IMG/VR virus record: IMGVR_UViG_3300025122_000007 | Location: 1-37,619 of that record | Direction: 5' to 3' (one strand) | From: a virus | Taxonomy: Duplodnaviria; Heunggongvirae; Uroviricota; Caudoviricetes | Length of the DNA: 37,619 nucleotides | Shown: in pieces, positions 1 to 37,619 of the stretch | How the letters are laid out: every line of letters begins with the position of its first letter | Numbering within the stretch: position 1 is the stretch's first letter | Position numbers and translations under genes: made by a program | Notes under the pieces: model-generated | Databases searched by the model: none | Seen by the model: only the letters and a program-made list of their open reading frames with translations | Told to the model about the DNA's origin: nothing

Positions 1-157
1 CACCCCTCAAAGTCTTAACATTGCGTAAAGGGAAGCTAGGATTCGTTCGGCATATAACACAATCAACCATAATCTCTTTAGAATCGCTCATCTTCCCACG
101 AGTATCTGTATAAATATGCTCTTTGCATTGTGTACACTTGTATTCATAGATTGGCAT
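1..157 (-). CDS. FmdB-like zinc-ribbon protein (3' end runs off the window; not in the ORF track)
   Basis: Manual translation from the ATG at 157, which overlaps the upstream TAA: MPIYEYKCTQCKEHIYT...DCVICRT. It has the MPxYEYxCxxC signature plus a second CxxC. Confidence 0.7.
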   Translation of the reverse strand, partial: MPIYEYKCTQCKEHIYTDTRGKMSDSKEIMVDCVICRTNPSFPLRNVKTLRG

Positions 158-339
158 TATCGAGGAACTCTCCTGAAGTTCACTTGGAAGCTCGTCTTGC
201 TAGGCATGCGCCTATGCTTTGTCTTCTCTTCGCATTCAGGACAGTCTTCTTCAACAATGGGTTTGTAGTCTTTGAGCTTAGTGCTCTTTTCAATCACGTG
301 TTCTTCACAGTCCTCACAATTGTATTCGTAAACAGGCAC
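157..339 (-). CDS. FmdB-like zinc-ribbon protein, 60 aa
   Basis: GTG start at 339 after GGAGAAG. MPVYEYNCEDC...DCPECEE gives two CxxC motifs. Confidence 0.75.
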   Translation of the reverse strand: MPVYEYNCEDCEEHVIEKSTKLKDYKPIVEEDCPECEEKTKHRRMPSKTSFQVNFRRVPR

Positions 340-353
340 AGTCTTCTCCTTAT

Positions 354-1364
354 CTACAGCGTCGTCGTCAGTGATATTCCTATTCCCCATAATTCTCCTG
401 GTGAGACCTCGGGGTAAACCCAAAGGTCTGAGATAAGCGGTATGTCTAGCTTACCTAAGTTAAATCCGATGGGGGAAATTGAGAACCTGGTTGACTCTCC
501 GAAATTGACAGATCCCCGGAGAAATCTCCAGTCCTGATCCAGATTTGTAGTACCGTAACCTCCAACAGTGAAACCAATGCTGCTAAAAGCCCAGCTAGTG
601 GAAGTAGGATTAATAGTAGGGGTGAATAAAGAAAGACCAAGATCCACATGTGGGGACCAGAGGGTAAATCTTTTTTGGAGTTCGTTACGCTTTCTGAGGA
701 CGGTAAAATCTTGGACATGTAGGGTCTCGACAGTTGCTCCTGAGTCTGGGTGCACTTCTCGAAGTTCAATCGAGGTATCAATGTTCCCATCAGACTGTTC
801 TGTTTCTACAATATCCAATTCAAATGTCTGTGACAAGTGATACTGAAATGATTCTGAACATATATTTGTCAAAGCTGTGATCCTGAAGTCACTGTAGCCC
901 CACCCACAGTCAACTCCGGGTGCTAGCTCAGCAACTTCTGGCTCTCCGCGATGAGGAGGGTCGTCTCCTGGAAGCCCCTCAAAATCAGGGTCCAGGGAGG
1001 CCTCACGAATGGGGCACTCCCTTGGGACCCTTACAACTCTCGTCCTTACGGGCGTGAGTTTTCCTCCTCCAGAGGAGTCATGAGTTAGAACAGCATGGCC
1101 AACAGAAACAAGTTCTTGCTCAAGTTCTGTGACCTTCTGTTCTAGATTCGTACGTTCGGAAAGAGCTTCTTTTAGTAGATCTTGTGACCTGGTGATGCTG
1201 GTTGCAGCAAGGCCAAGGTCCTCTTTCAGTCTGGTGATCTGTTCAACTGAACGATCATTGGCATTTCTTGATGAATTCTTGCCATAGCCATAGGCCAATC
1301 CGGCAAGCAACAATGCAAGTGTCAAAGATAGGATCTTTAATCCATGCTTAGAAAGGAATGTCAC
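354..1364 (-). CDS. Membrane-anchored protein: N-terminal TM helix, coiled coil, beta-rich C-terminus (possible spanin-like protein)
   Basis: Hydrophobic LSLTLALLLAGLAYGYG, then a heptad region (ITRLKEDL...LEQKVTELEQEL) and a C-terminus of alternating hydrophobic residues. The function is inferred. Confidence 0.45.
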   Translation of the reverse strand: MTFLSKHGLKILSLTLALLLAGLAYGYGKNSSRNANDRSVEQITRLKEDLGLAATSITRSQDLLKEALSERTNLEQKVTELEQELVSVGHAVLTHDSSGGGKLTPVRTRVVRVPRECPIREASLDPDFEGLPGDDPPHRGEPEVAELAPGVDCGWGYSDFRITALTNICSESFQYHLSQTFELDIVETEQSDGNIDTSIELREVHPDSGATVETLHVQDFTVLRKRNELQKRFTLWSPHVDLGLSLFTPTINPTSTSWAFSSIGFTVGGYGTTNLDQDWRFLRGSVNFGESTRFSISPIGFNLGKLDIPLISDLWVYPEVSPGELWGIGISLTTTL

Positions 1365-3927
1365 TGTCTAGCTCCTTTTTCTTGCTCTTGTTCTCCACCC
1401 ACTGACCCTTCTCCCAATGTCCTGTCTCTTGTGCATTCTGTTCTTCGGCGCTTTCAATTCTGCGCCGAATCACGTCAGCTGCTACAGGTACATAGAGTGA
1501 ACGCTCTGGGTGGAAATCATAGAACGTGCTTTCCATCTTGAAGTCCGTGATCTTGTTCTTCTCCCAGATGAACTCAATGGTTGGCTTTCTCTTTCCAATT
1601 CCATTTTCGTATCCGTGAAAACACTTGGTCTTCTCGGGCTTCCCGATCTTTCCGTACTCATCAACCTCTGAGTATAGATGGCCAATGAAGTCTGCATCAT
1701 ATTCCATCTGTACTGTTTCAGAGAGGTTGTTATTACATGGGCGAACCATTGGAGCCAGCTTGTGATACTCCATAGTCGCAATAACTGTGATATGGAGTTT
1801 CTGTGCTATCTCCTGCTTGATCGTATGAGAGAGTTTCTTGAACTTGATTCTCTCATCCATATTGGAGAAGTCGGACACCTTATGAAAGTTGTCCAAGACA
1901 TATACAATATGCTTATTAGGATACTTCTTACGATAGTATCTACATAGATACTGTGCGTAGGACAAGGATGTCCCGTGCTCAATATCTTTAATGACGAGGT
2001 TGTTCTTCATAAGTTCACGAAGAACTTTATAAGCCTCGTCTCTAACAAACTTCAAATCATCGTTCTCACCACTGTGATTCACATGCTTGGTGAAGTAGTT
2101 AGGGTTAGACATCTTGTTAAGTGTGATGTCTACGCCGTACTTTTCAGCAAACGGCAGTGCAAGTTGAGTAATCCACCTGTTGGCAAACATCCTGCGCGTG
2201 TCATCGATAGTATGGACTATGACAACAGTATCATCTGGATTACTCATAGCGAGGTCTAATGACAGACCTGAAAATAGAGCCGTCTTACCGGTGTTTGCTT
2301 TGCCGCCGATAACAATGAGCTTCTGCTCACGCCAATCTCCGTTAAGATTTTGCTCTATATCGCTAAAGTGATGGAGCTTGAAGCCGGCCAAGCCGTCCCC
2401 TCTCTCCTCTTGTTCCTTTTTCATCTGATCTAAGGCAGAGAGCACCTCTTCTGCAGAGAATGCACTCTCTCCTACGATACCGCCTAAAGATTCAATGCGC
2501 CCTAGAGTGGTTTGCAAGATCAGCTCACCACCATCAGGATTCCTTCGAAGCTCTCGAAGGGCTTCTTCGGCAATCTCAAGCTTCTGTTCTGTCAGGTCGT
2601 TCTCAAGACGATTCAGCTGCCTCTCCATCTCATCAGAGATGGCCTTTTCAGAGATGCCTGTATGCTCAGACAATGTCGACACCATCATCTCTCTGCGAAC
2701 CATGTTTGATTCACTGATGATCAATGGAATAGCTTTGGTACATACATCAAGAGCATCTGCATCATGATCAAAGTGTCTTAACACCCACTCAAAGGCATCG
2801 ACGCACTCAAGCTCTTGAAAAGCGTCGACAGACTCTTCTCTTAGGAAGTCATCGGGATCCTTACCGTCAGGTAAGGTCATGATTTCAAAGGAGATTCCTG
2901 TAATTCCAGCCAGTGTGGCTGACTTGTCATCGTCTCCCAAGAAGAGCTTCTTTGCTGCCTCTTGTCCGGCCACGTCACCGTCAAGAACGATGACGACCTT
3001 TCTGACGCCAACTCTTTTAAGGACTGCCACATGACTGCTTGTAAATGCCAAGCCACCAAGTGCACAGCTGTTGTGCATGCCATGAAAGACTGCGGTTCCC
3101 CAGTCAGCGTACCCTTCAAAGATTAAAAGCTTTTCATCCTCACTCTTTCTTGTTCGAAGATAGTTTGAGAGTCCATAAAGTCTAGACCCCTTATAGTAGA
3201 CATTACGTCCGCCCTTTGTATTTACATACTTAGGCGGACGTCTACCGACAGGTCTGATCTCATAGATAGCAACTTTTTCTTCATACAGTAGATCTCTTGC
3301 AGCAAAACCAACAGGTCTTCCATGCTCATCGGTGACTGTAAAGATAAAGTTATTCGGAGAAAAGAGCCGCTCGTCGCTAAGTCCAATCTCATCGAGAAAT
3401 CCAGCGGCAAACTGCCGCTTAAGAGTTTCTCTAAATCCTTGGTAATTATTAACAGATCCGATTTGATACTTTCGACAGAACGGTACATTCCATCCGCGAC
3501 CCTCAATAGCATTCGTAAGAATCTCTCGCTCGTCGAACTGAGAGATGAGCTTAGCTGCATAGGCATAAGCTCTGTAGGTGTCAACGTCAAACTTTTCATC
3601 ATCTGTCAGCTCCTCAAACTCAATAAGTACGTTGTATTTGTTACACAACCACATGACATTGTCAGTGATGTATCCCTTGCCAGAGATCGGTTTGTTATCT
3701 AAATGATGTGCTGCCAACATGATGTTGCCAGATAGACCGCAATTAAAACAGTGAAAGACATTGGCACCGGGAACGACAGACATGTCATCTCCGTCCTTGT
3801 CTTCACAGTTAGGGTTTAAGCACTTGAAATGCTTACCATTTCTTGCATTGATTCCATGTTCTTCCAGGTAATCTATAACAAATGGCTTCAGCCTATCAAT
3901 GGTTTCTTCATATTTAGCTACGCGCAT
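1348..3927 (-). CDS. dnaG: Fused DnaG-type primase / DnaB-like (SF4) helicase
   Basis: Zn finger (CLNPNC...FHCFNCG), KYVNT, TOPRIM motifs IFEGYAD and LDGDVAG, LPDGKDPDD, and C-terminal Walker A GGKANTGKT. Confidence 0.92.
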   Translation of the reverse strand: MRVAKYEETIDRLKPFVIDYLEEHGINARNGKHFKCLNPNCEDKDGDDMSVVPGANVFHCFNCGLSGNIMLAAHHLDNKPISGKGYITDNVMWLCNKYNVLIEFEELTDDEKFDVDTYRAYAYAAKLISQFDEREILTNAIEGRGWNVPFCRKYQIGSVNNYQGFRETLKRQFAAGFLDEIGLSDERLFSPNNFIFTVTDEHGRPVGFAARDLLYEEKVAIYEIRPVGRRPPKYVNTKGGRNVYYKGSRLYGLSNYLRTRKSEDEKLLIFEGYADWGTAVFHGMHNSCALGGLAFTSSHVAVLKRVGVRKVVIVLDGDVAGQEAAKKLFLGDDDKSATLAGITGISFEIMTLPDGKDPDDFLREESVDAFQELECVDAFEWVLRHFDHDADALDVCTKAIPLIISESNMVRREMMVSTLSEHTGISEKAISDEMERQLNRLENDLTEQKLEIAEEALRELRRNPDGGELILQTTLGRIESLGGIVGESAFSAEEVLSALDQMKKEQEERGDGLAGFKLHHFSDIEQNLNGDWREQKLIVIGGKANTGKTALFSGLSLDLAMSNPDDTVVIVHTIDDTRRMFANRWITQLALPFAEKYGVDITLNKMSNPNYFTKHVNHSGENDDLKFVRDEAYKVLRELMKNNLVIKDIEHGTSLSYAQYLCRYYRKKYPNKHIVYVLDNFHKVSDFSNMDERIKFKKLSHTIKQEIAQKLHITVIATMEYHKLAPMVRPCNNNLSETVQMEYDADFIGHLYSEVDEYGKIGKPEKTKCFHGYENGIGKRKPTIEFIWEKNKITDFKMESTFYDFHPERSLYVPVAADVIRRRIESAEEQNAQETGHWEKGQWVENKSKKKELDSDIPF

Positions 3928-4361
3928 TATACGATAATCTTCTTTTCTTCAGGCACTGACATGCCTAGGGCTTCAGCCCTTGTGCGAGTCTGCTCTTTCT
4001 TGAGCCTCTCTTGCATCTCTTTTTCAAAAGCTTCTTGCTTTGCTTCAAGGGGCTCGTCGAATTCAACTCGTCTGATCTCTTTCAGTTCATCAACATCCAA
4101 CTCTAGCTTCTTGATAAGAGCTACCAGGTCACCGGAGTTTCCGATACCAATATTGTAGTTGTTCTGTAAGAGCTTGAAGAGCCTTCCGTTTCCCTGAGCT
4201 CCAATCTCATTGACAATGATCTGTTGGCAGATGGCTAATTGTTGAGCCATCTGCTTCATCATGCCTTCCAGCTGGTCTAAGCGACTAAGTGCACCTACTC
4301 CAGCTTCAGTTGTCGCAGCCTGTCTTTCTGCTTTCGGGTTAATATCTAATGGTTTTGCCAT
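3927..4361 (-). CDS. Hypothetical coiled-coil protein
   Basis: 144-aa ORF coupled to its neighbours; no family recognised. Confidence 0.6.
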   Translation of the reverse strand: MAKPLDINPKAERQAATTEAGVGALSRLDQLEGMMKQMAQQLAICQQIIVNEIGAQGNGRLFKLLQNNYNIGIGNSGDLVALIKKLELDVDELKEIRRVEFDEPLEAKQEAFEKEMQERLKKEQTRTRAEALGMSVPEEKKIIV

Positions 4362-4559
4362 TTATTCAATCACATCAGTGTCCGCTTCTTCCAACTCTTT
4401 ATTGAGTCTTGACACTTCCTCTTGTAGTTCTCTGAGGTAAGCAGTCTTTGCTTCCTCGATAGCTTTACGCTTCCTGATTTGGCTCGCCATGAACCAATTC
4501 GCGGGTAAGCCTAGGCCTTTCGCATAATTGCGCTTCATATTCCGCTTGAAGTTTCCCAC
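4362..4559 (-). CDS. Hypothetical protein, 65 aa
   Basis: GTG start with GGAGG upstream; the stop abuts the next gene. Confidence 0.55.
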   Translation of the reverse strand: MGNFKRNMKRNYAKGLGLPANWFMASQIRKRKAIEEAKTAYLRELQEEVSRLNKELEEADTDVIE

Positions 4560-4752
4560 TTCTGTCCTCCACTTTGCCTAATTTGGGATCAATGTAGCCA
4601 ATAATAGTTCCATCGACTCCAAAGAAAGCACTTCTCATAAGAGGCCTGTCCCAGAACTCCATGAAATCATTGACGCTTTTCTCAGTGTATCCCTTACGAA
4701 GAAGTCCACTTCTACATCTCTCGTCTTGTATTCTTTTGTCATTCCTTGACAT
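4465..4752 (-). CDS. Hypothetical protein (likely start MSRNDK at 4752)
   Basis: ATG immediately after the upstream stop, preceded by GAGGAGG. Overlaps the next ORF by 95 nt. Confidence 0.5.
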   Translation of the reverse strand: MSRNDKRIQDERCRSGLLRKGYTEKSVNDFMEFWDRPLMRSAFFGVDGTIIGYIDPKLGKVEDRSGKLQAEYEAQLCERPRLTRELVHGEPNQEA

Positions 4753-4753
4753 C

Positions 4754-5845
4754 TTAATCCTCCTCGAAAGTAACCAGCCTTGCAAAGGTCATAGGATCAC
4801 CTTCTTTCATGCCCCAGACCCATTGGCTTGCAGCATCTCCTAAGCCAAGAGACTCCGCAAAGTCATCCTTTCCACAAAGACTTCCGCTTCTGAATACAGG
4901 ACATCCAAGAACATATTCGATAGCAGGAGTATGCCAATGGCCACAAGCGGCTACGTCATAGTCATGCTGTAACATCCAGTTCTGCCACTGAGCGGCTGGG
5001 CTTGGAGAGGTCCCCCTCTTTGCCTTGTGTCTCAAGAGGATTCTTTGCCCCTTCACTTCAACTAAGATGAATTGTCTGGAATTGGGATATTCAATTGAGA
5101 TGCTTTCAGGAATCTGATCACATAACAGGTCCAAAATGATATAGATCATTTGGTCCCAGTTTGTCAGTTCATCAGCTGTCTTCGATGTACGTCCATGATT
5201 GCCAGGACAACCTACCACCCTAACGGGTAGTCCTGTGACCTTGTTCATGCGACGGAGAAGCTCAAAGAATCCCTTGGCGGTGTTCTTGACCTGCTCTACT
5301 GCATTCTGTTCGATATGCATTGCTTGCGTGAAGTAGATACCCTCACCATCAATCATGTCGCCGCCCATAAGAACAACGATCTCATCTGCATTTCTCTCAA
5401 GAGCAAAACGACAAGCTTCTTCTGCTACCTTTGAGGCGCGTCGTGCACCGATCTCTGGGTTGAAAAGAACTCGAGTCTTATCTTCTTCATCGGTAATGAT
5501 CTTACCAAAATGCGTATCTGAAAAAAGAACCACAATCGATTCTTTCTCAGATTTTACAGGCGTAAGCTTGCTCTTTGTCGGTCGTGTTTCCTTGACCATC
5601 TCCTTTAGAGTTCTCGCAAAGCCTTGTAAGGCTCTACGAACCTGGAACCTGGTAGCTTGTTGAGGAAGAGAGAGATCTAACTGTTCCAGGTCTTCAACGT
5701 TTTGTACTTTGATCACACTCTCTGTCGTAACGACATTCTTTGGATCACCGTAAGCACTGTCGAGACTGGCTTCGAGCTTCCTTCTCCTTCTTGTATCTGC
5801 GGCCTTGCGAGCTATCTCGCTACGCCGCTCAGCTGTTAATCCCAT
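4754..5845 (-). CDS. Calcineurin-like metallophosphoesterase (Mre11/SbcD-like fold) with a basic N-terminal helix
   Basis: Motifs SDTHFG, GGDMIDG, PGNHGR and GHWH. Confidence 0.85.
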   Translation of the reverse strand: MGLTAERRSEIARKAADTRRRRKLEASLDSAYGDPKNVVTTESVIKVQNVEDLEQLDLSLPQQATRFQVRRALQGFARTLKEMVKETRPTKSKLTPVKSEKESIVVLFSDTHFGKIITDEEDKTRVLFNPEIGARRASKVAEEACRFALERNADEIVVLMGGDMIDGEGIYFTQAMHIEQNAVEQVKNTAKGFFELLRRMNKVTGLPVRVVGCPGNHGRTSKTADELTNWDQMIYIILDLLCDQIPESISIEYPNSRQFILVEVKGQRILLRHKAKRGTSPSPAAQWQNWMLQHDYDVAACGHWHTPAIEYVLGCPVFRSGSLCGKDDFAESLGLGDAASQWVWGMKEGDPMTFARLVTFEED

Positions 5846-5852
5846 GTAACTC

Positions 5853-8800
5853 CTAATATACGGCTTCTATACTCGCGCTTGGAAACGCTTGCTTTACTCT
5901 CTTCATACACTCCTGTGCATCTGCTATAAAAACGGGTACGAATGACCCCTGTCCAATGGAGACTCTGAAACGAGTTCTGCCGCCTTCAAATTTTGGAAGT
6001 AAACGAGATAAAGAGTCTATATCTTCAAATGTGGAGATCTCGAGGTTGAGTTCTGTACACCCATCCTCGACAACCTTCTCCATACTTTGAACCCCATGGA
6101 TCTTTAAGCTGTTCCTTCCCTGATAACTATCTACCTTGCAACTCATGAAGATACCCTTCTTCTCTTGAAGTTCTTCTCTGTATGCTTTGTAGATGTTAGG
6201 CCAAGCCACTACCTCTACGACACCTGACTTATCACCAAGTGTCACAAAGGCCATGGTGCCCTGCTTGATATTCCTTTGTTTGATTCCGCCAACAAACCCA
6301 CCAAGTACAATCATCTCACCTGGTACCAGTGAATCAATATCACTGACCTGATGAGTGACCTTGGATTTCAATAGGCTTATATAGGAGTCCAGAGGATGTC
6401 CGGTCAAGAAGATACCGAGTGCTTCACACTCGTTCATCAACTCTTGAGCCTTGTCCGCTGGCACCTTAGGAATGAAGAACTCATCAGATTCATTCTCTAA
6501 GAGAGTCATCTGTCCTGTTCTTCTGCTGTCTTTGAAATGTCTTGCTTTGTTTACTGCATCCTCATAGCCAAACTCGAGTTGTCCTCGAGTATGACCTAGC
6601 CCATCAAAAGCTCCTGCATATACAAGAGCCAAAATGTTATTACGCTTGCACTGTCCGAGGTTAACACGCTTGGCAAAATTGTATATATTGCTAAACGAAC
6701 CTGACTTGCGAGCTTCGAAGATACCTTTGAGCGCACTTGGTCCTACTCCTTTGATGGCCTCCAGGCCAAATAAGATGTCTCCATCCTTTACGTTGAATCC
6801 AATACCTGAATGATTGATGTCAGGAGAAAGAACCTTTACTCCTACCTTCTTCGCTTCTTCTACAAGAACATGAATGGCATCAAAATCACCAGTCTTTACA
6901 GTCATGTATGCTGCCAAGAATTCTGCTGGATAATGATGTTTCAGGTATGCTGTCTGATAGGCCAAGATGGCATAGCAGATAGAGTGTGCCTTGTTGAAGC
7001 AATAGTCAGAGAAGTTATAGATGTCAGTCCATGCACTCTTGATTTCTGAAAGCTTAAACCCCTTCTCTTGAGCGCCGTTAAAGAACCTTACCTTTAGCGC
7101 AGCCATTTCCTTTGGCTTTTTCTTGCCAATCGCTCTTCGCATGAGATCAGCTTCTCCAAGGGAGAATCCTGCGAATTCCTGCGCAATCTTAAGGACTTGT
7201 TCTTGATAGACAAGGACTCCGTTCGTCGATGCCAAAATCTTTGCAATCTCAGGTAGAGTCGTCCACCCAGCAATCGCATTCTCCTTTTCTTTTCTAACAT
7301 CCAAGATGGTACGAACCATACCCATCTTAAGGGGACCTGGACGATAGAGAGCGATGACAGAAGAAAGATCTTCTACGCTCTTGGGCTGGAAGCCGGTACC
7401 AAAGTCCCGCATTCCTTTTTCTTCGAACTGGAAGATACCATAGCTGTTACCTTTTGCAAAGATGTTCTCGAAGACCTTCAAATCATCAAGAGGAACATCC
7501 TCTATCATGAATTCAGGCTTATCCTTCTGAATCATCTGCACAGACAGATCAATGGCATCAAGAGCTGCAAGGCCAAGGAAGTCATACTTCACATAACCTG
7601 CCTCTTCAACCTCGTTCATATCAAACTGGGTTACGGCCACACCAGTGTCGGCATTGACCTTTCCAAGGGGAATCTGATCAAACAAAGGCTGGTCATGAAT
7701 GACCACTCCACTTGGATGAACAGAGGTGTGTCTTCTAAGTGACTCTAATTGCTCAGCAATGTCACAGACCTTCTTAAAGGTCTTGTCTTCTGAATACTTC
7801 TTCTTGAAACGGGCATTCTCGTGACAATAGGCAGCCTTCCACAGACCTTCTTCGTCCTTCTCTGTCTTCTTTGTAAGGGTGACACGATGCCTGCCCTGTC
7901 CACCCTTCTCTTCCTCTGGAATGAAGCCAGCGTGTTCTGACTGCTTCTTCCCATCGAATCCCAGGACTCTCGTGACGTCTCTGATCAGTCCGCGAGGCTT
8001 CAGGAAGGCTTGGGTACCAATTTGTGCTACACAGTCCTTACCATACTTCTCTGCGGCCCATTGAATCAGCTCGTTTCGTCTTGACCTTTGGAAGTCAGTG
8101 TCGAAATCGGGCATAGATACTCTGTGAGGGTTAAGGAAACGCTCAAAATATAAATCATACTCAATCGGATCAACGTCAGTAATACCAAGGCAATACGCCA
8201 CCAACGAGCCCGCTCCGGATCCACGGCCTGGTCCAACTCTGATATTAAGCGATCTAGCTGCTTCGATATACTCCTGGACAACCAAGAAGTAACTCTCGTA
8301 GCCCATCTCTTTGATAATCCTAAGCTCATACTTGAACCTGTCCTCATACTCCCTGCTAAGCTCAGACTCCATTGCATCAGGAAATCTGTTGGCAAAGCCT
8401 TTCGTAGCCTCGACCAAAAGCTCCTTCTTCCCCATATTGGGGAGATAGATCTTTGTCTTGCCCCACTCGACCTTGCAGTTCTCTGCAATCTCGTGCGCTG
8501 TAAAGGCGGCCTTCTTCTGGCCAATGCCATCAAATGCTTCACAGATCTCATCGGTAGTCTCTACAGAGAACTGCTTCGGTTGAAACTTGTGTCTATCAGG
8601 ATCATCAAGCATCTTGTTCATGCCTACGCAGAAATTGATGTCCTGAAAATAGTCATCCTTCTTTTCTAAGTAGTGACAGTCGTTCGTTCCGACTGTCTTG
8701 ATACCAGTTCTCTTGGCAAGAGCTATGATCGCATCGTTGAATGGTGTCTGGTCAGGCTCACCATTGAGCATGATCTCCAAGAAATACGAATCACCCATCA

Positions 8801-9317
8801 GAGTCTTGTACCTATCTGCGATCAGATCAAGACCAGTGTTTTCATTCCTGTGTGCATCAGCCAACTCAGACCCCAGACATCCACTAAGAATGATGAGTCC
8901 CTCACGGTACTCCTCAATCATCTTGTGATCCATTCTTGGTTGAGTGTAGAACCCCTCATTCCATGCCCTGCTCATGAGAGCGGTCAAGTTTTTAAGTCCT
9001 GTATTGTCTCTGGCAAGAATAGTCAGATGATTGGATGAGCCCTTGTTGCTCCACTTCCGCCCAGCGACATTCGTATCCTTACCACGACACTTGATGATGT
9101 CAGGTACTACATAGGCTTCTACACCTGGAATGTAATTGATACCATACTTCTCAGCAGCCTTCTTCATTTCCCAGATGGAGGAGATGGTTCCATGATCGGT
9201 CACGGCTACGTGATCCATACCATTCTCTTTACATCTTCTCATCAAGTCGTCTGCCTTGATGGTTCCATCAAGAAGACTGTGATCTGAATGCAAGTGTAAG
9301 TGTGCAAACTTATTCAT
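5853..9317 (-). CDS. dnaE: DNA polymerase III alpha subunit (family C)
   Basis: PHP domain HLHLHSDHSLLDG...TDHG, GPGRGSGAGSL, RVSMPDFDTDF, KYDFLGL, FNKAHS and a C-terminal OB fold. Confidence 0.98.
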   Translation of the reverse strand: MNKFAHLHLHSDHSLLDGTIKADDLMRRCKENGMDHVAVTDHGTISSIWEMKKAAEKYGINYIPGVEAYVVPDIIKCRGKDTNVAGRKWSNKGSSNHLTILARDNTGLKNLTALMSRAWNEGFYTQPRMDHKMIEEYREGLIILSGCLGSELADAHRNENTGLDLIADRYKTLMGDSYFLEIMLNGEPDQTPFNDAIIALAKRTGIKTVGTNDCHYLEKKDDYFQDINFCVGMNKMLDDPDRHKFQPKQFSVETTDEICEAFDGIGQKKAAFTAHEIAENCKVEWGKTKIYLPNMGKKELLVEATKGFANRFPDAMESELSREYEDRFKYELRIIKEMGYESYFLVVQEYIEAARSLNIRVGPGRGSGAGSLVAYCLGITDVDPIEYDLYFERFLNPHRVSMPDFDTDFQRSRRNELIQWAAEKYGKDCVAQIGTQAFLKPRGLIRDVTRVLGFDGKKQSEHAGFIPEEEKGGQGRHRVTLTKKTEKDEEGLWKAAYCHENARFKKKYSEDKTFKKVCDIAEQLESLRRHTSVHPSGVVIHDQPLFDQIPLGKVNADTGVAVTQFDMNEVEEAGYVKYDFLGLAALDAIDLSVQMIQKDKPEFMIEDVPLDDLKVFENIFAKGNSYGIFQFEEKGMRDFGTGFQPKSVEDLSSVIALYRPGPLKMGMVRTILDVRKEKENAIAGWTTLPEIAKILASTNGVLVYQEQVLKIAQEFAGFSLGEADLMRRAIGKKKPKEMAALKVRFFNGAQEKGFKLSEIKSAWTDIYNFSDYCFNKAHSICYAILAYQTAYLKHHYPAEFLAAYMTVKTGDFDAIHVLVEEAKKVGVKVLSPDINHSGIGFNVKDGDILFGLEAIKGVGPSALKGIFEARKSGSFSNIYNFAKRVNLGQCKRNNILALVYAGAFDGLGHTRGQLEFGYEDAVNKARHFKDSRRTGQMTLLENESDEFFIPKVPADKAQELMNECEALGIFLTGHPLDSYISLLKSKVTHQVSDIDSLVPGEMIVLGGFVGGIKQRNIKQGTMAFVTLGDKSGVVEVVAWPNIYKAYREELQEKKGIFMSCKVDSYQGRNSLKIHGVQSMEKVVEDGCTELNLEISTFEDIDSLSRLLPKFEGGRTRFRVSIGQGSFVPVFIADAQECMKRVKQAFPSASIEAVY

Positions 9318-9324
9318 GAATTCC

Positions 9325-10344
9325 TTATGAAATATAGCTATCCCAGGTTTGAACGTCTTCTCCCCCTAGCTGCTTCTTTACTTGATTGGCTACTACATGT
9401 GCAAAGTCTGCAAAGACTGTGTGATACACATGTCCTTCAGCGATAGCACAGCCTGCTGCACCTTCATGCCCACCGCCCTTGAAGAGGGCAGCGATCTCAT
9501 TGACCTTGATAGGGCTATGATTTCCTCTAAGGGAAACGTATCCACTCTTTTGATTTACCAAGGCGACTACGTCACCTGTCTTACAAAGAACATACAAGGC
9601 TTGCTTGGCCACCTCTGGGTCTTCTGGAGAGATCATCGCCACAACCAACTTCAGATCTCCCTGTAGAACTGGTTCTTCAAAATTCCAAGTGAATATCTTC
9701 AACCCTTTGAAATTATAAAGAAAATCTTCATGATAAAGAGGCTCCATCTGTTGAATGTATTCTGCAATCAGATTTTGAGTAAGCTTTTCTTCCGAGCCTA
9801 AAAGCTCGGGTGCCTGGTCACAAAGACCCTGAAGAACAGAGGCGAATTGAATCGCTTCAAGACTTCTAAATCTAAAGCCGACAGTGTCAGCCCAAAGACC
9901 AGCATAAAGAATTGGATGTACTATTCCGTGTCTGATCAAGACGCATCCTGTTGAAGGCACGTCTTCTACAAAATAATTTTTATCAGGACTGTTCTTATTA
10001 AGGTCAGAGCTATGATGATCAAAGACGACTGTAGGAATCGAAGGAGGCTTGAATCCCAATCGATTTGCCGTAGGCTGACAGTCAAAGACAATAAGACTTT
10101 TTGCCTCGCCTAATATCTCTACAATCTCACCCGTTGGTGCGGTGCAGAAATCTTCTGGCTCCAAGATCCAGGATGAATCAGAGAACAGAGTGCCTTGAAT
10201 ACGTATATAGGCTTCTTTGTTGTGCCATCTAAGAAAGTCCAGCATGGCTGAAGCGGCAGACAATCCGTCTGCGTCTGGACTCTTGTGAGTTGCGAGGACA
10301 ATAGGTTCGGGCAGCTTTAAAAGCATCTCCGTAGTTGTTGACAT
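9325..10344 (-). CDS. DHH/DHHA1 family phosphoesterase (NrnA-like)
   Basis: Motifs HKSPDADG, FDHH and GGGHEGAAG. Confidence 0.88.
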   Translation of the reverse strand: MSTTTEMLLKLPEPIVLATHKSPDADGLSAASAMLDFLRWHNKEAYIRIQGTLFSDSSWILEPEDFCTAPTGEIVEILGEAKSLIVFDCQPTANRLGFKPPSIPTVVFDHHSSDLNKNSPDKNYFVEDVPSTGCVLIRHGIVHPILYAGLWADTVGFRFRSLEAIQFASVLQGLCDQAPELLGSEEKLTQNLIAEYIQQMEPLYHEDFLYNFKGLKIFTWNFEEPVLQGDLKLVVAMISPEDPEVAKQALYVLCKTGDVVALVNQKSGYVSLRGNHSPIKVNEIAALFKGGGHEGAAGCAIAEGHVYHTVFADFAHVVANQVKKQLGGEDVQTWDSYIS

Positions 10345-10562
10345 ATGTTTCTTCTTTACAGTTCTAATAAACTGATTCTTAATCAGGCTGGTACTTTTTA
10401 CACAGCTTTTCGTGATGGTAGTCTGCTATGAGAGCTCTGATGATAACTATCTCATCTTTGTCCCATAGCAGGTTGAGAATGAATGTTCCTCTTTCGTGAA
10501 GCCACGTCTCAGCTGTCTCGAATTCATGAGAAAGATTCTTTCACAATCCATATGGTGTTGCA

Positions 10563-11132
10563 TTACTTTCCGCTTGATCCAAACCCACCACGACTGATCT
10601 CAGCAGCGGGAATGAATTCTTCCCACGCAACATTAAGAGTAGGCCTAAGTACCAGTTGAGCGATTCGATCGCCCTTGTTGATAACCAGTGGCCTCTTGCT
10701 TGCGCTACTGGAGTAGTTGATCACATCGATCTTCTTGCCCCTTATAGCGGCATTGAATGTCTCTGCAGTGATGCCGATTCCTCGGCCTGCGATCTTTTCA
10801 GAGCCCAGGTTGGCCCTCTCTCTTGGCAGTCTGAAGACAGCGACACCAAGTTCATCCTTGGCACCACAGTAATCAGCATCGATAAGACCGAGGCCGTTGG
10901 CCAAGATCAATCCATGCTTTACTGCCATGCTGCTTCGTAAGATCAACTCAAAGTGAAAGCCTTCTGGTGGTTGAACAACCACACCTGTTCTGATGATAGC
11001 TGCATCACCAGGTCGTAGATTATAGTAATCAGCTGAGTAAAGATCCCATCCTGCTGACTTCTCGGTCCCTCTCGTAGGGACAACTCCTCCATCTAACAGA
11101 TGGAACTTACATTGCTTTGGCTTAGTTGCCAT
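10563..11132 (-). CDS. dut: Trimeric dUTPase
   Basis: Motifs SAGWDL, RSSMA, GLIDADY, GDRIAQLV and RGGFGSSG. Confidence 0.96.
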   Translation of the reverse strand: MATKPKQCKFHLLDGGVVPTRGTEKSAGWDLYSADYYNLRPGDAAIIRTGVVVQPPEGFHFELILRSSMAVKHGLILANGLGLIDADYCGAKDELGVAVFRLPRERANLGSEKIAGRGIGITAETFNAAIRGKKIDVINYSSSASKRPLVINKGDRIAQLVLRPTLNVAWEEFIPAAEISRGGFGSSGK

Positions 11133-11142
11133 TGGTTCTCCT

Positions 11143-11748
11143 TTATAACTCTTTCAAAAGCTTAACTAACCAGCCAGCAAGATAGTATTCACCATCTTTA
11201 AATACAGTTACTCCTGAATCTACAAGATTCATAGTCAACTGAGCAGCTGAGGTATGAGCTTGGTTGTGAATTTGAGAGCTTTCCTTTCTTGTCTTGCCTG
11301 CACACAAATAGAGATTTTCTATTCTGTTGTCAGCAGGTTGATTGTTAATATGATGAACAAATTGGTGTTCAGGAATGATATCGTCAAGCTTCTCTTCCAT
11401 CACCAATATATGCTCTAATACATATGGGGCTGGCTTCTTTTGTCTTTCAGCACGATTTTTTACTCTTGGATGATCAGGAACATACACAGCCGTGTATTTA
11501 CCACTTCGTCTAAGATGTATCGGATTAGCTAATGCCTTCTCACGAAGACCTTTTGCCATAGATTCTAATCGTGCTTTGTTCTTAGTTGGGTCTCTTTCTG
11601 TTTGTTCACGAGATGAACAAGATCTACATATATGTTTACTGTTCTGCTTTGCATAGTGCCAAGAGATTTTTCTAATCTTTTCACACACCTCACACTTAAC
11701 TTCTACCTTTCGGTAGAACCCTCCAGTTTTTAGATCTTTAACTATCAT
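11143..11748 (-). CDS. HNH homing endonuclease-like protein with N-terminal Zn-binding cysteines
   Basis: EHILVMEEKL...VHHINNQPADNRIENL, CxxC motifs, and its own GGAGG RBS. Confidence 0.85.
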   Translation of the reverse strand: MIVKDLKTGGFYRKVEVKCEVCEKIRKISWHYAKQNSKHICRSCSSREQTERDPTKNKARLESMAKGLREKALANPIHLRRSGKYTAVYVPDHPRVKNRAERQKKPAPYVLEHILVMEEKLDDIIPEHQFVHHINNQPADNRIENLYLCAGKTRKESSQIHNQAHTSAAQLTMNLVDSGVTVFKDGEYYLAGWLVKLLKEL

Positions 11749-11794
11749 GTTACCTCCACTAAACTTATTAAGTTCTGTTTTTAGTATAACATGA

Positions 11795-12652
11795 CTATAG
11801 TACTTCGGCCACCAGATCAGCGAGCGGACTTCGACAGCCCTTAATTAATTCTATATAACTTGTAAGAGGAGACTCTTTGATCTGTAAGCTGTTGATAAGC
11901 CTATACAATCCGGTCTCTTCCCATGTCAGATCACTGTCTCTTTGAGAGGGGTCTCCCATCAATACGATTTTGGATCCTTCTCCGATACGAGTGCACAGTG
12001 TCTTCAATTCATGTGGACTGAATGACTGTACTTCATCGGCCACGATAAAGGAGTTGGAGAACGATGCTCCTCTCATTACAGACACAGGTATCCACTTGAT
12101 CTTTCCTTCATCCTCTAGCAAATCAAGATACTTCAAGCCATGCTTGCTGAGAAGAATTTCTAAGTTGCAGTAGAAGGAGAGAAGATACGGGTCGTATTTC
12201 TCTCTAAGATCACCAGGGACTGCACCAAGATTCATGTTTCCTACAGAGGTCATGGGCTTGGTGAATATGATGGAATCATACTTGCTGGTATCAAGAAGCT
12301 TCGTGAGTGCTACTGCTGTAGCACAGATAGTCTTACCCGTTCCGGCATGTCCGGTGATAATGTTCATGGTGACATCGTCATCAAAGAGACAATCCATCAA
12401 CATCTTTTGTTCTTTGTTCCTCGGAGAGATACCGCTGTAACTCATCTCTTCTGGAACTTTGAGAATTACTTCTCCGTTTTTTGATACACGTCCCAATGCA
12501 CTATGTGATTCACATTCAATACACTTTAATACAATCGACATGTTTGGATAGAAAGGTCCGACAGAAAAGTCTTCTAGCTTAATCGGTCCCTTCCACAGCT
12601 TGTTCACCATCTGGTGAGAGACGTGAATCTTCTTCACTCCTGTGTAGTCCAT
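11795..12652 (-). CDS. phoH: PhoH-like ATPase (likely start MDYTG at 12652)
   Basis: GHAGTGKT, MRGASF, ADEVQ and MGDPSQRD; GGAG lies upstream of the proposed start. Confidence 0.92.
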   Translation of the reverse strand: MDYTGVKKIHVSHQMVNKLWKGPIKLEDFSVGPFYPNMSIVLKCIECESHSALGRVSKNGEVILKVPEEMSYSGISPRNKEQKMLMDCLFDDDVTMNIITGHAGTGKTICATAVALTKLLDTSKYDSIIFTKPMTSVGNMNLGAVPGDLREKYDPYLLSFYCNLEILLSKHGLKYLDLLEDEGKIKWIPVSVMRGASFSNSFIVADEVQSFSPHELKTLCTRIGEGSKIVLMGDPSQRDSDLTWEETGLYRLINSLQIKESPLTSYIELIKGCRSPLADLVAEVL

Positions 12653-13112
12653 CTTGCTCCCGGAGACGCTTGATTCTGTCCCACAATGCTTTGTATCCAT
12701 CCTCTAAGTCCATCTCAATCTGTTCTGATCGAGACAGAATGCTATCGATACGTGCGTATGTTGTTGTGGGATTACCGCCGCGTCCGTTCTTTCTCACTCT
12801 ACTTGGTTTTGTAACCGGTCTCAAATCACAGTTGTAAGCTCGGCCCATCGGACGACCCGTAGGGTCATACATTCTAGGTCGGTGAATCTCACGTGTGGCA
12901 TACATATCCTCTTTGATATCAAAGAATCTAGTGTATCCACATTGCTTACACCTAAATGTGTATTGAGGAGTGGAACGTACGGTAAGCTCCTCCTTTGGAA
13001 TAGAAAGCAAGGCGTCGATGACTCTCTCTTGATGGAGAGCCATGTCCTTTTGTCTTTCTAGTTCTTCCTTAGCTTCCCTCTGTTGTTGAATCGCTTTCGT
13101 TGTCTGGTTCAT
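12579..13112 (-). CDS. Hypothetical protein with CxxC
   Basis: 177-aa ORF coupled to the recA stop; contains FRCKQCG. Confidence 0.55.
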
Positions 13113-14127
13113 CTTTTAATAGTTCGGCACGTAGCTCATTGGCTAGCTCCTCATTCTCCCTTAGATATTCTGCTGCCTTCGCATCTCCTTGAACCTTGAA
13201 GGTTCCAAGTTGATACCAAGAGCTGGACTTTTCAATGAGTCCCTTGTCCACACTGAGATCAAGAAGCTCCTTGAAAACATCAATTCCCTGCCCATATAAA
13301 ATACGAGATTCATATTGCACATATGGTGGGGCCATCTTGTTTTTGACAATCTTTACCTTGATATTGTTACCAATAAGCTCTTCGTCCATCCGAATACCGG
13401 CACCGGCTCTTCTGATCTCAACTCTTACAGAAGAGTAGAACTTAAGAGCTCTGCCACCAGGTGTGACCTCTGGGTTTCCAAACATGACGCCAACCTTCTC
13501 TCTGATCTGGTTGATGAAGATGACAATACATTCGCTACTTGCTACAGCTCCTGTAAGTTTACGCATAGCTTGACTCATCAGTCTGGATTGAAGGCCCACA
13601 TGAGACTTGCCCATCTCGCCTTCAAGCTCTGCTCGTGGTACCAAGGCAGCGACAGAGTCTACGACAATCATGTCTACTACATTGCTACGAACTAGAATAT
13701 CAACAGCTTCAAGAGCACCCTCACCAGTCATAGGCTGAGAGAACACAAGCTTGTCCGTGTCCACTCCAAGATTTCTTGCATAGGTAGGGTCCAATGCGTG
13801 TTCTACATCAATAAATGCTGCAGTCCCTCCTGCCTTCTGACACTCTGCCATTGCATGAAGGGCCAGGGTGGTCTTGCCGCTGGATTCAGGACCATAGATC
13901 TCTATCATCCTACCCTTTGGCCAGCCTCCGATGCCAAGAGCCTTGTCCAATTGAGGGCTTCCACTTGTAATGGAAGGCCACTTTTCTGACTTGGACTCTC
14001 CTAAGATGATAACAGAGCCCTTACCTAGTTTCTTGTTGGCTGATCCTATCGCCAGCTCTAACGCCTTATCTTTTGCAATCTCTGCTTTCGTTTTTGTTGT
14101 GACTTCTCTAGTCAATTCTAGTTCCAC
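13069..14127 (-). CDS. recA: Recombinase RecA
   Basis: [50 protein letters not shown] and GGRALKFY. Confidence 0.98.
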
Positions 14128-14749
14128 TAAAATGCTCCACTATAGGATAGATCATATTGTCTTGAACATGTGATGTAAGAATATCTATATCCTCACAGTT
14201 GAATACAATGTCATTGAAGACTTCTGATGGAATCTCATCCATTGAGATCTCACTGCTATCCTTGCTGCCATGATAATTTTCACGGCCAGGTCGCTGAATC
14301 TTGATAAGATAAGCGTCCTTGGCTTGTAAGGCCTTGATTTCATTAGGGAATCTTACATCAGCACACACAACGATACCCTTTTTTCCTGACTTATCTAAGA
14401 TTGCGTTTGCTTCAATTCCCATTAGAATCAACGTTGCGTTGTTCAAAAAGTATTCAGTCCATACAGCAGGCCAAATCTCACGCATCTTCATGCCTACACC
14501 CTGCAAGATCTCTCTTGGTGTAAGACAATGTCCATCAGGACCTTGAAGATGCATAAGCATCTGCTCCTTAGCCAATGGATCATAACATTCTTCATAGCTA
14601 AGTCCGAAGAGTACTTCGGCAATCTCTTTTACAGGAAGGGCGATCGCCAACTTCTCTGCTACAAATTCTTTCGGTAAGTTTTTAATGATCAGATCAGCAA
14701 GAGTGTCTTTACCAGACCCTGCCTTCCCTGAAATTCCAATTATTTTCAT
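14108..14749 (-). CDS. Deoxynucleoside monophosphate kinase
   Basis: [31 protein letters not shown] and HGSKDSSE. Confidence 0.88.
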
Positions 14750-15051
14750 GTCTCTTTGTCTGGAGCCTCCTTTTGAATTCTTTCTCTCATAAAATCTGGA
14801 TCGATATTTAATACATCACAGATTTCATCGAAGGTGACTGCCCACGGGTCCATCACCTTGGCTTTTCTAAAGATAAAGTCTGCAGCAGTCTTCCACTCTT
14901 GAAACTCGGTACAGCCATCTGAAAACTCTGAACTTTTATTATGACTTGTCGGATCTAGATGAAGATAGTCCTTCATCGCTCTCTCAAGGAAGGCCACCAA
15001 GAACTTTTCAAGACCTTCATCGAAAGCGATGGGACTATCCATCATGTCCAT
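14746..15051 (-). CDS. Hypothetical protein (likely start MDMMDS)
   Basis: ORF fills the gap between nrdJ and the kinase. Confidence 0.5.
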   Translation of the reverse strand: MDMMDSPIAFDEGLEKFLVAFLERAMKDYLHLDPTSHNKSSEFSDGCTEFQEWKTAADFIFRKAKVMDPWAVTFDEICDVLNIDPDFMRERIQKEAPDKET

Positions 15052-15058
15052 TTCGTAA

Positions 15059-17044
15059 TTAAAAGAGATTGCACTTGTCCGAGTCACAGAACTTTTCACC
15101 CACTCCCGCCTGTGAAACAACACCAAAGTTCAATGGCTTGATCTCAGCTATCATAGCTTCATAAGTTTCTTGATCTATGGCTTCATATGGTAACTGTGGA
15201 TACCAATCTGTATTCAGTGGCAAGAAGGAGACACCCTTGAGTCTTGTTTCATAAAGCTCTAAGGCGTTCTTGATATGGGGAGCCTCCTCTGGTGTAAATG
15301 TGACTGTCACAGACACTTGATTGTCTGCCCAGTAGTGTTGAATCTGCGCAGCGATCTCAAGCTGCTCCCACATGGAAACATCGTACTTGCTTCTTGTGAA
15401 GTCAGGTTCGTGTACTGGGAACTCAATCACTACAGTGCTATCTTCCAATCCTACGCACGGCTCAATTCTATAATTTGCTGCCATAAGGACCGGCACAATG
15501 TCATGATTCTTGGGAGATCTAACTCTACGGATGTAGTATTCTCCTTCGGAGTAATGCATGCCAGGGCGTTCTCCGGGAAGCAACGGCACGGTTCCCCCAG
15601 GTTTGACTGAAGTCTTTTTGATTGACTCTCGAATGCCGAGCCAGTCTGAGTATACTCTGTCCAGTTGTGTGATGTAGTCATAGCCTCTCTTCATCCAATT
15701 AAAAGTTTCGCGAGTGCCAAACTTATCAAACGCACGGGTGATACCGCCCATGGACGTACCAATACGCCTATTGCGATTCATTACGTTGTTTGTCTCTGGA
15801 ATATGAGTGCCAAGTAAGGTTACGCTCTTTGCATATAGATAAGCGAACTTGAGTGTCTGACGATACTCTTCGTAATTCTCATGTCTTGCAGGGAATGTTT
15901 CAACCAGACAACATAGCTCATAAGGTTCCAAGGTCTGCTCTAGACATGGGTTCCCTCCACGAGCCCTTTCGTCTGCCCAGTTCGGAGGATCCATCATCCT
16001 ACCAAACTTTCTGGCATTCTCTAGCCACATATAGCCAGGCTCACCATTGATTGCAGTCATTCCTGCAGCCAAGGAATAGTCTTGTCCCACTTCGCAGAAC
16101 ACAGAGTTGTTTGAAGCCCACCTGTGACTTGTAACCTTCTTCTTGTCTTGCTTCATGGCCATGTATGGCAGATCGTCAGGACTTCCAAAGGCGATTTCTG
16201 CTGTACGACGGACGTTGCCGGCTACAACACACTTGCCAATGAGATTCATGACATCGGTGATGTCTACAGAAGAAAGAGTCTGTCCATTTCTGCTATCAAA
16301 CAAGTCTCTAAGGTATCTATGTAGATCCATCAACGGTTGAGGACCGCTAGCGGTTCCTCCAAACCCCTTGATAGGTGCACCGTATGGACGAATCTCAAGG
16401 TAATCAAACATTACCTTCTTGCTTCCTTCAACAAGATAGGAGTCGATAAGAAGACCAACGGACTCAACCCATCCCTCTCTTGTGTCAGGAATGGTCCATC
16501 CATAACTGTTCTCCCAAGGCTCACCAAGAGGCTTGTGTACAGTTACCTTCTCGGCGCCCTTGACATCAAAGCCACATCCTACACCCAACATGGATACATC
16601 CATAAGGAATGTGAATGGCTTGGAGAGTTCTGCGCTCAGGTTTTCAGTAGAGACGAATGCACAGTTGTTCAGCGCCGTAGCGCCTCGCTCCCATACATAG
16701 TCAGTACCCATCATCCATAAGCCACGGCCAGGAGGAAGGAACTTGAAGTTCCACATCAACTCAAACATCTTCTGAGCTGAACGCTGAGCTCTATCATCAT
16801 CCCATGGGAGCTGACGGTCGAGACAATGTCTCTTTTGAATGGCGAAGGTTCCTTCTACCACTCTCTTGCAGGTATCATGAAACTCTTCTGTTGATCCGTT
16901 CTTCATGATACGAGAATAAGTTCTCTTATAGACAACGTATCCGATAGGGCCCCACTCTGGTTGCTGCCCTACATACTCTTGATAAAACTCTGGCTCTAAT
17001 TCAAAGTAAAACTTACTCTGAGGCTTTCTTAGTTCCTTCTGCAT
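15059..17044 (-). CDS. nrdJ: Class II (adenosylcobalamin-dependent, RTPR-type) ribonucleotide reductase
   Basis: YKRTYSR, FLPPGRGLW, ALNNCAF, GNPCLEQ, ELCCLVE, VKPGGT, and a C-terminal CDSDKC Cys pair. Confidence 0.95.
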   Translation of the reverse strand: MQKELRKPQSKFYFELEPEFYQEYVGQQPEWGPIGYVVYKRTYSRIMKNGSTEEFHDTCKRVVEGTFAIQKRHCLDRQLPWDDDRAQRSAQKMFELMWNFKFLPPGRGLWMMGTDYVWERGATALNNCAFVSTENLSAELSKPFTFLMDVSMLGVGCGFDVKGAEKVTVHKPLGEPWENSYGWTIPDTREGWVESVGLLIDSYLVEGSKKVMFDYLEIRPYGAPIKGFGGTASGPQPLMDLHRYLRDLFDSRNGQTLSSVDITDVMNLIGKCVVAGNVRRTAEIAFGSPDDLPYMAMKQDKKKVTSHRWASNNSVFCEVGQDYSLAAGMTAINGEPGYMWLENARKFGRMMDPPNWADERARGGNPCLEQTLEPYELCCLVETFPARHENYEEYRQTLKFAYLYAKSVTLLGTHIPETNNVMNRNRRIGTSMGGITRAFDKFGTRETFNWMKRGYDYITQLDRVYSDWLGIRESIKKTSVKPGGTVPLLPGERPGMHYSEGEYYIRRVRSPKNHDIVPVLMAANYRIEPCVGLEDSTVVIEFPVHEPDFTRSKYDVSMWEQLEIAAQIQHYWADNQVSVTVTFTPEEAPHIKNALELYETRLKGVSFLPLNTDWYPQLPYEAIDQETYEAMIAEIKPLNFGVVSQAGVGEKFCDSDKCNLF

Positions 17045-17339
17045 CTACTTGACCTCCATCAAGGGAAGGCTCTACATGATTCAATAGCTCAGCTATACCA
17101 AGACCAATGCTTCGTATGCTCTTTCGAACTAGATTTTCGTGATCGTTTGTCACTTTCTTCACTTCATCGGATCCAAAGCTATGAATGCCAAGAAGAAGAA
17201 TCTTTGTAAGATTCCCTGCGTTGACTAGCTCAAAGTGAGGTTGTCCATTGTCTAAGATACCTACAAGATATCCAGCCGTCATGGTTGGCTTTGTTGTTTC
17301 TTCTGTGTGCAAATCATTTGCAACGGTTTCTTCTGGCAT
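17013..17339 (-). CDS. Hypothetical protein
   Basis: 108-aa coupled ORF. Confidence 0.55.
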   Translation of the reverse strand: MPEETVANDLHTEETTKPTMTAGYLVGILDNGQPHFELVNAGNLTKILLLGIHSFGSDEVKKVTNDHENLVRKSIRSIGLGIAELLNHVEPSLDGGQVDAEGTKKASE

Positions 17340-17911
17340 TATTCCATCATCCTTATTTCATGAGCATTCGCTGTGCTTACGTTGTTGAGTGTCTCTCTTA
17401 TCTCTTTGAGATTCTTTAGAATCGTTTCAAAGAAAGAGACCTCCATGTATCCTCTGCGTAGACAAGCATACTCATCAAGCAAGCTGCCTTTCGCAGCGCG
17501 AATAAGTGTTTCTTTCGCAGGACACTTTGTCTTTTCTTCTCTGTAGTGATCCACTCTGGCTTTCACATAGGCGTCCACCTTCGCCGCAACCATATGTTCT
17601 AGGTTTTGGGTCGATGATTTAAGCTTGTTGTAATAGAAGTGGGCTTCGTTGATACGTCGTAGAAGAAGTACTGAATACTCATTGATTTGTTTGGGGACCA
17701 TCTCTGTCAATGGTTCGTCGTTGGCATTTAGAGGGGTGACTGAAAAATATCTTAACCATTCAGAGATTTTCTTTCCTTCGATGACAGTGTTGTCCCAAAA
17801 GGCGCTTAGATAAGCACGCCATAAGTTCTTAGACTGGGACGACATCCTTGTTAGAGCTGTCGCTCGACTCTTGATTGCCTCTTGTGTTGTTGCTTCTTCG
17901 CTCATTCCCAC
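17339..17911 (-). CDS. Helical hypothetical protein, weakly reminiscent of UvsY-type recombination mediators
   Basis: All-helical pattern (KARVDHY...FFETILKNLK). The resemblance is by eye only. Confidence 0.35.
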   Translation of the reverse strand: MGMSEEATTQEAIKSRATALTRMSSQSKNLWRAYLSAFWDNTVIEGKKISEWLRYFSVTPLNANDEPLTEMVPKQINEYSVLLLRRINEAHFYYNKLKSSTQNLEHMVAAKVDAYVKARVDHYREEKTKCPAKETLIRAAKGSLLDEYACLRRGYMEVSFFETILKNLKEIRETLNNVSTANAHEIRMME

Positions 17912-18900
17912 TTCACCGGCCTACTTAAAATCTGGCTCGCGGAAGTGATCCGAACGAGTTCAGCGCGTTCACGTAGTTGCACCAAAGTCGATGAATTACA
18001 ATAACTCATCGCAGAACGTAAGCCTCCTTCTATGTCACTCATGATCTTATGAACCCGAGTGTTCTTAGATACTTGGAACTCAACACCTTCATGGGTACGT
18101 TCCTCAGTATAGGTAGAGTTGCCTCTGTATGATTCTCCAGGTGCCTCTTCACAATGTGCGAACAGGAATCCAGAGATGACTGCGTCCGCTCCAGCTACGA
18201 TAGCCTTGGGAATATCTCCTGGATACCTCACACCGCCATCTGACAACAGTTTGACCCTATCCCTCAGCCCTGCCTCTACAAGAGCCTCATGGACCTCCTG
18301 GAGGCATGTAACCTGTGGTACCCCGACACCGGAGACGATACGTGTCGTACATGCAGCCCCTGCACCGACACCCACCTTGATAAGATCAGCTCCCGCGTTG
18401 GCAAGAGCAACCGCTCCTTGCCCAGTGACCACATTGCCACTGACTATCCAACAGCCCTCAAACCTTCTACGTAACTGTTGGGTTCTCTCAACAGCTAGGG
18501 TTGAATCACCTCTTGCAAAATCCAAGTTGATGAACGGAGGACTGTATTCCTTACAGATATCAATCCAGTCATCATTCTCTCCACCAACAGATATTCCATA
18601 ATTCCAACTCTTCAGATAGTAGTCTTCGTAATCCTGTTCGAATTGTTCTGTCGTATATCCAAATCGAGGAAAGACTGCCATACCCCCTTGGCTTGCCACC
18701 TTGCCAGCCATCTCTCCGTTACAGACAGATGCCATGTTGGACAAGACAATAGGAACAGAGAGGTAGTCTCCTGCTCCGATGAACAGAGTAGGGTCTACAT
18801 CCTTTCTTGATCTGATGCTGGAAAAGCATGGCTTGATGAGTACGTCATCGAATGTCAGGTATTCCAGAGATCCGGGGTTCGCAAAGTTCACTTTAAGCAA
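17902..18900 (-). CDS. GMP reductase / IMP dehydrogenase family, no CBS domain (likely TTG start at 18900)
   Basis: LTFDDVLI, SNMASV, KVGVGAGAACTTR, GVGVPQ and DGGVRYPGDIPKAI; GGAGGAG precedes the TTG. Confidence 0.92.
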   Translation of the reverse strand: MLKVNFANPGSLEYLTFDDVLIKPCFSSIRSRKDVDPTLFIGAGDYLSVPIVLSNMASVCNGEMAGKVASQGGMAVFPRFGYTTEQFEQDYEDYYLKSWNYGISVGGENDDWIDICKEYSPPFINLDFARGDSTLAVERTQQLRRRFEGCWIVSGNVVTGQGAVALANAGADLIKVGVGAGAACTTRIVSGVGVPQVTCLQEVHEALVEAGLRDRVKLLSDGGVRYPGDIPKAIVAGADAVISGFLFAHCEEAPGESYRGNSTYTEERTHEGVEFQVSKNTRVHKIMSDIEGGLRSAMSYCNSSTLVQLRERAELVRITSASQILSRPVKWE

Positions 18901-19783
18901 TGTCTTCTCCTCCTGCTCTTTCATTCCAATAGCTTGAGCTGTCATCGTCCTCGACAAATGTCGGCTGTGTTTTATAAATGTCATCTAAGATTCGATGAAA
19001 TGGAAGTGCAGGCCCAGGATCAACCTTACGACCAGGATCTATATCCTCATGTCGTACATTGCATTCACGTGGCATTTCAAGTTCAGACATAAGGGAATCC
19101 ATCAGCTCGGTGTATGCATCGACCTGTAGTTGTGGATAATCTTCCCAAGTATGATGTTTGTTGCTACTTGTTTCAGACCTACCATAATAAAGAGAAGAGC
19201 CCTTCAGCTTGCTTCCTGTCCAAGTCTTTGGACCCTCTGGACCATTGATTGTAAGCCAGCCCCAGTTGGCCAGGTCGACTCCGACAAACCAATGATTAGG
19301 GTTTCTGGATCCCCTGGCAGGATTGCCCCTCGTAGCAGGTACCGTAAAGGACAAACCTTTTCTGGCAGCATGCCACGTCCTGTCATTAATTGAGGCAAGC
19401 TGAATGATATGACCATCTCTGCATACTATGAAGTGAGTGGAGACTGAACGATAGTCCTTGCCCGCTAGCTTGTTGGCATCATGTCTATGAAATCGAGTGG
19501 CTGTCTTTCTGCCGTCACCCAACGCAGTATAATGGGTAGTCGTACCAATTAGTCTGTTCTCGTAATTCTCTTTGATTACTTGATGCATGCCCTTCCAAAA
19601 TAAAACTTGGAGAGGTTTATGCTCAACAGACCAGCGCCCTGTGGTCTGGAGCCATCCATCTTCGTCAAACCATAGCTCGACGAGAGGTAGCTCCGGTGTC
19701 AAAAACACTGAAGGAAAGAATGATGTTGATTCAGAAGGGGGTGCGTTCGCCTTTGCCCTTCTGAATAAATTCATGAATGTCAT
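18893..19783 (-). CDS. N-acetylmuramoyl-L-alanine amidase (Amidase_2/AmpD-like), putative endolysin
   Basis: HYTA, STHFIVCRDG, WHA, GVDLAN and HEDIDPGRKVDPG. Confidence 0.88.
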   Translation of the reverse strand: MTFMNLFRRAKANAPPSESTSFFPSVFLTPELPLVELWFDEDGWLQTTGRWSVEHKPLQVLFWKGMHQVIKENYENRLIGTTTHYTALGDGRKTATRFHRHDANKLAGKDYRSVSTHFIVCRDGHIIQLASINDRTWHAARKGLSFTVPATRGNPARGSRNPNHWFVGVDLANWGWLTINGPEGPKTWTGSKLKGSSLYYGRSETSSNKHHTWEDYPQLQVDAYTELMDSLMSELEMPRECNVRHEDIDPGRKVDPGPALPFHRILDDIYKTQPTFVEDDDSSSYWNERAGGEDIA

Positions 19784-20724
19784 GAGTTCTCTCTGTAATA
19801 ATCATCAATCAATTCAACACATAGATCGATAACCCAAGCAGTGTTGTTCTTTTCAGGAAGATCGCTTGGTATGGTTTCAAGTTTTTCAAATGCTTCGTAG
19901 GACATTTGAGTAAGCTCATCATAAGAATATTTACCACCCCTGATATCACGTAGGACTGTAAGCTCTTCATCAGAACGCGGATGAATCAGATCACCAGTCT
20001 CCAAGATGCTTCTGCCTACAAGAAGTAGTCGGTACAAATGCATGGCATGCTTTGTATCATATCCGAACTCAGTTTCGAGCTTGGCTCGGTCAGTGTTACG
20101 ATTGGCACGCCACTCTTGATAGTTTTCCCATTTCTTTTTCTTCTCATCGTGAAGAACACGATCGAATGGAGTAACAGGACCAAGCTTGGCATCTAACACT
20201 GGTTCTGTTGGTGGGCTCTCGATCCACTTGAGATGTCTTTCGATTCTCTTGATCTGTGCCAGTGCATAACTACCATAAGAATGCCTTACTGTCTGAGACA
20301 GGAATCTCTTACGATGCGGCCAGATCTTTTTTTGAAACCAGGTCTTGTCTGGTAGAGATGTCAGCAACTTTACAAGTTCGCCTCTGTCTTCTCCAACACC
20401 ACGCAACTGCATAGCACCATCTTTTCCAAAATGTCTACCTGGTTGTCCAAATAAGATATCTAGAATTGTTGGGTTGTTACGGTTGCAGAGCCGAAGGAAC
20501 TCTCTGATGTCTAAGAACTCACATTCAATTGACTTGCTTTCGTTCTCAAATCGAATGCCAGACGGCTTCTTTCCTTCTGCCCAAAGACCATACAACTTGT
20601 TCTTTGGTGGAATGAAGAGACCTTTTATGTCCCAATCGGAAGTGGGACTTTGCAACCCATATAATCTACTACCGAAGACTCCAGCGTAGACTGTTCCGAT
20701 CGGAATCTGCTCATAGAGTTCCAT
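19780..20724 (-). CDS. Pol-beta superfamily nucleotidyltransferase (YcgL/RNA-repair-associated type; likely start MELYEQ)
   Basis: GSRLYGLQSPTSDWD (GS...DxD), NNPTILDIL and YDTKHAMHLYRLL. Confidence 0.85.
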   Translation of the reverse strand: MELYEQIPIGTVYAGVFGSRLYGLQSPTSDWDIKGLFIPPKNKLYGLWAEGKKPSGIRFENESKSIECEFLDIREFLRLCNRNNPTILDILFGQPGRHFGKDGAMQLRGVGEDRGELVKLLTSLPDKTWFQKKIWPHRKRFLSQTVRHSYGSYALAQIKRIERHLKWIESPPTEPVLDAKLGPVTPFDRVLHDEKKKKWENYQEWRANRNTDRAKLETEFGYDTKHAMHLYRLLLVGRSILETGDLIHPRSDEELTVLRDIRGGKYSYDELTQMSYEAFEKLETIPSDLPEKNNTAWVIDLCVELIDDYYRENS

Positions 20725-20822
20725 GGTAATTCTCCGGTGCCATCGCAATGATCGCATCCTACATAGACGAGCTCACCGGGCTCCCAGTAGAAGCCAAGCC
20801 CATCACACTTGTTACATTTCAT
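20625..20822 (-). CDS. Small DnaJ-type CxxCxGxG zinc-finger protein
   Basis: MKCNKCDGLG...GCDHCDGTG. Confidence 0.6.
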   Translation of the reverse strand: MKCNKCDGLGFYWEPGELVYVGCDHCDGTGELPWNSMSRFRSEQSTLESSVVDYMGCKVPLPIGT

Positions 20823-20870
20823 TATGCCCTGAAGCAGAGTATCTACCACAGAGCTAGCCCCACACTCGAA

Positions 20871-20993
20871 TTAACGAGTTGTGTTCTGTGTCTGATTACG
20901 TACGCGAGTCACTGTTGCCTTATAGGCGGTGATGCTACGAAGCAGACGTGCATTCTCAGCCTGTAGCTGAGTTACCTGCTCTCTTAGAGTCAT
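20871..20993 (-). CDS. 40-aa coiled-coil micro-protein (below the ORF-track cutoff)
   Basis: MTLREQVTQLQAENARLLRSITAYKATVTRVRNQTQNTTR, with AGGAG 8 nt upstream and a paralogous motif in 32689..33111. Confidence 0.75.
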   Translation of the reverse strand: MTLREQVTQLQAENARLLRSITAYKATVTRVRNQTQNTTR

Positions 20994-21801
20994 TTTGCAT
21001 TCTCCTTTTATTTCTTTGATAGTAGACAGATTGAGGTGAACACCCCATGTCTCTAGCTATCTGCATACCACTCTTCGTCCAGTCGATCTGTGACCAATCA
21101 AAGTCACCTCTTTGTCCACGACGTGGTGGCACGGTATCGACATGCTTGAGATGTCGTTCGATGGTGAAAGGATCGAGAACCTTTGTGCCCTTTCCTATTC
21201 TTCCTACCATCAAGAGCATAGGAGAGGTCTCCATATACTCCAGGTATCTGATTACTTCAAAGTGCATATCTTGTTCAGCCGCTGTGACATTTAGAGTGTC
21301 TGCCAGGAACTTTCTTCTCAGCCAATCCCAATCATGCTCATCTTGTCCTGGAACCAGGTCCCAGACAGCTTTGCTCTCTCTTCCACGAAGAAGAGTGACT
21401 GCAATGATAGGATCATCACTTCCATTGAAATACATATGGTTGCGAATGAAGTCTTGTAGACCCCATAGCTTGTCAGAATCTAGACAACCACAGTAATCAA
21501 ACCATGCTAGATTATATTCACCGGCAGCATCGTGGATGTTGCCCTTGTTCATCTTGATGGGAAGCTCTTCTTGCTTCGCCTTCATCTCAATGACCTTGGC
21601 CACCTTGCCTTCCCACTCCCAACCTTCCATCTCAACAGAGATAAGGTCACCAACATCTACAAGCTTCTTTTCAAAGCCAAGAGTAATGCCTGGAAGTCCC
21701 AAGTATTTGATATCACTGCTAAAATGACGGAGCGTCTCTCCAAGTAGCACTCGTCGTGCTACCTCTTTGACCTCGCCACCACCTGAATACTTTATGTTCA
21801 C
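20956..21801 (-). CDS. Possible SAM-methyltransferase-like domain with a C-terminal HTH
   Basis: YLGLPG and LAWFDYCG motifs; the C-terminal SGMQIARDMGCSPQSVYYQR looks like an HTH. Confidence 0.4.
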   Translation of the reverse strand: MNIKYSGGGEVKEVARRVLLGETLRHFSSDIKYLGLPGITLGFEKKLVDVGDLISVEMEGWEWEGKVAKVIEMKAKQEELPIKMNKGNIHDAAGEYNLAWFDYCGCLDSDKLWGLQDFIRNHMYFNGSDDPIIAVTLLRGRESKAVWDLVPGQDEHDWDWLRRKFLADTLNVTAAEQDMHFEVIRYLEYMETSPMLLMVGRIGKGTKVLDPFTIERHLKHVDTVPPRRGQRGDFDWSQIDWTKSGMQIARDMGCSPQSVYYQRNKRRMQNDSKRAGNSATG

Positions 21802-21803
21802 TG

Positions 21804-22136
21804 CTATGCCTTAGCTACTTTGTAAATCTTAACCGGGTTACCTAATGAAGAGGTCGCCTCTTGGAATTCCTCTTCGGTATATTTCTTTCGTAAAGTACTG
21901 TTACCATTGCAGACAGGACAGGTCTTTCGTTTCAACCAATATCCTTCATACAGATAGTCATAACTGAAATCTTTATCACAATTGGTGCACTCCCAATCGT
22001 AAGTTGTTCCGAAGAACAGATCGAGGATCTTTCGACCCATCTTTCTAGCTGAGCGATTAATAAAGAAACCACTCAGTGCGCGTGCAAATCTTAATACGAC
22101 ATGTTTATACATGAATGAGATTATAGTACTAAGCAT
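21804..22136 (-). CDS. Hypothetical Zn-ribbon protein with hydrophobic N-terminus
   Basis: CTNC and CPVC. Confidence 0.55.
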   Translation of the reverse strand: MLSTIISFMYKHVVLRFARALSGFFINRSARKMGRKILDLFFGTTYDWECTNCDKDFSYDYLYEGYWLKRKTCPVCNGNSTLRKKYTEEEFQEATSSLGNPVKIYKVAKA

Positions 22137-22701
22137 TACCTCCTTTGCGACGTACCCTCACAACGTCGCCTCCCAATGTAAGCACTCCGTATGCAAGAAC
22201 GACCAACTCATCAAGAGTCAGTTCGCGCTCGCTGTTCCCAGGTCTTTCGTCAGGATATACTGTAATGCTTTCGCCTCGAGAACTTCCTATAGTGAAGGTC
22301 GTGCCTGTCTTCTTCCAGTCTTGAACTAACGCTGCTAATCTTTCTGGGGTCAGCGTATCTTTTAGTAGAACTGCTACAGGTACTTCTAATGTTGGTTGGA
22401 TGGTATGTAACATGGGGACTACCGAGTCTCGCATGTCTACCCAAACCTCCATCTTCTTCGTCTCATCTCTCATGAATGTTCGAGGCTTAGGCCAGTTGTA
22501 TACTAGTTCATCGCCGTCCACATTAGCATCAAAGTCTGCACAAATGATATTGATAGGGCTTCTTACATCCACCCTGTCATTTTTCTTGAATGTAGTGATT
22601 TCAAAATCAGAGGCAGGAATGCCACATGATTCCATTACTTTGTTAAGCTGCTTAACGTCGCTAGCTGATGCATTGTGGCAGAAAACTGCAATGGATCGCA
22701 T
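22129..22701 (-). CDS. Hypothetical protein
   Basis: 190-aa coupled ORF with a GGAG RBS. Confidence 0.6.
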   Translation of the reverse strand: MRSIAVFCHNASASDVKQLNKVMESCGIPASDFEITTFKKNDRVDVRSPINIICADFDANVDGDELVYNWPKPRTFMRDETKKMEVWVDMRDSVVPMLHTIQPTLEVPVAVLLKDTLTPERLAALVQDWKKTGTTFTIGSSRGESITVYPDERPGNSERELTLDELVVLAYGVLTLGGDVVRVRRKGGNA

Positions 22702-23390
22702 AGCTCCTCCTTTTTCACTTCATATAAATTTTCTGGAACCTCTACTCCTTCGAGTGAGATTTCAATTGCTCTTCCGGGGACCCAGGCGTCTGCTGGGATG
22801 TGCCAACCTGGCGTAACGAGTGGAGCTTTTGGTTCTGTTTCGCCCACTGTCCCAGCAACACCTGTCTCGCTTGCCACAGATGTGGCTTCCCGTCCGTCGT
22901 CTCTATCTGAGCTTGGAGCTTCGCCATCTTCGCTGACAGATCTCTCTCCATCTCCTGCTTCAACTCCTGTTCCTTCTGTTCTGGCGTCAGCAGTGTAGTG
23001 TAGTCTAAGTTTGCACCCATAATTTCCCTTCTTTCCGAAAGCCTCGTCTGTAGTCTCTACGACTTCCAGCTGAAGAAGAAGATCATTTTGCATTCCTTTG
23101 AATACAGACTCGACAATCGACTTAGGTATAAATCCAAGTGACTTCCTCTTTCTTCCCCAGTAGTCCTTGCAAAAGACATAGGTTTCAATGGACTTGTTCC
23201 ATTCACCTGATTCCACATCGTGGTGTGCAATGAGCTCAAGAGTCATAGCGTGAGGCTTTCGGGCCCGATGCAAGCGACTGATTGTATCTATACGACCTTC
23301 GTACTGAGTTCCTGTCGCAAAGAACTCGACAAAGGTTCCGTTATCCGTCGTCCCTGTCGGACGATTCCACCATCTTGCGTCTAATAGCAT
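22635..23390 (-). CDS. HIRAN-like domain protein with acidic low-complexity tail
   Basis: FFATGTQYEGR...LELIAHHD...NKSIETYV...LGFIPK follows the HIRAN pattern. Confidence 0.65.
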   Translation of the reverse strand: MLLDARWWNRPTGTTDNGTFVEFFATGTQYEGRIDTISRLHRARKPHAMTLELIAHHDVESGEWNKSIETYVFCKDYWGRKRKSLGFIPKSIVESVFKGMQNDLLLQLEVVETTDEAFGKKGNYGCKLRLHYTADARTEGTGVEAGDGERSVSEDGEAPSSDRDDGREATSVASETGVAGTVGETEPKAPLVTPGWHIPADAWVPGRAIEISLEGVEVPENLYEVKKEELCDPLQFSATMHQLATLSSLTK

Positions 23391-23850
23391 CTAGGATTTC
23401 CTTAAACTCTAAGCTTGTAAGAGAACCGTCTTCAAGATCCAGTTGTCTTTCTAATTCTACGGCGGCATTGGTTTGCAGCATATCGATGGTCTCTGTGATC
23501 TTGTTGATAAGCGTCTCTGCAAAATCAACAACATCTTCTACGTCAGGAACCTCTTCGACAATCTCCATTCTATACCCACCATCTGTAAGCCAGCTGGAGA
23601 GTACGAATCCTATGACGACCAGTCCTATCATCTCTCTAAGAGATCCATAGGGGACTTCTTCGTTTTTGTGGAAGTCTTCCCAGTAATGACCAAAGATGAC
23701 AGAACAGATAGGAAGAACATTGTCCTTTATCGTATTGTCATCAGAGATCAGTGATAAATTTACACCTTGTAACAAGGCACCGAACTCTTCTTCTAGATCA
23801 AGTTCCTTCTCATCCTGAAAGATCTTGATTTTCTTGATCGGATCCATCAT
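23341..23850 (-). CDS. Acidic hypothetical protein
   Basis: 169-aa coupled ORF with a GAGG RBS. Confidence 0.55.
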   Translation of the reverse strand: MMDPIKKIKIFQDEKELDLEEEFGALLQGVNLSLISDDNTIKDNVLPICSVIFGHYWEDFHKNEEVPYGSLREMIGLVVIGFVLSSWLTDGGYRMEIVEEVPDVEDVVDFAETLINKITETIDMLQTNAAVELERQLDLEDGSLTSLEFKEILDAIRRKMVESSDRDDG

Positions 23851-24181
23851 CTTCCTCTACTGGCTGTGCCAACACGCCAGGCATCACAAACGTTTGATTA
23901 GGGCCACCGCCTGCTACGCCACCAGGAATCATGTTGTTGGAAGCAAGTACTTCATCTTCAATGATCTTAGGTGGAGCTACGGGAGTCAGAAAGAGTTGCA
24001 CCTGTGCATTGAACACTGTCAAGGCCAAGTCATGTACTCTACCATCTCTCATAGACGGCATTCCTGGTTCACTTTCATCATCAGGGATGATCAGGTCACC
24101 AAGCATATAACATTCGCTGGCCAGGACGGCCAGATCATGATCAAGGACATCAAGCCCTTGAATAACTAGACCTGGTCCCAT
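23810..24181 (-). CDS. Hypothetical protein
   Basis: 123-aa ORF in the operon orientation. Confidence 0.5.
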   Translation of the reverse strand: MGPGLVIQGLDVLDHDLAVLASECYMLGDLIIPDDESEPGMPSMRDGRVHDLALTVFNAQVQLFLTPVAPPKIIEDEVLASNNMIPGGVAGGGPNQTFVMPGVLAQPVEEDDGSDQENQDLSG

Positions 24182-24627
24182 CCTAGCACCCTAGGCACTG
24201 CAAACTCTACGAGCTGCACAAAGCTCATGATCTGATGCGTCTTGGCATATACAGATACGAACTTGTTGTTTGCGCCTTCCTTCTGTCCAATTGATAGCTT
24301 GAATGAACCCTTGTTTCCGGGTTCGATCTTGAACGTGCTTGTCTTGCCATTGTGGTCATGGACAAGGTGAACCTTGTTGTCTACCTTCAGGCCTGACAGA
24401 ATCTGTCCCAGGTCTGCAGATCCAAGAGCCATGATGATCTTGTTTCCCCAGTCACAACGCTCTCCGTCGTCAAGGGTCGGTGCGGCTTCGATGAAGATAG
24501 CTCCTTCCTTGTCGACCACCTCGAACTGCTTACCTTCTGGAACCTTCCATCTAGGACCCGCAAAGGAGAACTGGAACTGACCCTGCTTCTTCATGTACAC
24601 ACTGAAATTTTCGCTTCTTTTACTCAC
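24166..24627 (-). CDS. Whirly-like single-stranded nucleic-acid-binding protein
   Basis: FSVY...EGAIFIEAAP...DWGNKIIMALGSADLGQIL...LVHD...FKIEP...FAVPRVLGW follows the Whirly motif order. Confidence 0.75.
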   Translation of the reverse strand: MSKRSENFSVYMKKQGQFQFSFAGPRWKVPEGKQFEVVDKEGAIFIEAAPTLDDGERCDWGNKIIMALGSADLGQILSGLKVDNKVHLVHDHNGKTSTFKIEPGNKGSFKLSIGQKEGANNKFVSVYAKTHQIMSFVQLVEFAVPRVLGWDQV

Positions 24628-24629
24628 TG

Positions 24630-25028
24630 TTACCTCTTTCGCTTAGGCTTTATCTGTGCCTCTTGCGACCTTATATATTCTATTGCTGCCTTACCTCCAG
24701 CCATCTCTTTGATGATCTGGGGCGCGGCGCTATCCCATCCATCCTCCGAAGGAGGAGTTATTACATCCTCAGAGAATTGATGAGCGATCTTACTAAGGGC
24801 GTCAGCAGACAATATGACTGCTCCACCTAATGTTCTTCTCTTCATGTAGTCAAGACGTACCACGTCAAAGCCGTGGAAGTCACGGTCATATAACGACTGA
24901 CCTGTCATGAGAATGAAATTGATACACGTATACAACAACTCAAGACCGGTGAGCTTTTCGCTCTCCAGTACATCAGTCAGCATATCTATTGTGTTTTGTA
25001 CTTTGTTCTTACGAAATCTTTTCGCCAT
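24630..25028 (-). CDS. Hypothetical protein
   Basis: 132-aa ORF with a GAGG RBS. Confidence 0.55.
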   Translation of the reverse strand: MAKRFRKNKVQNTIDMLTDVLESEKLTGLELLYTCINFILMTGQSLYDRDFHGFDVVRLDYMKRRTLGGAVILSADALSKIAHQFSEDVITPPSEDGWDSAAPQIIKEMAGGKAAIEYIRSQEAQIKPKRKR

Positions 25029-25344
25029 GTAACTTGTTCAATTCCTGCCACATTGCATTGTGCTCACCAAGATTCATAAGAGCTACTCTGAAATCTGGAT
25101 ACTTTTTACGATACATGGAAGCAAGTCCTTCTTGTCCTTCAATGATGGAAGCCCGAAGATTAGCTATTCTGTCAGCAAGTTTGACTGCTCTAGCTTCTGG
25201 AGAGGCATAGCGAAGCTTCTCATATACAGCAGCCTTACGAGTCTTTCTATTAGGAAAGCCAGGAGGGTCGGTGACAGCTTCCACCATCTCAGCCACCTTC
25301 ATGCCAAACAAACCACGGACATCCATTATAGTCGCACTGGTGTA
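25009..25344 (-). pseudogene. 5'-truncated HD-domain (p)ppGpp hydrolase (Mesh1/SpoT-HD-like), C-terminal half only
   Basis: LFG-x-x-VAEMVEAVTD and VKLADRIANLR are present. The H...HD/ED motifs are absent, and an in-frame TAA lies 7 codons upstream of the ATG at 25326. Confidence 0.65.
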
Positions 25345-25370
25345 TTATTGGACCTGACCAGAGTTGTCAA
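25342..25370 (-). promoter_or_regulatory. Possible sigma70-type promoter just downstream of the tmRNA
   Basis: Perfect TTGACA, a 17-nt spacer, then TAATAC (imperfect -10). Confidence 0.35.
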
Positions 25371-25372
25371 GT

Positions 25373-25778
25373 TGGTGGACGTGGGGAGAGTCGAACTCCC
25401 GTCCGCAAACACTCATGTGTTCATCGATACAATCATTCCTGTTAACAGGCATAGGGGCGTCGTTAGGACGCCTCCACCAGGGTAGATTTAAGGTCTCTCC
25501 AAGACAGGGGTGAGTAGTTTATATCCTCCGCTCTCAGAGGTGAATTTATCAAAGCGACTTTCTGTTCAGAGGCAGTCACCGCCCGTGGCTTTATGCGAGT
25601 GCGAGCTCGCCAGATCCGAAGATCATAGCGAAATCGGCCCTCAGGCCAGCGAACACAGTCTCGATTGACTCGATCATATCTGCATTTACTTTGTTTGGGT
25701 TTGTATTTAAGTGAGCCAACCCACTCACTGATTGCGATTCATACAGTCTTGTATCCACGTCGATACCTTTTCACGCCC
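25373..25778 (-). ncRNA. ssrA: tmRNA, 406 nt, one-piece
   Basis: Acceptor stem GGGCGUG/CACGUCC with G3:U70, discriminator A and encoded CCA. 5' GGUAUCGAC, T-arm GGGAG-UUCGACU-CUCCC, pk1 (GUGAGU/GCUCAC with GGGUU/AACCC), and an internal tag ORF. Confidence 0.96.
25591..25683 (-). other. tmRNA tag reading frame: (A)ADMIESIETVFAGLRADFAMIFGSGELALA*
   Basis: The resume codon GCA after GUAAAU is inferred. The frame is open for 30 codons and ends LALA-UAA. Confidence 0.8.
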
Positions 25779-25799
25779 GTACTGTAGAAGTTTTTCATG

Positions 25800-25816
25800 A
25801 AGTAGCACTGCTACTT
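25800..25816. repeat. 7-bp hairpin AAGTAGC-ACT-GCTACTT upstream of the tmRNA
   Basis: Perfect inverted repeat. Confidence 0.6.
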
Positions 25817-25851
25817 ATGGTAGGGAACTTCCACCAAAAACCCTGGACTGT

Positions 25852-26220
25852 TTAGAACGGGATAGGAGCTGTTCCACCCGTCACTGCGCCAGTGGTCTCA
25901 GTCGTGGTAGCGACTGTGGTTCCACCGGTGGCCTCATTATAAGCTGCCTCAACCGCTTGCTGCAACTCGACACGTACTTCCTTGGAAGTAGGCCAGACCT
26001 CATCAAAGTAACGACGATTGGTATCACCTTCTGCCTGTGTGTCATCGAACTTACGGTTCTGAGACTGAGGTAGAGCGATAAAATAACCACTACCATCCTT
26101 CTTTCGAATCAACCGATACCTCACGGCGACAGCGTCAGCGATTGTAACAGATCCTCCTGCTACGACTGGTCCATCACCTTCGTTCGGCCAAATTCTAATT
26201 CCTGTAATGAATGTACTCAT
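25852..26220 (-). CDS. spoVG: SpoVG-family nucleic-acid-binding protein with an SSB-like C-terminal tail
   Basis: ITGIRIWP...AGGSVTIADAVAVR...FIALPQ...YFDEVWPTSKEVRVELQQAVEAAY, then a T/G/A-rich linker ending IPF. Confidence 0.8.
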   Translation of the reverse strand: MSTFITGIRIWPNEGDGPVVAGGSVTIADAVAVRYRLIRKKDGSGYFIALPQSQNRKFDDTQAEGDTNRRYFDEVWPTSKEVRVELQQAVEAAYNEATGGTTVATTTETTGAVTGGTAPIPF

Positions 26221-26408
26221 TAGTTCTCCTTAATGTCCATAAAGCCCATCCATTTCAGGGTCTTATCCAGGACTGCATTGATTTCTTTAGCTAATTCCAC
26301 GTCTTTGCATTGGATAGCTAAGGCATAGAGATCAGTTCCGCTCTTGTAAAATTCATAGGTTATCATCTGGTAATGCAGATTGTCCTTGAGTTCCTTCGTC
26401 GTACTCAC
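26220..26408 (-). CDS. Small hypothetical protein overlapping the RT 3' end
   Basis: 62-aa ORF whose stop abuts the spoVG start. Confidence 0.5.
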   Translation of the reverse strand: MSTTKELKDNLHYQMITYEFYKSGTDLYALAIQCKDVELAKEINAVLDKTLKWMGFMDIKEN

Positions 26409-27222
26409 CTCTATAACTCCTCATCAAGCTTTCATATTGAGAAGGCTTGACTCCTTTGATGAACTCCAGAATGCCAAGCATGCTTTCGTCCATCTCTTCT
26501 CCCTTCAGCCCCAAGAAATGGAGCTGTTGGCGCAACTGATTTCTTGTCTTCTTCGATACACCAAGTGTGTCGTTGTTGACTACGATTCCAGTTACAGACT
26601 GTCGTTGGAAGTAAGGCATCTTCTTGATCTTGCGATCATTGAGCTTAAAGCCAAATTCCTCAGCTACGGTACGTATCCTGTTTACAAACCAATCAGGTAT
26701 CTCATCTCCAGAAAAGGTAAGATCATCTGCATACCGTGTATAGGTAAGCTCCTGACTGTCCGCTACTCTTTTCAACTCAAAATCCATAGGCTTAAGTACT
26801 ATGTTTGAGATGACTGGACTGGTACATGCTCCCTGTGGAAGACATCCATTCAAGGTGCAGAGAGATGTTATCTTCTCTACATCCCATTCATCATTGACAT
26901 CAAGGTGCTCTTCCTCTCTTGTAAGAGCTTTGAAGATCATGAAGCTGGTAACAGAGGGAAAGAAGTCTTTGAGATCTATATTGATCACATACTTCTTTGC
27001 CTTATGAAGCTCAGCATTTGTAAGAATGCTTCTGTCTGCTCTGAAACCATGTGCAGCTGGATGCAAAGGAACCTTATCAAGTCGTTCTTTTGCCAGCTTG
27101 TGCCACTCGATGATGTCACCGATAGGTTCAGTGATCTGCCGAAACTTTCCACTCTTTTTCTTTACTGAATAGATTCGATAGTAACTATGTCTATTCGCTA
27201 AGATGTCACTGAGTCCAGACAT
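26353..27222 (-). CDS. Retron-type reverse transcriptase
   Basis: KKSGKFRQI, AHGF, NAELH (NAxxH), IDLKDFFPS, LPQGACTSP, catalytic YADD, and SVTGIVVN (VTG). Confidence 0.93.
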   Translation of the reverse strand: MSGLSDILANRHSYYRIYSVKKKSGKFRQITEPIGDIIEWHKLAKERLDKVPLHPAAHGFRADRSILTNAELHKAKKYVINIDLKDFFPSVTSFMIFKALTREEEHLDVNDEWDVEKITSLCTLNGCLPQGACTSPVISNIVLKPMDFELKRVADSQELTYTRYADDLTFSGDEIPDWFVNRIRTVAEEFGFKLNDRKIKKMPYFQRQSVTGIVVNNDTLGVSKKTRNQLRQQLHFLGLKGEEMDESMLGILEFIKGVKPSQYESLMRSYRGEYDEGTQGQSALPDDNL

Positions 27223-27845
27223 TCTTCTTCACCTGGTAGGAAGTTTCTCCATGAAGAATGAACCTTGCTGACTCCTGCTGTCATTGGTTTCCATTCTGGA
27301 ATGTAAGGCTTCGATAGAAGTTTCATTCCTGCTTCTTTTGGAGTTCTGTTCCCCTTCCTTTGATTGCACTTGATACATGCTGTCACACAATTATCAAAGT
27401 TGGTTCCAGGGAAACGCATGGTTGGATGGTTTCTTGGTATCACATGATCTATGTTGATACGCGGCCTGCCATTGCTATCTCTTCTGTTTCTCTTGAAATC
27501 ATTACCACAGTACTGGCATCTATAGTTGTCTCTTTCAAAGACACCACCTCTGCTGTATTTCAGTTCATGCCTAGGTAGTCTGTCGTACTTGGTAAGAATG
27601 ACCACTCTAGGAACTAGGATGGGTGTTCCTGGACCATGCCTAACAAAGTCCTCGAACAATTCCATCTGCTTTTCATTGACTGGCAGAGTTCTCCACGCAG
27701 AGAAATCATGAACCATTCCAGTTCTATGATCTAGAGCGTTTACCGTTCCAGAGCATAGTCTTGTGAATGCTCTTCCTACTTCAATGATATGAATAGGAAA
27801 CCATTGTTTGTTTAGTACTAAAGTATCACCACGGATGCCCATCAT
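27198..27845 (-). CDS. McrA-like HNH endonuclease
   Basis: RDNYRCQYCG, NIDHVIPR and VTACIKCNQRKGNRTP. Overlaps the RT start by 25 nt. Confidence 0.9.
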   Translation of the reverse strand: MMGIRGDTLVLNKQWFPIHIIEVGRAFTRLCSGTVNALDHRTGMVHDFSAWRTLPVNEKQMELFEDFVRHGPGTPILVPRVVILTKYDRLPRHELKYSRGGVFERDNYRCQYCGNDFKRNRRDSNGRPRINIDHVIPRNHPTMRFPGTNFDNCVTACIKCNQRKGNRTPKEAGMKLLSKPYIPEWKPMTAGVSKVHSSWRNFLPGEEECLDSVTS

Positions 27846-27862
27846 CCATCTCCTTTAGGTTG

Positions 27863-28087
27863 TGGTAGTTTCAGGAATCGAACCCAAATGCAGACAATCC
27901 CCTCTGTGTTAACAAAAGTGGAAAGGTGAATTGTGTGCTTACACCAGCTCTACCTTGAAATTCAATCCATAAGCTCCATGGCTTAGGTTCTCTTTGGCAA
28001 TGCCCTTACTTAGCCTCTAACCATCACTCGTTTAAGAGGCACCGTAGGAATCAGACCGTCGTCTGCTCTGCTTATGAATCAAACTAC
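27863..28087 (-). ncRNA. Candidate ~225-nt structured RNA with tRNA-like closure (candidate RT-associated ncRNA)
   Basis: Terminal stem GUAGUUU/AAACUAC, 8-bp GCAGACGA/UUGUCUGC, T-arm-like UUGGG-UUCGAUU-CCUGA, and several internal hairpins. Confidence 0.55.
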
Positions 28088-28118
28088 AAGCAAGGGGCCA
28101 GCTGTGCTGAGCCCCTTG
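28081..28118 (-). terminator. GC-rich hairpin, possible terminator or processing site after the ThiF gene
   Basis: CAAGGGGC(U)CAGC-ACA-GCUG-GCCCCUUG followed by CUUGUAGUUU (weak U-tract). Confidence 0.5.
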
Positions 28119-28193
28119 TATATGCTTACCGTTCCTTAGAGGTCCCTATTGGTTTGTCTCTGTCCCTCATATTGGGTAAGCAATGCAGTCTAA

Positions 28194-29264
28194 TCAGACT
28201 GCCAGTTCTACCTCGGCTACTTGATCCTCAGTCGTCTCTACCACTTCGATCGTAGGAGTCTCTTCGACGACTGTCGCCTTCTTCTTCTTACGCTTTCGTG
28301 GATATGCAACCTTATAAAGGTCTAGCTCCTTCAGGGTGGTATCAAAGTTTACGATCTTCTCATGAGCAGCTTGGATAGCTGTTCTGGTCAAACGAACAGG
28401 AGTTATCCTGTTGGTGTTAGCCTTGAAGTAGACCATATGATAACCCAACGGTTCATGTCTCAATATTACTTGCAGTGCATTGTATAATACTTGTGCTGCA
28501 GTCATATTGACCGAAATACTTTGGGGGTTGGCCAAAGCTCTCATTGCACAGTTCTCAGGGTTTTCTGCTTCGGTGGGCAACAAGCCCATCTCTCCGAAAG
28601 CACTTGGGAACTGTTCAAAGAAACAAGGGAGCCTGAATGCCTTTGGAATAGGCACTTCTTCAGAATCTAAGTCTGGGTCTTCCAAAGCAGAGATGGTGTC
28701 CCTGCTTTGTCCTTTATACGCGATGACCATTTGACCTGTGAACTGTTCGTTTCCTGAGTCCAACCAGAAAGTCTCTAGGTGCTCAGGTCTCTTCATGTAC
28801 CACTTGAAGAACAGTGCTCTTGTCTTGTTGTTGTCTACGCATGTAATCAAGATAGGACTTGCGTTGGTAGATTGGGTATAGATCAGAGCATTGATGTCTT
28901 CGTTGCTCTCTAGATAGCCATTGTAGTAGGCGATATCAATGCCAAAGGCATTTGAATATCTCTTTGCCATGACTTCAGCTTTGTACTTGTTGACATCAGC
29001 TCTTACAAACTGTTGTCTTACAAGATTCTTATCTTCTACCTTGTCACCATCAACCAAGACCAGCCTTAGGCTGTCAGGTTTCTTGTTGCCCATGCCACCA
29101 CGTCTCAACTTGTTGATGAGTGAGATGTATCGTGCCAGGTGTGGAATCAGATAGCCGCCAGTTCCTCCACATCCCACTACGATGACGACCTTGTCGATAG
29201 ATCTATCGGAAGGCCCCCGATTATAATAGCCGTGGAAGTTATGTACTGTATTAATTTCTCGCAT
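28194..29264 (-). CDS. ThiF/E1-like ubiquitin-activating enzyme (PRTRC-type; likely start MREINT)
   Basis: VVGCGGTGG, LVDGDKVEDKNLVRQQF, KAEVMA, TCVDNNKTR, WLDSGN, and a conserved-position Cys in ENCA. Confidence 0.9.
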   Translation of the reverse strand: MREINTVHNFHGYYNRGPSDRSIDKVVIVVGCGGTGGYLIPHLARYISLINKLRRGGMGNKKPDSLRLVLVDGDKVEDKNLVRQQFVRADVNKYKAEVMAKRYSNAFGIDIAYYNGYLESNEDINALIYTQSTNASPILITCVDNNKTRALFFKWYMKRPEHLETFWLDSGNEQFTGQMVIAYKGQSRDTISALEDPDLDSEEVPIPKAFRLPCFFEQFPSAFGEMGLLPTEAENPENCAMRALANPQSISVNMTAAQVLYNALQVILRHEPLGYHMVYFKANTNRITPVRLTRTAIQAAHEKIVNFDTTLKELDLYKVAYPRKRKKKKATVVEETPTIEVVETTEDQVAEVELAV

Positions 29265-29271
29265 TGTATCC

Positions 29272-30591
29272 TTACTCGCCAAACGTTTCGCTTGTCTCGT
29301 GAAAATCTCGAAGAGCCTCGTTGATAGTTTCATTGTGACCTATGGCCGCCAATCTACCTACGATATGATAGATGTCATCTTGATCAGCTATGTTACAGAT
29401 TGCATCGATGTAGTCGTAGATCGCTGCTTCGTCAGCAAGGAGCCAGCTGAACTCTTCGAATTGATCTGGAGGATCAATACCTACCAAGTATTCAGAGACC
29501 CAATCTGGATCTTCTCCGAAGGTATAAAGAAGCTCTCTATCATCCTTGCCAAGACCAAACTTCTCCCACCAGTCGACAGTCTGTTCACCAAAAGCATCTC
29601 TTATCTTCTGGATCCTGTCTTCTTCCTTCGGAAGGTAGTACGTCCTGCTCGGACCCCACTCCCCAAAGAGGCTCGGATCGAACGAGGACTTGGTCTTGAA
29701 TTCAACTGGAATTCCATTGACGATTGAGTCTGGTCTGCCTTGAAAGCGGCTCCTTGGCCTGACAACCTGCTTTCTTGCAGCTACGTGTGCAATATTCGCC
29801 CGCCATACAGCTTCGGGAATTTCTACCACAGGAATATTTTCCAATCCATCCACTGTGTCGGATTCGATATCAAAGATCTCGTCAAGACTAAGTGGAACCT
29901 CTTGACCTGTAACACAGGAGACTGCACGCAAAGCCCATTCAGGCAGAGCTTTCTGGATCTTGCCAACTACTCCATAAAGTCTGAAGGCTTTCTCGTCAGC
30001 AGTGTCGGTTCCTGAAAAGTAACCAGACATTGTGTTGTGAGAATGAATCTCCATAGCTGTGATGAGGTTCGGATCCGCTTCTTTGGTAAGATCACGCTCA
30101 TAACGGACTCCACCCTTGCTGACCACATGCTTGGGAACGTCAATGAAGTACTCCTGCTTCTCGATGTCAAAGTAGATGACTGCGTATGCCTCAGCCTCAT
30201 TCATCTCTTTACAAATTTTTCTGAAAAAGGTGACGATCTGAGCAAAGTGATTGATTGGGATACGTGGAAGAGTGAGCTCAAAATTAGGCTCGACGTCTTC
30301 AGGGTGTCCAGGAATCTTGAACTCAGCTTCTCTTGTTGTAATTGTTCCAATTGGATTGCTTTCAATTACATAGAGGCCATCACCACGGACAATCTTTGTT
30401 CGTGGCTTGTCATACGTACCACTCTCAGACACGTCGGTCACATAACCATAGTATCTATTTTGGAGCTGTTCTCTTACGGTGCTCTTGTTCTTTTGAGTTT
30501 CCATGACTGCCTCTTTCTTGGCAGCGGATTGCCTATCAATCATATTTTTTAGAGCAGCGATGCTGCCATTCGTACTAGTAAGTTTGTCCAC
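29272..30591 (-). CDS. Prokaryotic JAB/JAMM isopeptidase (PRTRC protein A-like) with N- and C-terminal extensions
   Basis: E...HSH-x7-S-x2-D (EIHSHNTMSGYFSGTD), and RLYGVVGKI. Confidence 0.88.
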   Translation of the reverse strand: MDKLTSTNGSIAALKNMIDRQSAAKKEAVMETQKNKSTVREQLQNRYYGYVTDVSESGTYDKPRTKIVRGDGLYVIESNPIGTITTREAEFKIPGHPEDVEPNFELTLPRIPINHFAQIVTFFRKICKEMNEAEAYAVIYFDIEKQEYFIDVPKHVVSKGGVRYERDLTKEADPNLITAMEIHSHNTMSGYFSGTDTADEKAFRLYGVVGKIQKALPEWALRAVSCVTGQEVPLSLDEIFDIESDTVDGLENIPVVEIPEAVWRANIAHVAARKQVVRPRSRFQGRPDSIVNGIPVEFKTKSSFDPSLFGEWGPSRTYYLPKEEDRIQKIRDAFGEQTVDWWEKFGLGKDDRELLYTFGEDPDWVSEYLVGIDPPDQFEEFSWLLADEAAIYDYIDAICNIADQDDIYHIVGRLAAIGHNETINEALRDFHETSETFGE

Positions 30592-31255
30592 TGAATGTCT
30601 CCCTGATTAGATCCTTGATGGTCTTGTTTAGCTGCTTCCCCTCAAGAGGAAAGGTTCCATTCCTGACACATGTTGAGATGAATCCATCAGTGCCACCTAG
30701 GTGGCCGTTGAATGGTGTTGAATAGAATGCATTCACAACCCCTCTGCAAGAGGCGATGTCTGTAGCTTCAATACGATTGCTTCCCCAACAGATGGCACCA
30801 CCGCTATACGTGTTGCCATAGCCTGTGAAGTTATACAGTGTATCGGTATCAAACTTGACGCCATGTTGAAGAGCAAAGACCTTGGAGTCTCTGTATCTAT
30901 TTGGCTGCCGACCACCTCGTCCTGCTGCCTTGGGTGCACCTAGCTGGAAGGCAAAGATCAAGTGAGGAAATGGCACCTGCTTGATGATCTCTCCGGTATA
31001 GCCCCAACGAATGTCCACCTTACGAGGACCACTCTGATAAAGAACTGCCTCTGTGTCACCTTGGCGGCCGACAAAGACAACGCCGGTATCAGAACAAGGC
31101 ATCATGCCTGTATCAAATGCAGTTTCAGAAAAGAGATACTTCAAGTCATCAGGATTGATGGTCTTGGTAGACTGAGAGTCTCCTCGTACCTCTGTAATTG
31201 TGGTTCCCTGCTCATCGATTTCGATGATCAGTTTGTCTGGATCAGTTCTTGGCAC
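30575..31255 (-). CDS. Prokaryotic E2 family D-like protein (PRTRC protein B-like)
   Basis: PFPHLIF...KVFAL...LY...GNTYSGGAICWG...FYSTPFNGHL, with the Cys in ICWG. Confidence 0.8.
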   Translation of the reverse strand: MPRTDPDKLIIEIDEQGTTITEVRGDSQSTKTINPDDLKYLFSETAFDTGMMPCSDTGVVFVGRQGDTEAVLYQSGPRKVDIRWGYTGEIIKQVPFPHLIFAFQLGAPKAAGRGGRQPNRYRDSKVFALQHGVKFDTDTLYNFTGYGNTYSGGAICWGSNRIEATDIASCRGVVNAFYSTPFNGHLGGTDGFISTCVRNGTFPLEGKQLNKTIKDLIRETFSGQTY

Positions 31256-31258
31256 TGC

Positions 31259-32146
31259 CTACTCCAACGCTATGTTCATTAAGGGAACACGATCGAAATC
31301 CACTGTCCCCATGTTATATGTTTCTGTCATTCGAAAGGTTACGATGTTTTGATCTGGATCAAAAGCGTATGTCTTTGGTACATTGTCATAAATGACCTTG
31401 GGTGCTGTTGTAACAGGAGGCTCCCAAGTACCCTCTTCTGTGTACTTGGTGAACGCTGCTCTCTTTCTCGCTTTGAGTTGAGCCTGCTCTTCAAGCCAAT
31501 TCTCTTTGTTGTCAGCAATCTCACAGCAATTATCAATAATTGCTTTGATCTCAGGTAGCTTTTCAATAAGACTATAAAGACCACAGTTAGTTGCATTGAG
31601 GCTTACAGTAAAGGCTCCATTGTAATTGTCCCAAGCAAAACTGATCTTGTTTGGCTCTGCTGCCATCGTGGTCTTAAGATCATTAAAGCTGGCTCTATGA
31701 GCACTTTGCAAGAAAGAATGTGTCCGTCGACCATAGTTGTCAGCATTAGCTCGAGTAGTATCTAACTCACTGATAATACTCCAATATTTTGCTTGTTGTG
31801 TTTCGTTTTCTACAGGTGTGGGGTTGGTTCTTTCATATCGACGGGTACGAGGGTTCCAAACTTCTTGATTGCGACGATTGTAACCATACCTATTGTAGAC
31901 ACCGATTTGATAACCACAGACACCGCGAATCTTTTTTATCTCCCAATCAGGAAAATAAAAAGAGATGGCAGAACGAAGTAGTCGACCTGACACTGCATCG
32001 TAGGACTTCTGTCCTCCTCTCTCAGCTTCTTGCCAAGAGATCATTTTTCTGTCACGTCCTACAACACCAAGATCTTTCAGCTTCTTATGAGCACGAAGAT
32101 AGTCTAGATAGTAGTGAAAGGATTTGACCTTTGCAGCTGTATCCAT
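31259..32146 (-). CDS. Hypothetical protein within the ubiquitin-like cassette
   Basis: 295-aa ORF between the E2 and Ubl genes. Confidence 0.6.
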   Translation of the reverse strand: MDTAAKVKSFHYYLDYLRAHKKLKDLGVVGRDRKMISWQEAERGGQKSYDAVSGRLLRSAISFYFPDWEIKKIRGVCGYQIGVYNRYGYNRRNQEVWNPRTRRYERTNPTPVENETQQAKYWSIISELDTTRANADNYGRRTHSFLQSAHRASFNDLKTTMAAEPNKISFAWDNYNGAFTVSLNATNCGLYSLIEKLPEIKAIIDNCCEIADNKENWLEEQAQLKARKRAAFTKYTEEGTWEPPVTTAPKVIYDNVPKTYAFDPDQNIVTFRMTETYNMGTVDFDRVPLMNIALE

Positions 32147-32433
32147 TAGATAAAGTTATCTCCCTCTCCAATGATTGCAGGAATTATAGACACACGAGAA
32201 ACCCATTTCGCTGCCTGAGTGGCAGTCTCTTTGAGCCCGTCAATGTTTCCCTTGACGGCATCTAGCTCATCATCACCAAATTCGAACTCATCGATTAGGT
32301 TTAGATAGTCTTGATGAGACCTGAGATTAACAAGTCTTCTAAGAAATTGTAGGTGTGGTCCAGGCAAGGTTTCAGTAAGCTCTTCACTTTCTGCAACTGC
32401 CTTCGCCAACTCTGTTAGAAATGGATTACTCAT
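32146..32433 (-). CDS. Helical hypothetical protein (likely start MSNPFL)
   Basis: GAAGG precedes the ATG at 32433; the stop overlaps the next start. Confidence 0.55.
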   Translation of the reverse strand: MSNPFLTELAKAVAESEELTETLPGPHLQFLRRLVNLRSHQDYLNLIDEFEFGDDELDAVKGNIDGLKETATQAAKWVSRVSIIPAIIGEGDNFI

Positions 32434-32479
32434 ATGACCTTCTTTGTGGACCAGAGGCTCGGCGGCATGGCCCTGAGCG

Positions 32480-32674
32480 TTAGCCCTTGTTGCCAGCGGT
32501 GACTGCGAAGTCCCAGTACGTAGCATCATCGGTTTCGCTTACACGAACCGTGCTATTTGCTAGCTCCGGGAACTCCTCAGAAAGAACCTCACCGAACAGG
32601 CGTGGCGTAACACCACCCGCTGTGTCGACAGGGATCTCTTCACCGTTGTAACGTGCATAAACTGGCTTTGCCAT
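32480..32674 (-). CDS. Ubiquitin-like protein (PRTRC protein C / Prok-Ub-like)
   Basis: 64 aa with a beta-grasp-like pattern, FPELANSTV and a C-terminal F-x-x-x-AGNKG. Strong AAGGAGGT RBS. Confidence 0.8.
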   Translation of the reverse strand: MAKPVYARYNGEEIPVDTAGGVTPRLFGEVLSEEFPELANSTVRVSETDDATYWDFAVTAGNKG

Positions 32675-32688
32675 TATGTGTTACCTCC

Positions 32689-33111
32689 TTATCGGTTTTG
32701 CAATCTGGTAACCGTAGCCTTGTAGGCTATGATTGAGCGTTGCAGACTCGCGTTCTCAGCAGTGAGACGTGCGATCTCTTCAGCAAGAGCGCCATCTTCT
32801 TCTACATCTACAGCAGCGACACCCCAGACATCAGTCTCGGGCACCTCCTCTGCAGCGAGATGATCAGCTAGAGCATCGCGTGCGTTCTCACGTGCGATCT
32901 CTACCTCATCCACTCGTAGAAGCAGGTCCTCAGCAGTTGCCAAGACTAGATCATCTAGTACTTCAGCATCATCACAGACGTTGACCACCAGGGCATTGCC
33001 TGCACGACCGATAACACTATGTAGTGCACCGTTCTGCTTGACCTTGAGACTCCACTCACCAAAGTTCTCATCCATATCACTAATGAATTGACTTAGCGTC
33101 TTTGTACTCAT
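32689..33111 (-). CDS. Acidic hypothetical protein with C-terminal coiled-coil motif AENxxLxRSIxAYKATVTR
   Basis: 140-aa ORF; the motif is shared with 20871..20993. Confidence 0.6.
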   Translation of the reverse strand: MSTKTLSQFISDMDENFGEWSLKVKQNGALHSVIGRAGNALVVNVCDDAEVLDDLVLATAEDLLLRVDEVEIARENARDALADHLAAEEVPETDVWGVAAVDVEEDGALAEEIARLTAENASLQRSIIAYKATVTRLQNR

Positions 33112-34699
33112 TACTTTCCTCCACTAATTTCAAGAGCTTATGTTGTTCGTTCAACTCGGGTTCATCTAGGACCCGCTCAAGAAGATTCTTTAAGATGCGA
33201 CCATAAACAGGGCCAGGCTCTAGTCCCAACTCCTTCAGATCCTTGCCACCTATGGCAAGGTCATTCGTCTTCAGCGCATTGCTGTCTTTGATTGCTGCCT
33301 CGTACATATACTTGGCTAGCCTCTGATGGAAGGTGGTTCCATGTTTCTTTCTATTTCCCGCTCTGTCCGCAGCACGAAGCAGCAGCAGGTCATAGAATTG
33401 TTGTTCACCACCTACCTTTCTGACCAATCTTCTGATAGCTGACAGTGAGCTCTCATCCGAGATCTTTGTAGCATTGACAGAGCGATCTTCATTACACCTG
33501 GAACACTTGTCCTTGTCTGGTAGATACGCTGGTCTGTCAGGTGCATACTTAGAGTAGTAACTACGCCAGATGTGTCCCTTGTCACACTTACTCTCATAAG
33601 TTTCACTGTCTAATCTAAAGAGATGGTATCTGATCAGATTTGTAACCCTTTCACGAGTCTTGTTGCTGAATCGAAGCTGTTTAAGCTGCCGATCACCAAT
33701 AGAAGCACCGATTGCATCATGTGCATAGAAGGTACAGTCTTCAACAACTTCCCTTACCTTTCCACACTTGATACAACCAGTACGATTCTCTGGTGCTCTT
33801 TTTCCACAACCTCTACATGTATAGGTGATTCCCTTTGATTGGGGCTTTCCTACATCATGCAGCAAAGCTGCAAGCACCAGCTCTGGATCACTGGTGGTGT
33901 TCTTCATCGCTACACATGCCAGGACACTATGAGTCCATACATCATCAGCATGATAGATATTCTGAAGGCATCCGATCGATGGAACCATCTTAGGAAGCAG
34001 ATACCGTACCGCTCCTGTAGTTTTGACCAGCTCAAGGCTTCTGAAGAGATTATCTCCTGAACCCTTGAACGTCTTCATCAACTCGTCCCTTCTCCGTTCC
34101 CAAGACACAACAGACAGACCATCAATATTTTTGGTCATCTCTTTCAGATCTCTGGAACGAATGAAGAAGCCTAGTTGAGATACAAACCTGATCCCTCTTA
34201 GGATTCGAAGATAGTCTTCCTGAATCCGATCGGCCGCCGCGCCTACAAAACGAATCGTCTTCTTGTTGATATCTTTGATACCATCAAAAGGATCAACTAG
34301 TTTTTGCGATTCGACATCAAAAGCAATGGCATTCATCGTAAAGTCACGACGAGCCAGGTCTTCCTCAATGGTCTTAGCCCACTCTACTGTGGCTTTACGA
34401 CCATCAGTGGTTATATCTTTACGGAAGGTAGTAACCTCAATGCTTTCGGATTCAGAGAAACAACCTCTCTGCAGAATGGTCATAGTTCCGTGGGCCTCTC
34501 CCGTTGGAACCACTCTCCATTCTTTTCCTGCGAAAGCAATACACATCTCATCAGGAGTTGCATTGGTAGCGATATCTATATCGTTGAAAGGCCTGCCAAT
34601 CAAGGCATCACGAACACACCCACCTACGTAGTAGGCTTGGTAACCGCTATCAATCAGGCGAGTAGCAACTGCCTTGGCTGTCTTTGAAACTGTAATCAT
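33080..34699 (-). CDS. cca: CCA-adding enzyme / class II tRNA nucleotidyltransferase with HD domain and Zn-ribbon insertions
   Basis: VGGCVRD...DIDIAT, EVTTFR, EEDLARRDFTMNA, EDYLRILR and LLHDVGKP. Confidence 0.92.
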   Translation of the reverse strand: MITVSKTAKAVATRLIDSGYQAYYVGGCVRDALIGRPFNDIDIATNATPDEMCIAFAGKEWRVVPTGEAHGTMTILQRGCFSESESIEVTTFRKDITTDGRKATVEWAKTIEEDLARRDFTMNAIAFDVESQKLVDPFDGIKDINKKTIRFVGAAADRIQEDYLRILRGIRFVSQLGFFIRSRDLKEMTKNIDGLSVVSWERRRDELMKTFKGSGDNLFRSLELVKTTGAVRYLLPKMVPSIGCLQNIYHADDVWTHSVLACVAMKNTTSDPELVLAALLHDVGKPQSKGITYTCRGCGKRAPENRTGCIKCGKVREVVEDCTFYAHDAIGASIGDRQLKQLRFSNKTRERVTNLIRYHLFRLDSETYESKCDKGHIWRSYYSKYAPDRPAYLPDKDKCSRCNEDRSVNATKISDESSLSAIRRLVRKVGGEQQFYDLLLLRAADRAGNRKKHGTTFHQRLAKYMYEAAIKDSNALKTNDLAIGGKDLKELGLEPGPVYGRILKNLLERVLDEPELNEQHKLLKLVEESNEYKDAKSIH

Positions 34700-34701
34700 G
34701 A

Positions 34702-35367
34702 TTATGCACCTACGATTTGATCGACCATTCCCTTCTTACCGTACTCCAAACAATCCTCTGGACTCATCCAATAGTCATGCTTCAAGTCTGATCGAACCTT
34801 GGACTTACGTTGTCCACAAGTCTTTGCGATTCGATTTACTGCCTGTTCATGAAGCATCTCTGTCCACCTCATGTCATCTTTCAATTCTTGGTATGTACCC
34901 CAAGCTATAGATGATAATTGATGAATCATCATATAAGAGCTGGGTGTGATAACCCTGCCCCCTGGAGCACCACTCATAGCAATGAGAGCACCCATGCTTG
35001 CAGCATAGCCTTCTACATATGTGATGACTGGTGAACTGATGGCGTTCATGCAATCAATGATTGCATTCCCATCGATGATGCTACCTCCAGGAGAATTGAT
35101 GTACATGATAATAGGGGGATTCATATCCCACCTATTATATTCAGCATCATATTCTCTTAGGGCTCTAATGATCTTGGAAGATACCGTCGTTCCAATTGGC
35201 TTGTCCAGATAGATTTCTCTTCGCTCATCAACAATGATGATCTCGTTTTGATCTCCACCCAAGCTACTCTTTGTTCCCTTCTTCTCAGAAGGAGTTGAAG
35301 AATTAGTAGGCGGTCGTCTGTTCAGTAACCTGTTCAAATCGAACGGGTGAGTTGCGGAGTGACTCAA
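34702..35367 (-). CDS. clpP: ClpP-family serine protease
   Basis: YINSPGG, catalytic S in AASMG, H in MIHQ, and D in DYWMS. Confidence 0.93.
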   Translation of the reverse strand: MSHSATHPFDLNRLLNRRPPTNSSTPSEKKGTKSSLGGDQNEIIIVDERREIYLDKPIGTTVSSKIIRALREYDAEYNRWDMNPPIIMYINSPGGSIIDGNAIIDCMNAISSPVITYVEGYAASMGALIAMSGAPGGRVITPSSYMMIHQLSSIAWGTYQELKDDMRWTEMLHEQAVNRIAKTCGQRKSKVRSDLKHDYWMSPEDCLEYGKKGMVDQIVGA

Positions 35368-35602
35368 GTGTATCTCCCTGCTTTACGGATCTGCGATTGA
35401 CTCCGGAAAGAACTAGATGCTTGTGACCATTACTGGCACGTGTGATGATGTCTACGATGAGACCTCGACAAACGATAGTGTCTTCACGATAGACCAATAC
35501 GCCGTCGTTGATCTGGAAGTCTGCAAAGTCCGCTGGGGCTGTGAGTGTGAACTCATTGCTGGTGGGATCTACAAAGAACCCATCTACTGTAATTCTATTC
35601 AT
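35303..35602 (-). CDS. Hypothetical beta-rich protein (possible EF-Tu domain II-like barrel)
   Basis: LVLSGVNRRSVKQGDTL resembles the last strand and turn of translation-factor domain II barrels. Confidence 0.35.
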   Translation of the reverse strand: MNRITVDGFFVDPTSNEFTLTAPADFADFQINDGVLVYREDTIVCRGLIVDIITRASNGHKHLVLSGVNRRSVKQGDTLESLRNSPVRFEQVTEQTTAY

Positions 35603-35874
35603 TAGAATATTTCTCCTTCTTCGTCTTCAGTTACAGAGATGACAATGATGTCTCCCCTCAATCTGAAGTGATGTGCCTTGACCTCACGGTCAGGATCTGG
35701 GTTAAGGTGTCTTACATAGGCCCGAAGCAAGTCGGTGACCTTGGCCACCTCTTCTTCTGTTACCTCGAATACATCCTTAAATTCTTCTTGAGCAAACTGT
35801 AGAAGTTCTCGTTCCCACTTTGGATTACGATCACCTTCCCAGTACTCTCTAGGTGAGTATAATTTTCTCGCCAT
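35602..35874 (-). CDS. Hypothetical protein (likely start MARKLY)
   Basis: AAGAGG precedes the ATG at 35874. Confidence 0.55.
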   Translation of the reverse strand: MARKLYSPREYWEGDRNPKWERELLQFAQEEFKDVFEVTEEEVAKVTDLLRAYVRHLNPDPDREVKAHHFRLRGDIIVISVTEDEEGEIF

Positions 35875-36134
35875 GTTATGACCTCTTAAGAGGATTAGAT
35901 CTGATAGAGGATAGGACACTGCCTACCCTATAACAGTCGAGATGTGTTCACGCTGAGGAGCTCAGCAGTCACTGCAGTGATGTCCCAGTTCGAGTCGACG
36001 AATCTGTTCGGCGACCTCGAGGACATGTCCTGGTCATCTCATGAAGAGCTATAGTCGTGGCCTTCTCGGTTCCGCGAACTGCTGTGCAGTGATTACGCGA
36101 GACCGAGAGGCCGTAGACTATAGCTCTTCCTGTT

Positions 36135-36159
36135 AAGCTCCTGTTTTCACAGTACACTT
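36135..36159 (-). repeat. Copy 2 of motif stem-GUA-CUGU-GNRA-ACAG-GA-stem
   Basis: AAGU GUA CUGU GAAA ACAG GA GCUU. Confidence 0.75.
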
Positions 36160-36616
36160 TATGGTGAGCTAAGCTTGGGCACTGCCCAACCATAGCTCAC
36201 TTTATTTAGATATTTTATCTAAATAATAACTAAAGTGGACTGTTGTTTAAATTAAGAGTGAGCTGACTCAGCTGTGCTGACAAAACGCGAACGGGATTTA
36301 AACATATGTCTACTTTAGTGACACTAGTCTCCTTCTTTTGGAAGTACGACTATTGGGACCCAGGCCTGGACACCGCCAAGTCTAGGGCCATCTTCGAGCG
36401 CGCCGGAGCGCTCTTCGTCCGGCATGCGCAGCTGGCCAAAACTCCAGATCTATATCTGGCGCCGTCGGGCTGCTCGTTTCCCGGATCCGCCACCTGGTGG
36501 CGGACTTCACGTCCGGGAAGATCTTCGAAGAGCGAGACCCGACTTTGTCCTGAATGAGAGGCAGGTGACTGTGTCACCGACCGCTGAACATTCTGGATCT
36601 TAGTCGGGTCTCTACC

Positions 36617-36645
36617 TCTACCTCCTGTTTACACAGTACGGTAGA
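36617..36645 (-). repeat. Copy 1 of motif stem-GUA-CUGU-GNRA-ACAG-GA-stem
   Basis: UCUACC GUA CUGU GUAA ACAG GA GGUAGA. Confidence 0.75.
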
Positions 36646-36646
36646 T

Positions 36647-36688
36647 AAAAGAAAGGCCCCGCCCCCTGTGTGCACCGGGGACGAGGCC
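36647..36688 (-). terminator. Rho-independent terminator after the TROVE gene
   Basis: 12-bp stem GGCCUCGUCCCC/GGGGGCGGGGCC followed by UUUCUUUU. Confidence 0.8.
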
Positions 36689-36719
36689 TGACACCATGGC
36701 TATTAAGCCTAGGTTTTCT

Positions 36720-37619
36720 TTAGAAGTTCTTTCGAATGTATTCGATAGTAGGGGTCACCTTCTTATCTCCTACGCTCTCCAGTCCTTCAAACTGTGCGAA
36801 AGTATTGAAGATCTTCTCAGACCATCCAGATACCAGATTCACATTCTTGTCTTCGGACGGAACCTGAGATCCACTTCCGTAAGGCATGAGGTCGACTGAA
36901 TGAATCTTGACCTCTCTATTATATTTTCTACGATAGCTGTCTATTGCACTGTATAGGGCTGGCGCATCTGCTCCATATCCCATACTTCCATAGCACTGCA
37001 TGTCGGAAAGGATGACAATCCTATCGACCCTTAGCTTAGAAGCACTAAGCAACTCGACTGCCTTATGAGCATAGGTTGCATGACCACACTTCCTTGCTGC
37101 AGTCTGAATCTTACCCATCGTAGCAATGACAGAGTCATTCTTGTTCAGGACTGCCATCGCTGCTGACTGTCCGAATGGAATGACTACTCCATTCTCAGAT
37201 GCCTTGAAACAGATAGCTCCCATCAACTGAGAGACCTGCGCTGCATTGAGTGAAGACCTCTGAGAGACCGTCGCTCCATACATGGACCCAGAGACATCGA
37301 CCAGCACTGCAGTGTTACCTGACAGTTCTACGATGTTCTCTACGGACATATCCAAAGCACGTTCAACGGCTGCTTGTAGATTCTGTACTGAGAAATGATT
37401 GACAGCCGTTGCTCGAGGAGCAGCGTAATCATATCCACTATAGAAATTACTTGCTGCTGAGAACTTCTTTGTCTCTGCCCCTGCCTCTTCCAATGCGATT
37501 CCTGCTGTGAAGAATCTAAATGGAAGCTGACGAGACCTTGCGACCTGCTCAGGGTCGGTAAGCTTTGCAACTACAGTAGCTATCGTAGTTTGAGAGACAT
37601 TGGCCTGAACCAAGTTCCT
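36720..37619 (-). CDS. Ro60/Rsr-like TROVE-vWA ribonucleoprotein (5' part outside the window)
   Basis: QLPFRFFTA (end of TROVE), vWA MIDAS DVSGS, GHAT, and RIVILSDMQ. Confidence 0.88.
   Translation of the reverse strand, partial: RNLVQANVSQTTIATVVAKLTDPEQVARSRQLPFRFFTAGIALEEAGAETKKFSAASNFYSGYDYAAPRATAVNHFSVQNLQAAVERALDMSVENIVELSGNTAVLVDVSGSMYGATVSQRSSLNAAQVSQLMGAICFKASENGVVIPFGQSAAMAVLNKNDSVIATMGKIQTAARKCGHATYAHKAVELLSASKLRVDRIVILSDMQCYGSMGYGADAPALYSAIDSYRRKYNREVKIHSVDLMPYGSGSQVPSEDKNVNLVSGWSEKIFNTFAQFEGLESVGDKKVTPTIEYIRKNF

What the first reader, a model, noticed from the sequence alone, without database searches (positions are those of the whole stretch)
26220..28087. Phage-borne retron-type RT unit: structured RNA, HNH nuclease, RT, small ORF
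Seen: an intact RT with the retron hallmarks NAxxH, YADD and VTG. It overlaps an upstream HNH gene by 25 nt and a downstream 62-aa ORF by 56 nt, and a structured non-coding segment precedes them. Established: retrons are ncRNA + RT + effector anti-phage systems, and HNH effectors normally come with a PtuA-like ATPase, which is absent here. Inference: a phage-encoded retron-like system with a lone HNH effector, perhaps for superinfection exclusion, inter-phage competition or interference with host retrons.
Basis: partly seen in the sequence, partly recalled or inferred. Interest (0 to 1): 0.85.

Follow-up and report, generated by a model that had tools for sequence, protein, structure and literature searches.

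The report
Phage reverse transcriptase with inserted nuclease
A family of large marine phages carries a retron-type reverse transcriptase as a conserved gene, and in this phage a tRNA-like RNA plus a small IscB-type HNH nuclease has been inserted just in front of it, so the RNA and nuclease are probably not the retron's own template and effector.

Summary
An intact 289-aa retron-type RT (NAxxH, YADD and VTG all present) overlaps an upstream 215-aa HNH gene by 25 nt and a downstream 62-aa ORF by 56 nt. A 348-nt structured intergenic region precedes them.

The interpretation, a retron made of ncRNA, a lone HNH effector and RT, is only partly supported.
- Related marine phages keep the order Ubl cassette, E1(ThiF), RT, small ORF, SpoVG-like gene. 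In most of them the E1 stop overlaps the RT start, with no HNH and no intergenic RNA.
- On an RT tree the five HNH-bearing lineages form one nested clade, which fits a single insertion.
- The HNH looks IshB-like: an IscB/Cas9-type HNH with an N-terminal domain resembling PLMP. It is not PtuB-like.
- Its homologues in unrelated large phages sit directly after true tRNA genes.
- The only conserved part of the RNA is a tRNA T-arm with an acceptor-like closing stem.
- No msr/msd was identified for the RT.

Best reading: a conserved phage retron-type RT with a small partner ORF, plus a later tRNA-like/HNH insertion.

The scan had already noted Ubl-cassette-plus-retron pairings on other (gut phage) DNA. 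I partly confirmed this on four other viral contigs.

The parts
28194..29333 (-). ThiF/E1-like gene, the last gene of a ubiquitin-like conjugation cassette and the conserved upstream neighbour of the RT
   Evidence: Pfam ThiF 7e-15. NCBIfam PRTRC_ThiF 7.8e-29, below cut-off. It directly abuts or overlaps the RT in HNH-less relatives L010-L015.
28091..28118 (-). G+C-rich hairpin just after the E1 stop codon
   Evidence: Visible in the sequence and the fold. The terminator scan did not call it, because no T-run follows.
27863..28087 (-). Structured tRNA-like RNA: a 7-bp closing stem (28081-28087 with 27865-27871), about 190 nt of internal hairpins, and a T-arm (27871-27887) with loop TTCGATT
   Evidence: Fold z = -3.5. 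T-stem 5/5 pairs and closing stem 7/7 pairs. ARAGORN and Rfam do not call it a tRNA. Its 3' trailer CCACAACC matches that of the phage's own tRNA-Phe.
27198..27845 (-). IshB-like HNH nuclease: an N-terminal PLMP-like domain (about residues 6-90) and an IscB/Cas9-type HNH domain (about 91-183)
   Evidence: Pfam HNH. Profile against PDB: TbaIscB 7.3e-13 and compact Cas9s about 1e-12. VIA-align: HNH Z 8.3 to compact Cas9; N-terminus Z 5.1-5.2 to the N-termini of IsrB and IscB; PtuB only Z 2.7-4.0. Catalytic D-H...N...N columns are invariant.
26353..27222 (-). Retron-type reverse transcriptase, 289 aa, with catalytic motifs intact
   Evidence: PADLOC RT_III-A 1.6e-70 and many other retron types within about 15% of that score. 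Profile against PDB: Ec86 RT 9e-51 over nearly the full length. The top 18 Foldseek hits are all retron RTs.
26220..26408 (-). Conserved small ORF (62 aa, helical, no known family) overlapping the RT 3' end
   Evidence: Homologues occupy the same position in L005, L007, L009 and L011 (18-35% identity). ORFs of similar size occupy it in L014 and L015. It is absent in L013 and L108.
25852..26220 (-). SpoVG-like protein with an SSB-style C-terminal tip, the conserved downstream neighbour (context only)
   Evidence: Pfam SpoVG 2.4e-09. Orthologues in L005, L007, L013 and L108 end in PPF, IPF or PSPF.

Best explanation
The locus is a composite of two units of different age.

(1) The older unit is a retron-clade RT followed by a roughly 60-aa ORF. 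It is inherited vertically in a family of large marine phages, always directly after the E1 (ThiF) gene of a ubiquitin-like conjugation cassette and before a SpoVG-like gene.

(2) In one sub-clade, which includes this phage, a module of a tRNA-like RNA plus a small PLMP-HNH (IshB-like) nuclease was inserted once into the E1|RT junction. Since then it has been inherited with the RT and is translationally coupled to it.

Shown: the gene order, the nested phylogeny, the fold and sequence affinities of both proteins, and the recurrent tRNA-then-HNH arrangement in unrelated phages.

Inferred:
- The HNH is a free-standing, homing-type or otherwise selfish nuclease of the kind that lives in phage tRNA clusters.
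- The tRNA-like element is a tRNA-derived processing or stability element (a substrate for RNase P or the CCA-adding enzyme) that defines the 5' end of the HNH-RT message. It is not a retron msr/msd.
- The RT is an active enzyme that copies an RNA not yet identified, possibly together with the small ORF, into single-stranded DNA for a phage-beneficial purpose.
For: Gene order in relatives:
- Four further lineages have E1, then a gap, then HNH, then RT (the gap is 237-326 nt where it was recovered): L005, L007, L009 and L108.
- L010-L012, L013, L014, L015/L016 and L112 have the E1 stop overlapping or abutting the RT start, with no HNH.

RT tree:
- The HNH-bearing rows form one clade (support 97).
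- That clade is sister to the HNH-less L010 lineage (99).
- Both sit inside a 20-row marine-phage clade (98).

HNH affinities:
- The closest non-clade homologues (35-41% identity, full length) have no RT nearby.
- A tRNA gene ends no more than 40 nt upstream on the same strand in L018, L021, Myxococcus phage Mx1, Arthrobacter phage Atuin and virus Rctr197k. In Synechococcus phage S-CBWM1 a tRNA cluster lies near a degraded copy.
- The HNH is IscB/Cas9-type with a PLMP-like N-terminus.

Intergenic RNA:
- The intergenic regions share only the T-arm. T-stem and closing-stem sequences differ between lineages but still pair.
- The phage encodes 30 tRNAs and a CCA-adding enzyme.

RT: the catalytic motifs are invariant across the family.
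Against: - HNH and RT overlap in all five lineages (25, 25, 1, 4 and 0-1 nt). They have diverged to similar extents (HNH 48-64% identity, RT 56-63%). The pair has therefore been kept together for a long time, which a purely selfish nuclease need not be.
- In this window the closing stem is followed by a G, as in retron a1/a2 stems. The order RNA, then nuclease, then RT resembles type I-A retrons.
- No alternative template RNA for the RT was found, so the RT's function remains inferred.
- The homing activity of the HNH is not shown.
- The PLMP match is of middling strength (Z about 5).
Confidence: 0.62

Rival explanations
1. The structured RNA is the retron msr/msd, the HNH is a lone effector (type I-A-like without PtuA), and RT plus the small ORF complete a phage-borne retron. 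It would be used for superinfection exclusion or inter-phage conflict.
For: - The RT is a full-length retron-type enzyme.
- The order RNA, HNH, RT is kept in five lineages with overlapping reading frames.
- In this window a 7-bp terminal stem is followed by G.
- The RNA is significantly structured.
Against: - Sister lineages keep the RT without the RNA or the HNH.
- The RNAs share only a tRNA T-arm. In L005 and L007 the closing stem encloses only about 45-50 nt, too little for an msr plus an msd.
- The HNH is far closer to IscB/Cas9 HNH than to PtuB.
- HNH homologues follow ordinary tRNA genes with no RT nearby.
- The best PADLOC RT models are types III-A, XIII and II-A. No type I-A model is in the top 25.
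Confidence: 0.15
2. The RNA, the HNH nickase and the RT act as one machine. The IshB-like HNH, positioned by the tRNA-like RNA, nicks a DNA target, and the RT extends from the nick or from the RNA (target-primed or tRNA-like-primed reverse transcription).
For: - PLMP-HNH architecture, as in the IscB family whose RNAs lie directly upstream of the gene (PMC10734217).
- HNH and RT have been translationally coupled and co-inherited since the insertion.
- A tRNA or tRNA-like RNA sits directly upstream of this HNH family in many phages.
Against: - Outside this sub-clade the HNH family has no RT partner and the RT has no HNH partner.
- No guide-like or scaffold conservation exists in the RNA.
- No RuvC or target-recognition domain is present.
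Confidence: 0.06
3. The RT works with the ubiquitin-like cassette upstream (Ubl, E2, JAB, E1) as a single phage system. The HNH and the RNA are bystanders.
For: - E1 and RT abut or overlap across the whole marine family.
- E1, JAB or E2 homologues lie within 4 kb of the RT on four other IMG/VR contigs with RTs only 29-35% identical: L130, L160, L164 and L129.
- By contrast, only 11 of 50,697 phage records hit this E1 at all.
- Earlier scan notes report the same pairing in gut phages.
Against: - Other phages with a related E1 cassette have no RT next to it: Bacillus phage WH1, Vibrio phage D69 and L110.
- None of 79 metagenomic retron-RT loci had E1 or JAB nearby.
- Adjacency in a syntenic phage genome is weak evidence of function.
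- No paper describing such a system was found.
Confidence: 0.25

Closest known systems
Retron reverse transcriptases (Ec86/Eco1, Ec78/Eco7, Ec83, Ec67/Eco2)
   Same: Nearly full-length profile match to solved retron RTs (Ec86 9e-51, the others 1e-40 to 1e-44). The top 18 Foldseek hits are retron RTs. NAxxH, YADD and VTG are present.
   Different: - It belongs to no single retron type: the PADLOC type models all score within about 15% of each other, and the NCBIfam St85 model scores below its cut-off.
- At 289 aa it is short, and relatives are only about 255 aa.
- No adjacent msr/msd is recognisable.
- It is a conserved gene of a large-phage family rather than part of a bacterial or prophage defence island.
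Type I-A retrons (ncRNA, PtuA ATPase, PtuB HNH, RT)
   Same: The order is RNA, then HNH, then RT, and an HNH nuclease is encoded upstream of the RT.
   Different: - There is no PtuA ATPase.
- The HNH is not PtuB-like: Z 2.7-4.0 to PtuB against 8.3 to Cas9/IscB HNH.
- The RT is not closest to type I-A models.
- The HNH and the RNA are absent from sister lineages.
IshB (PLMP + HNH proteins of the IscB/IsrB/OMEGA family; PMC10734217, PMC11610941)
   Same: - About 200 aa.
- The N-terminal domain superposes on the N-termini of IsrB and IscB (Z 5.1-5.2, rmsd 1.7-2.8 over 46-50 residues).
- The HNH domain is closest to IscB and compact Cas9.
- There is no RuvC domain.
- A structured RNA lies directly upstream of the gene.
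   Different: - No IS200/IS605 context was seen.
- The upstream RNA is tRNA-like, or in relatives a genuine tRNA, rather than an omega-RNA.
- Membership rests on a middling structural score and was not tested against IshB sequences.
Free-standing homing endonuclease genes in phage tRNA clusters (for example T4 SegB, PMC2330249)
   Same: A small nuclease gene sits immediately beside tRNA genes in large phages, and its presence varies at a fixed site among related genomes.
   Different: - SegB is a GIY-YIG enzyme, not an HNH.
- Cleavage of the empty site was not tested here.
- The insertion is old and stable: five lineages whose HNH proteins are 48-64% identical.

Membership tests
Retron | Reverse transcriptase of the retron clade with NAxxH, YADD and VTG | tested here: met
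Retron | Adjacent msr-msd ncRNA with a1/a2 terminal repeats and a branching G, co-evolving with the RT | tested here: inconclusive
   - This window has a 7-bp terminal stem followed by G.
- The RNAs of the five lineages share only a tRNA T-arm.
- In L005 and L007 the stem encloses about 45-50 nt.
- HNH-less relatives have no RNA gap next to the RT.
- Rfam gives no hit.
Retron | Production of msDNA | not testable with these tools
   Only assembled contigs of DNA runs were available; no listed run is on record as RNA and none is kept as raw reads.
Retron type I-A (Septu-like) | PtuA ABC/SMC-type ATPase encoded with the HNH | tested here: not met
   No ATPase lies in the operon. The neighbours are E1, the small ORF and the SpoVG-like gene.
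Retron type I-A (Septu-like) | HNH of the PtuB family | tested here: not met
   PADLOC PtuB hits reach only 2.5e-06, over the HNH core. Structural Z to PtuB chains is 2.7-4.0, against 8.3 to compact Cas9. The profile gives 7e-13 to IscB.
IshB (OMEGA family) | N-terminal PLMP domain | tested here: inconclusive
   Model residues 6-90 align to the N-termini of IsrB (8dmb_P), HfmIscB and TbaIscB at Z 5.1-5.2. The sequence profile did not detect the domain.
IshB (OMEGA family) | IscB/Cas9-type HNH domain without RuvC | tested here: met
   The protein is 215 aa with no further domain.
IshB (OMEGA family) | Cognate omega-RNA or IS200/IS605 context | not tested
   The upstream RNA is tRNA-like. No transposase search was made.
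Free-standing homing endonuclease | Presence/absence polymorphism at a fixed site among related genomes | tested here: met
   The E1|RT junction is occupied in five lineages and empty in at least five.
Free-standing homing endonuclease | Cleaves the empty allele | not testable with these tools
   This needs an enzyme assay.
tRNA | Cloverleaf recognised by ARAGORN or the Rfam tRNA model | tested here: not met
   Not called in this window. Only the T-arm, an acceptor-like stem and a tRNA-like trailer are present. ARAGORN weakly calls the L005 counterpart tRNA-Ile, but Rfam does not.
Group II intron / DGR | Intron RNA domains, or template/variable repeat pair | tested here: not met
   No Rfam intron hit. 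The group II RT model scores only 5e-16, against 1e-61 or better for retron models. No long near-identical repeats occur within 7 kb.

The most novel reading that the evidence does not exclude
The tRNA-like RNA, the IshB-like HNH nickase and the retron-type RT, translationally coupled for a long evolutionary time in this sub-clade, form a natural RNA-nickase-RT machine. It would perform target-primed or tRNA-like-primed reverse transcription, a natural analogue of prime editing. A less radical alternative, with odds of about 0.25, is that the retron-type RT is a working part of the phage's ubiquitin-like conjugation system.
Probability: 0.06. Interest if true: 0.9.

Novelty: new variant of a known kind. 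Interest (0 to 1): 0.55.

Why it matters
Retron RTs are known as bacterial and prophage defence genes that carry an adjacent template RNA and an effector. Here a retron-type RT is a conserved, vertically inherited gene of a family of large marine phages. Most members have no recognisable template RNA next to it, and it always follows a ubiquitin-like conjugation cassette. That raises the question of what a phage uses such an enzyme for.

Separately, the recurrent pairing of a tRNA (or tRNA-like RNA) with a PLMP-HNH, IshB-like nuclease in large phages is a pattern I did not find described. It bears on the biology of the smallest relatives of IscB and Cas9.

The case also shows that 'RNA + nuclease + RT' in a row need not be a single system.

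Tried and rejected
- Rfam at gathering and at E<=10 gave nothing in 25800-28400 apart from a chance snoRNA-level hit.
- Complex prediction for the RT with the 62-aa ORF gave 'no answer', so nothing can be said about binding.
- The look-up of sequencing runs listed no RNA holder. The listed holders are assembled contigs of marine and vent DNA metagenomes, so neither transcript ends nor cDNA peaks could be examined, and read laying was not used.
- Two gut 'Bacteriophage sp.' records hit by the RT or by the E1 (L109, L110) did not show E1-RT adjacency.
- The leader RNA of the gut-type locus L160 has no tRNA-like element and is not significantly structured (z = -1.2). No homology to this window's RNA could be shown.
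- nhmmer found no copy of any of the four intergenic RNAs in HNH-less relatives or elsewhere in this phage genome.
- A DGR reading was rejected because there are no template/variable repeats.
- A group II intron reading was rejected.
- The metagenome scan added no new HNH-RT lineage: L028 is identical to L007.
- Literature searches for retron or RT together with ThiF, JAB, PRTRC or ubiquitin-like terms found no description of the pairing.
Full report
**What is at the coordinates.** All genes in the window run on the minus strand. Reading in the direction of transcription, the locus holds:
- a ThiF/E1-like gene at 28194-29333 (Pfam ThiF 7e-15; NCBIfam PRTRC_ThiF 7.8e-29);
- a 348-nt gap at 27846-28193;
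- a 215-aa HNH protein at 27198-27845;
- a 289-aa reverse transcriptase at 26353-27222;
- a 62-aa ORF at 26220-26408;
- a SpoVG-like gene at 25852-26220;
- a tmRNA at 25373-25778.

The gap folds more stably than all 100 shuffles (z = -3.5). The record is a 120-kb IMG/VR virus contig, estimated 56% complete. It encodes a DnaE-type polymerase, a primase-helicase, a class II RNR, a CCA-adding enzyme, ClpP and Ro60. Further along the genome there are 30 tRNA genes.

**The RT.** It is retron-type by every test.
- PADLOC retron RT models score up to 1.6e-70.
- NCBIfam retron_St85 scores 1.7e-61, against 5e-16 for the group II model.
- A family profile matches solved retron RTs over nearly their full length: Ec86 at 9e-51, and Kva2, Ec83, Ec78 and Ec67 at 1e-40 to 1e-44. 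Group II intron RTs score about 1e-19.
- The top 18 Foldseek hits of the model (pLDDT 82) are all retron RTs.
- NAxxH, YADD and VTG are invariant in the family alignment.

The RT fits no single retron type. Types III-A, XIII, II-A, X, XI and XII score within about 15% of each other, and the St85 score is below NCBI's cut-off.

**Relatives decide the anatomy.** Exact-protein look-ups recovered the neighbourhoods of the closest RTs.
- Four further lineages (L005, L007, L009, L108; RT 56-63% identical) have E1, an intergenic region (237-326 nt where it was recovered), HNH, RT and a SpoVG-like gene.
- The next lineage out (L010-L012, 45% identical) has the E1 stop codon overlapping or abutting the RT start. 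It has no HNH and no intergenic region.
- The same is true of a broad group of roughly 255-aa RTs on 44-204-kb marine contigs (L013-L016, L112; 41-45% identical).
- On a 188-row RT tree the five HNH-bearing lineages form one clade (support 97). That clade is sister to L010 (99). Both lie inside a 20-row marine-phage clade (98).

The simplest history is a single insertion of RNA plus HNH into an older E1|RT junction. Within the sub-clade HNH and RT have diverged to similar extents (HNH 48-64% identical), so they have been inherited together since.

**The small ORF.** It belongs to the older unit. Homologues or ORFs of similar size sit at the RT's 3' end in L005, L007, L009, L011, L014 and L015. 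L013 and L108 lack it.

**The HNH.**
- Its profile is closest to IscB and compact Cas9 HNH domains (7e-13 to 5e-12).
- In the structure model (pLDDT 78), residues 91-183 match compact Cas9 HNH at Z 8.3.
- The PtuB chains of solved type I-A retrons and Septu reach only Z 2.7-4.0.
- Residues 6-90 align to the extreme N-termini of IsrB, HfmIscB and TbaIscB (Z 5.1-5.2, rmsd 1.7-2.8). That is where the PLMP domain of this family lies.

A protein of about 200 aa with PLMP plus HNH and no RuvC is what has been named IshB (PMC10734217, PMC11610941). I call it IshB-like. The PLMP score is only middling.

**Where this HNH family lives.**
- The nearest full-length homologues outside the clade (35-41% identical) have no RT nearby.
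- In five of eleven sampled contexts a genuine tRNA gene ends 13-38 nt upstream on the same strand. These are two families of very large phage contigs (tRNA-Arg), Myxococcus phage Mx1 (tRNA-Leu), Arthrobacter phage Atuin (tRNA-Thr and tRNA-Cys) and virus Rctr197k (three tRNA-Leu).
- In Synechococcus phage S-CBWM1 a degraded copy lies beside a tRNA cluster.
- Nuclease genes embedded in phage tRNA clusters have precedent, for example T4 SegB (PMC2330249).

**The RNA.**
- The only part shared between lineages is a tRNA-type T-arm with loop TTCGA(T/C)T.
- Its 5-bp stem has a different sequence in each lineage and still pairs: 5/5 in the window, 5/5 in L005 and 4/5 in L007.
- A 3' strand follows that pairs with an upstream 6-7-mer, which also differs in each lineage.
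- In this window the closing stem spans about 225 nt. In L005 and L007 it spans about 60 nt. In L009 and L108 the T-loop is degenerate.
- The rest of the intergenic regions shows no detectable similarity. Nothing like them occurs in HNH-less relatives or elsewhere in this genome.
- The 3' trailer, CCACAACC, is the same as that of the phage's own tRNA-Phe.
- ARAGORN and Rfam do not call a tRNA in the window.

I read this as a tRNA-derived element that came in with the HNH, most likely as a processing or stability signal. I do not read it as an msr/msd. The compensatory changes argue that it is functional and not merely decaying.

**What remains open.**
- No template RNA for the RT was found in any family member. 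The genes around the RT are tightly packed in the HNH-less phages.
- The RT's conserved company is the E1 cassette upstream and the small ORF and SpoVG-like protein downstream.
- E1, JAB or E2 homologues also lie within 4 kb of more distant viral retron-type RTs: L130, L160, L164 and L129, which are 29-35% identical. By contrast only 11 of 50,697 phage records hit this E1 at all.
- Earlier notes of this scan describe the same pairing in gut phages. L160 matches one of those descriptions.
- Other phages with related E1 cassettes lack an RT, and 79 metagenomic retron loci lack E1. A functional link is therefore possible but not shown.
- I found no paper on it.

**Verdict.** Comparative evidence does not support a single RNA-HNH-RT retron with a lone HNH effector. 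The better-supported reading is a conserved phage retron-type RT with a small partner ORF, plus a later tRNA-like/IshB-like HNH insertion. A separate, non-exclusive question is whether the RT works with the Ubl cassette, which I put at about 0.25.

Noticed in passing
own genome beyond the window, G000:C1:38846-64723 (minus strand): There are 30 tRNA genes, including one with anticodon CTA that ARAGORN labels tRNA-Pyl, a possible amber suppressor. At least seven further T-loop-bearing elements are not called as tRNAs, for example near 40808, 46634, 54666, 55248, 55506, 63780 and 71816.
   Followed up: no
L130, L160, L164, L129 (IMG/VR contigs): Distant viral retron-type RTs (29-35% identical) have E1, JAB or E2 homologues within 4 kb. 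L160 has the order small ORF, 473 aa, 272 aa, 222-aa E1, a 397-nt gap, then RT. This matches earlier scan notes on gut phages.
   Followed up: partly
window 25852-26220 and orthologues in L007, L013, L108: The SpoVG-like protein ends in a Gly/Thr-rich linker and an IPF, PPF or PSPF tip in every lineage, like the C-terminal tip of SSB.
   Followed up: no
window 25373-25778; L005 6932-7303; L007 6555-7008: A phage tmRNA with an unusually long tag (26-30 residues) is conserved downstream of the RT block in the long-RT lineages. It was not detected in the short-RT family.
   Followed up: partly
L194 (Synechococcus phage S-CBWM1, 18499-18789 of the record): The HNH-like sequence here is the only nucleotide-level match of the window region to a cultured phage. 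It is split over small annotated ORFs next to two pseudo-tRNAs and a tRNA-Met, and looks like a degraded copy of the tRNA-plus-HNH module.
   Followed up: partly
L164 8550-8747: A partial group I intron hit (E 8.7e-04, cut off by the locus end) follows the JAB-like gene.
   Followed up: no
L130 7542-7617: A second phage contig with an RT near an E1-like gene also carries a tRNA with anticodon CTA.
   Followed up: no

Follow-up and report, generated by a model that had tools for sequence, protein, structure and literature searches.

A degenerate tRNA-like element ahead of an HNH endonuclease gene in a phage ubiquitin-like/reverse transcriptase operon

The element at 27863-28087 of the window, a 37,619-nt stretch of DNA from a large marine phage that makes up the opening 37.6 kb of an IMG/VR virus record of 120 kb, is best classed as a degenerate tRNA mimic that has retained the top half alone and travelled with a free-standing HNH endonuclease gene into a ubiquitin-like/reverse transcriptase (Ubl-RT) operon. 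We hold with moderate confidence that a tRNA-derived element entered the junction of the ThiF and RT genes together with this HNH gene and was kept as an acceptor/T-arm minihelix, in which form it probably acts as an RNA processing signal. In four to five phage lineages a tRNA-like top half, made of an acceptor-type stem and a T arm, lies at the same place, and it is under selection, because it recurs there and its pairing has been kept through double changes. By the available tests the element belongs to neither the tRNA, tmRNA, YrlA nor retron msr-msd families.

Genomic setting and parts of the element

All genes around the element, from the CCA-adding enzyme through the tmRNA, are located on the minus strand:

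33080-34699, minus strand: gene of a CCA-adding enzyme
30575-31255, minus strand: Prok-E2-like gene
29272-30591, minus strand: JAB-like gene
28194-29333, minus strand: ThiF/E1-like gene, the upstream neighbour of the element, which abuts the RT gene directly in HNH-less relatives
27846-28193, minus strand: ThiF-HNH spacer of 349 nt, which contains the element
27198-27845, minus strand: HNH endonuclease gene, 215 aa (Pfam HNH, 5e-10; phrog_16726, 9e-24)
26353-27222, minus strand: retron-clade reverse transcriptase gene, 289 aa (RVT_1, 6.5e-21; PADLOC retron RT_III-A, 1.6e-70)
26220-26408, minus strand: 62-aa ORF overlapping the RT stop, encoding a conserved small protein with the motif DLY..A....V.LAK
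25852-26220, minus strand: SpoVG gene
25373-25778, minus strand: bona fide tmRNA of the phage (89.7 bits)

The HNH gene starts 18 nt past the acceptor 3′ strand of the element (27864) and 13 nt past a ribosome-binding site, AAAGGAG. Its CxxC..DH..N..CxxC motif is invariant across 4 lineages, and its reading frame overlaps that of the RT by 25 nt. The RT carries the motifs NAxxH, YADD and VTG, which together with the profile match place it in the retron clade. Homologues of the 62-aa ORF are found in L009, L011 (as an uncalled 70-aa ORF at 4908-5120), L013 and L015, and weaker ones in L178 and L183; a non-coding RNA downstream of the RT was considered and rejected, because that stretch encodes this small protein, which is conserved in six lineages.

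Further on, the same strand of the genome holds 30 tRNA genes (38.8-64.7 kb), a YrlA-like RNA and a GOLLD-like RNA, and the gene content of the phage also includes Ro60 and Y-RNA-like RNAs. A second copy of HNH or RT was not found in the 120-kb genome, where a search for paralogues of the element (blastn-short, nhmmer) returned the T-arm motif alone. Among 50,697 phage records the sole match to similar DNA is 65 nt long, lies inside the HNH gene and is to phage S-CBWM1.

Outside the window, other structured RNAs of the genome (G000) were observed. The GOLLD-like giant RNA at 64341-64788 (minus; L181:6722-7169) reaches 133.9 bits (E = 2e-35), slightly below the gathering score of 150, and has a tRNA embedded in it at L181:7034-7102. 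Within the 30-gene tRNA array, ARAGORN reports a CUA-anticodon tRNA (amber-reading, labelled Pyl) at 43654-43727 (minus), which may point to suppressor use or TAG recoding. The YrlA-like match at 54588-54702 (minus) scores 30.7 bits, below the gathering score, and T-arm consensus motifs that have no ARAGORN tRNA call are located at 40808, 46634, 46700, 49922, 55248, 55453, 55506, 56368 and 71816; the match and these orphan motifs are probably Y-RNA-like RNAs linked to the Ro60 gene of the phage.

The element and the hairpin just upstream of it are composed of the following parts:

27863-28087, minus strand: whole element, the 3′ two thirds of the ThiF-HNH spacer; no Rfam match at E<=10 and no default ARAGORN call
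28091-28118, minus strand: GC-rich hairpin CAAGGGGC-U-CAGC-ACA-GCUG-GCCCCUUG, just upstream of the element
28081-28087, minus strand: distal 5′ strand GUAGUUU, which pairs 7/7 with AAACUAC at 27865-27871 as terminal stem and is followed by G 28080; ensemble probability 0.61
28070-28085, minus strand: 5′ strand AGUUUGAUUCAUAAGC of an alternative long helix that spans the linker described as unpaired; minimum free energy (MFE) structure, 16 pairs including 4 G-U, P = 0.61
28067-28080, minus strand: 14-nt linker GAUUCAUAAGCAGA
28059-28066, minus strand: 5′ strand GCAGACGA of an 8-bp helix, in competition with a local hairpin CAGAC-GACG-GUCUG at 28052-28065
27959-27974, minus strand: 3′ strand GCUUAUGGAUUGAAUU of the alternative long helix
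27948-27954, minus strand: proximal candidate acceptor 5′ strand GGUAGAG, with 5 pairs to CUACC at 27864-27868; ensemble P = 0.10, giving a tRNA-like form of ~90 nt
27890-27897, minus strand: 3′ strand UUGUCUGC of the 8-bp helix, 2 nt before the T arm
27871-27887, minus strand: T arm UUGGG / UUCGAUU / CCUGA, 5 pairs including 2 G-U; exact T-loop consensus, with position conserved and stem covarying in L009, L011, L013 and L177
27864-27870, minus strand: acceptor 3′ strand AACUACC in the canonical register, then A73 and CAACC

The terminal stem with its following G, the T arm and three small hairpins in the insert had all been described in an earlier note on this DNA, and each of them is present in the sequence. 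The T-arm motif GGTTCGATTCC is an exact match to the consensus and has no second copy in the window; elsewhere in the genome 30 further T-arm consensus motifs occur, at 38.8-71.8 kb and mostly inside tRNA genes. Seven Watson-Crick pairs and 1 G-U pair make up the helix GCAGACGA/UUGUCUGC, and GAGG..AUUGUCUG from the region of its 3′ strand is also found in L177. No CCA is encoded after the acceptor 3′ strand of the element; L009 and L011 have the same layout at this point as the window, with CA after position 73. The insert contains ORFs of 4-5 codons only.

The GC-rich hairpin at 28091-28118 may serve the E2-JAB-E1 genes as terminator or as processing hairpin, and a terminator scan gave no call on it. 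Its 12-mer UCAGCACAGCUG (a C-ACA-G triloop hairpin) also occurs at 36269-36280 (minus), in a module near Ro60, and the shared hairpin may represent a recurrent boundary or terminator hairpin. In the spacer as a whole, the promoter/terminator scan found no promoter-like site and one terminator-like match, on the plus strand only.

Conservation in relatives and folding of the window element

A protein search with the RT recovered relatives whose identity is 53-58% (five lineages) or 40-45% (several), and their contigs were compared; in the RT and HNH protein searches taken together, only five lineages exceeded 50% identity. In the HNH-bearing lineages (the window, L009, L011, which is the same as L017/L097, L013 and L177) the order is ThiF, a spacer of 237-349 nt, HNH and RT. 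In the HNH-less lineages (L014-16, L178, L182 and L183), on the other hand, the ThiF stop abuts or overlaps the RT start, and no spacer, HNH gene or tRNA-like element was seen within 3.5 kb; in L183 this distance holds no gap of 60 nt or more around the RT. The nine lineages form one clade in the RT tree (100/99 support), with the five HNH-bearing lineages together and L014 beside them without resolved placement. The simplest history is one insertion of spacer and HNH into the ThiF|RT junction, its direction resting on parsimony.

The spacers cannot be aligned across lineages except at their 3′ ends, which share one order: the T arm, 7 nt that form a stem with a 7-mer further upstream, ~20-45 nt containing the ribosome-binding site, and the HNH start. 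The T arm reads GGTTCGAxTCC in three lineages, and L013 and L177 have 5-bp stems with 6-nt loops. All four of the acceptor stems listed here pair despite their different sequences:

Window: (U)GUAGUU / AACUAC(C)
L009: GGACAU / AUGUCC
L011: UGGUACG / CGUACCA
L013: GGUGGUA / UGCCACC

Covariation analysis had been suggested in the earlier note, and the T stem indeed covaries: 95% of its cells across relatives are paired, and 4/5 pairs have changed on both sides, a result that involved no hand choice. The acceptor partners were hand-picked and were therefore tested against shuffles, in which the acceptor pairing alone is significant for L011 (26/2000) and L013 (54/2000) and not for the window or L009 (~740/2000). 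In the canonical tRNA register the terminal stem of the window has 6/7 pairs, equalled or bettered by 737/2000 shuffles. For the combination of a T arm (5-bp stem, UUCRANN loop) with a 7-bp acceptor stem, 93.8% of cells are paired (12 pairs, 4 lineages, acceptor partners hand-chosen). These structures persist at RT and HNH identities of 48-64% across lineages.

The closed elements of the relatives are 59 nt (L011), 65 nt (L009) and ~92 nt (up to 95) long, with the mimics at L011:3297-3355, L009:3300-3368 and L013:2214-2306. In each, a short 5′ linker is single-stranded and one helix, capped by 4, 7 or 18 nt, abuts the T arm; a D-like stem, of at most 3 bp, is seen in L013 only. This architecture resembles the one proposed for the window, with an insert of ~150 nt that would be lineage-specific, and it would allow a proximal closure equally. 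The spacer of L009 also opens with a hairpin of ~80 nt (L009:3066-3132), which has a perfect 14-bp base, GGGAAAUCUCCUCC / GGAGGAGAUUUCCC, and no counterpart in the window.

The earlier note had closed the window element over 225 nt, with a ~170-nt insert, a 14-nt unpaired linker and an 8-bp stem. This arrangement (7/7 terminal stem and 8/8 helix in tRNA order) arises in 21/20000 shuffles, in a test designed post hoc, and the model folds at -60.9 kcal/mol, 4 kcal/mol above the MFE structure at -65.0. The linker exists as a stretch at 28080-28067, but in the MFE structure it is predicted to pair with 27959-27974 in a helix of 13-16 bp (ensemble probability 0.61). Likewise, the 8-bp stem pairs at 28066-28059/27897-27890, yet its ensemble probability is 0.17, and 30% of shuffles contain the 8/8 helix alone once G-U pairs are admitted. 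The overall fold is not unusually stable in comparison to shuffles (z = -1.53). Because closure spans no more than 59, 65 and ~92 nt in the relatives, the ~170-nt insert would be peculiar to the window phage or would not be an insert at all, and the predicted 225-nt closure is not secure. ARAGORN reports the ~90-nt form only at the 80% threshold with introns, as a mismatched "tRNA-Val + 9-nt intron" at 27954-27862.

Sister contigs with an identical RT protein differ from the window by G>A at 28056 (L004, L006 and L007) and C>A at 28038 (L004). Both SNPs lie in the insert and each disrupts one pair of a small local hairpin, the change at 28056 weakening CAGAC-GACG-GUCUG. Neither is informative on structure and the near-identical contigs show no others, so that the competing folds of the 5′ 135 nt are candidates.

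Tests of membership in known families agree with a tRNA-like top half outside the tRNA family. The comparison with Rfam suggested in the earlier note gave no match of the spacer to any family at E<=10 in an 801-nt search (tRNA, tmRNA, YrlA, retron msr and introns included). With RF00005 there was no match at E<=10 in the window, L009, L013 and L011 spacers; L011 gave one 13.7-bit match to tRNA-Sec. In comparison, a covariance-model score of at least 29 bits was taken to define a tRNA, and the real tRNAs of the phage score 32-68 bits. A cloverleaf with a D arm and 7-nt anticodon loop was not recovered, in that ARAGORN made no default call in the window; it labels the L009 element "tRNA-Ile", the acceptor stem being poor. 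Group I or other introns within a tRNA were rejected as well, since no Rfam intron matched and ARAGORN with introns was blank at the normal threshold.

The HNH family and the proposed history of the insertion

What could have brought a piece of tRNA to this junction? Full-length homologues of the HNH protein, at 28-45% identity, were collected at 160 other phage or metagenome loci, none of which has an RT. At 44/160 of these loci the 400 nt upstream of HNH contain ordinary tRNA genes or arrays on the same strand, as called by ARAGORN. A neutral scan for a T arm with a pairing acceptor detects such structures upstream at 29/124 distinct loci, compared to 3/124 on the opposite strand and 16/124 downstream. 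The distance from the tRNA end to the HNH start at the 29 loci is -1 to 138 nt, mostly -1 to 52 nt, a range that includes the 18 nt of the window. The tRNAs at other HNH loci are ordinary, 70-86 nt long, and the degenerate form without a D arm is limited to the RT-linked clade.

Homing endonuclease genes are known to reside in phage tRNA clusters, T4 SegB being an example (PMC2330249), and S-CBWM1 has an HNH nuclease inside a tRNA array in which pseudo-tRNAs are annotated. Since HNH genes without an RT stand behind tRNAs and homing endonuclease genes occur in tRNA clusters, the tRNA-like piece is explained by the habit of the HNH family and not by the RT. The literature yielded nothing specific on RT/ThiF pairing or on tRNA-like leaders of homing endonuclease genes. 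As an observation on the family itself, phrog_16726-like HNH proteins with an N-terminal LVLNK.W.PI domain are widespread in phages (loci L017-L176), and approximately 1/4 of their loci lie directly behind tRNA genes, the start often less than 10 nt past the tRNA.

In comparison to the tRNA genes beside homing endonuclease genes, such as T4 segB and those of S-CBWM1, the element has the same T arm and acceptor stem, on the same strand and immediately 5′ of the HNH ORF. It differs in failing every tRNA model, having neither a D arm nor a 7-nt anticodon loop, and in its location outside the phage tRNA array and inside the ThiF-RT operon, where the top half alone is conserved.

We hypothesize that the element is the untranslated leader of the free-standing HNH gene, which, along with a tRNA gene or fragment, would have been inserted into the once-contiguous ThiF|RT junction of the phage operon. 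Of the tRNA, selection would then have kept the top half alone, with its acceptor-type stem stacked on a canonical T arm and ending ~20-45 nt before the HNH start codon. The remainder would have been free to vary, so that the D arm is missing, the anticodon-side helix is capped by 4 to ~150 nt and decoding is lost. Transcript punctuation would be the most likely job of such a leader, because the acceptor/T-arm minihelix is the shape recognised by RNase P, RNase Z and CCA-adding enzymes. Cleavage at the mimic, which we infer to be by RNase P or RNase Z, would part the E2-JAB-E1 message from the HNH-RT message and place a 5′ end just before the HNH ribosome-binding site. The conservation, the covariation, the history of the insertion and the association of HNH genes with tRNAs are shown by the comparisons above, and the role in processing is inferred from them.

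The leader reading is favoured by the five HNH-bearing lineages that have the spacer against the four HNH-less ones in which ThiF and RT abut, and by the CCA-adding enzyme of the phage, whose bona fide tRNA genes likewise have no encoded CCA. Several findings stand against it. In all five lineages the reading frames of HNH and RT overlap and show comparable rates of evolution; the overlap suggests translational coupling, and both features fit a domesticated module no less than a selfish element. The spacer is also the only sizeable same-strand non-coding stretch beside the RT, and a retron-clade RT normally needs a nearby non-coding RNA. In the window, L009 and L011, three of the four lineages, the nucleotide after the 5′ acceptor strand is G, at a position where U is near-universal in tRNAs. 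The D-arm-less form is confined to the RT-linked clade, and gain in one clade as opposed to loss in the others is argued by parsimony, with the placement of L014 lacking resolution in the tree.

Tentatively, the element would work like a tRNA-like processing module. Such signals in longer transcripts include mitochondrial tRNA punctuation, the mascRNA of MALAT1 and sites of RNase P cleavage in bacterial operon mRNAs. As in these systems an acceptor/T-arm mimic stands between two coding units, and the phage element differs in being known from its sequence. If our main reading is correct, a homing-type nuclease cassette can bring a tRNA into an unrelated operon, of which only the part read by processing enzymes is then retained, and this would help with the annotation of "orphan T arms", which are numerous in the genomes of large phages.

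Alternative explanations

Among the alternatives we first weigh a stand-alone tRNA-like small RNA, matured by RNase P and the CCA-adding enzyme of the phage, that would act as a decoy for a tRNA-cleaving host defence, as a partner of Ro60 and quality control, or as a non-decoding aminoacyl carrier. The conserved top half is consistent with this proposal, and so is the equipment of the phage, which carries Ro60, Y-RNA-like RNAs, a CCA-adding enzyme, a tmRNA and 30 tRNAs. Host defences that cleave tRNAs are documented, as are phage tRNA countermeasures (PMC13096335, PMC12673091). We nevertheless consider such an RNA unlikely: the spacer lacks a promoter-like site, the position of the element is tied to the HNH start codon, and the bottom half, which is the target of anticodon-loop nucleases, is not conserved.

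The YrlA and tmRNA models gave no match either, in the window spacer or in those of L009, L013 and L011. The element resembles the bacterial and phage YrlA and Y RNAs (RF02553) in being a tRNA-mimicking non-coding RNA of a Ro60-encoding phage, the genome having the weak YrlA-like match elsewhere. YrlA has its ends, which form a Ro-binding stem, on the anticodon side and a capped acceptor stem, whereas the element ends at the acceptor stem, and a YrlA-type Y RNA was rejected on this topology and on the missing match at E<=10 at the site. The likeness to the tRNA-like domain of tmRNA (RF00023) is closer in appearance: both combine an acceptor stem with a T arm and lack a D stem, in both the 5′ linker is single-stranded and a long helix takes the place of the anticodon stem, and the likeness in a large internal insert applies to the window phage only. 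A tmRNA, or a second tmRNA of this phage, was nonetheless rejected, for RF00023 gave no match, ARAGORN -m made no call even at the 80% threshold, and the element has no tag reading frame, pseudoknots or G3:U70. Pair 3:70 is A-U in the register of the earlier note and U-A in the canonical register, in accordance with the tRNA/tmRNA-style mimic without alanine identity described there.

It is distinctly unlikely, in our view, that the element is a decaying tRNA pseudogene with spacer and no present function, the long-range stems of the window phage being due to chance. Such decay could account for a fold that is no more stable than shuffles, for acceptor stems that are not individually significant in the window and L009, for spacers that are unalignable beyond the T arm, and for the pseudo-tRNAs annotated in the S-CBWM1 array. 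However, neutral DNA should be randomised at the protein identities seen between these lineages, and four to five of them still have the T loop, a T stem kept paired by compensatory changes and the same location ahead of HNH.

Could the element instead be the non-coding partner of the retron-type RT? In this proposal it would be a tRNA-mimicking msr-msd or a tRNA-like primer or template, with the acceptor stem as a1/a2, G8 as branching or priming nucleotide and the T arm as first template. The RT is a genuine retron-clade enzyme, the order of non-coding RNA, effector and RT is common among retrons, and the spacer upstream of the effector-like gene is, as noted above, without a competitor beside the RT. 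The overlap and similar evolutionary rates of HNH and RT would also fit. Furthermore, the element in the window has terminal inverted repeats followed by G (7 bp + G) that may correspond to a1/a2, the G recurs in L009 and L011, and the topology is compatible in that tRNA nucleotide 8 adjoins the junction of acceptor and T stem.

Against this, the spacer is missing in four lineages of the same RT clade, so the element is not co-inherited with the RT, and L183 has no gap of 60 nt or more within 3.5 kb of its RT. The closed elements of L011 and L009 are too short for msr and msd, the inverted repeats and G enclosing only ~45-50 nt there. The window element has no long msd hairpin and no hairpin is conserved across lineages, in agreement with the earlier note, which had not taken it for a textbook msr-msd. 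Nothing beyond the tRNA top half is conserved in sequence, no Rfam msr or other sequence or covariance-model similarity was found, and the phage RTs lack the ~55-aa N-terminal extension of the bacterial St85-type retron RTs. The tRNA-like part is already accounted for by the habit of the HNH family, and we regard a retron partner as improbable.

The chances are slimmer still for a tRNA relic turned dedicated primer or template of a retron-derived RT in marine phages, in which the minihelix would replace a1/a2 and G8 would prime, or copying would start at the 3′ end of a CCA-tailed mimic, in the manner of the Neurospora Mauriceville retroplasmid, with HNH as DNA-nicking partner; the role of template or primer put forward in the earlier note is not borne out by the four sister RT lineages without the element, the HNH homologues without an RT and the short enclosed stretches of L011 and L009. 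A tempting, unsupported candidate for the missing RNA partner of the phage retron-type RT is thereby removed.

A separate observation concerns the RT. In nine phage lineages the gene order links a retron-clade RT to the E2-JAB-ThiF cassette, and four of these have no adjacent non-coding RNA. That this RT clade always accompanies the E2-JAB-E1 cassette, in four lineages with no non-coding RNA as neighbour, lies outside the coordinates of the element and is more surprising than the element itself.

Follow-up and report, generated by a model that had tools for sequence, protein, structure and literature searches.

Gene content and order of the locus

The window, a 37,619-nucleotide stretch of DNA, belongs to a 120-kb fragment (about 56% complete) of an uncultured jumbo phage. 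Read directly, its minus-strand block 28194-32674 encodes a ubiquitin-like protein (Ubl), two ORFs, an E2-like protein, a JAB metallopeptidase and a ThiF-type E1 (Table 1), and each feature described in the initial annotation was found in its place on that strand. All ORFs of the cassette are intact, and their junctions are short or overlapping: the stop codon of p96 and the start of p295 have 1 nt in common, and the p295 stop lies 3 nt ahead of the E2 start. No excess of terminators or promoters was seen within the cassette, which is part of one long co-oriented array of replication, RNA-repair and quality-control genes.

Table 1. Cassette genes and downstream neighbours in the window, in order of transcription
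Feature	Position	Strand	Description
p140	32689..33111	-	140 aa; directly upstream of Ubl
Ubl	32480..32674	-	64 aa; ends ...VTAGNKG, then TAA
p96	32146..32433	-	95 aa; first ORF after Ubl
p295	31259..32146	-	295 aa; second ORF after Ubl
E2-like (Prok-E2_D / PRTRC_B type)	30575..31255	-	226 aa; GGAICWG motif, Cys156
JAB/JAMM metallopeptidase	29272..30591	-	439 aa; Glu134, H183-S-H185-x7-S193-x2-D196
ThiF-type E1	28194..29333	-	379 aa; GCGGTGG, D95xD97, R106Q107, D167, R172
Non-coding spacer E1/HNH	27846..28193	-	348 nt; structured, T-arm-like near 3' end
HNH endonuclease	27198..27845	-	PF01844 E 5e-10; phrog_16726 9.3e-24
Retron St85-family RT	26353..27222	-	NF038233 E 1.7e-61; RVT_1 6.5e-21
SpoVG-like nucleic-acid-binding protein	25852..26220	-	PF04026 E 2.4e-9

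The core proteins match models of PRTRC, the ParB-Related, ThiF-Related Cassette (NCBIfam TIGR03734-03742). E1 matches TIGR03736 (PRTRC ThiF; E 7.8e-29) and Pfam PF00899 (ThiF; 7e-15), the JAB protein TIGR03735 (PRTRC_A; 1.7e-11) and Prok-JAB (2e-3), the E2-like protein TIGR03737 (PRTRC_B; 2.6e-5) and PF14460 (Prok-E2_D; 3.9e-5, 23.9 bits with a cut-off of 25), and the Ubl TIGR03738 (PRTRC_C; 1e-3), with every PRTRC, Prok-E2_D and Prok-JAB match scoring below its own curated cut-off. Since four collinear genes match four distinct PRTRC models, and the order Ubl, slot protein, E2, JAB, E1 is maintained in about 80 IMG/VR phage loci, we judge the agreement to be beyond chance. Together with the catalytic residues described below, these matches bear out the proposal of a complete, catalytically intact-looking Ubl/E2/JAB/E1 set of PRTRC type in a phage. 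ParB, said to be missing from the window, is absent from the entire 120-kb record (about 56% complete), as are PRTRC_E and PRTRC_F. The boundaries 28194-32674 originally drawn around the cassette proved too narrow: p140 travels along with it, and the reverse transcriptase (RT) and SpoVG-like genes are linked to it across deep lineages.

The modifier and its enzymes

The AlphaFold2 model of the Ubl (pLDDT 86.4) has a strand-strand-helix-strand-strand topology with a free tail. Nearly every structural neighbour is a beta-grasp domain of the ubiquitin-like kind, with Z 4-5.3 across 56-63 residues; these matches are modest, with Z about 5, and a Foldseek search with the model returned zero matches at E <= 1e-3. 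Because the 64-aa protein thus models confidently as a beta-grasp, the reservation stated beforehand in the initial annotation, that it might lack this fold, falls away. The Ubl is also the best conserved protein of the block relative to the nearest related locus, L005 (72%; 29-61% for the others). Among 35 phage homologues K63 and G64 never vary and G61 is kept in over 90%, giving the family a G-x-K-G end that terminates in Lys-Gly and not Gly-Gly.

The window encodes this end in finished form, with a stop codon directly after AGNKG. A JAB gene accompanies all 33 loci with a C-extended Ubl and all eight with a tandem poly-Ubl, and the only two JAB-less loci with a detected Ubl both have the finished form. 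These precursor forms support cleavage and activation at KG as the probable chemistry. Another 20 finished-form loci, the window included, keep JAB, which suggests that its work includes deconjugation and not maturation alone.

The E1 family profile matches solved E1s (NEDD8, Uba1 and UBA6 E1s, MccB and ThiF) at about 1e-7. Conservation across 83 sequences is 100% at G54, G56, G57, D95, D97, N103, R106, Q107, K118, D167, R172 and C262, and the invariant Cys262 is a candidate thioester site. The C-terminal tail of E1 is basic, then acidic. The E2 family profile matched no solved E2 by sequence; 70 of the 100 Atlas feature matches for the E2-like protein are Prok-E2_D clusters, with scores up to 0.99. 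P97, N148 and C156 are invariant in 46-76 homologues, Asn148 lying eight residues before Cys156, and the protein is likely a conjugating enzyme with Cys156 as its catalytic residue. The JAB protein may instead start at the ATG at 30504; each of its residues E134, H183, S184, H185, S193 and D196 is kept by at least 92% of 73 homologues. Its C-terminal extension of about 200 aa is common to Arash-like and other jumbo-phage JABs and has no usable match in Pfam or Atlas; a sub-threshold Pfam side match, DUF7659, falls on residues 11-56.

Lineage-specific proteins and the slot before E2

The protein p140 is acidic and has a coiled-coil-like C-terminal segment. Its homologues in L005, L089 and L092 (phmmer E 2.8e-8, 7.3e-17 and 4.7e-9) are likewise encoded immediately upstream of the Ubl. 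L092 has a p140 homologue but no nearby CCA-enzyme or ClpP gene, and p140 therefore travels with the cassette. It occupies the place of PRTRC_E in canonical cassettes; sequence similarity to PRTRC_E was not seen, and no family in Pfam, NCBIfam or PADLOC matched it at a meaningful E. Homologues of p96 stand in the same position in L005 (E 1.1e-18) and L092 (3.9e-5), and in L089 as an uncalled ORF. The only family match of p96 is a weak one to PADLOC PD-Lambda-5_A (E 7.4e-5, 19.9 bits).

From one lineage to the next, the contents of the slot upstream of E2 are hypervariable, and p295 represents a small, cassette-specific family that occurs solely there: only 16 matches were found among 1.84 billion representatives, and all contexts with enough flank read Ubl, small ORF, p295-like, E2, JAB, ThiF. 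A conserved N-terminal domain of about 90 aa is followed by a variable C-terminal part, and the invariant residues are Y16, R18, H20, M35, R55 and K72. The AlphaFold2 model is poor (pLDDT 57.5), and hhalign found no similarity to the slot proteins of other lineages. In the Ralstonia phage Dina the slot holds the canonical protein PRTRC_F, which is Pfam alpha-hel2, and an Atlas cluster contains 512-aa bacterial proteins annotated with both alpha-hel2 and Prok-E2_D. This double annotation points to a fusion, which would imply that the slot protein works with E2. Position and conservation pattern make p295 the leading candidate for the part of specificity factor or first substrate; its conserved N-terminal and variable C-terminal parts would fit an adaptor.

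Genes downstream of E1

The RT matches NF038233 (Retron St85 family) over its full length with 208 bits, under the cut-off of 235. We searched for RT genes up to 8 kb to each side of the cassette, and less at contig ends. RT adjoins E1 in the window and in L005, L088, L089, L092, L044, L030, L033, L035 and L038, and lies near the cassette in L010; in L092, where no HNH gene intervenes, RT overlaps E1 by 4 nt. Homologues of the SpoVG-like protein, whose C-terminus (...APIPF) resembles an SSB tip, are present inside the cassette loci of L005, L010, L030, L033, L035, L038 and L044. The linkage of RT and SpoVG-like genes to the cassette spans at least four deep E1 lineages, and gene order varies between RT-bearing lineages, which argues against inherited synteny alone. 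No RT lies near most cassette loci, all those of Arash, KLEB27-3 and Dina type among them, so the link to RT cannot define the core function.

The 348-nt spacer belongs to the RT unit, and the HNH gene is an insertion between E1 and RT. The spacer has a minimum free energy of -110.9 kcal/mol (z = -3.48; none of 100 shuffles as stable) and contains a tRNA-like T-arm (GGGTTCGATTCC...ACTACCA in the window, GGTTCGACTCC in L005); it gave no Rfam or ARAGORN call.

Proposed function and alternatives

We consider it probable that the jumbo phage encodes a working, reversible ubiquitin-like protein-conjugation system. By homology, the Ubl would be translated ready-made with Gly64 at its very end, adenylated there by the E1, carried as a thioester on Cys262 and handed on to Cys156 of the Prok-E2_D-type E2, from which lysines of target proteins would receive it. 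The JAB metallopeptidase would take it off again and, in relatives with a C-extended or tandem Ubl precursor, would also cut after the invariant Lys-Gly. The lineage-specific p140, p96 and p295 would be translated together with the enzymes. Our literature search found no biochemical or other experimental study of any PRTRC or type 6d system, and conjugation is thus extrapolated from other E1-E2 systems. The E1 and E2 homologues of Salmonella phage Arash have been detected as proteins by mass spectrometry (PMC10585845).

Its place in a co-oriented array with genes for replication, RNA repair and quality control indicates that the cassette probably works in the infected cell and not in virion assembly. 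Across mobile elements it is accompanied by handlers of DNA or ssDNA: ParB on plasmids and temperate phages, and in the window the retron-type RT, a Whirly protein and the SpoVG-like protein, whose tail is SSB-like. Our preferred reading is therefore a function connected with the nucleic-acid transactions of the phage itself, or with protecting them.

Retron effector genes sit next to the RT, and a less likely reading is that the phage bears a retron-like system in which the cassette serves as effector or regulator. Small DNA produced by the RT would be bound by the SpoVG-like protein, and the complex would switch or receive Ubl conjugation, so as to exclude competing phages or plasmids or to provide decoy-based counter-defence. 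The St85-family assignment of the RT, its recurrence beside E1 in deep lineages of differing gene order and the overlap of the two genes in L092 are consistent with such an arrangement. Against it, RT is absent from most cassette loci within the interval searched, the structured spacer is missing from L092 and L088, where the genes abut, and no retron type with Ubl enzymes was found in the literature searched. In its favour, antiviral Ubl conjugation itself has a precedent in Bil (PMC10557695).

Stand-alone counter-defence against host E1/E2/JAB immunity, such as type II CBASS Cap2/Cap3 or Bil, appears improbable. The phage JAB would remove conjugates made by the host, or the phage Ubl pathway would put host defence proteins out of action by tagging them, and a nearby phage ClpP might then degrade these proteins. 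Compatible with this are the weak resemblance of E1 to CBASS E1-E2 (Cap2) models (E 1e-6 to 7e-3), the early-type gene array, a ClpP gene within 4 kb of the cassette in the window, L005, L089 and L044, and the variability of the pre-E2 slot, as expected of an arms-race interface. However, JAB alone would be enough for stripping, yet the whole pathway is conserved, and the occurrence of the cassette beside ParB on plasmids and temperate phages suggests a more general role.

A sulfur-carrier system of the ThiS/MoaD/TtuB kind, in which E1 would adenylate the small protein for conversion to a thiocarboxylate used in tRNA or cofactor thiolation, is very improbable. Although E1 is ThiF-like, a tRNA nucleotidyltransferase (CCA-adding enzyme) adjoins the cassette here and in Bacillus phage KLEB27-3, and the genome has many tRNA genes, sulfur transfer would need neither a JAB nor a conserved E2 whose Cys is invariant. 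Moreover, E1 lacks a rhodanese domain, the block contains neither a sulfurtransferase nor a cysteine desulfurase, the modifier ends in K-G and not G-G, and the L092 cassette has no adjoining CCA enzyme. Least probable of all is a decayed or inactive relic carried by synteny: all family matches do fall under curated cut-offs, but every ORF is intact, all catalytic residues are retained, no other protein of the block is as well conserved as the Ubl, and at least five divergent relatives have kept the block.

Comparison with known systems

The RT resembles that of Retron St85 (Retron-Sen2) over its full length, a likeness that concerns the RT protein alone; it scores under the family cut-off, is phage-carried and neighbours Ubl enzymes, HNH and SpoVG-like genes instead of the usual toxin-type effector. 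Type II CBASS shares the E1 adenylation domain, the E2 cysteine and JAB chemistry, and E1 weakly matches the PADLOC E1-E2 models and NCBIfam 6A-MBL cap2_3. In CBASS, however, Cap2 is an E1-E2 fusion and the cyclase itself is conjugated with no separate Ubl, whereas the window has separate enzymes and a dedicated Ubl. BilABCD, a bacterial antiviral ubiquitination system of operon type 6C (Chambers et al., PMC10557695), likewise combines a Ubl, E1, E2 and JAB DUB, and its JAB processes the Ubl beforehand so that the reactive Gly is exposed (PMC10557695). By contrast, Bil serves host defence, its E1 is multidomain and its E2 is of the CEHH type; no protein of the window gave a Bil-type match in PADLOC 2.0, which may hold no Bil models.

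Cultured Bacillus, Salmonella and Vibrio phages carry E1 homologues; E2, JAB and Ubl genes beside E1 were confirmed for the Bacillus and Salmonella examples. We compared Salmonella phage Arash (OQ632216) and the Bacillus phages vB_BauM_KLEB27-3, Edson and vB_BceM_WH1, whose cassettes show the same order, 29-37% E1 identity to the window and long JABs with a common C-terminal extension. KLEB27-3 groups with the window in the E1 tree (support 95/82) and, like it, has a tRNA nucleotidyltransferase just upstream. These cassettes differ in having no RT beside them and slot proteins unrelated to p295; KLEB27-3 encodes a poly-Ubl precursor of four repeats, and the Ubl of Arash is present but unannotated.

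The identification as a PRTRC-type cassette in a phage stands, while its carriage by a phage is not new: besides these cultured phages, the RefSeq annotation of Dina lists PRTRC E, C, F, B, A and ThiF. Nor is the kind of cassette new, being operon type 6d, to which PRTRC corresponds (Iyer, Burroughs and Aravind 2006; PMC1779556). Shared with PRTRC are the four core proteins and their order (Ubl with terminal Gly, slot, E2-like with Cys, JAB, E1), the G-x-K-G Ubl terminus and carriage on mobile elements, Dina among them. The window differs in that its 120-kb record has no ParB, PRTRC_E or PRTRC_F, its core matches all fall below cut-off, and its slot holds p96 and p295 in place of an alpha-hel2 protein; its Ubl is finished whereas Dina-type Ubls have a tail of about 62 aa, its JAB bears the 200-aa extension, and its cassette is linked to a retron-type RT and not to ParB. 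The cassette is a ParB-less variant of PRTRC, joined to a reverse transcriptase.

Gene layout and genomic setting

Every gene of the window lies on the minus strand, and within the ubiquitin-like (Ubl) conjugation cassette the gene junctions are short or overlapping. The initial annotation had placed the cassette at 28194-32674. These limits are exact, one being the stop of E1 and the other the start of Ubl, and the genes are as claimed, but the unit was drawn too narrowly: p140, a lineage-specific protein encoded directly upstream, belongs to it, as do the reverse transcriptase (RT) and SpoVG-like genes in this lineage. Homologues of p140 directly precede Ubl in three related cassette loci (L005, L089 and L092), and the one in L092 has no adjoining CCA enzyme, which makes p140 a part of the cassette. 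A consensus scan of 27500-36000 detected no excess of promoters or terminators over shuffled sequences.

Features of the cassette and its surroundings
Feature	Position	Strand	Length	Remarks
ClpP	34702-35367	(-)	221 aa	
tRNA nucleotidyltransferase	33080-34699	(-)	539 aa	
p140	32689-33111	(-)	140 aa	
Ubl	32480-32674	(-)	64 aa	C-terminus ...VTAGNKG, then TAA
p96	32146-32433	(-)	95 aa	
p295	31259-32146	(-)	295 aa	
E2-like	30575-31255	(-)	226 aa	GGAICWG
JAB	29272-30591	(-)	439 aa	HSHNTMSGYFSGTD
ThiF/E1	28194-29333	(-)	379 aa	
Spacer	27846-28193	(-)	348 nt	non-coding
HNH	27198-27845	(-)	215 aa	
RT	26353-27222	(-)	289 aa	
Small ORF	26220-26408	(-)	62 aa	
SpoVG-like	25852-26220	(-)	122 aa	
Whirly-family	24166-24627	(-)		ssDNA-binding
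tmRNA	25373-25778	(-)		ARAGORN; partial Rfam RF00023 match

The source of the window is a phage. It comes from an IMG/VR virus record of 120,396 bp, of which the window is the first 37.6 kb; CheckV gives this record a completeness of 56%, which implies a full genome of about 200 kb. Elsewhere the window encodes a DnaE-like polymerase, a primase-helicase, a UvsX-like recombinase, PhoH, ribonucleotide reductase and an exonuclease. Two genes upstream of the cassette stands the gene for a phage protease of ClpP type, and the same block includes a phage tmRNA gene, for which ARAGORN gives a tag peptide of 30 residues ending in ...GELALA (the partial Rfam match scores 25.3 bits). ClpP is also found <4 kb from the cassette in L005, L089 and L044. 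We do not adopt ClpP as a functional partner of the cassette: the proximity, within 4 kb in two independent lineages only, is a lead at most, and a connection between tagging and proteolysis through ClpP is possible.

Core proteins and catalytic residues

The window had been proposed to hold a complete PRTRC-type (ParB-Related, ThiF-Related Cassette) Ubl cassette in a phage, and this is supported by matches of four core proteins to the corresponding families and by the retention of their catalytic residues. For all four, a PRTRC model is the top or sole NCBIfam match, each under its curated cut-off: PRTRC_ThiF (TIGR03736) for E1 (E 7.8e-29, 100.7 bits against a cut-off of 144.75), PRTRC_A for JAB (E 1.7e-11, 44.1 against 101.8 bits), PRTRC_B for the E2-like protein (E 2.6e-5, 23.7 against 131.45 bits) and PRTRC_C for Ubl (E 1e-3, 19.2 against 45.95 bits). 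As its best-scoring model stays under the cut-off, E1 is a relative and not an equivalog. Pfam assigns E1 to ThiF (E 7e-15), E2 to Prok-E2_D (E 3.9e-5, 23.9 bits, just short of the cut-off of 25) and JAB to Prok-JAB (E 2e-3). PHROGs v4 has no family for Ubl, p96, p295, E2 or JAB, and its match to E1 is weak. Among PADLOC models E1 is weakly similar to those of CBASS E1-E2 proteins; the system BilABCD, characterised by a multidomain E1 (BilD), a CEHH or E2 protein (BilB) and the Ubl BilA, yielded no match to the cassette proteins in PADLOC 2.0, for which the inclusion of Bil models is unconfirmed.

The E1 adenylation site (GxGGxG) is intact and accompanied by a conserved cysteine, C262: across 83 sequences, G54, G56, G57, D95, D97, N103, R106, Q107, K118, D167, R172 and C262 are 100% conserved. 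The E1 family profile matches solved E1s (the NEDD8, Uba1 and UBA6 E1s, MccB and ThiF) at approximately 1e-7; used as single sequences, neither E1 nor JAB found a solved structure by sequence. In the E2-like protein N148 and C156 are conserved in 100%, and P97 in 97%, of 76 sequences, with Asn148 positioned eight residues before Cys156. Canonical E2s carry an HPN...C motif with the same eight-residue spacing between Asn and Cys. Searches by sequence with E2, alone or as a family profile, returned no solved E2 structure, and 70 of the 100 clusters nearest to it in the Atlas, many of them viral, are Prok-E2_D. The protein is thus far a candidate UBC-fold E2. The JAMM motif of JAB was reported as intact and is indeed complete (E...HxHx7Sx2D: E134, H183, H185, S193 and D196); each of these residues, and S184 as well, is shared by 92% or more of 73 sequences. 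The C-terminal extension of JAB has no usable match by features in the Atlas, and structural comparisons reach TM <=0.31. The predicted Ubl-conjugation biochemistry of the cassette, in which thioesters would form and Ubl would be joined to targets by isopeptide bonds, is likely. A sulfur-carrier role is unlikely, given the conservation of E2 and JAB, the lack of a rhodanese or sulfurtransferase, and the K-G terminus of Ubl.

Fold, terminus and gene forms of Ubl

The AlphaFold2 model of Ubl (pLDDT 86.4) runs strand-strand-helix-strand-strand and has a disordered tail. When it was compared with 48,161 solved chains by a method independent of Foldseek, nearly all neighbours were ubiquitin-like beta-grasp domains, including Raf RBD, Fubi, parkin Ubl, SUMO, MoaD and ISG15 (Z 4-5.3, 56-63 residues aligned), the modest Z being expected of a protein of only 64 residues. 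Foldseek returned nothing at E <= 1e-3 and weak matches of the same ubiquitin-like kind; the Ubl profile found no solved structure by sequence. The predicted structure is consistent with a beta-grasp fold, so that the 64-aa protein passed the check on which the initial annotation had made its reading depend. Ubl ends at Gly64 directly before the stop, exposing the C-terminal glycine. Aligned with one another, 35 phage homologues all have K63 and G64, and >90% have G61; the consensus terminus is AGTKG.

We tallied the forms of the Ubl gene over 85 loci. In 33 loci KG is followed by a C-terminal extension, and in eight the gene is a tandem poly-Ubl, with four repeats in Bacillus phage KLEB27-3 and five in L067, for example; JAB is present in all 33 and all eight, meaning that Ubl precursors are always accompanied by the peptidase. 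The gene stops exactly at KG in 22 loci, the window included, and 20 of these have JAB. JAB-less cassettes with a detected Ubl carry the finished form. This pattern of precursor forms and JAB presence fits a JAB that would cleave after KG, while the keeping of JAB beside a finished Ubl, as in the window, argues for a second role as deconjugase. The polyubiquitin-like genes (L001:754-1503, which is vB_BauM_KLEB27-3 gp199, and those of L008, L050 and L067) consist of two to five tandem repeats, every repeat ending in G-x-K-G with the next directly after. Salmonella phage Arash (OQ632216) encodes its true Ubl in a 66-aa ORF without annotation, L003:107-307, which ends in ...RRTGTKG before the stop and is overlapped in another frame by the annotated gp251c. 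Its discovery reveals a complete cassette in Arash, hidden by the annotation.

Relatives and distribution

A blastn search of 50,697 phage records revealed no relatives of the cassette at the DNA level. Relatives of E1 with 26-37% identity are present in the Bacillus jumbo phages Edson, KLEB27-3 and WH1, in Salmonella phage Arash, in Vibrio phages and in Ralstonia phage Dina. The RefSeq annotation of Dina lists PRTRC E, C, F, B, A and ThiF; KLEB27-3 and Arash share the gene order, with the partners unannotated. Arash E1 and E2 bear the label "structural protein", which we reject as virion evidence: the same mass-spectrometry list includes RNA polymerase and ribonucleotide reductase, and the listing is evidence of expression only.

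Scanning IMG/VR with the single E1 protein gave no relatives, and an alignment-based scan gave 92, from which 80 loci were kept. Iterative HMMs on the locus ORFs detected E1 in 88 loci, E2 in 81, JAB in 75 and Ubl in 54, nearly always in the order Ubl, a gap of 0.7-2.2 kb, E2, JAB, E1. The closest relative is L005, a metagenomic contig of 198.8 kb, which has the same set of genes from ClpP to RT, in unchanged order. Its proteins have the following identities to those of the window: Ubl 72%, E1 61%, E2 60%, p295 43%, JAB 42%, p96 33% and p140 29%. Relatives of E1 also occur in 266 plasmid records, 123 of which come from Bacillus. Bacillus thuringiensis plasmids of approximately 235 kb (e.g. NZ_CP013278.1 and NC_018509.1) each have two places with E1 relatives.

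Proteins between Ubl and E2

The slot between Ubl and E2 is always occupied, by mutually unrelated families: a Dina type with 13 members, an L015 type with 19 and several singletons, with inter-family hhalign probabilities of <1%. Pfam assigns the slot protein of Dina (PRTRC_F) to alpha-hel2 (E 3.5e-5), in agreement with the "largely alpha-helical protein with conserved polar residues" included in operon type 6d (PMC1779556). An Atlas cluster of 512-aa bacterial proteins has Prok-E2_D in 85% and alpha-hel2 in 37% of its members, which suggests a fusion of the two.

In the window the slot holds p96 and p295. We observed a weak PADLOC match of p96 to PD-Lambda-5_A (E 7.4e-5, 19.9 bits, residues 19-81). 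The protein p295 has one relative by word-index search and no usable Atlas match, and its relatives number 16 among 1.84 billion representatives. Common to them is an N-terminal domain of some 90 aa with invariant Y16, R18, H20, M35, R55 and K72, while the C-terminal parts diverge. Wherever the flanks suffice, the context is Ubl (58-66 aa), a small ORF (90-96 aa), a p295-like protein, E2, JAB and ThiF, with or without HNH, RT and SpoVG-like genes. The hhalign probabilities of p295 against five other slot families are <1%, as is that between the p295 and Dina F families. The AlphaFold2 model of p295 is poor (pLDDT 57.5). Complex prediction for E2 with the p295 N-terminal domain, a partner whose own fold is uncertain, gave no answer, with a score of 0.00 against a mark of 0.32, and so speaks neither for nor against binding. 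As a family confined to the slot beside E2, p295 may select targets.

The stop codon of p295 is TAG, followed by one Ala codon and the in-frame GTG start of E2 (window 31256-31261), and read-through would join p295 to E2 in a single protein of about 523 aa. The window has 11 TAG-ended genes, and read-through exceeds 24 aa for p295 only; the genome also encodes a CUA-anticodon tRNA (G000:C1:43654-43727). As part of the improbable hybrid arrangement described below, such a fusion could even arise in this phage by read-through with its own amber suppressor tRNA. In L005, L088, L089 and L092 the p295 and E2 genes are out of frame with each other, so the in-frame junction in the window may be due to chance.

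Association with a retron-type reverse transcriptase

The RT belongs to the retron St85 family (NF038233 retron_St85_RT; full length, E 1.7e-61, 208 bits against a cut-off of 235), and NAxxH, YADD and VTG are visible in its sequence. Homologues adjoin E1 in the window and nine related loci (L005, L088, L089, L092, L044, L030, L033, L035 and L038) and L010 has one near its cassette; the overlap of the E1 gene with the RT gene in L092 is 4 nt long. SpoVG-like genes are found in the same loci in shuffled order. In the E1 tree the RT-bearing loci occupy at least four deep branches, and the Arash, KLEB27-3 and Dina branches are without RT. The presence of RT beside the cassette in several deep branches and its absence from others indicate that the link is real but optional.

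Retrons also comprise an msr/msd non-coding RNA adjacent to the RT and produce msDNA; what the window offers for comparison is the 348-nt spacer that separates E1 from HNH and precedes both HNH and RT. This spacer has a stable predicted fold (z -3.48). A T-arm like that of a tRNA, GGGTTCGATTCC, stands at its end, with ...ACTACCA after it; the matching place in L005 reads GGTTCGACTCC. Neither Rfam nor ARAGORN makes a call in the spacer, which is poorly conserved in L005 and absent in L088 and L092. The SpoVG-fold protein ends in ...APIPF, resembling the C-terminal tip of SSB, and the Whirly-family gene lies 1.2 kb beyond. Both genes recur downstream of RT in L005, L089 and L092.

One speculative arrangement, which we consider improbable, is a hybrid machine in which the retron-type RT and the Ubl pathway form one unit in this jumbo-phage lineage, with p295 as the target-selecting subunit of E2. 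The Ubl pathway could, for instance, tag or untag proteins on RT-made ssDNA bound by the SpoVG-like and Whirly proteins; alternatively, an RT-DNA complex could gate conjugation.

Comparison with known systems

Bacterial Ubl conjugation has so far been demonstrated solely as host defence, in type II CBASS and Bil. Many eukaryotic viruses use protein tagging, and the phage copies with all catalytic residues intact suggest that bacterial viruses may do so themselves. This lineage offers handles on the question: the invariant Lys-Gly terminus, the small p295 family, the recurrent link to a retron-type RT, and the poly-Ubl precursors of its relatives, which are natural, ready-made candidate substrates of JAB. 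The cultured phages Arash and KLEB27-3 bring the question within bench reach.

PRTRC, or operon type 6d, predicted in 2006 (PMC1779556), is commonly found on phages as well as on plasmids and conjugative elements. Our literature search from the phage, ubiquitin, anti-defence, Prok-E2 and retron angles found no experimental work on the family and no functional study of its phage copies. The characterised bacterial systems are Bil (type 6C) and Cap2/Cap3, several other operon families being uncharacterised (Chambers et al., PMC10557695). A 2026 preprint reports that mutations recurrently concentrate, as hotspots, in PRTRC protein B of a Phocaeicola prophage and in a receptor-binding protein, the latter adjoining a diversity-generating retroelement (10.64898/2026.10.01.756045); this is compatible with a role of the E2 side in recognition.

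PRTRC includes ParB, whereas the cassette in the window has no match to ParB, PRTRC_E or PRTRC_F. The absence of ParB noted from the window extends to the whole 120-kb record (about 56% complete), where PF02195 and TIGR03734 have no match, in or beside the cassette or elsewhere, and the NCBIfam models of PRTRC_E and PRTRC_F match none of p140, p96 and p295. TIGR03742 is likewise without a match in the record, in a search equally silent in all control genomes. By the NCBIfam definition the cassette is PRTRC-like and not a PRTRC member. Its kind is already known from prediction and annotation, and the window carries a variant of it.

What the first reader, a model, noticed from the sequence alone, without database searches (positions are those of the whole stretch)
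36043..36645. Duplicated RNA module beside Ro60: GNRA hairpin plus long hairpin
Two units share one architecture on the minus strand. Each has stem-GUA/GA internal loop-CUGU-GNRA-ACAG; the loops GUAA and GAAA both fit GNRA and the lower stems differ yet both pair. After 4-5 nt comes an 79-87-nt imperfect hairpin capped by C(ACA)G, with GCUCUUC at its 3' foot. Structure kept while sequence changes argues for a functional RNA and fixes the strand. Bacterial Ro60 genes are often flanked by Y RNAs, so these are candidate Ro60 ligands, though the GNCGAA-type Y-RNA motif was not found. The long mismatched hairpins also resemble msd templates, so trans use by the RT is an alternative.
Basis: partly seen in the sequence, partly recalled or inferred. 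Interest (0 to 1): 0.8.

Follow-up and report, generated by a model that had tools for sequence, protein, structure and literature searches.

The report
Conserved two-hairpin RNA module in phage
The two look-alike folded RNA units beside the phage's Ro60 gene are real, are three copies rather than two, and recur in two related phages that have no Ro60 gene at that spot, so they look like an undescribed RNA module of the phage's tRNA-gene boundary and not a proven Ro60 partner.

Summary
The 845-nt gene-free spacer after Ro60 holds three units (A, M, B), not two.

Each unit, read on the gene-sense (minus) strand, consists of:
- a 25-30-nt hairpin with an invariant GUA/(G/A)A internal loop (a sarcin-ricin-type signature) under a GNRA or 5-nt loop;
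- a 1-8-nt linker;
- a 71-93-nt near-perfect hairpin capped by C(ACR)G.

GCUCUUC follows units A and B, but not M.

The same module lies at the same syntenic place in two other phage lineages: after a tRNA-Met gene and before a 99-aa beta-barrel/ClpP/CCA-enzyme operon. The small hairpin shows clear covariation. A covariance model built without A and B finds them as the next-best hits.

The module is not in Rfam and is not YrlA-like. It lacks the Ro60-binding GNCGAA motif, and in the two relatives it is not next to Ro60. This phage also carries a weak YrlA-like hit and repeated handle motifs in its tRNA array. The Ro60-ligand and RT-template readings are therefore not supported.

Best reading (about 0.45): a new RNA module co-transcribed with tRNA-Met, serving as a processing/stability element or giving stable small RNAs. 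Transcription is untested. The long hairpins do not fix the strand.

The parts
36720..37619 (-). 3' part of the Ro60/TROVE gene. The full gene is 575 aa and runs on to genome position 38447.
   Evidence: Pfam TROVE and Ro60 vWA; full-length protein P0001
36654..36689 (-). Terminator-like GC-rich hairpin after Ro60, followed by UUUCUUUU (36646-36653)
   Evidence: -27.9 kcal/mol on the minus strand against -19.5 on the plus strand
36617..36645 (-). Unit A small hairpin: UCUACC-GUA-CUGU-GUAA-ACAG-GA-GGUAGA
   Evidence: 24.5 bits with a model that did not include it
36534..36612 (-). Unit A long hairpin: 79 nt, 11-bp perfect foot, C(ACA)G cap
36527..36533 (-). GCUCUUC after unit A. Its UCUUCGA part (36525-36531) forms the 5' strand of the next helix.
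36391..36531 (-). GC-rich four-way junction: a 7-bp closing stem UCUUCGA/UCGAAGA around three hairpins. Holds the only GACGAAG (about 36412-36418). A 1-nt indel polymorphism lies at about 36480.
36325..36352 (-). Unit M small hairpin: UAGUC-GUA-CUUC-CAAAA-GAAG-GA-GACUA.
36228..36320 (-). Unit M long hairpin: 93 nt, AU-rich, C(ACA)G cap
36164..36226 (-). Perfect 11-bp AU palindrome (36202-36226) and a GC hairpin with a C(AGU)G cap (36164-36200), between units M and B
36135..36159 (-). Unit B small hairpin: AAGU-GUA-CUGU-GAAA-ACAG-GA-GCUU
   Evidence: 23.8 bits
36043..36129 (-). Unit B long hairpin: 87 nt, 14-bp perfect foot GAAGAGC.../...GCUCUUC, C(ACA)G cap
35946..36032 (-). Further hairpins downstream of unit B. 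They contain UCGUCGAC, the only 8-mer shared by the spacers of all three phages.
35602..35874 (-). First gene after the spacer (90 aa). It is followed by the 99-aa beta-barrel gene (35303-35602), ClpP and the CCA-adding enzyme.

Best explanation
The units are copies of a previously undescribed, roughly 105-130-nt RNA module read on the gene-sense (minus) strand. Its first part is a short hairpin whose stem is interrupted by an invariant 5'-GUA / 3'-(G/A)A loop. This is the core signature of the sarcin-ricin (bulged-G, S-turn) motif. The hairpin is closed by a GNRA or 5-nt loop. The second part is a 30-38-bp, almost perfect long hairpin with a conserved C(ACR)G triloop, often followed by GCUCUUC. 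The module belongs to the boundary between a tRNA-Met gene and the operon for the 99-aa beta-barrel protein, ClpP and the CCA-adding enzyme. It occurs there in three phage lineages, in 1, 2 and 3 copies. In this phage a Ro60 gene, with its own terminator, lies between the tRNA and the spacer; it is absent there in the relatives (insertion or loss). Most likely the spacer is transcribed with the tRNA/Ro60 transcript. The module would then act as RNA in one of two ways. Either the long duplex is a substrate for a double-strand-specific nuclease of the RNase III class, separating the RNA-gene island from the downstream mRNA, or the unit is released as a stable small RNA. In both cases the S-turn hairpin, the triloop and GCUCUUC would serve as recognition points for a protein or for RNA-RNA contacts. 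Shown here: the architecture, its covariation, its synteny, its non-coding nature, and that it is not a YrlA/Y RNA. Inferred: transcription, processing, and any binding partner.
For: Three units, and no others in 120 kb, match the descriptor stem-GUA-stem-loop-GA-stem; shuffles give about 0.7 sites per strand. Relatives carry the same module: G001 has two units (one a GGA variant) and L120 has one. All six units fold into the same shape, with z from -4.5 to -8.9. Model R1, built from M, G001_u2 and L120_u only, finds A (24.5 bits, E 5e-4) and B (23.8 bits, E 8e-4); noise starts at 18 bits in 240 kb. Covariation in the small hairpin: 92% of cells paired, 6 of 10 pairs changed on both sides, score 0.79 against 0.25 in shuffles (0 of 500 reach it) and at most 0.14 when partners are slid. 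The only change in the 3' dinucleotide is GA to AA. This is the isosteric A-G to A-A substitution documented for the upper trans-Hoogsteen/sugar-edge pair of sarcin-ricin motifs (PMC8450098). The long hairpins share no sequence between phages yet keep their length, perfect feet and ACR cap. Synteny: the 221-234-aa gene, tRNA-Met, the spacer and the 99-aa gene are collinear in all three lineages. In L120 the unit starts 21 nt after tRNA-Met on the same strand. The spacer is non-coding: gene callers leave it empty, the plus-strand ORF has no relatives, and that ORF is frameshifted by an indel in 3 of 10 compared assembly contigs. All called genes from 1 to 65 kb, and the tRNAs, lie on the minus strand.
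Against: The long hairpins fold as well or better on the antisense strand, by up to 10 kcal/mol. They hold few G-U pairs: 4 of 190 on the sense strand against 9 of 195 on the antisense. Their perfect 11-21-bp feet would also suit a DNA-level palindrome. A terminator-like hairpin precedes unit A. Only three lineages are known, two of them found through neighbouring proteins. The covariation alignment was fitted to the model. The S-turn assignment rests on sequence signature only. The conserved triloop is not something bacterial RNase III is known to read (own knowledge).
Confidence: 0.45

Rival explanations
1. The units are Y-RNA-like ligands of the phage Ro60. They would bind its outer surface and tether it to another factor, as bacterial YrlA/Yrn RNAs do.
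For: In this phage the units lie directly downstream of Ro60 on the same strand. At 105-131 nt with a long stem, their size and shape resemble Y RNAs. Y RNAs are commonly encoded next to Ro60, and unrecognised Y RNAs are expected (PMC4201824). The Ro60 of a Thermus phage binds loosely defined hairpin RNAs (PMC12135203).
Against: No Rfam YrlA (RF02553) or Y_RNA match at E<=10 over 35700-36900, whereas the same library gives a weak YrlA hit elsewhere in this genome. The units have no GNCGAA(N)G motif and no tRNA-like domain. In G001 and L120 the module follows tRNA-Met with no Ro60 between. Phage-like contigs whose Ro60 is about 40% identical to this one have no such spacer. Better candidate ligands exist: repeated handle motifs, seen by eye to include GACGAG, in 4-5 copies in the tRNA array.
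Confidence: 0.12
2. The module is a cis-acting leader of the downstream operon (99-aa protein, ClpP, CCA-adding enzyme). It might act by protein-mediated translational or stability control, or by a put-like RNA that modifies RNA polymerase.
For: The last unit always lies 155-262 nt upstream of the first gene of that operon. The short motifs GCUCUUC and UCGUCGAC are shared downstream of it. The 99-aa protein has a weak translation-factor beta-barrel fold. HK022 put elements are paralogous two-hairpin RNAs (own knowledge).
Against: Copy number varies from 1 to 3, and units A and M lie 0.4-0.8 kb from the operon. No U-tract terminators follow the units. In this phage a different 90-aa gene lies between unit B and the 99-aa gene. 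Co-occurrence with the 99-aa gene is partly by construction, because that gene was the search anchor.
Confidence: 0.15
3. The long hairpins act in DNA. They could be palindromes or extruded single-strand hairpins used in replication, recombination, packaging or hairpin-type promoter recognition. The RNA fold would be incidental.
For: The feet are perfect over 11-21 bp with almost no G-U pairs. Stability is equal or better on the other strand. The whole spacer folds strongly on both strands, z -11 and -16. An AT-rich stretch with a perfect palindrome lies between units M and B.
Against: The small hairpin is asymmetric: it has GUA/RA and G-first loops on one strand only, and two G-U pairs with no A-C apposition on the sense strand. 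Its helices covary while its unpaired bases stay fixed, which suits a folded single strand rather than a duplex protein site. The cumulative GC-skew trend does not turn, and gene strand does not switch, across the spacer. The hairpin sequences are unique, so they are not a repeat or MITE family.
Confidence: 0.15
4. The units are msr-msd-like templates used in trans by the phage reverse transcriptase.
For: The order 'small hairpin then long imperfect hairpin' recalls msr-msd. An RVT_1 reverse transcriptase with an adjacent HNH gene lies at 26353-27845.
Against: No a1/a2-type inverted repeat brackets a unit; the 5' strand pairs locally. The conserved features (S-turn, ACR triloop) are not retron features (own knowledge).
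Confidence: 0.03

Closest known systems
YrlA / bacterial and phage Y RNAs (Rfam RF02553; Chen et al. 2014, PMC4201824)
   Same: Small structured RNAs of about 100-130 nt, encoded beside Ro60 on the same strand, in multiple copies. They occur in phages rich in tRNA genes.
   Different: There is no covariance-model match, no GNCGAA(N)G motif and no tRNA-like T/D-arm domain. The ends do not pair to form the basal stem. The module persists in relatives without an adjacent Ro60 gene.
T4 RNAC and RNAD, small stable RNAs of the T4 tRNA gene cluster (PMC3014915)
   Same: Phage small RNAs encoded at a tRNA cluster, presumably co-transcribed with tRNAs, with unknown function.
   Different: No sequence or structure comparison was made here. 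Expression of the present units is not shown.
Sarcin-ricin (bulged-G / S-turn) motif hairpins, for example 23S rRNA H95 (PMC8450098)
   Same: A 5'-GUA / 3'-GA core next to a C-G pair, under a GNRA-type loop. The GA to AA change is the documented isosteric variant.
   Different: Only the core (G bulge, U-A, A-G) is present; the flanking trans-Hoogsteen and sugar-edge pairs are replaced by Watson-Crick pairs. Four base pairs, not one, separate the motif from the loop. The 3D geometry is untested.
RNase III processing hairpins between genes of phage T7 and in rRNA/tRNA precursors (own knowledge)
   Same: Long, nearly perfect intercistronic hairpins with internal loops, in a long same-strand phage transcript.
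   Different: A conserved triloop and an obligatory 5' partner hairpin are not features of known RNase III sites. Cleavage is untested.
Retron msr-msd non-coding RNA
   Same: A small hairpin followed by a long imperfect hairpin.
   Different: No adjacent RT and no a1/a2 repeats seen (not formally searched).

Membership tests
YrlA / Y RNA (Rfam RF02553, RF00019) | Match to the family covariance model | tested here: not met
   No hit at E<=10 over 35700-36900. The same library gives a weak YrlA hit (30.7 bits, E 0.006) at L020:16989-17103.
YrlA / Y RNA | GNCGAA(N0-1)G Ro60-binding motif on the 5' strand of the basal stem (PMC4201824) | tested here: not met
   No CGAA lies inside any unit. The one GACGAAG (about 36412-36418) sits in the apical part of a hairpin of the GC-rich junction.
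YrlA / Y RNA | tRNA-like domain (T-arm and D-arm mimic) | tested here: not met
   The folds show two simple hairpins. ARAGORN and Rfam tRNA models find nothing in the spacer.
YrlA / Y RNA | Encoded next to a Ro60 gene | tested here: inconclusive
   Met in this phage. Not met at the syntenic site of G001 and L120. Both are fragments, so Ro60 could lie elsewhere in those genomes.
Y RNA | Binding to Ro60 | not testable with these tools
   Needs a pull-down or gel-shift assay.
Sarcin-ricin (bulged-G) motif | G-U-A on one strand opposite G-A, next to a Watson-Crick pair | tested here: met
   Invariant GUA in 5 of 5 units; GA in 3 and AA in 2. The variant unit G001_u1 has GGA/GA.
Sarcin-ricin (bulged-G) motif | Only isosteric substitutions at the non-Watson-Crick pairs | tested here: met
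   The only change, G to A opposite the A, is the A-G to A-A variant described in PMC8450098.
Sarcin-ricin (bulged-G) motif | S-turn backbone geometry, and the flanking A-A and sugar-edge pairs of the full motif | tested here: not met
   The flanking positions are ordinary Watson-Crick pairs, so at most a minimal core is present. Geometry cannot be tested here.
Retron msr-msd | RT gene directly adjacent, and a1/a2 inverted repeats bracketing the RNA | tested here: not met
   The RT gene is at 26353-27222. The folds show local pairing of the 5' strand and no bracketing repeat, but no dedicated a1/a2 search was run.
RNase III substrate | About two turns or more of near-continuous duplex | tested here: met
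   29-35 pairs on the sense strand per long hairpin, with perfect feet of 11-21 bp.
RNase III substrate | Cleavage by the enzyme | not testable with these tools
   Needs an in vitro or in vivo assay.
Any Rfam 15 family | Covariance-model match | tested here: not met
   Only chance-level miRNA-type hairpin hits in the spacer. The spacers of L120 and G001 give nothing but tRNA-Met.

The most novel reading that the evidence does not exclude
The module defines a new class of phage small RNAs. In this reading the sarcin-ricin-like hairpin and the ACR-capped duplex mimic ribosomal RNA features. The RNA would then sequester or recruit a translation-linked protein: a host ribosome-targeting nuclease, a translation factor, or the adjacent EF-Tu-domain-like 99-aa protein. 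It would form part of this phage's tRNA, CCA-enzyme, tmRNA and Ro60 toolkit for keeping translation running.
Probability: 0.08. Interest if true: 0.8.

Novelty: new variant of a known kind. Interest (0 to 1): 0.5.

Why it matters
Large phages with tRNA arrays carry many unannotated RNAs. This one has clear comparative support and is absent from Rfam. It has a well-defined set of conserved non-Watson-Crick features that a protein or another RNA could read. The results also warn that lying next to Ro60 is not enough to call an RNA a Y RNA: here the Ro60 gene lies beside an RNA module that also exists without it. If the module proves to be a processing signal or a stable RNA, it would help explain how such phages organise the expression of their RNA-gene islands.

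Tried and rejected
- Rfam gathering and E-value scans of the window, the spacer and the relatives' spacers gave no family.
- blastn of the spacer against 50,697 phage records gave no match.
- Ro60-anchored searches gave nothing useful. In IMG/VR the relatives are at most 30% identical. In the 5.8-billion-protein set they are at most 41% identical, and their contigs have no such spacer.
- Rfam on 12 Ro60 loci from other phages and bacteria found only tRNAs.
- Exact-motif scans. The 18-mer in IMG/VR gave one chance hit in coding DNA. The strict motif plus GCUCUUC in metagenomes gave 0 hits. The loose 18-mer in metagenomes gave 76 hits, about the chance number, and none had the long hairpin. The G001/L120-type stem pattern gave only chance hits apart from G001 itself.
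- Searches anchored on the CCA enzyme and the 105-aa protein in IMG/VR found nothing.
- Ten compared assembly contigs of this phage give no usable variation: one 1-nt indel only.
- The plus-strand ORF 36306-36557 as a gene is rejected.
- Spacer-to-spacer blastn between this phage and G001 gave only a 15-mer at E 0.41, so homology rests on architecture, synteny and the model hit.
- The genome search cannot draw relatives for a virus record and cannot reach the ENA/Logan contigs.
- The 99-aa protein fold gave only weak matches (E about 0.01) to translation-factor and F1 beta-barrels. This does not show RNA binding.
- Considered from memory and dropped: CsrA-site, LexA-box, attC, MITE, CRISPR-repeat and k-turn readings. 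Either the covariation preserves pairing rather than sequence, or the loop sizes do not fit.

Full report
**Context.** The window is the first 37.6 kb of a 120-kb IMG/VR phage contig estimated at 56% complete. All called genes lie on the minus strand. They include DNA polymerase III alpha, RecA, a ribonucleotide reductase, PhoH, an RlaP-type nucleotidyltransferase, a reverse transcriptase with an HNH gene, a ThiF/E2 cassette, a CCA-adding enzyme, ClpP and a tmRNA gene. The Ro60/TROVE gene (575 aa) ends at 36720. The next called gene starts at 35874. Between them lie 845 nt that gene callers leave empty in independent assemblies.

**Checking the observation.** Both units are as described. Unit A is a 29-nt hairpin (36617-36645), a 4-nt linker, a 79-nt hairpin (36534-36612) and GCUCUUC. 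Unit B is a 25-nt hairpin (36135-36159), a 5-nt linker and an 87-nt hairpin (36043-36129) ending in GCUCUUC. The shared 18-mer occurs only at these two places in 120 kb. It lies exactly 88 nt from GCUCUUC in both units.

**A third unit.** A structural descriptor (outer stem, GUA, inner stem, loop, GA, outer stem) finds three sites on the minus strand of the 120-kb contig, all in this spacer: 36639, 36347 and 36155. Shuffles give about 0.7 per strand. The third site (unit M, 36325-36352) has an inner stem CUUC/GAAG instead of CUGU/ACAG. It is followed by a 93-nt hairpin (36228-36320). The only three C(ACA)G triloop hairpins with stems of 5 bp or more in the whole contig are the caps of these three long hairpins; 0.4 are expected.

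**The rest of the spacer.** It is also densely folded, with z of -11 on the minus strand and -16 on the plus strand. It contains a terminator-like hairpin with a U-run after Ro60. It also contains a GC-rich four-way junction closed by UCUUCGA/UCGAAGA, a perfect AU palindrome and several more hairpins. The plus-strand ORF 36306-36557 is not a gene. It has no Pfam, phage or Atlas relatives. A 1-nt indel in 3 of 10 compared assembly contigs would shift its frame.

**Finding relatives.**
- Sequence searches with the spacer or its 18-mer found nothing beyond chance.
- The nearest Ro60 relatives are only about 40% identical, and their genes are tightly packed with no spacer.
- The DNA polymerase gave a collinear relative, G001 (41 kb, polymerase 56% identical).
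- An exhaustive profile search with the 99-aa protein downstream of the spacer found only three clusters among 1.84 billion representatives: this phage, G001 and a third lineage, L120.

**Synteny.** The order is the same in all three lineages: a 221-234-aa gene, tRNA-Met(CAU), a structured spacer (1030 nt in G001, about 400 nt in L120), the 99-aa gene, ClpP and the CCA-adding enzyme. Only this phage has a 106-aa ORF and Ro60 between the tRNA and the spacer.

**The module in the relatives.**
- G001 has GAGC-GUA-CUAG-GAUAA-CUAG-AA-GCUC, an 8-nt linker, and a 79-nt hairpin capped by C(ACG)G. GCUCUUC lies 27 nt further on.
- G001 also has a variant unit with GGA/GA, followed by a 71-nt hairpin that is also capped by C(ACG)G.
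- L120 has AGAGC-GUA-CUGC-GCUAU-GUAG-AA-GCUCU, starting 21 nt after tRNA-Met. A 4-nt linker follows, then a 93-nt hairpin with a 16-bp perfect foot and a C(ACG)G cap, running into GCUCUUC.
- All six units fold into the same two-hairpin shape, with z from -4.5 to -8.9.

**Statistical support.** A covariance model built only from M, G001_u2 and L120_u finds A (24.5 bits) and B (23.8 bits) as the next-best hits in 240 kb. Noise begins at 18 bits. On the five-sequence alignment, 92% of cells pair and 6 of 10 pairs change on both sides. The covariation score is 0.79, against 0.25 in shuffles (0 of 500 reach it) and at most 0.14 with slid partners. One caveat is that the alignment was fitted to the model. 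The consensus is stem-GUACU-NN-loop-NN-AG-RA-G-stem.

**Structural reading.** GUA opposite GA, next to a C-G pair, is the core of the sarcin-ricin (bulged-G) motif. The only change seen, GA to AA, is the isosteric A-G to A-A substitution described for that motif (PMC8450098). The full motif's flanking non-canonical pairs are replaced here by Watson-Crick pairs. This is therefore at most a minimal core, and its geometry is untested.

**Strand.** The small hairpins favour the minus strand. They carry GNRA and G-first loops and the S-turn signature. They have two G-U pairs and no A-C apposition, and they fold 3.5-3.7 kcal/mol better on that strand. The gene and tRNA orientation agrees. The long hairpins do not favour it. 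They fold as well or better on the other strand, by up to 10 kcal/mol, and hold 4 G-U pairs of 190 on the sense strand against 9 of 195 on the antisense. Their perfect feet and scarce G-U pairs leave a DNA-level role open.

**Ro60.** The units give no YrlA or Y_RNA match even at E<=10. The same library gives a weak YrlA hit in this phage's tRNA array (30.7 bits). Repeated handle motifs, seen by eye to include GACGAG, occur there in 4-5 copies. Earlier agents read those as the Y-like RNAs (e1-1833008, e1-1833009). The units lack GNCGAA(N)G and any tRNA-like domain. The module also exists at the same site without Ro60 in two lineages. Adjacency to Ro60 is therefore lineage-specific. G001 and L120 are fragments, so Ro60 may still lie elsewhere in those genomes. 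Binding is not excluded, but nothing supports it.

**RT.** The reverse transcriptase lies 9 kb away, and no bracketing inverted repeats were seen around the units (no dedicated search). Nothing supports its use of the units in trans.

**Most likely mechanism.** I read the units as an RNA module of the boundary between tRNA-Met and the downstream operon. It would be transcribed with the tRNA (and, in this phage, Ro60) transcript. The 30-38-bp duplex is of the size cut by RNase III-class enzymes (own knowledge). The invariant unpaired features (S-turn, ACR triloop, GCUCUUC) are the natural recognition points. The product could be a processed transcript boundary or a stable small RNA. T4's RNAC and RNAD, from its tRNA cluster, are small RNAs whose roles are still unknown (PMC3014915). 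Transcription, processing and binding are all inferred. I put this reading at about 0.45. The rivals are a cis-regulatory leader (0.15), a DNA-level element (0.15), a Ro60 ligand (0.12) and an RT template (0.03).

**Verdict.** The feature is real and conserved and belongs to no described RNA family. Novelty is that of a new RNA module built from known parts, with a narrow known range (three lineages) and unknown function. I score interest at 0.5.

Noticed in passing
L021:7342-7789 (-), about genome 64341-64788, outside the window: A GOLLD RNA (RF02032) match of 133.9 bits, E 1.8e-35, just under the gathering score of 150. It lies at the far end of the phage's tRNA array and overlaps a tRNA hit.
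   Followed up: no
L020:16989-17103 (-), about genome 54588-54702: A weak YrlA (RF02553) hit of 30.7 bits, E 0.006, with T-arm-like and D-arm-like hairpins. Repeated handle motifs (families D4, D6, D8) occur in 4-5 copies among the tRNAs.
   Followed up: partly
window 25373-25778 (-): A phage tmRNA gene with an unusually long predicted 30-residue tag. G001 has one too, at L108:7630-8083.
   Followed up: no
window 35303-35602 (-): A 99-aa protein found in only three clusters among 1.84 billion representatives. The model has pLDDT 70. Its fold weakly resembles the beta-barrel domains of IF2, EF-Tu and F1-ATPase. It always lies before ClpP and the CCA-adding enzyme.
   Followed up: partly
window about 36480: The only polymorphism in the spacer across the ten compared assembly contigs of this phage is a 1-nt A insertion in an unpaired linker of the GC-rich junction, present in 3 contigs.
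   Followed up: yes
L076, L087, L074, L038, L036, L067, L084 (metagenome contigs): Seven contigs share a conserved hairpin holding GUACUGUGCAAACAGGAG inside a covarying outer stem (GGUGUCA/UGACGCC), preceded by AATGT repeats. There is no Rfam match. It is probably unrelated to the phage module.
   Followed up: partly
window 26353-27845 (-): A 289-aa RVT_1 reverse transcriptase directly after an HNH endonuclease gene. The region is conserved in G001 (blastn).
   Followed up: no
window 28194-31255 (-): ThiF (E1-like) and Prok-E2_D genes in a row: a ubiquitin-like conjugation cassette in a phage.
   Followed up: no
genome 43654-43727 (-), outside the window: A tRNA with a CUA anticodon, called 'Pyl' by ARAGORN, among 30 tRNA genes.
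   Followed up: no
L120:1329-1394: A perfect 28-bp hairpin in the spacer of the third lineage. G001 has an 18-bp perfect-foot branched hairpin at G001 38635-38740. Long perfect palindromes are a general trait of these spacers.
   Followed up: no
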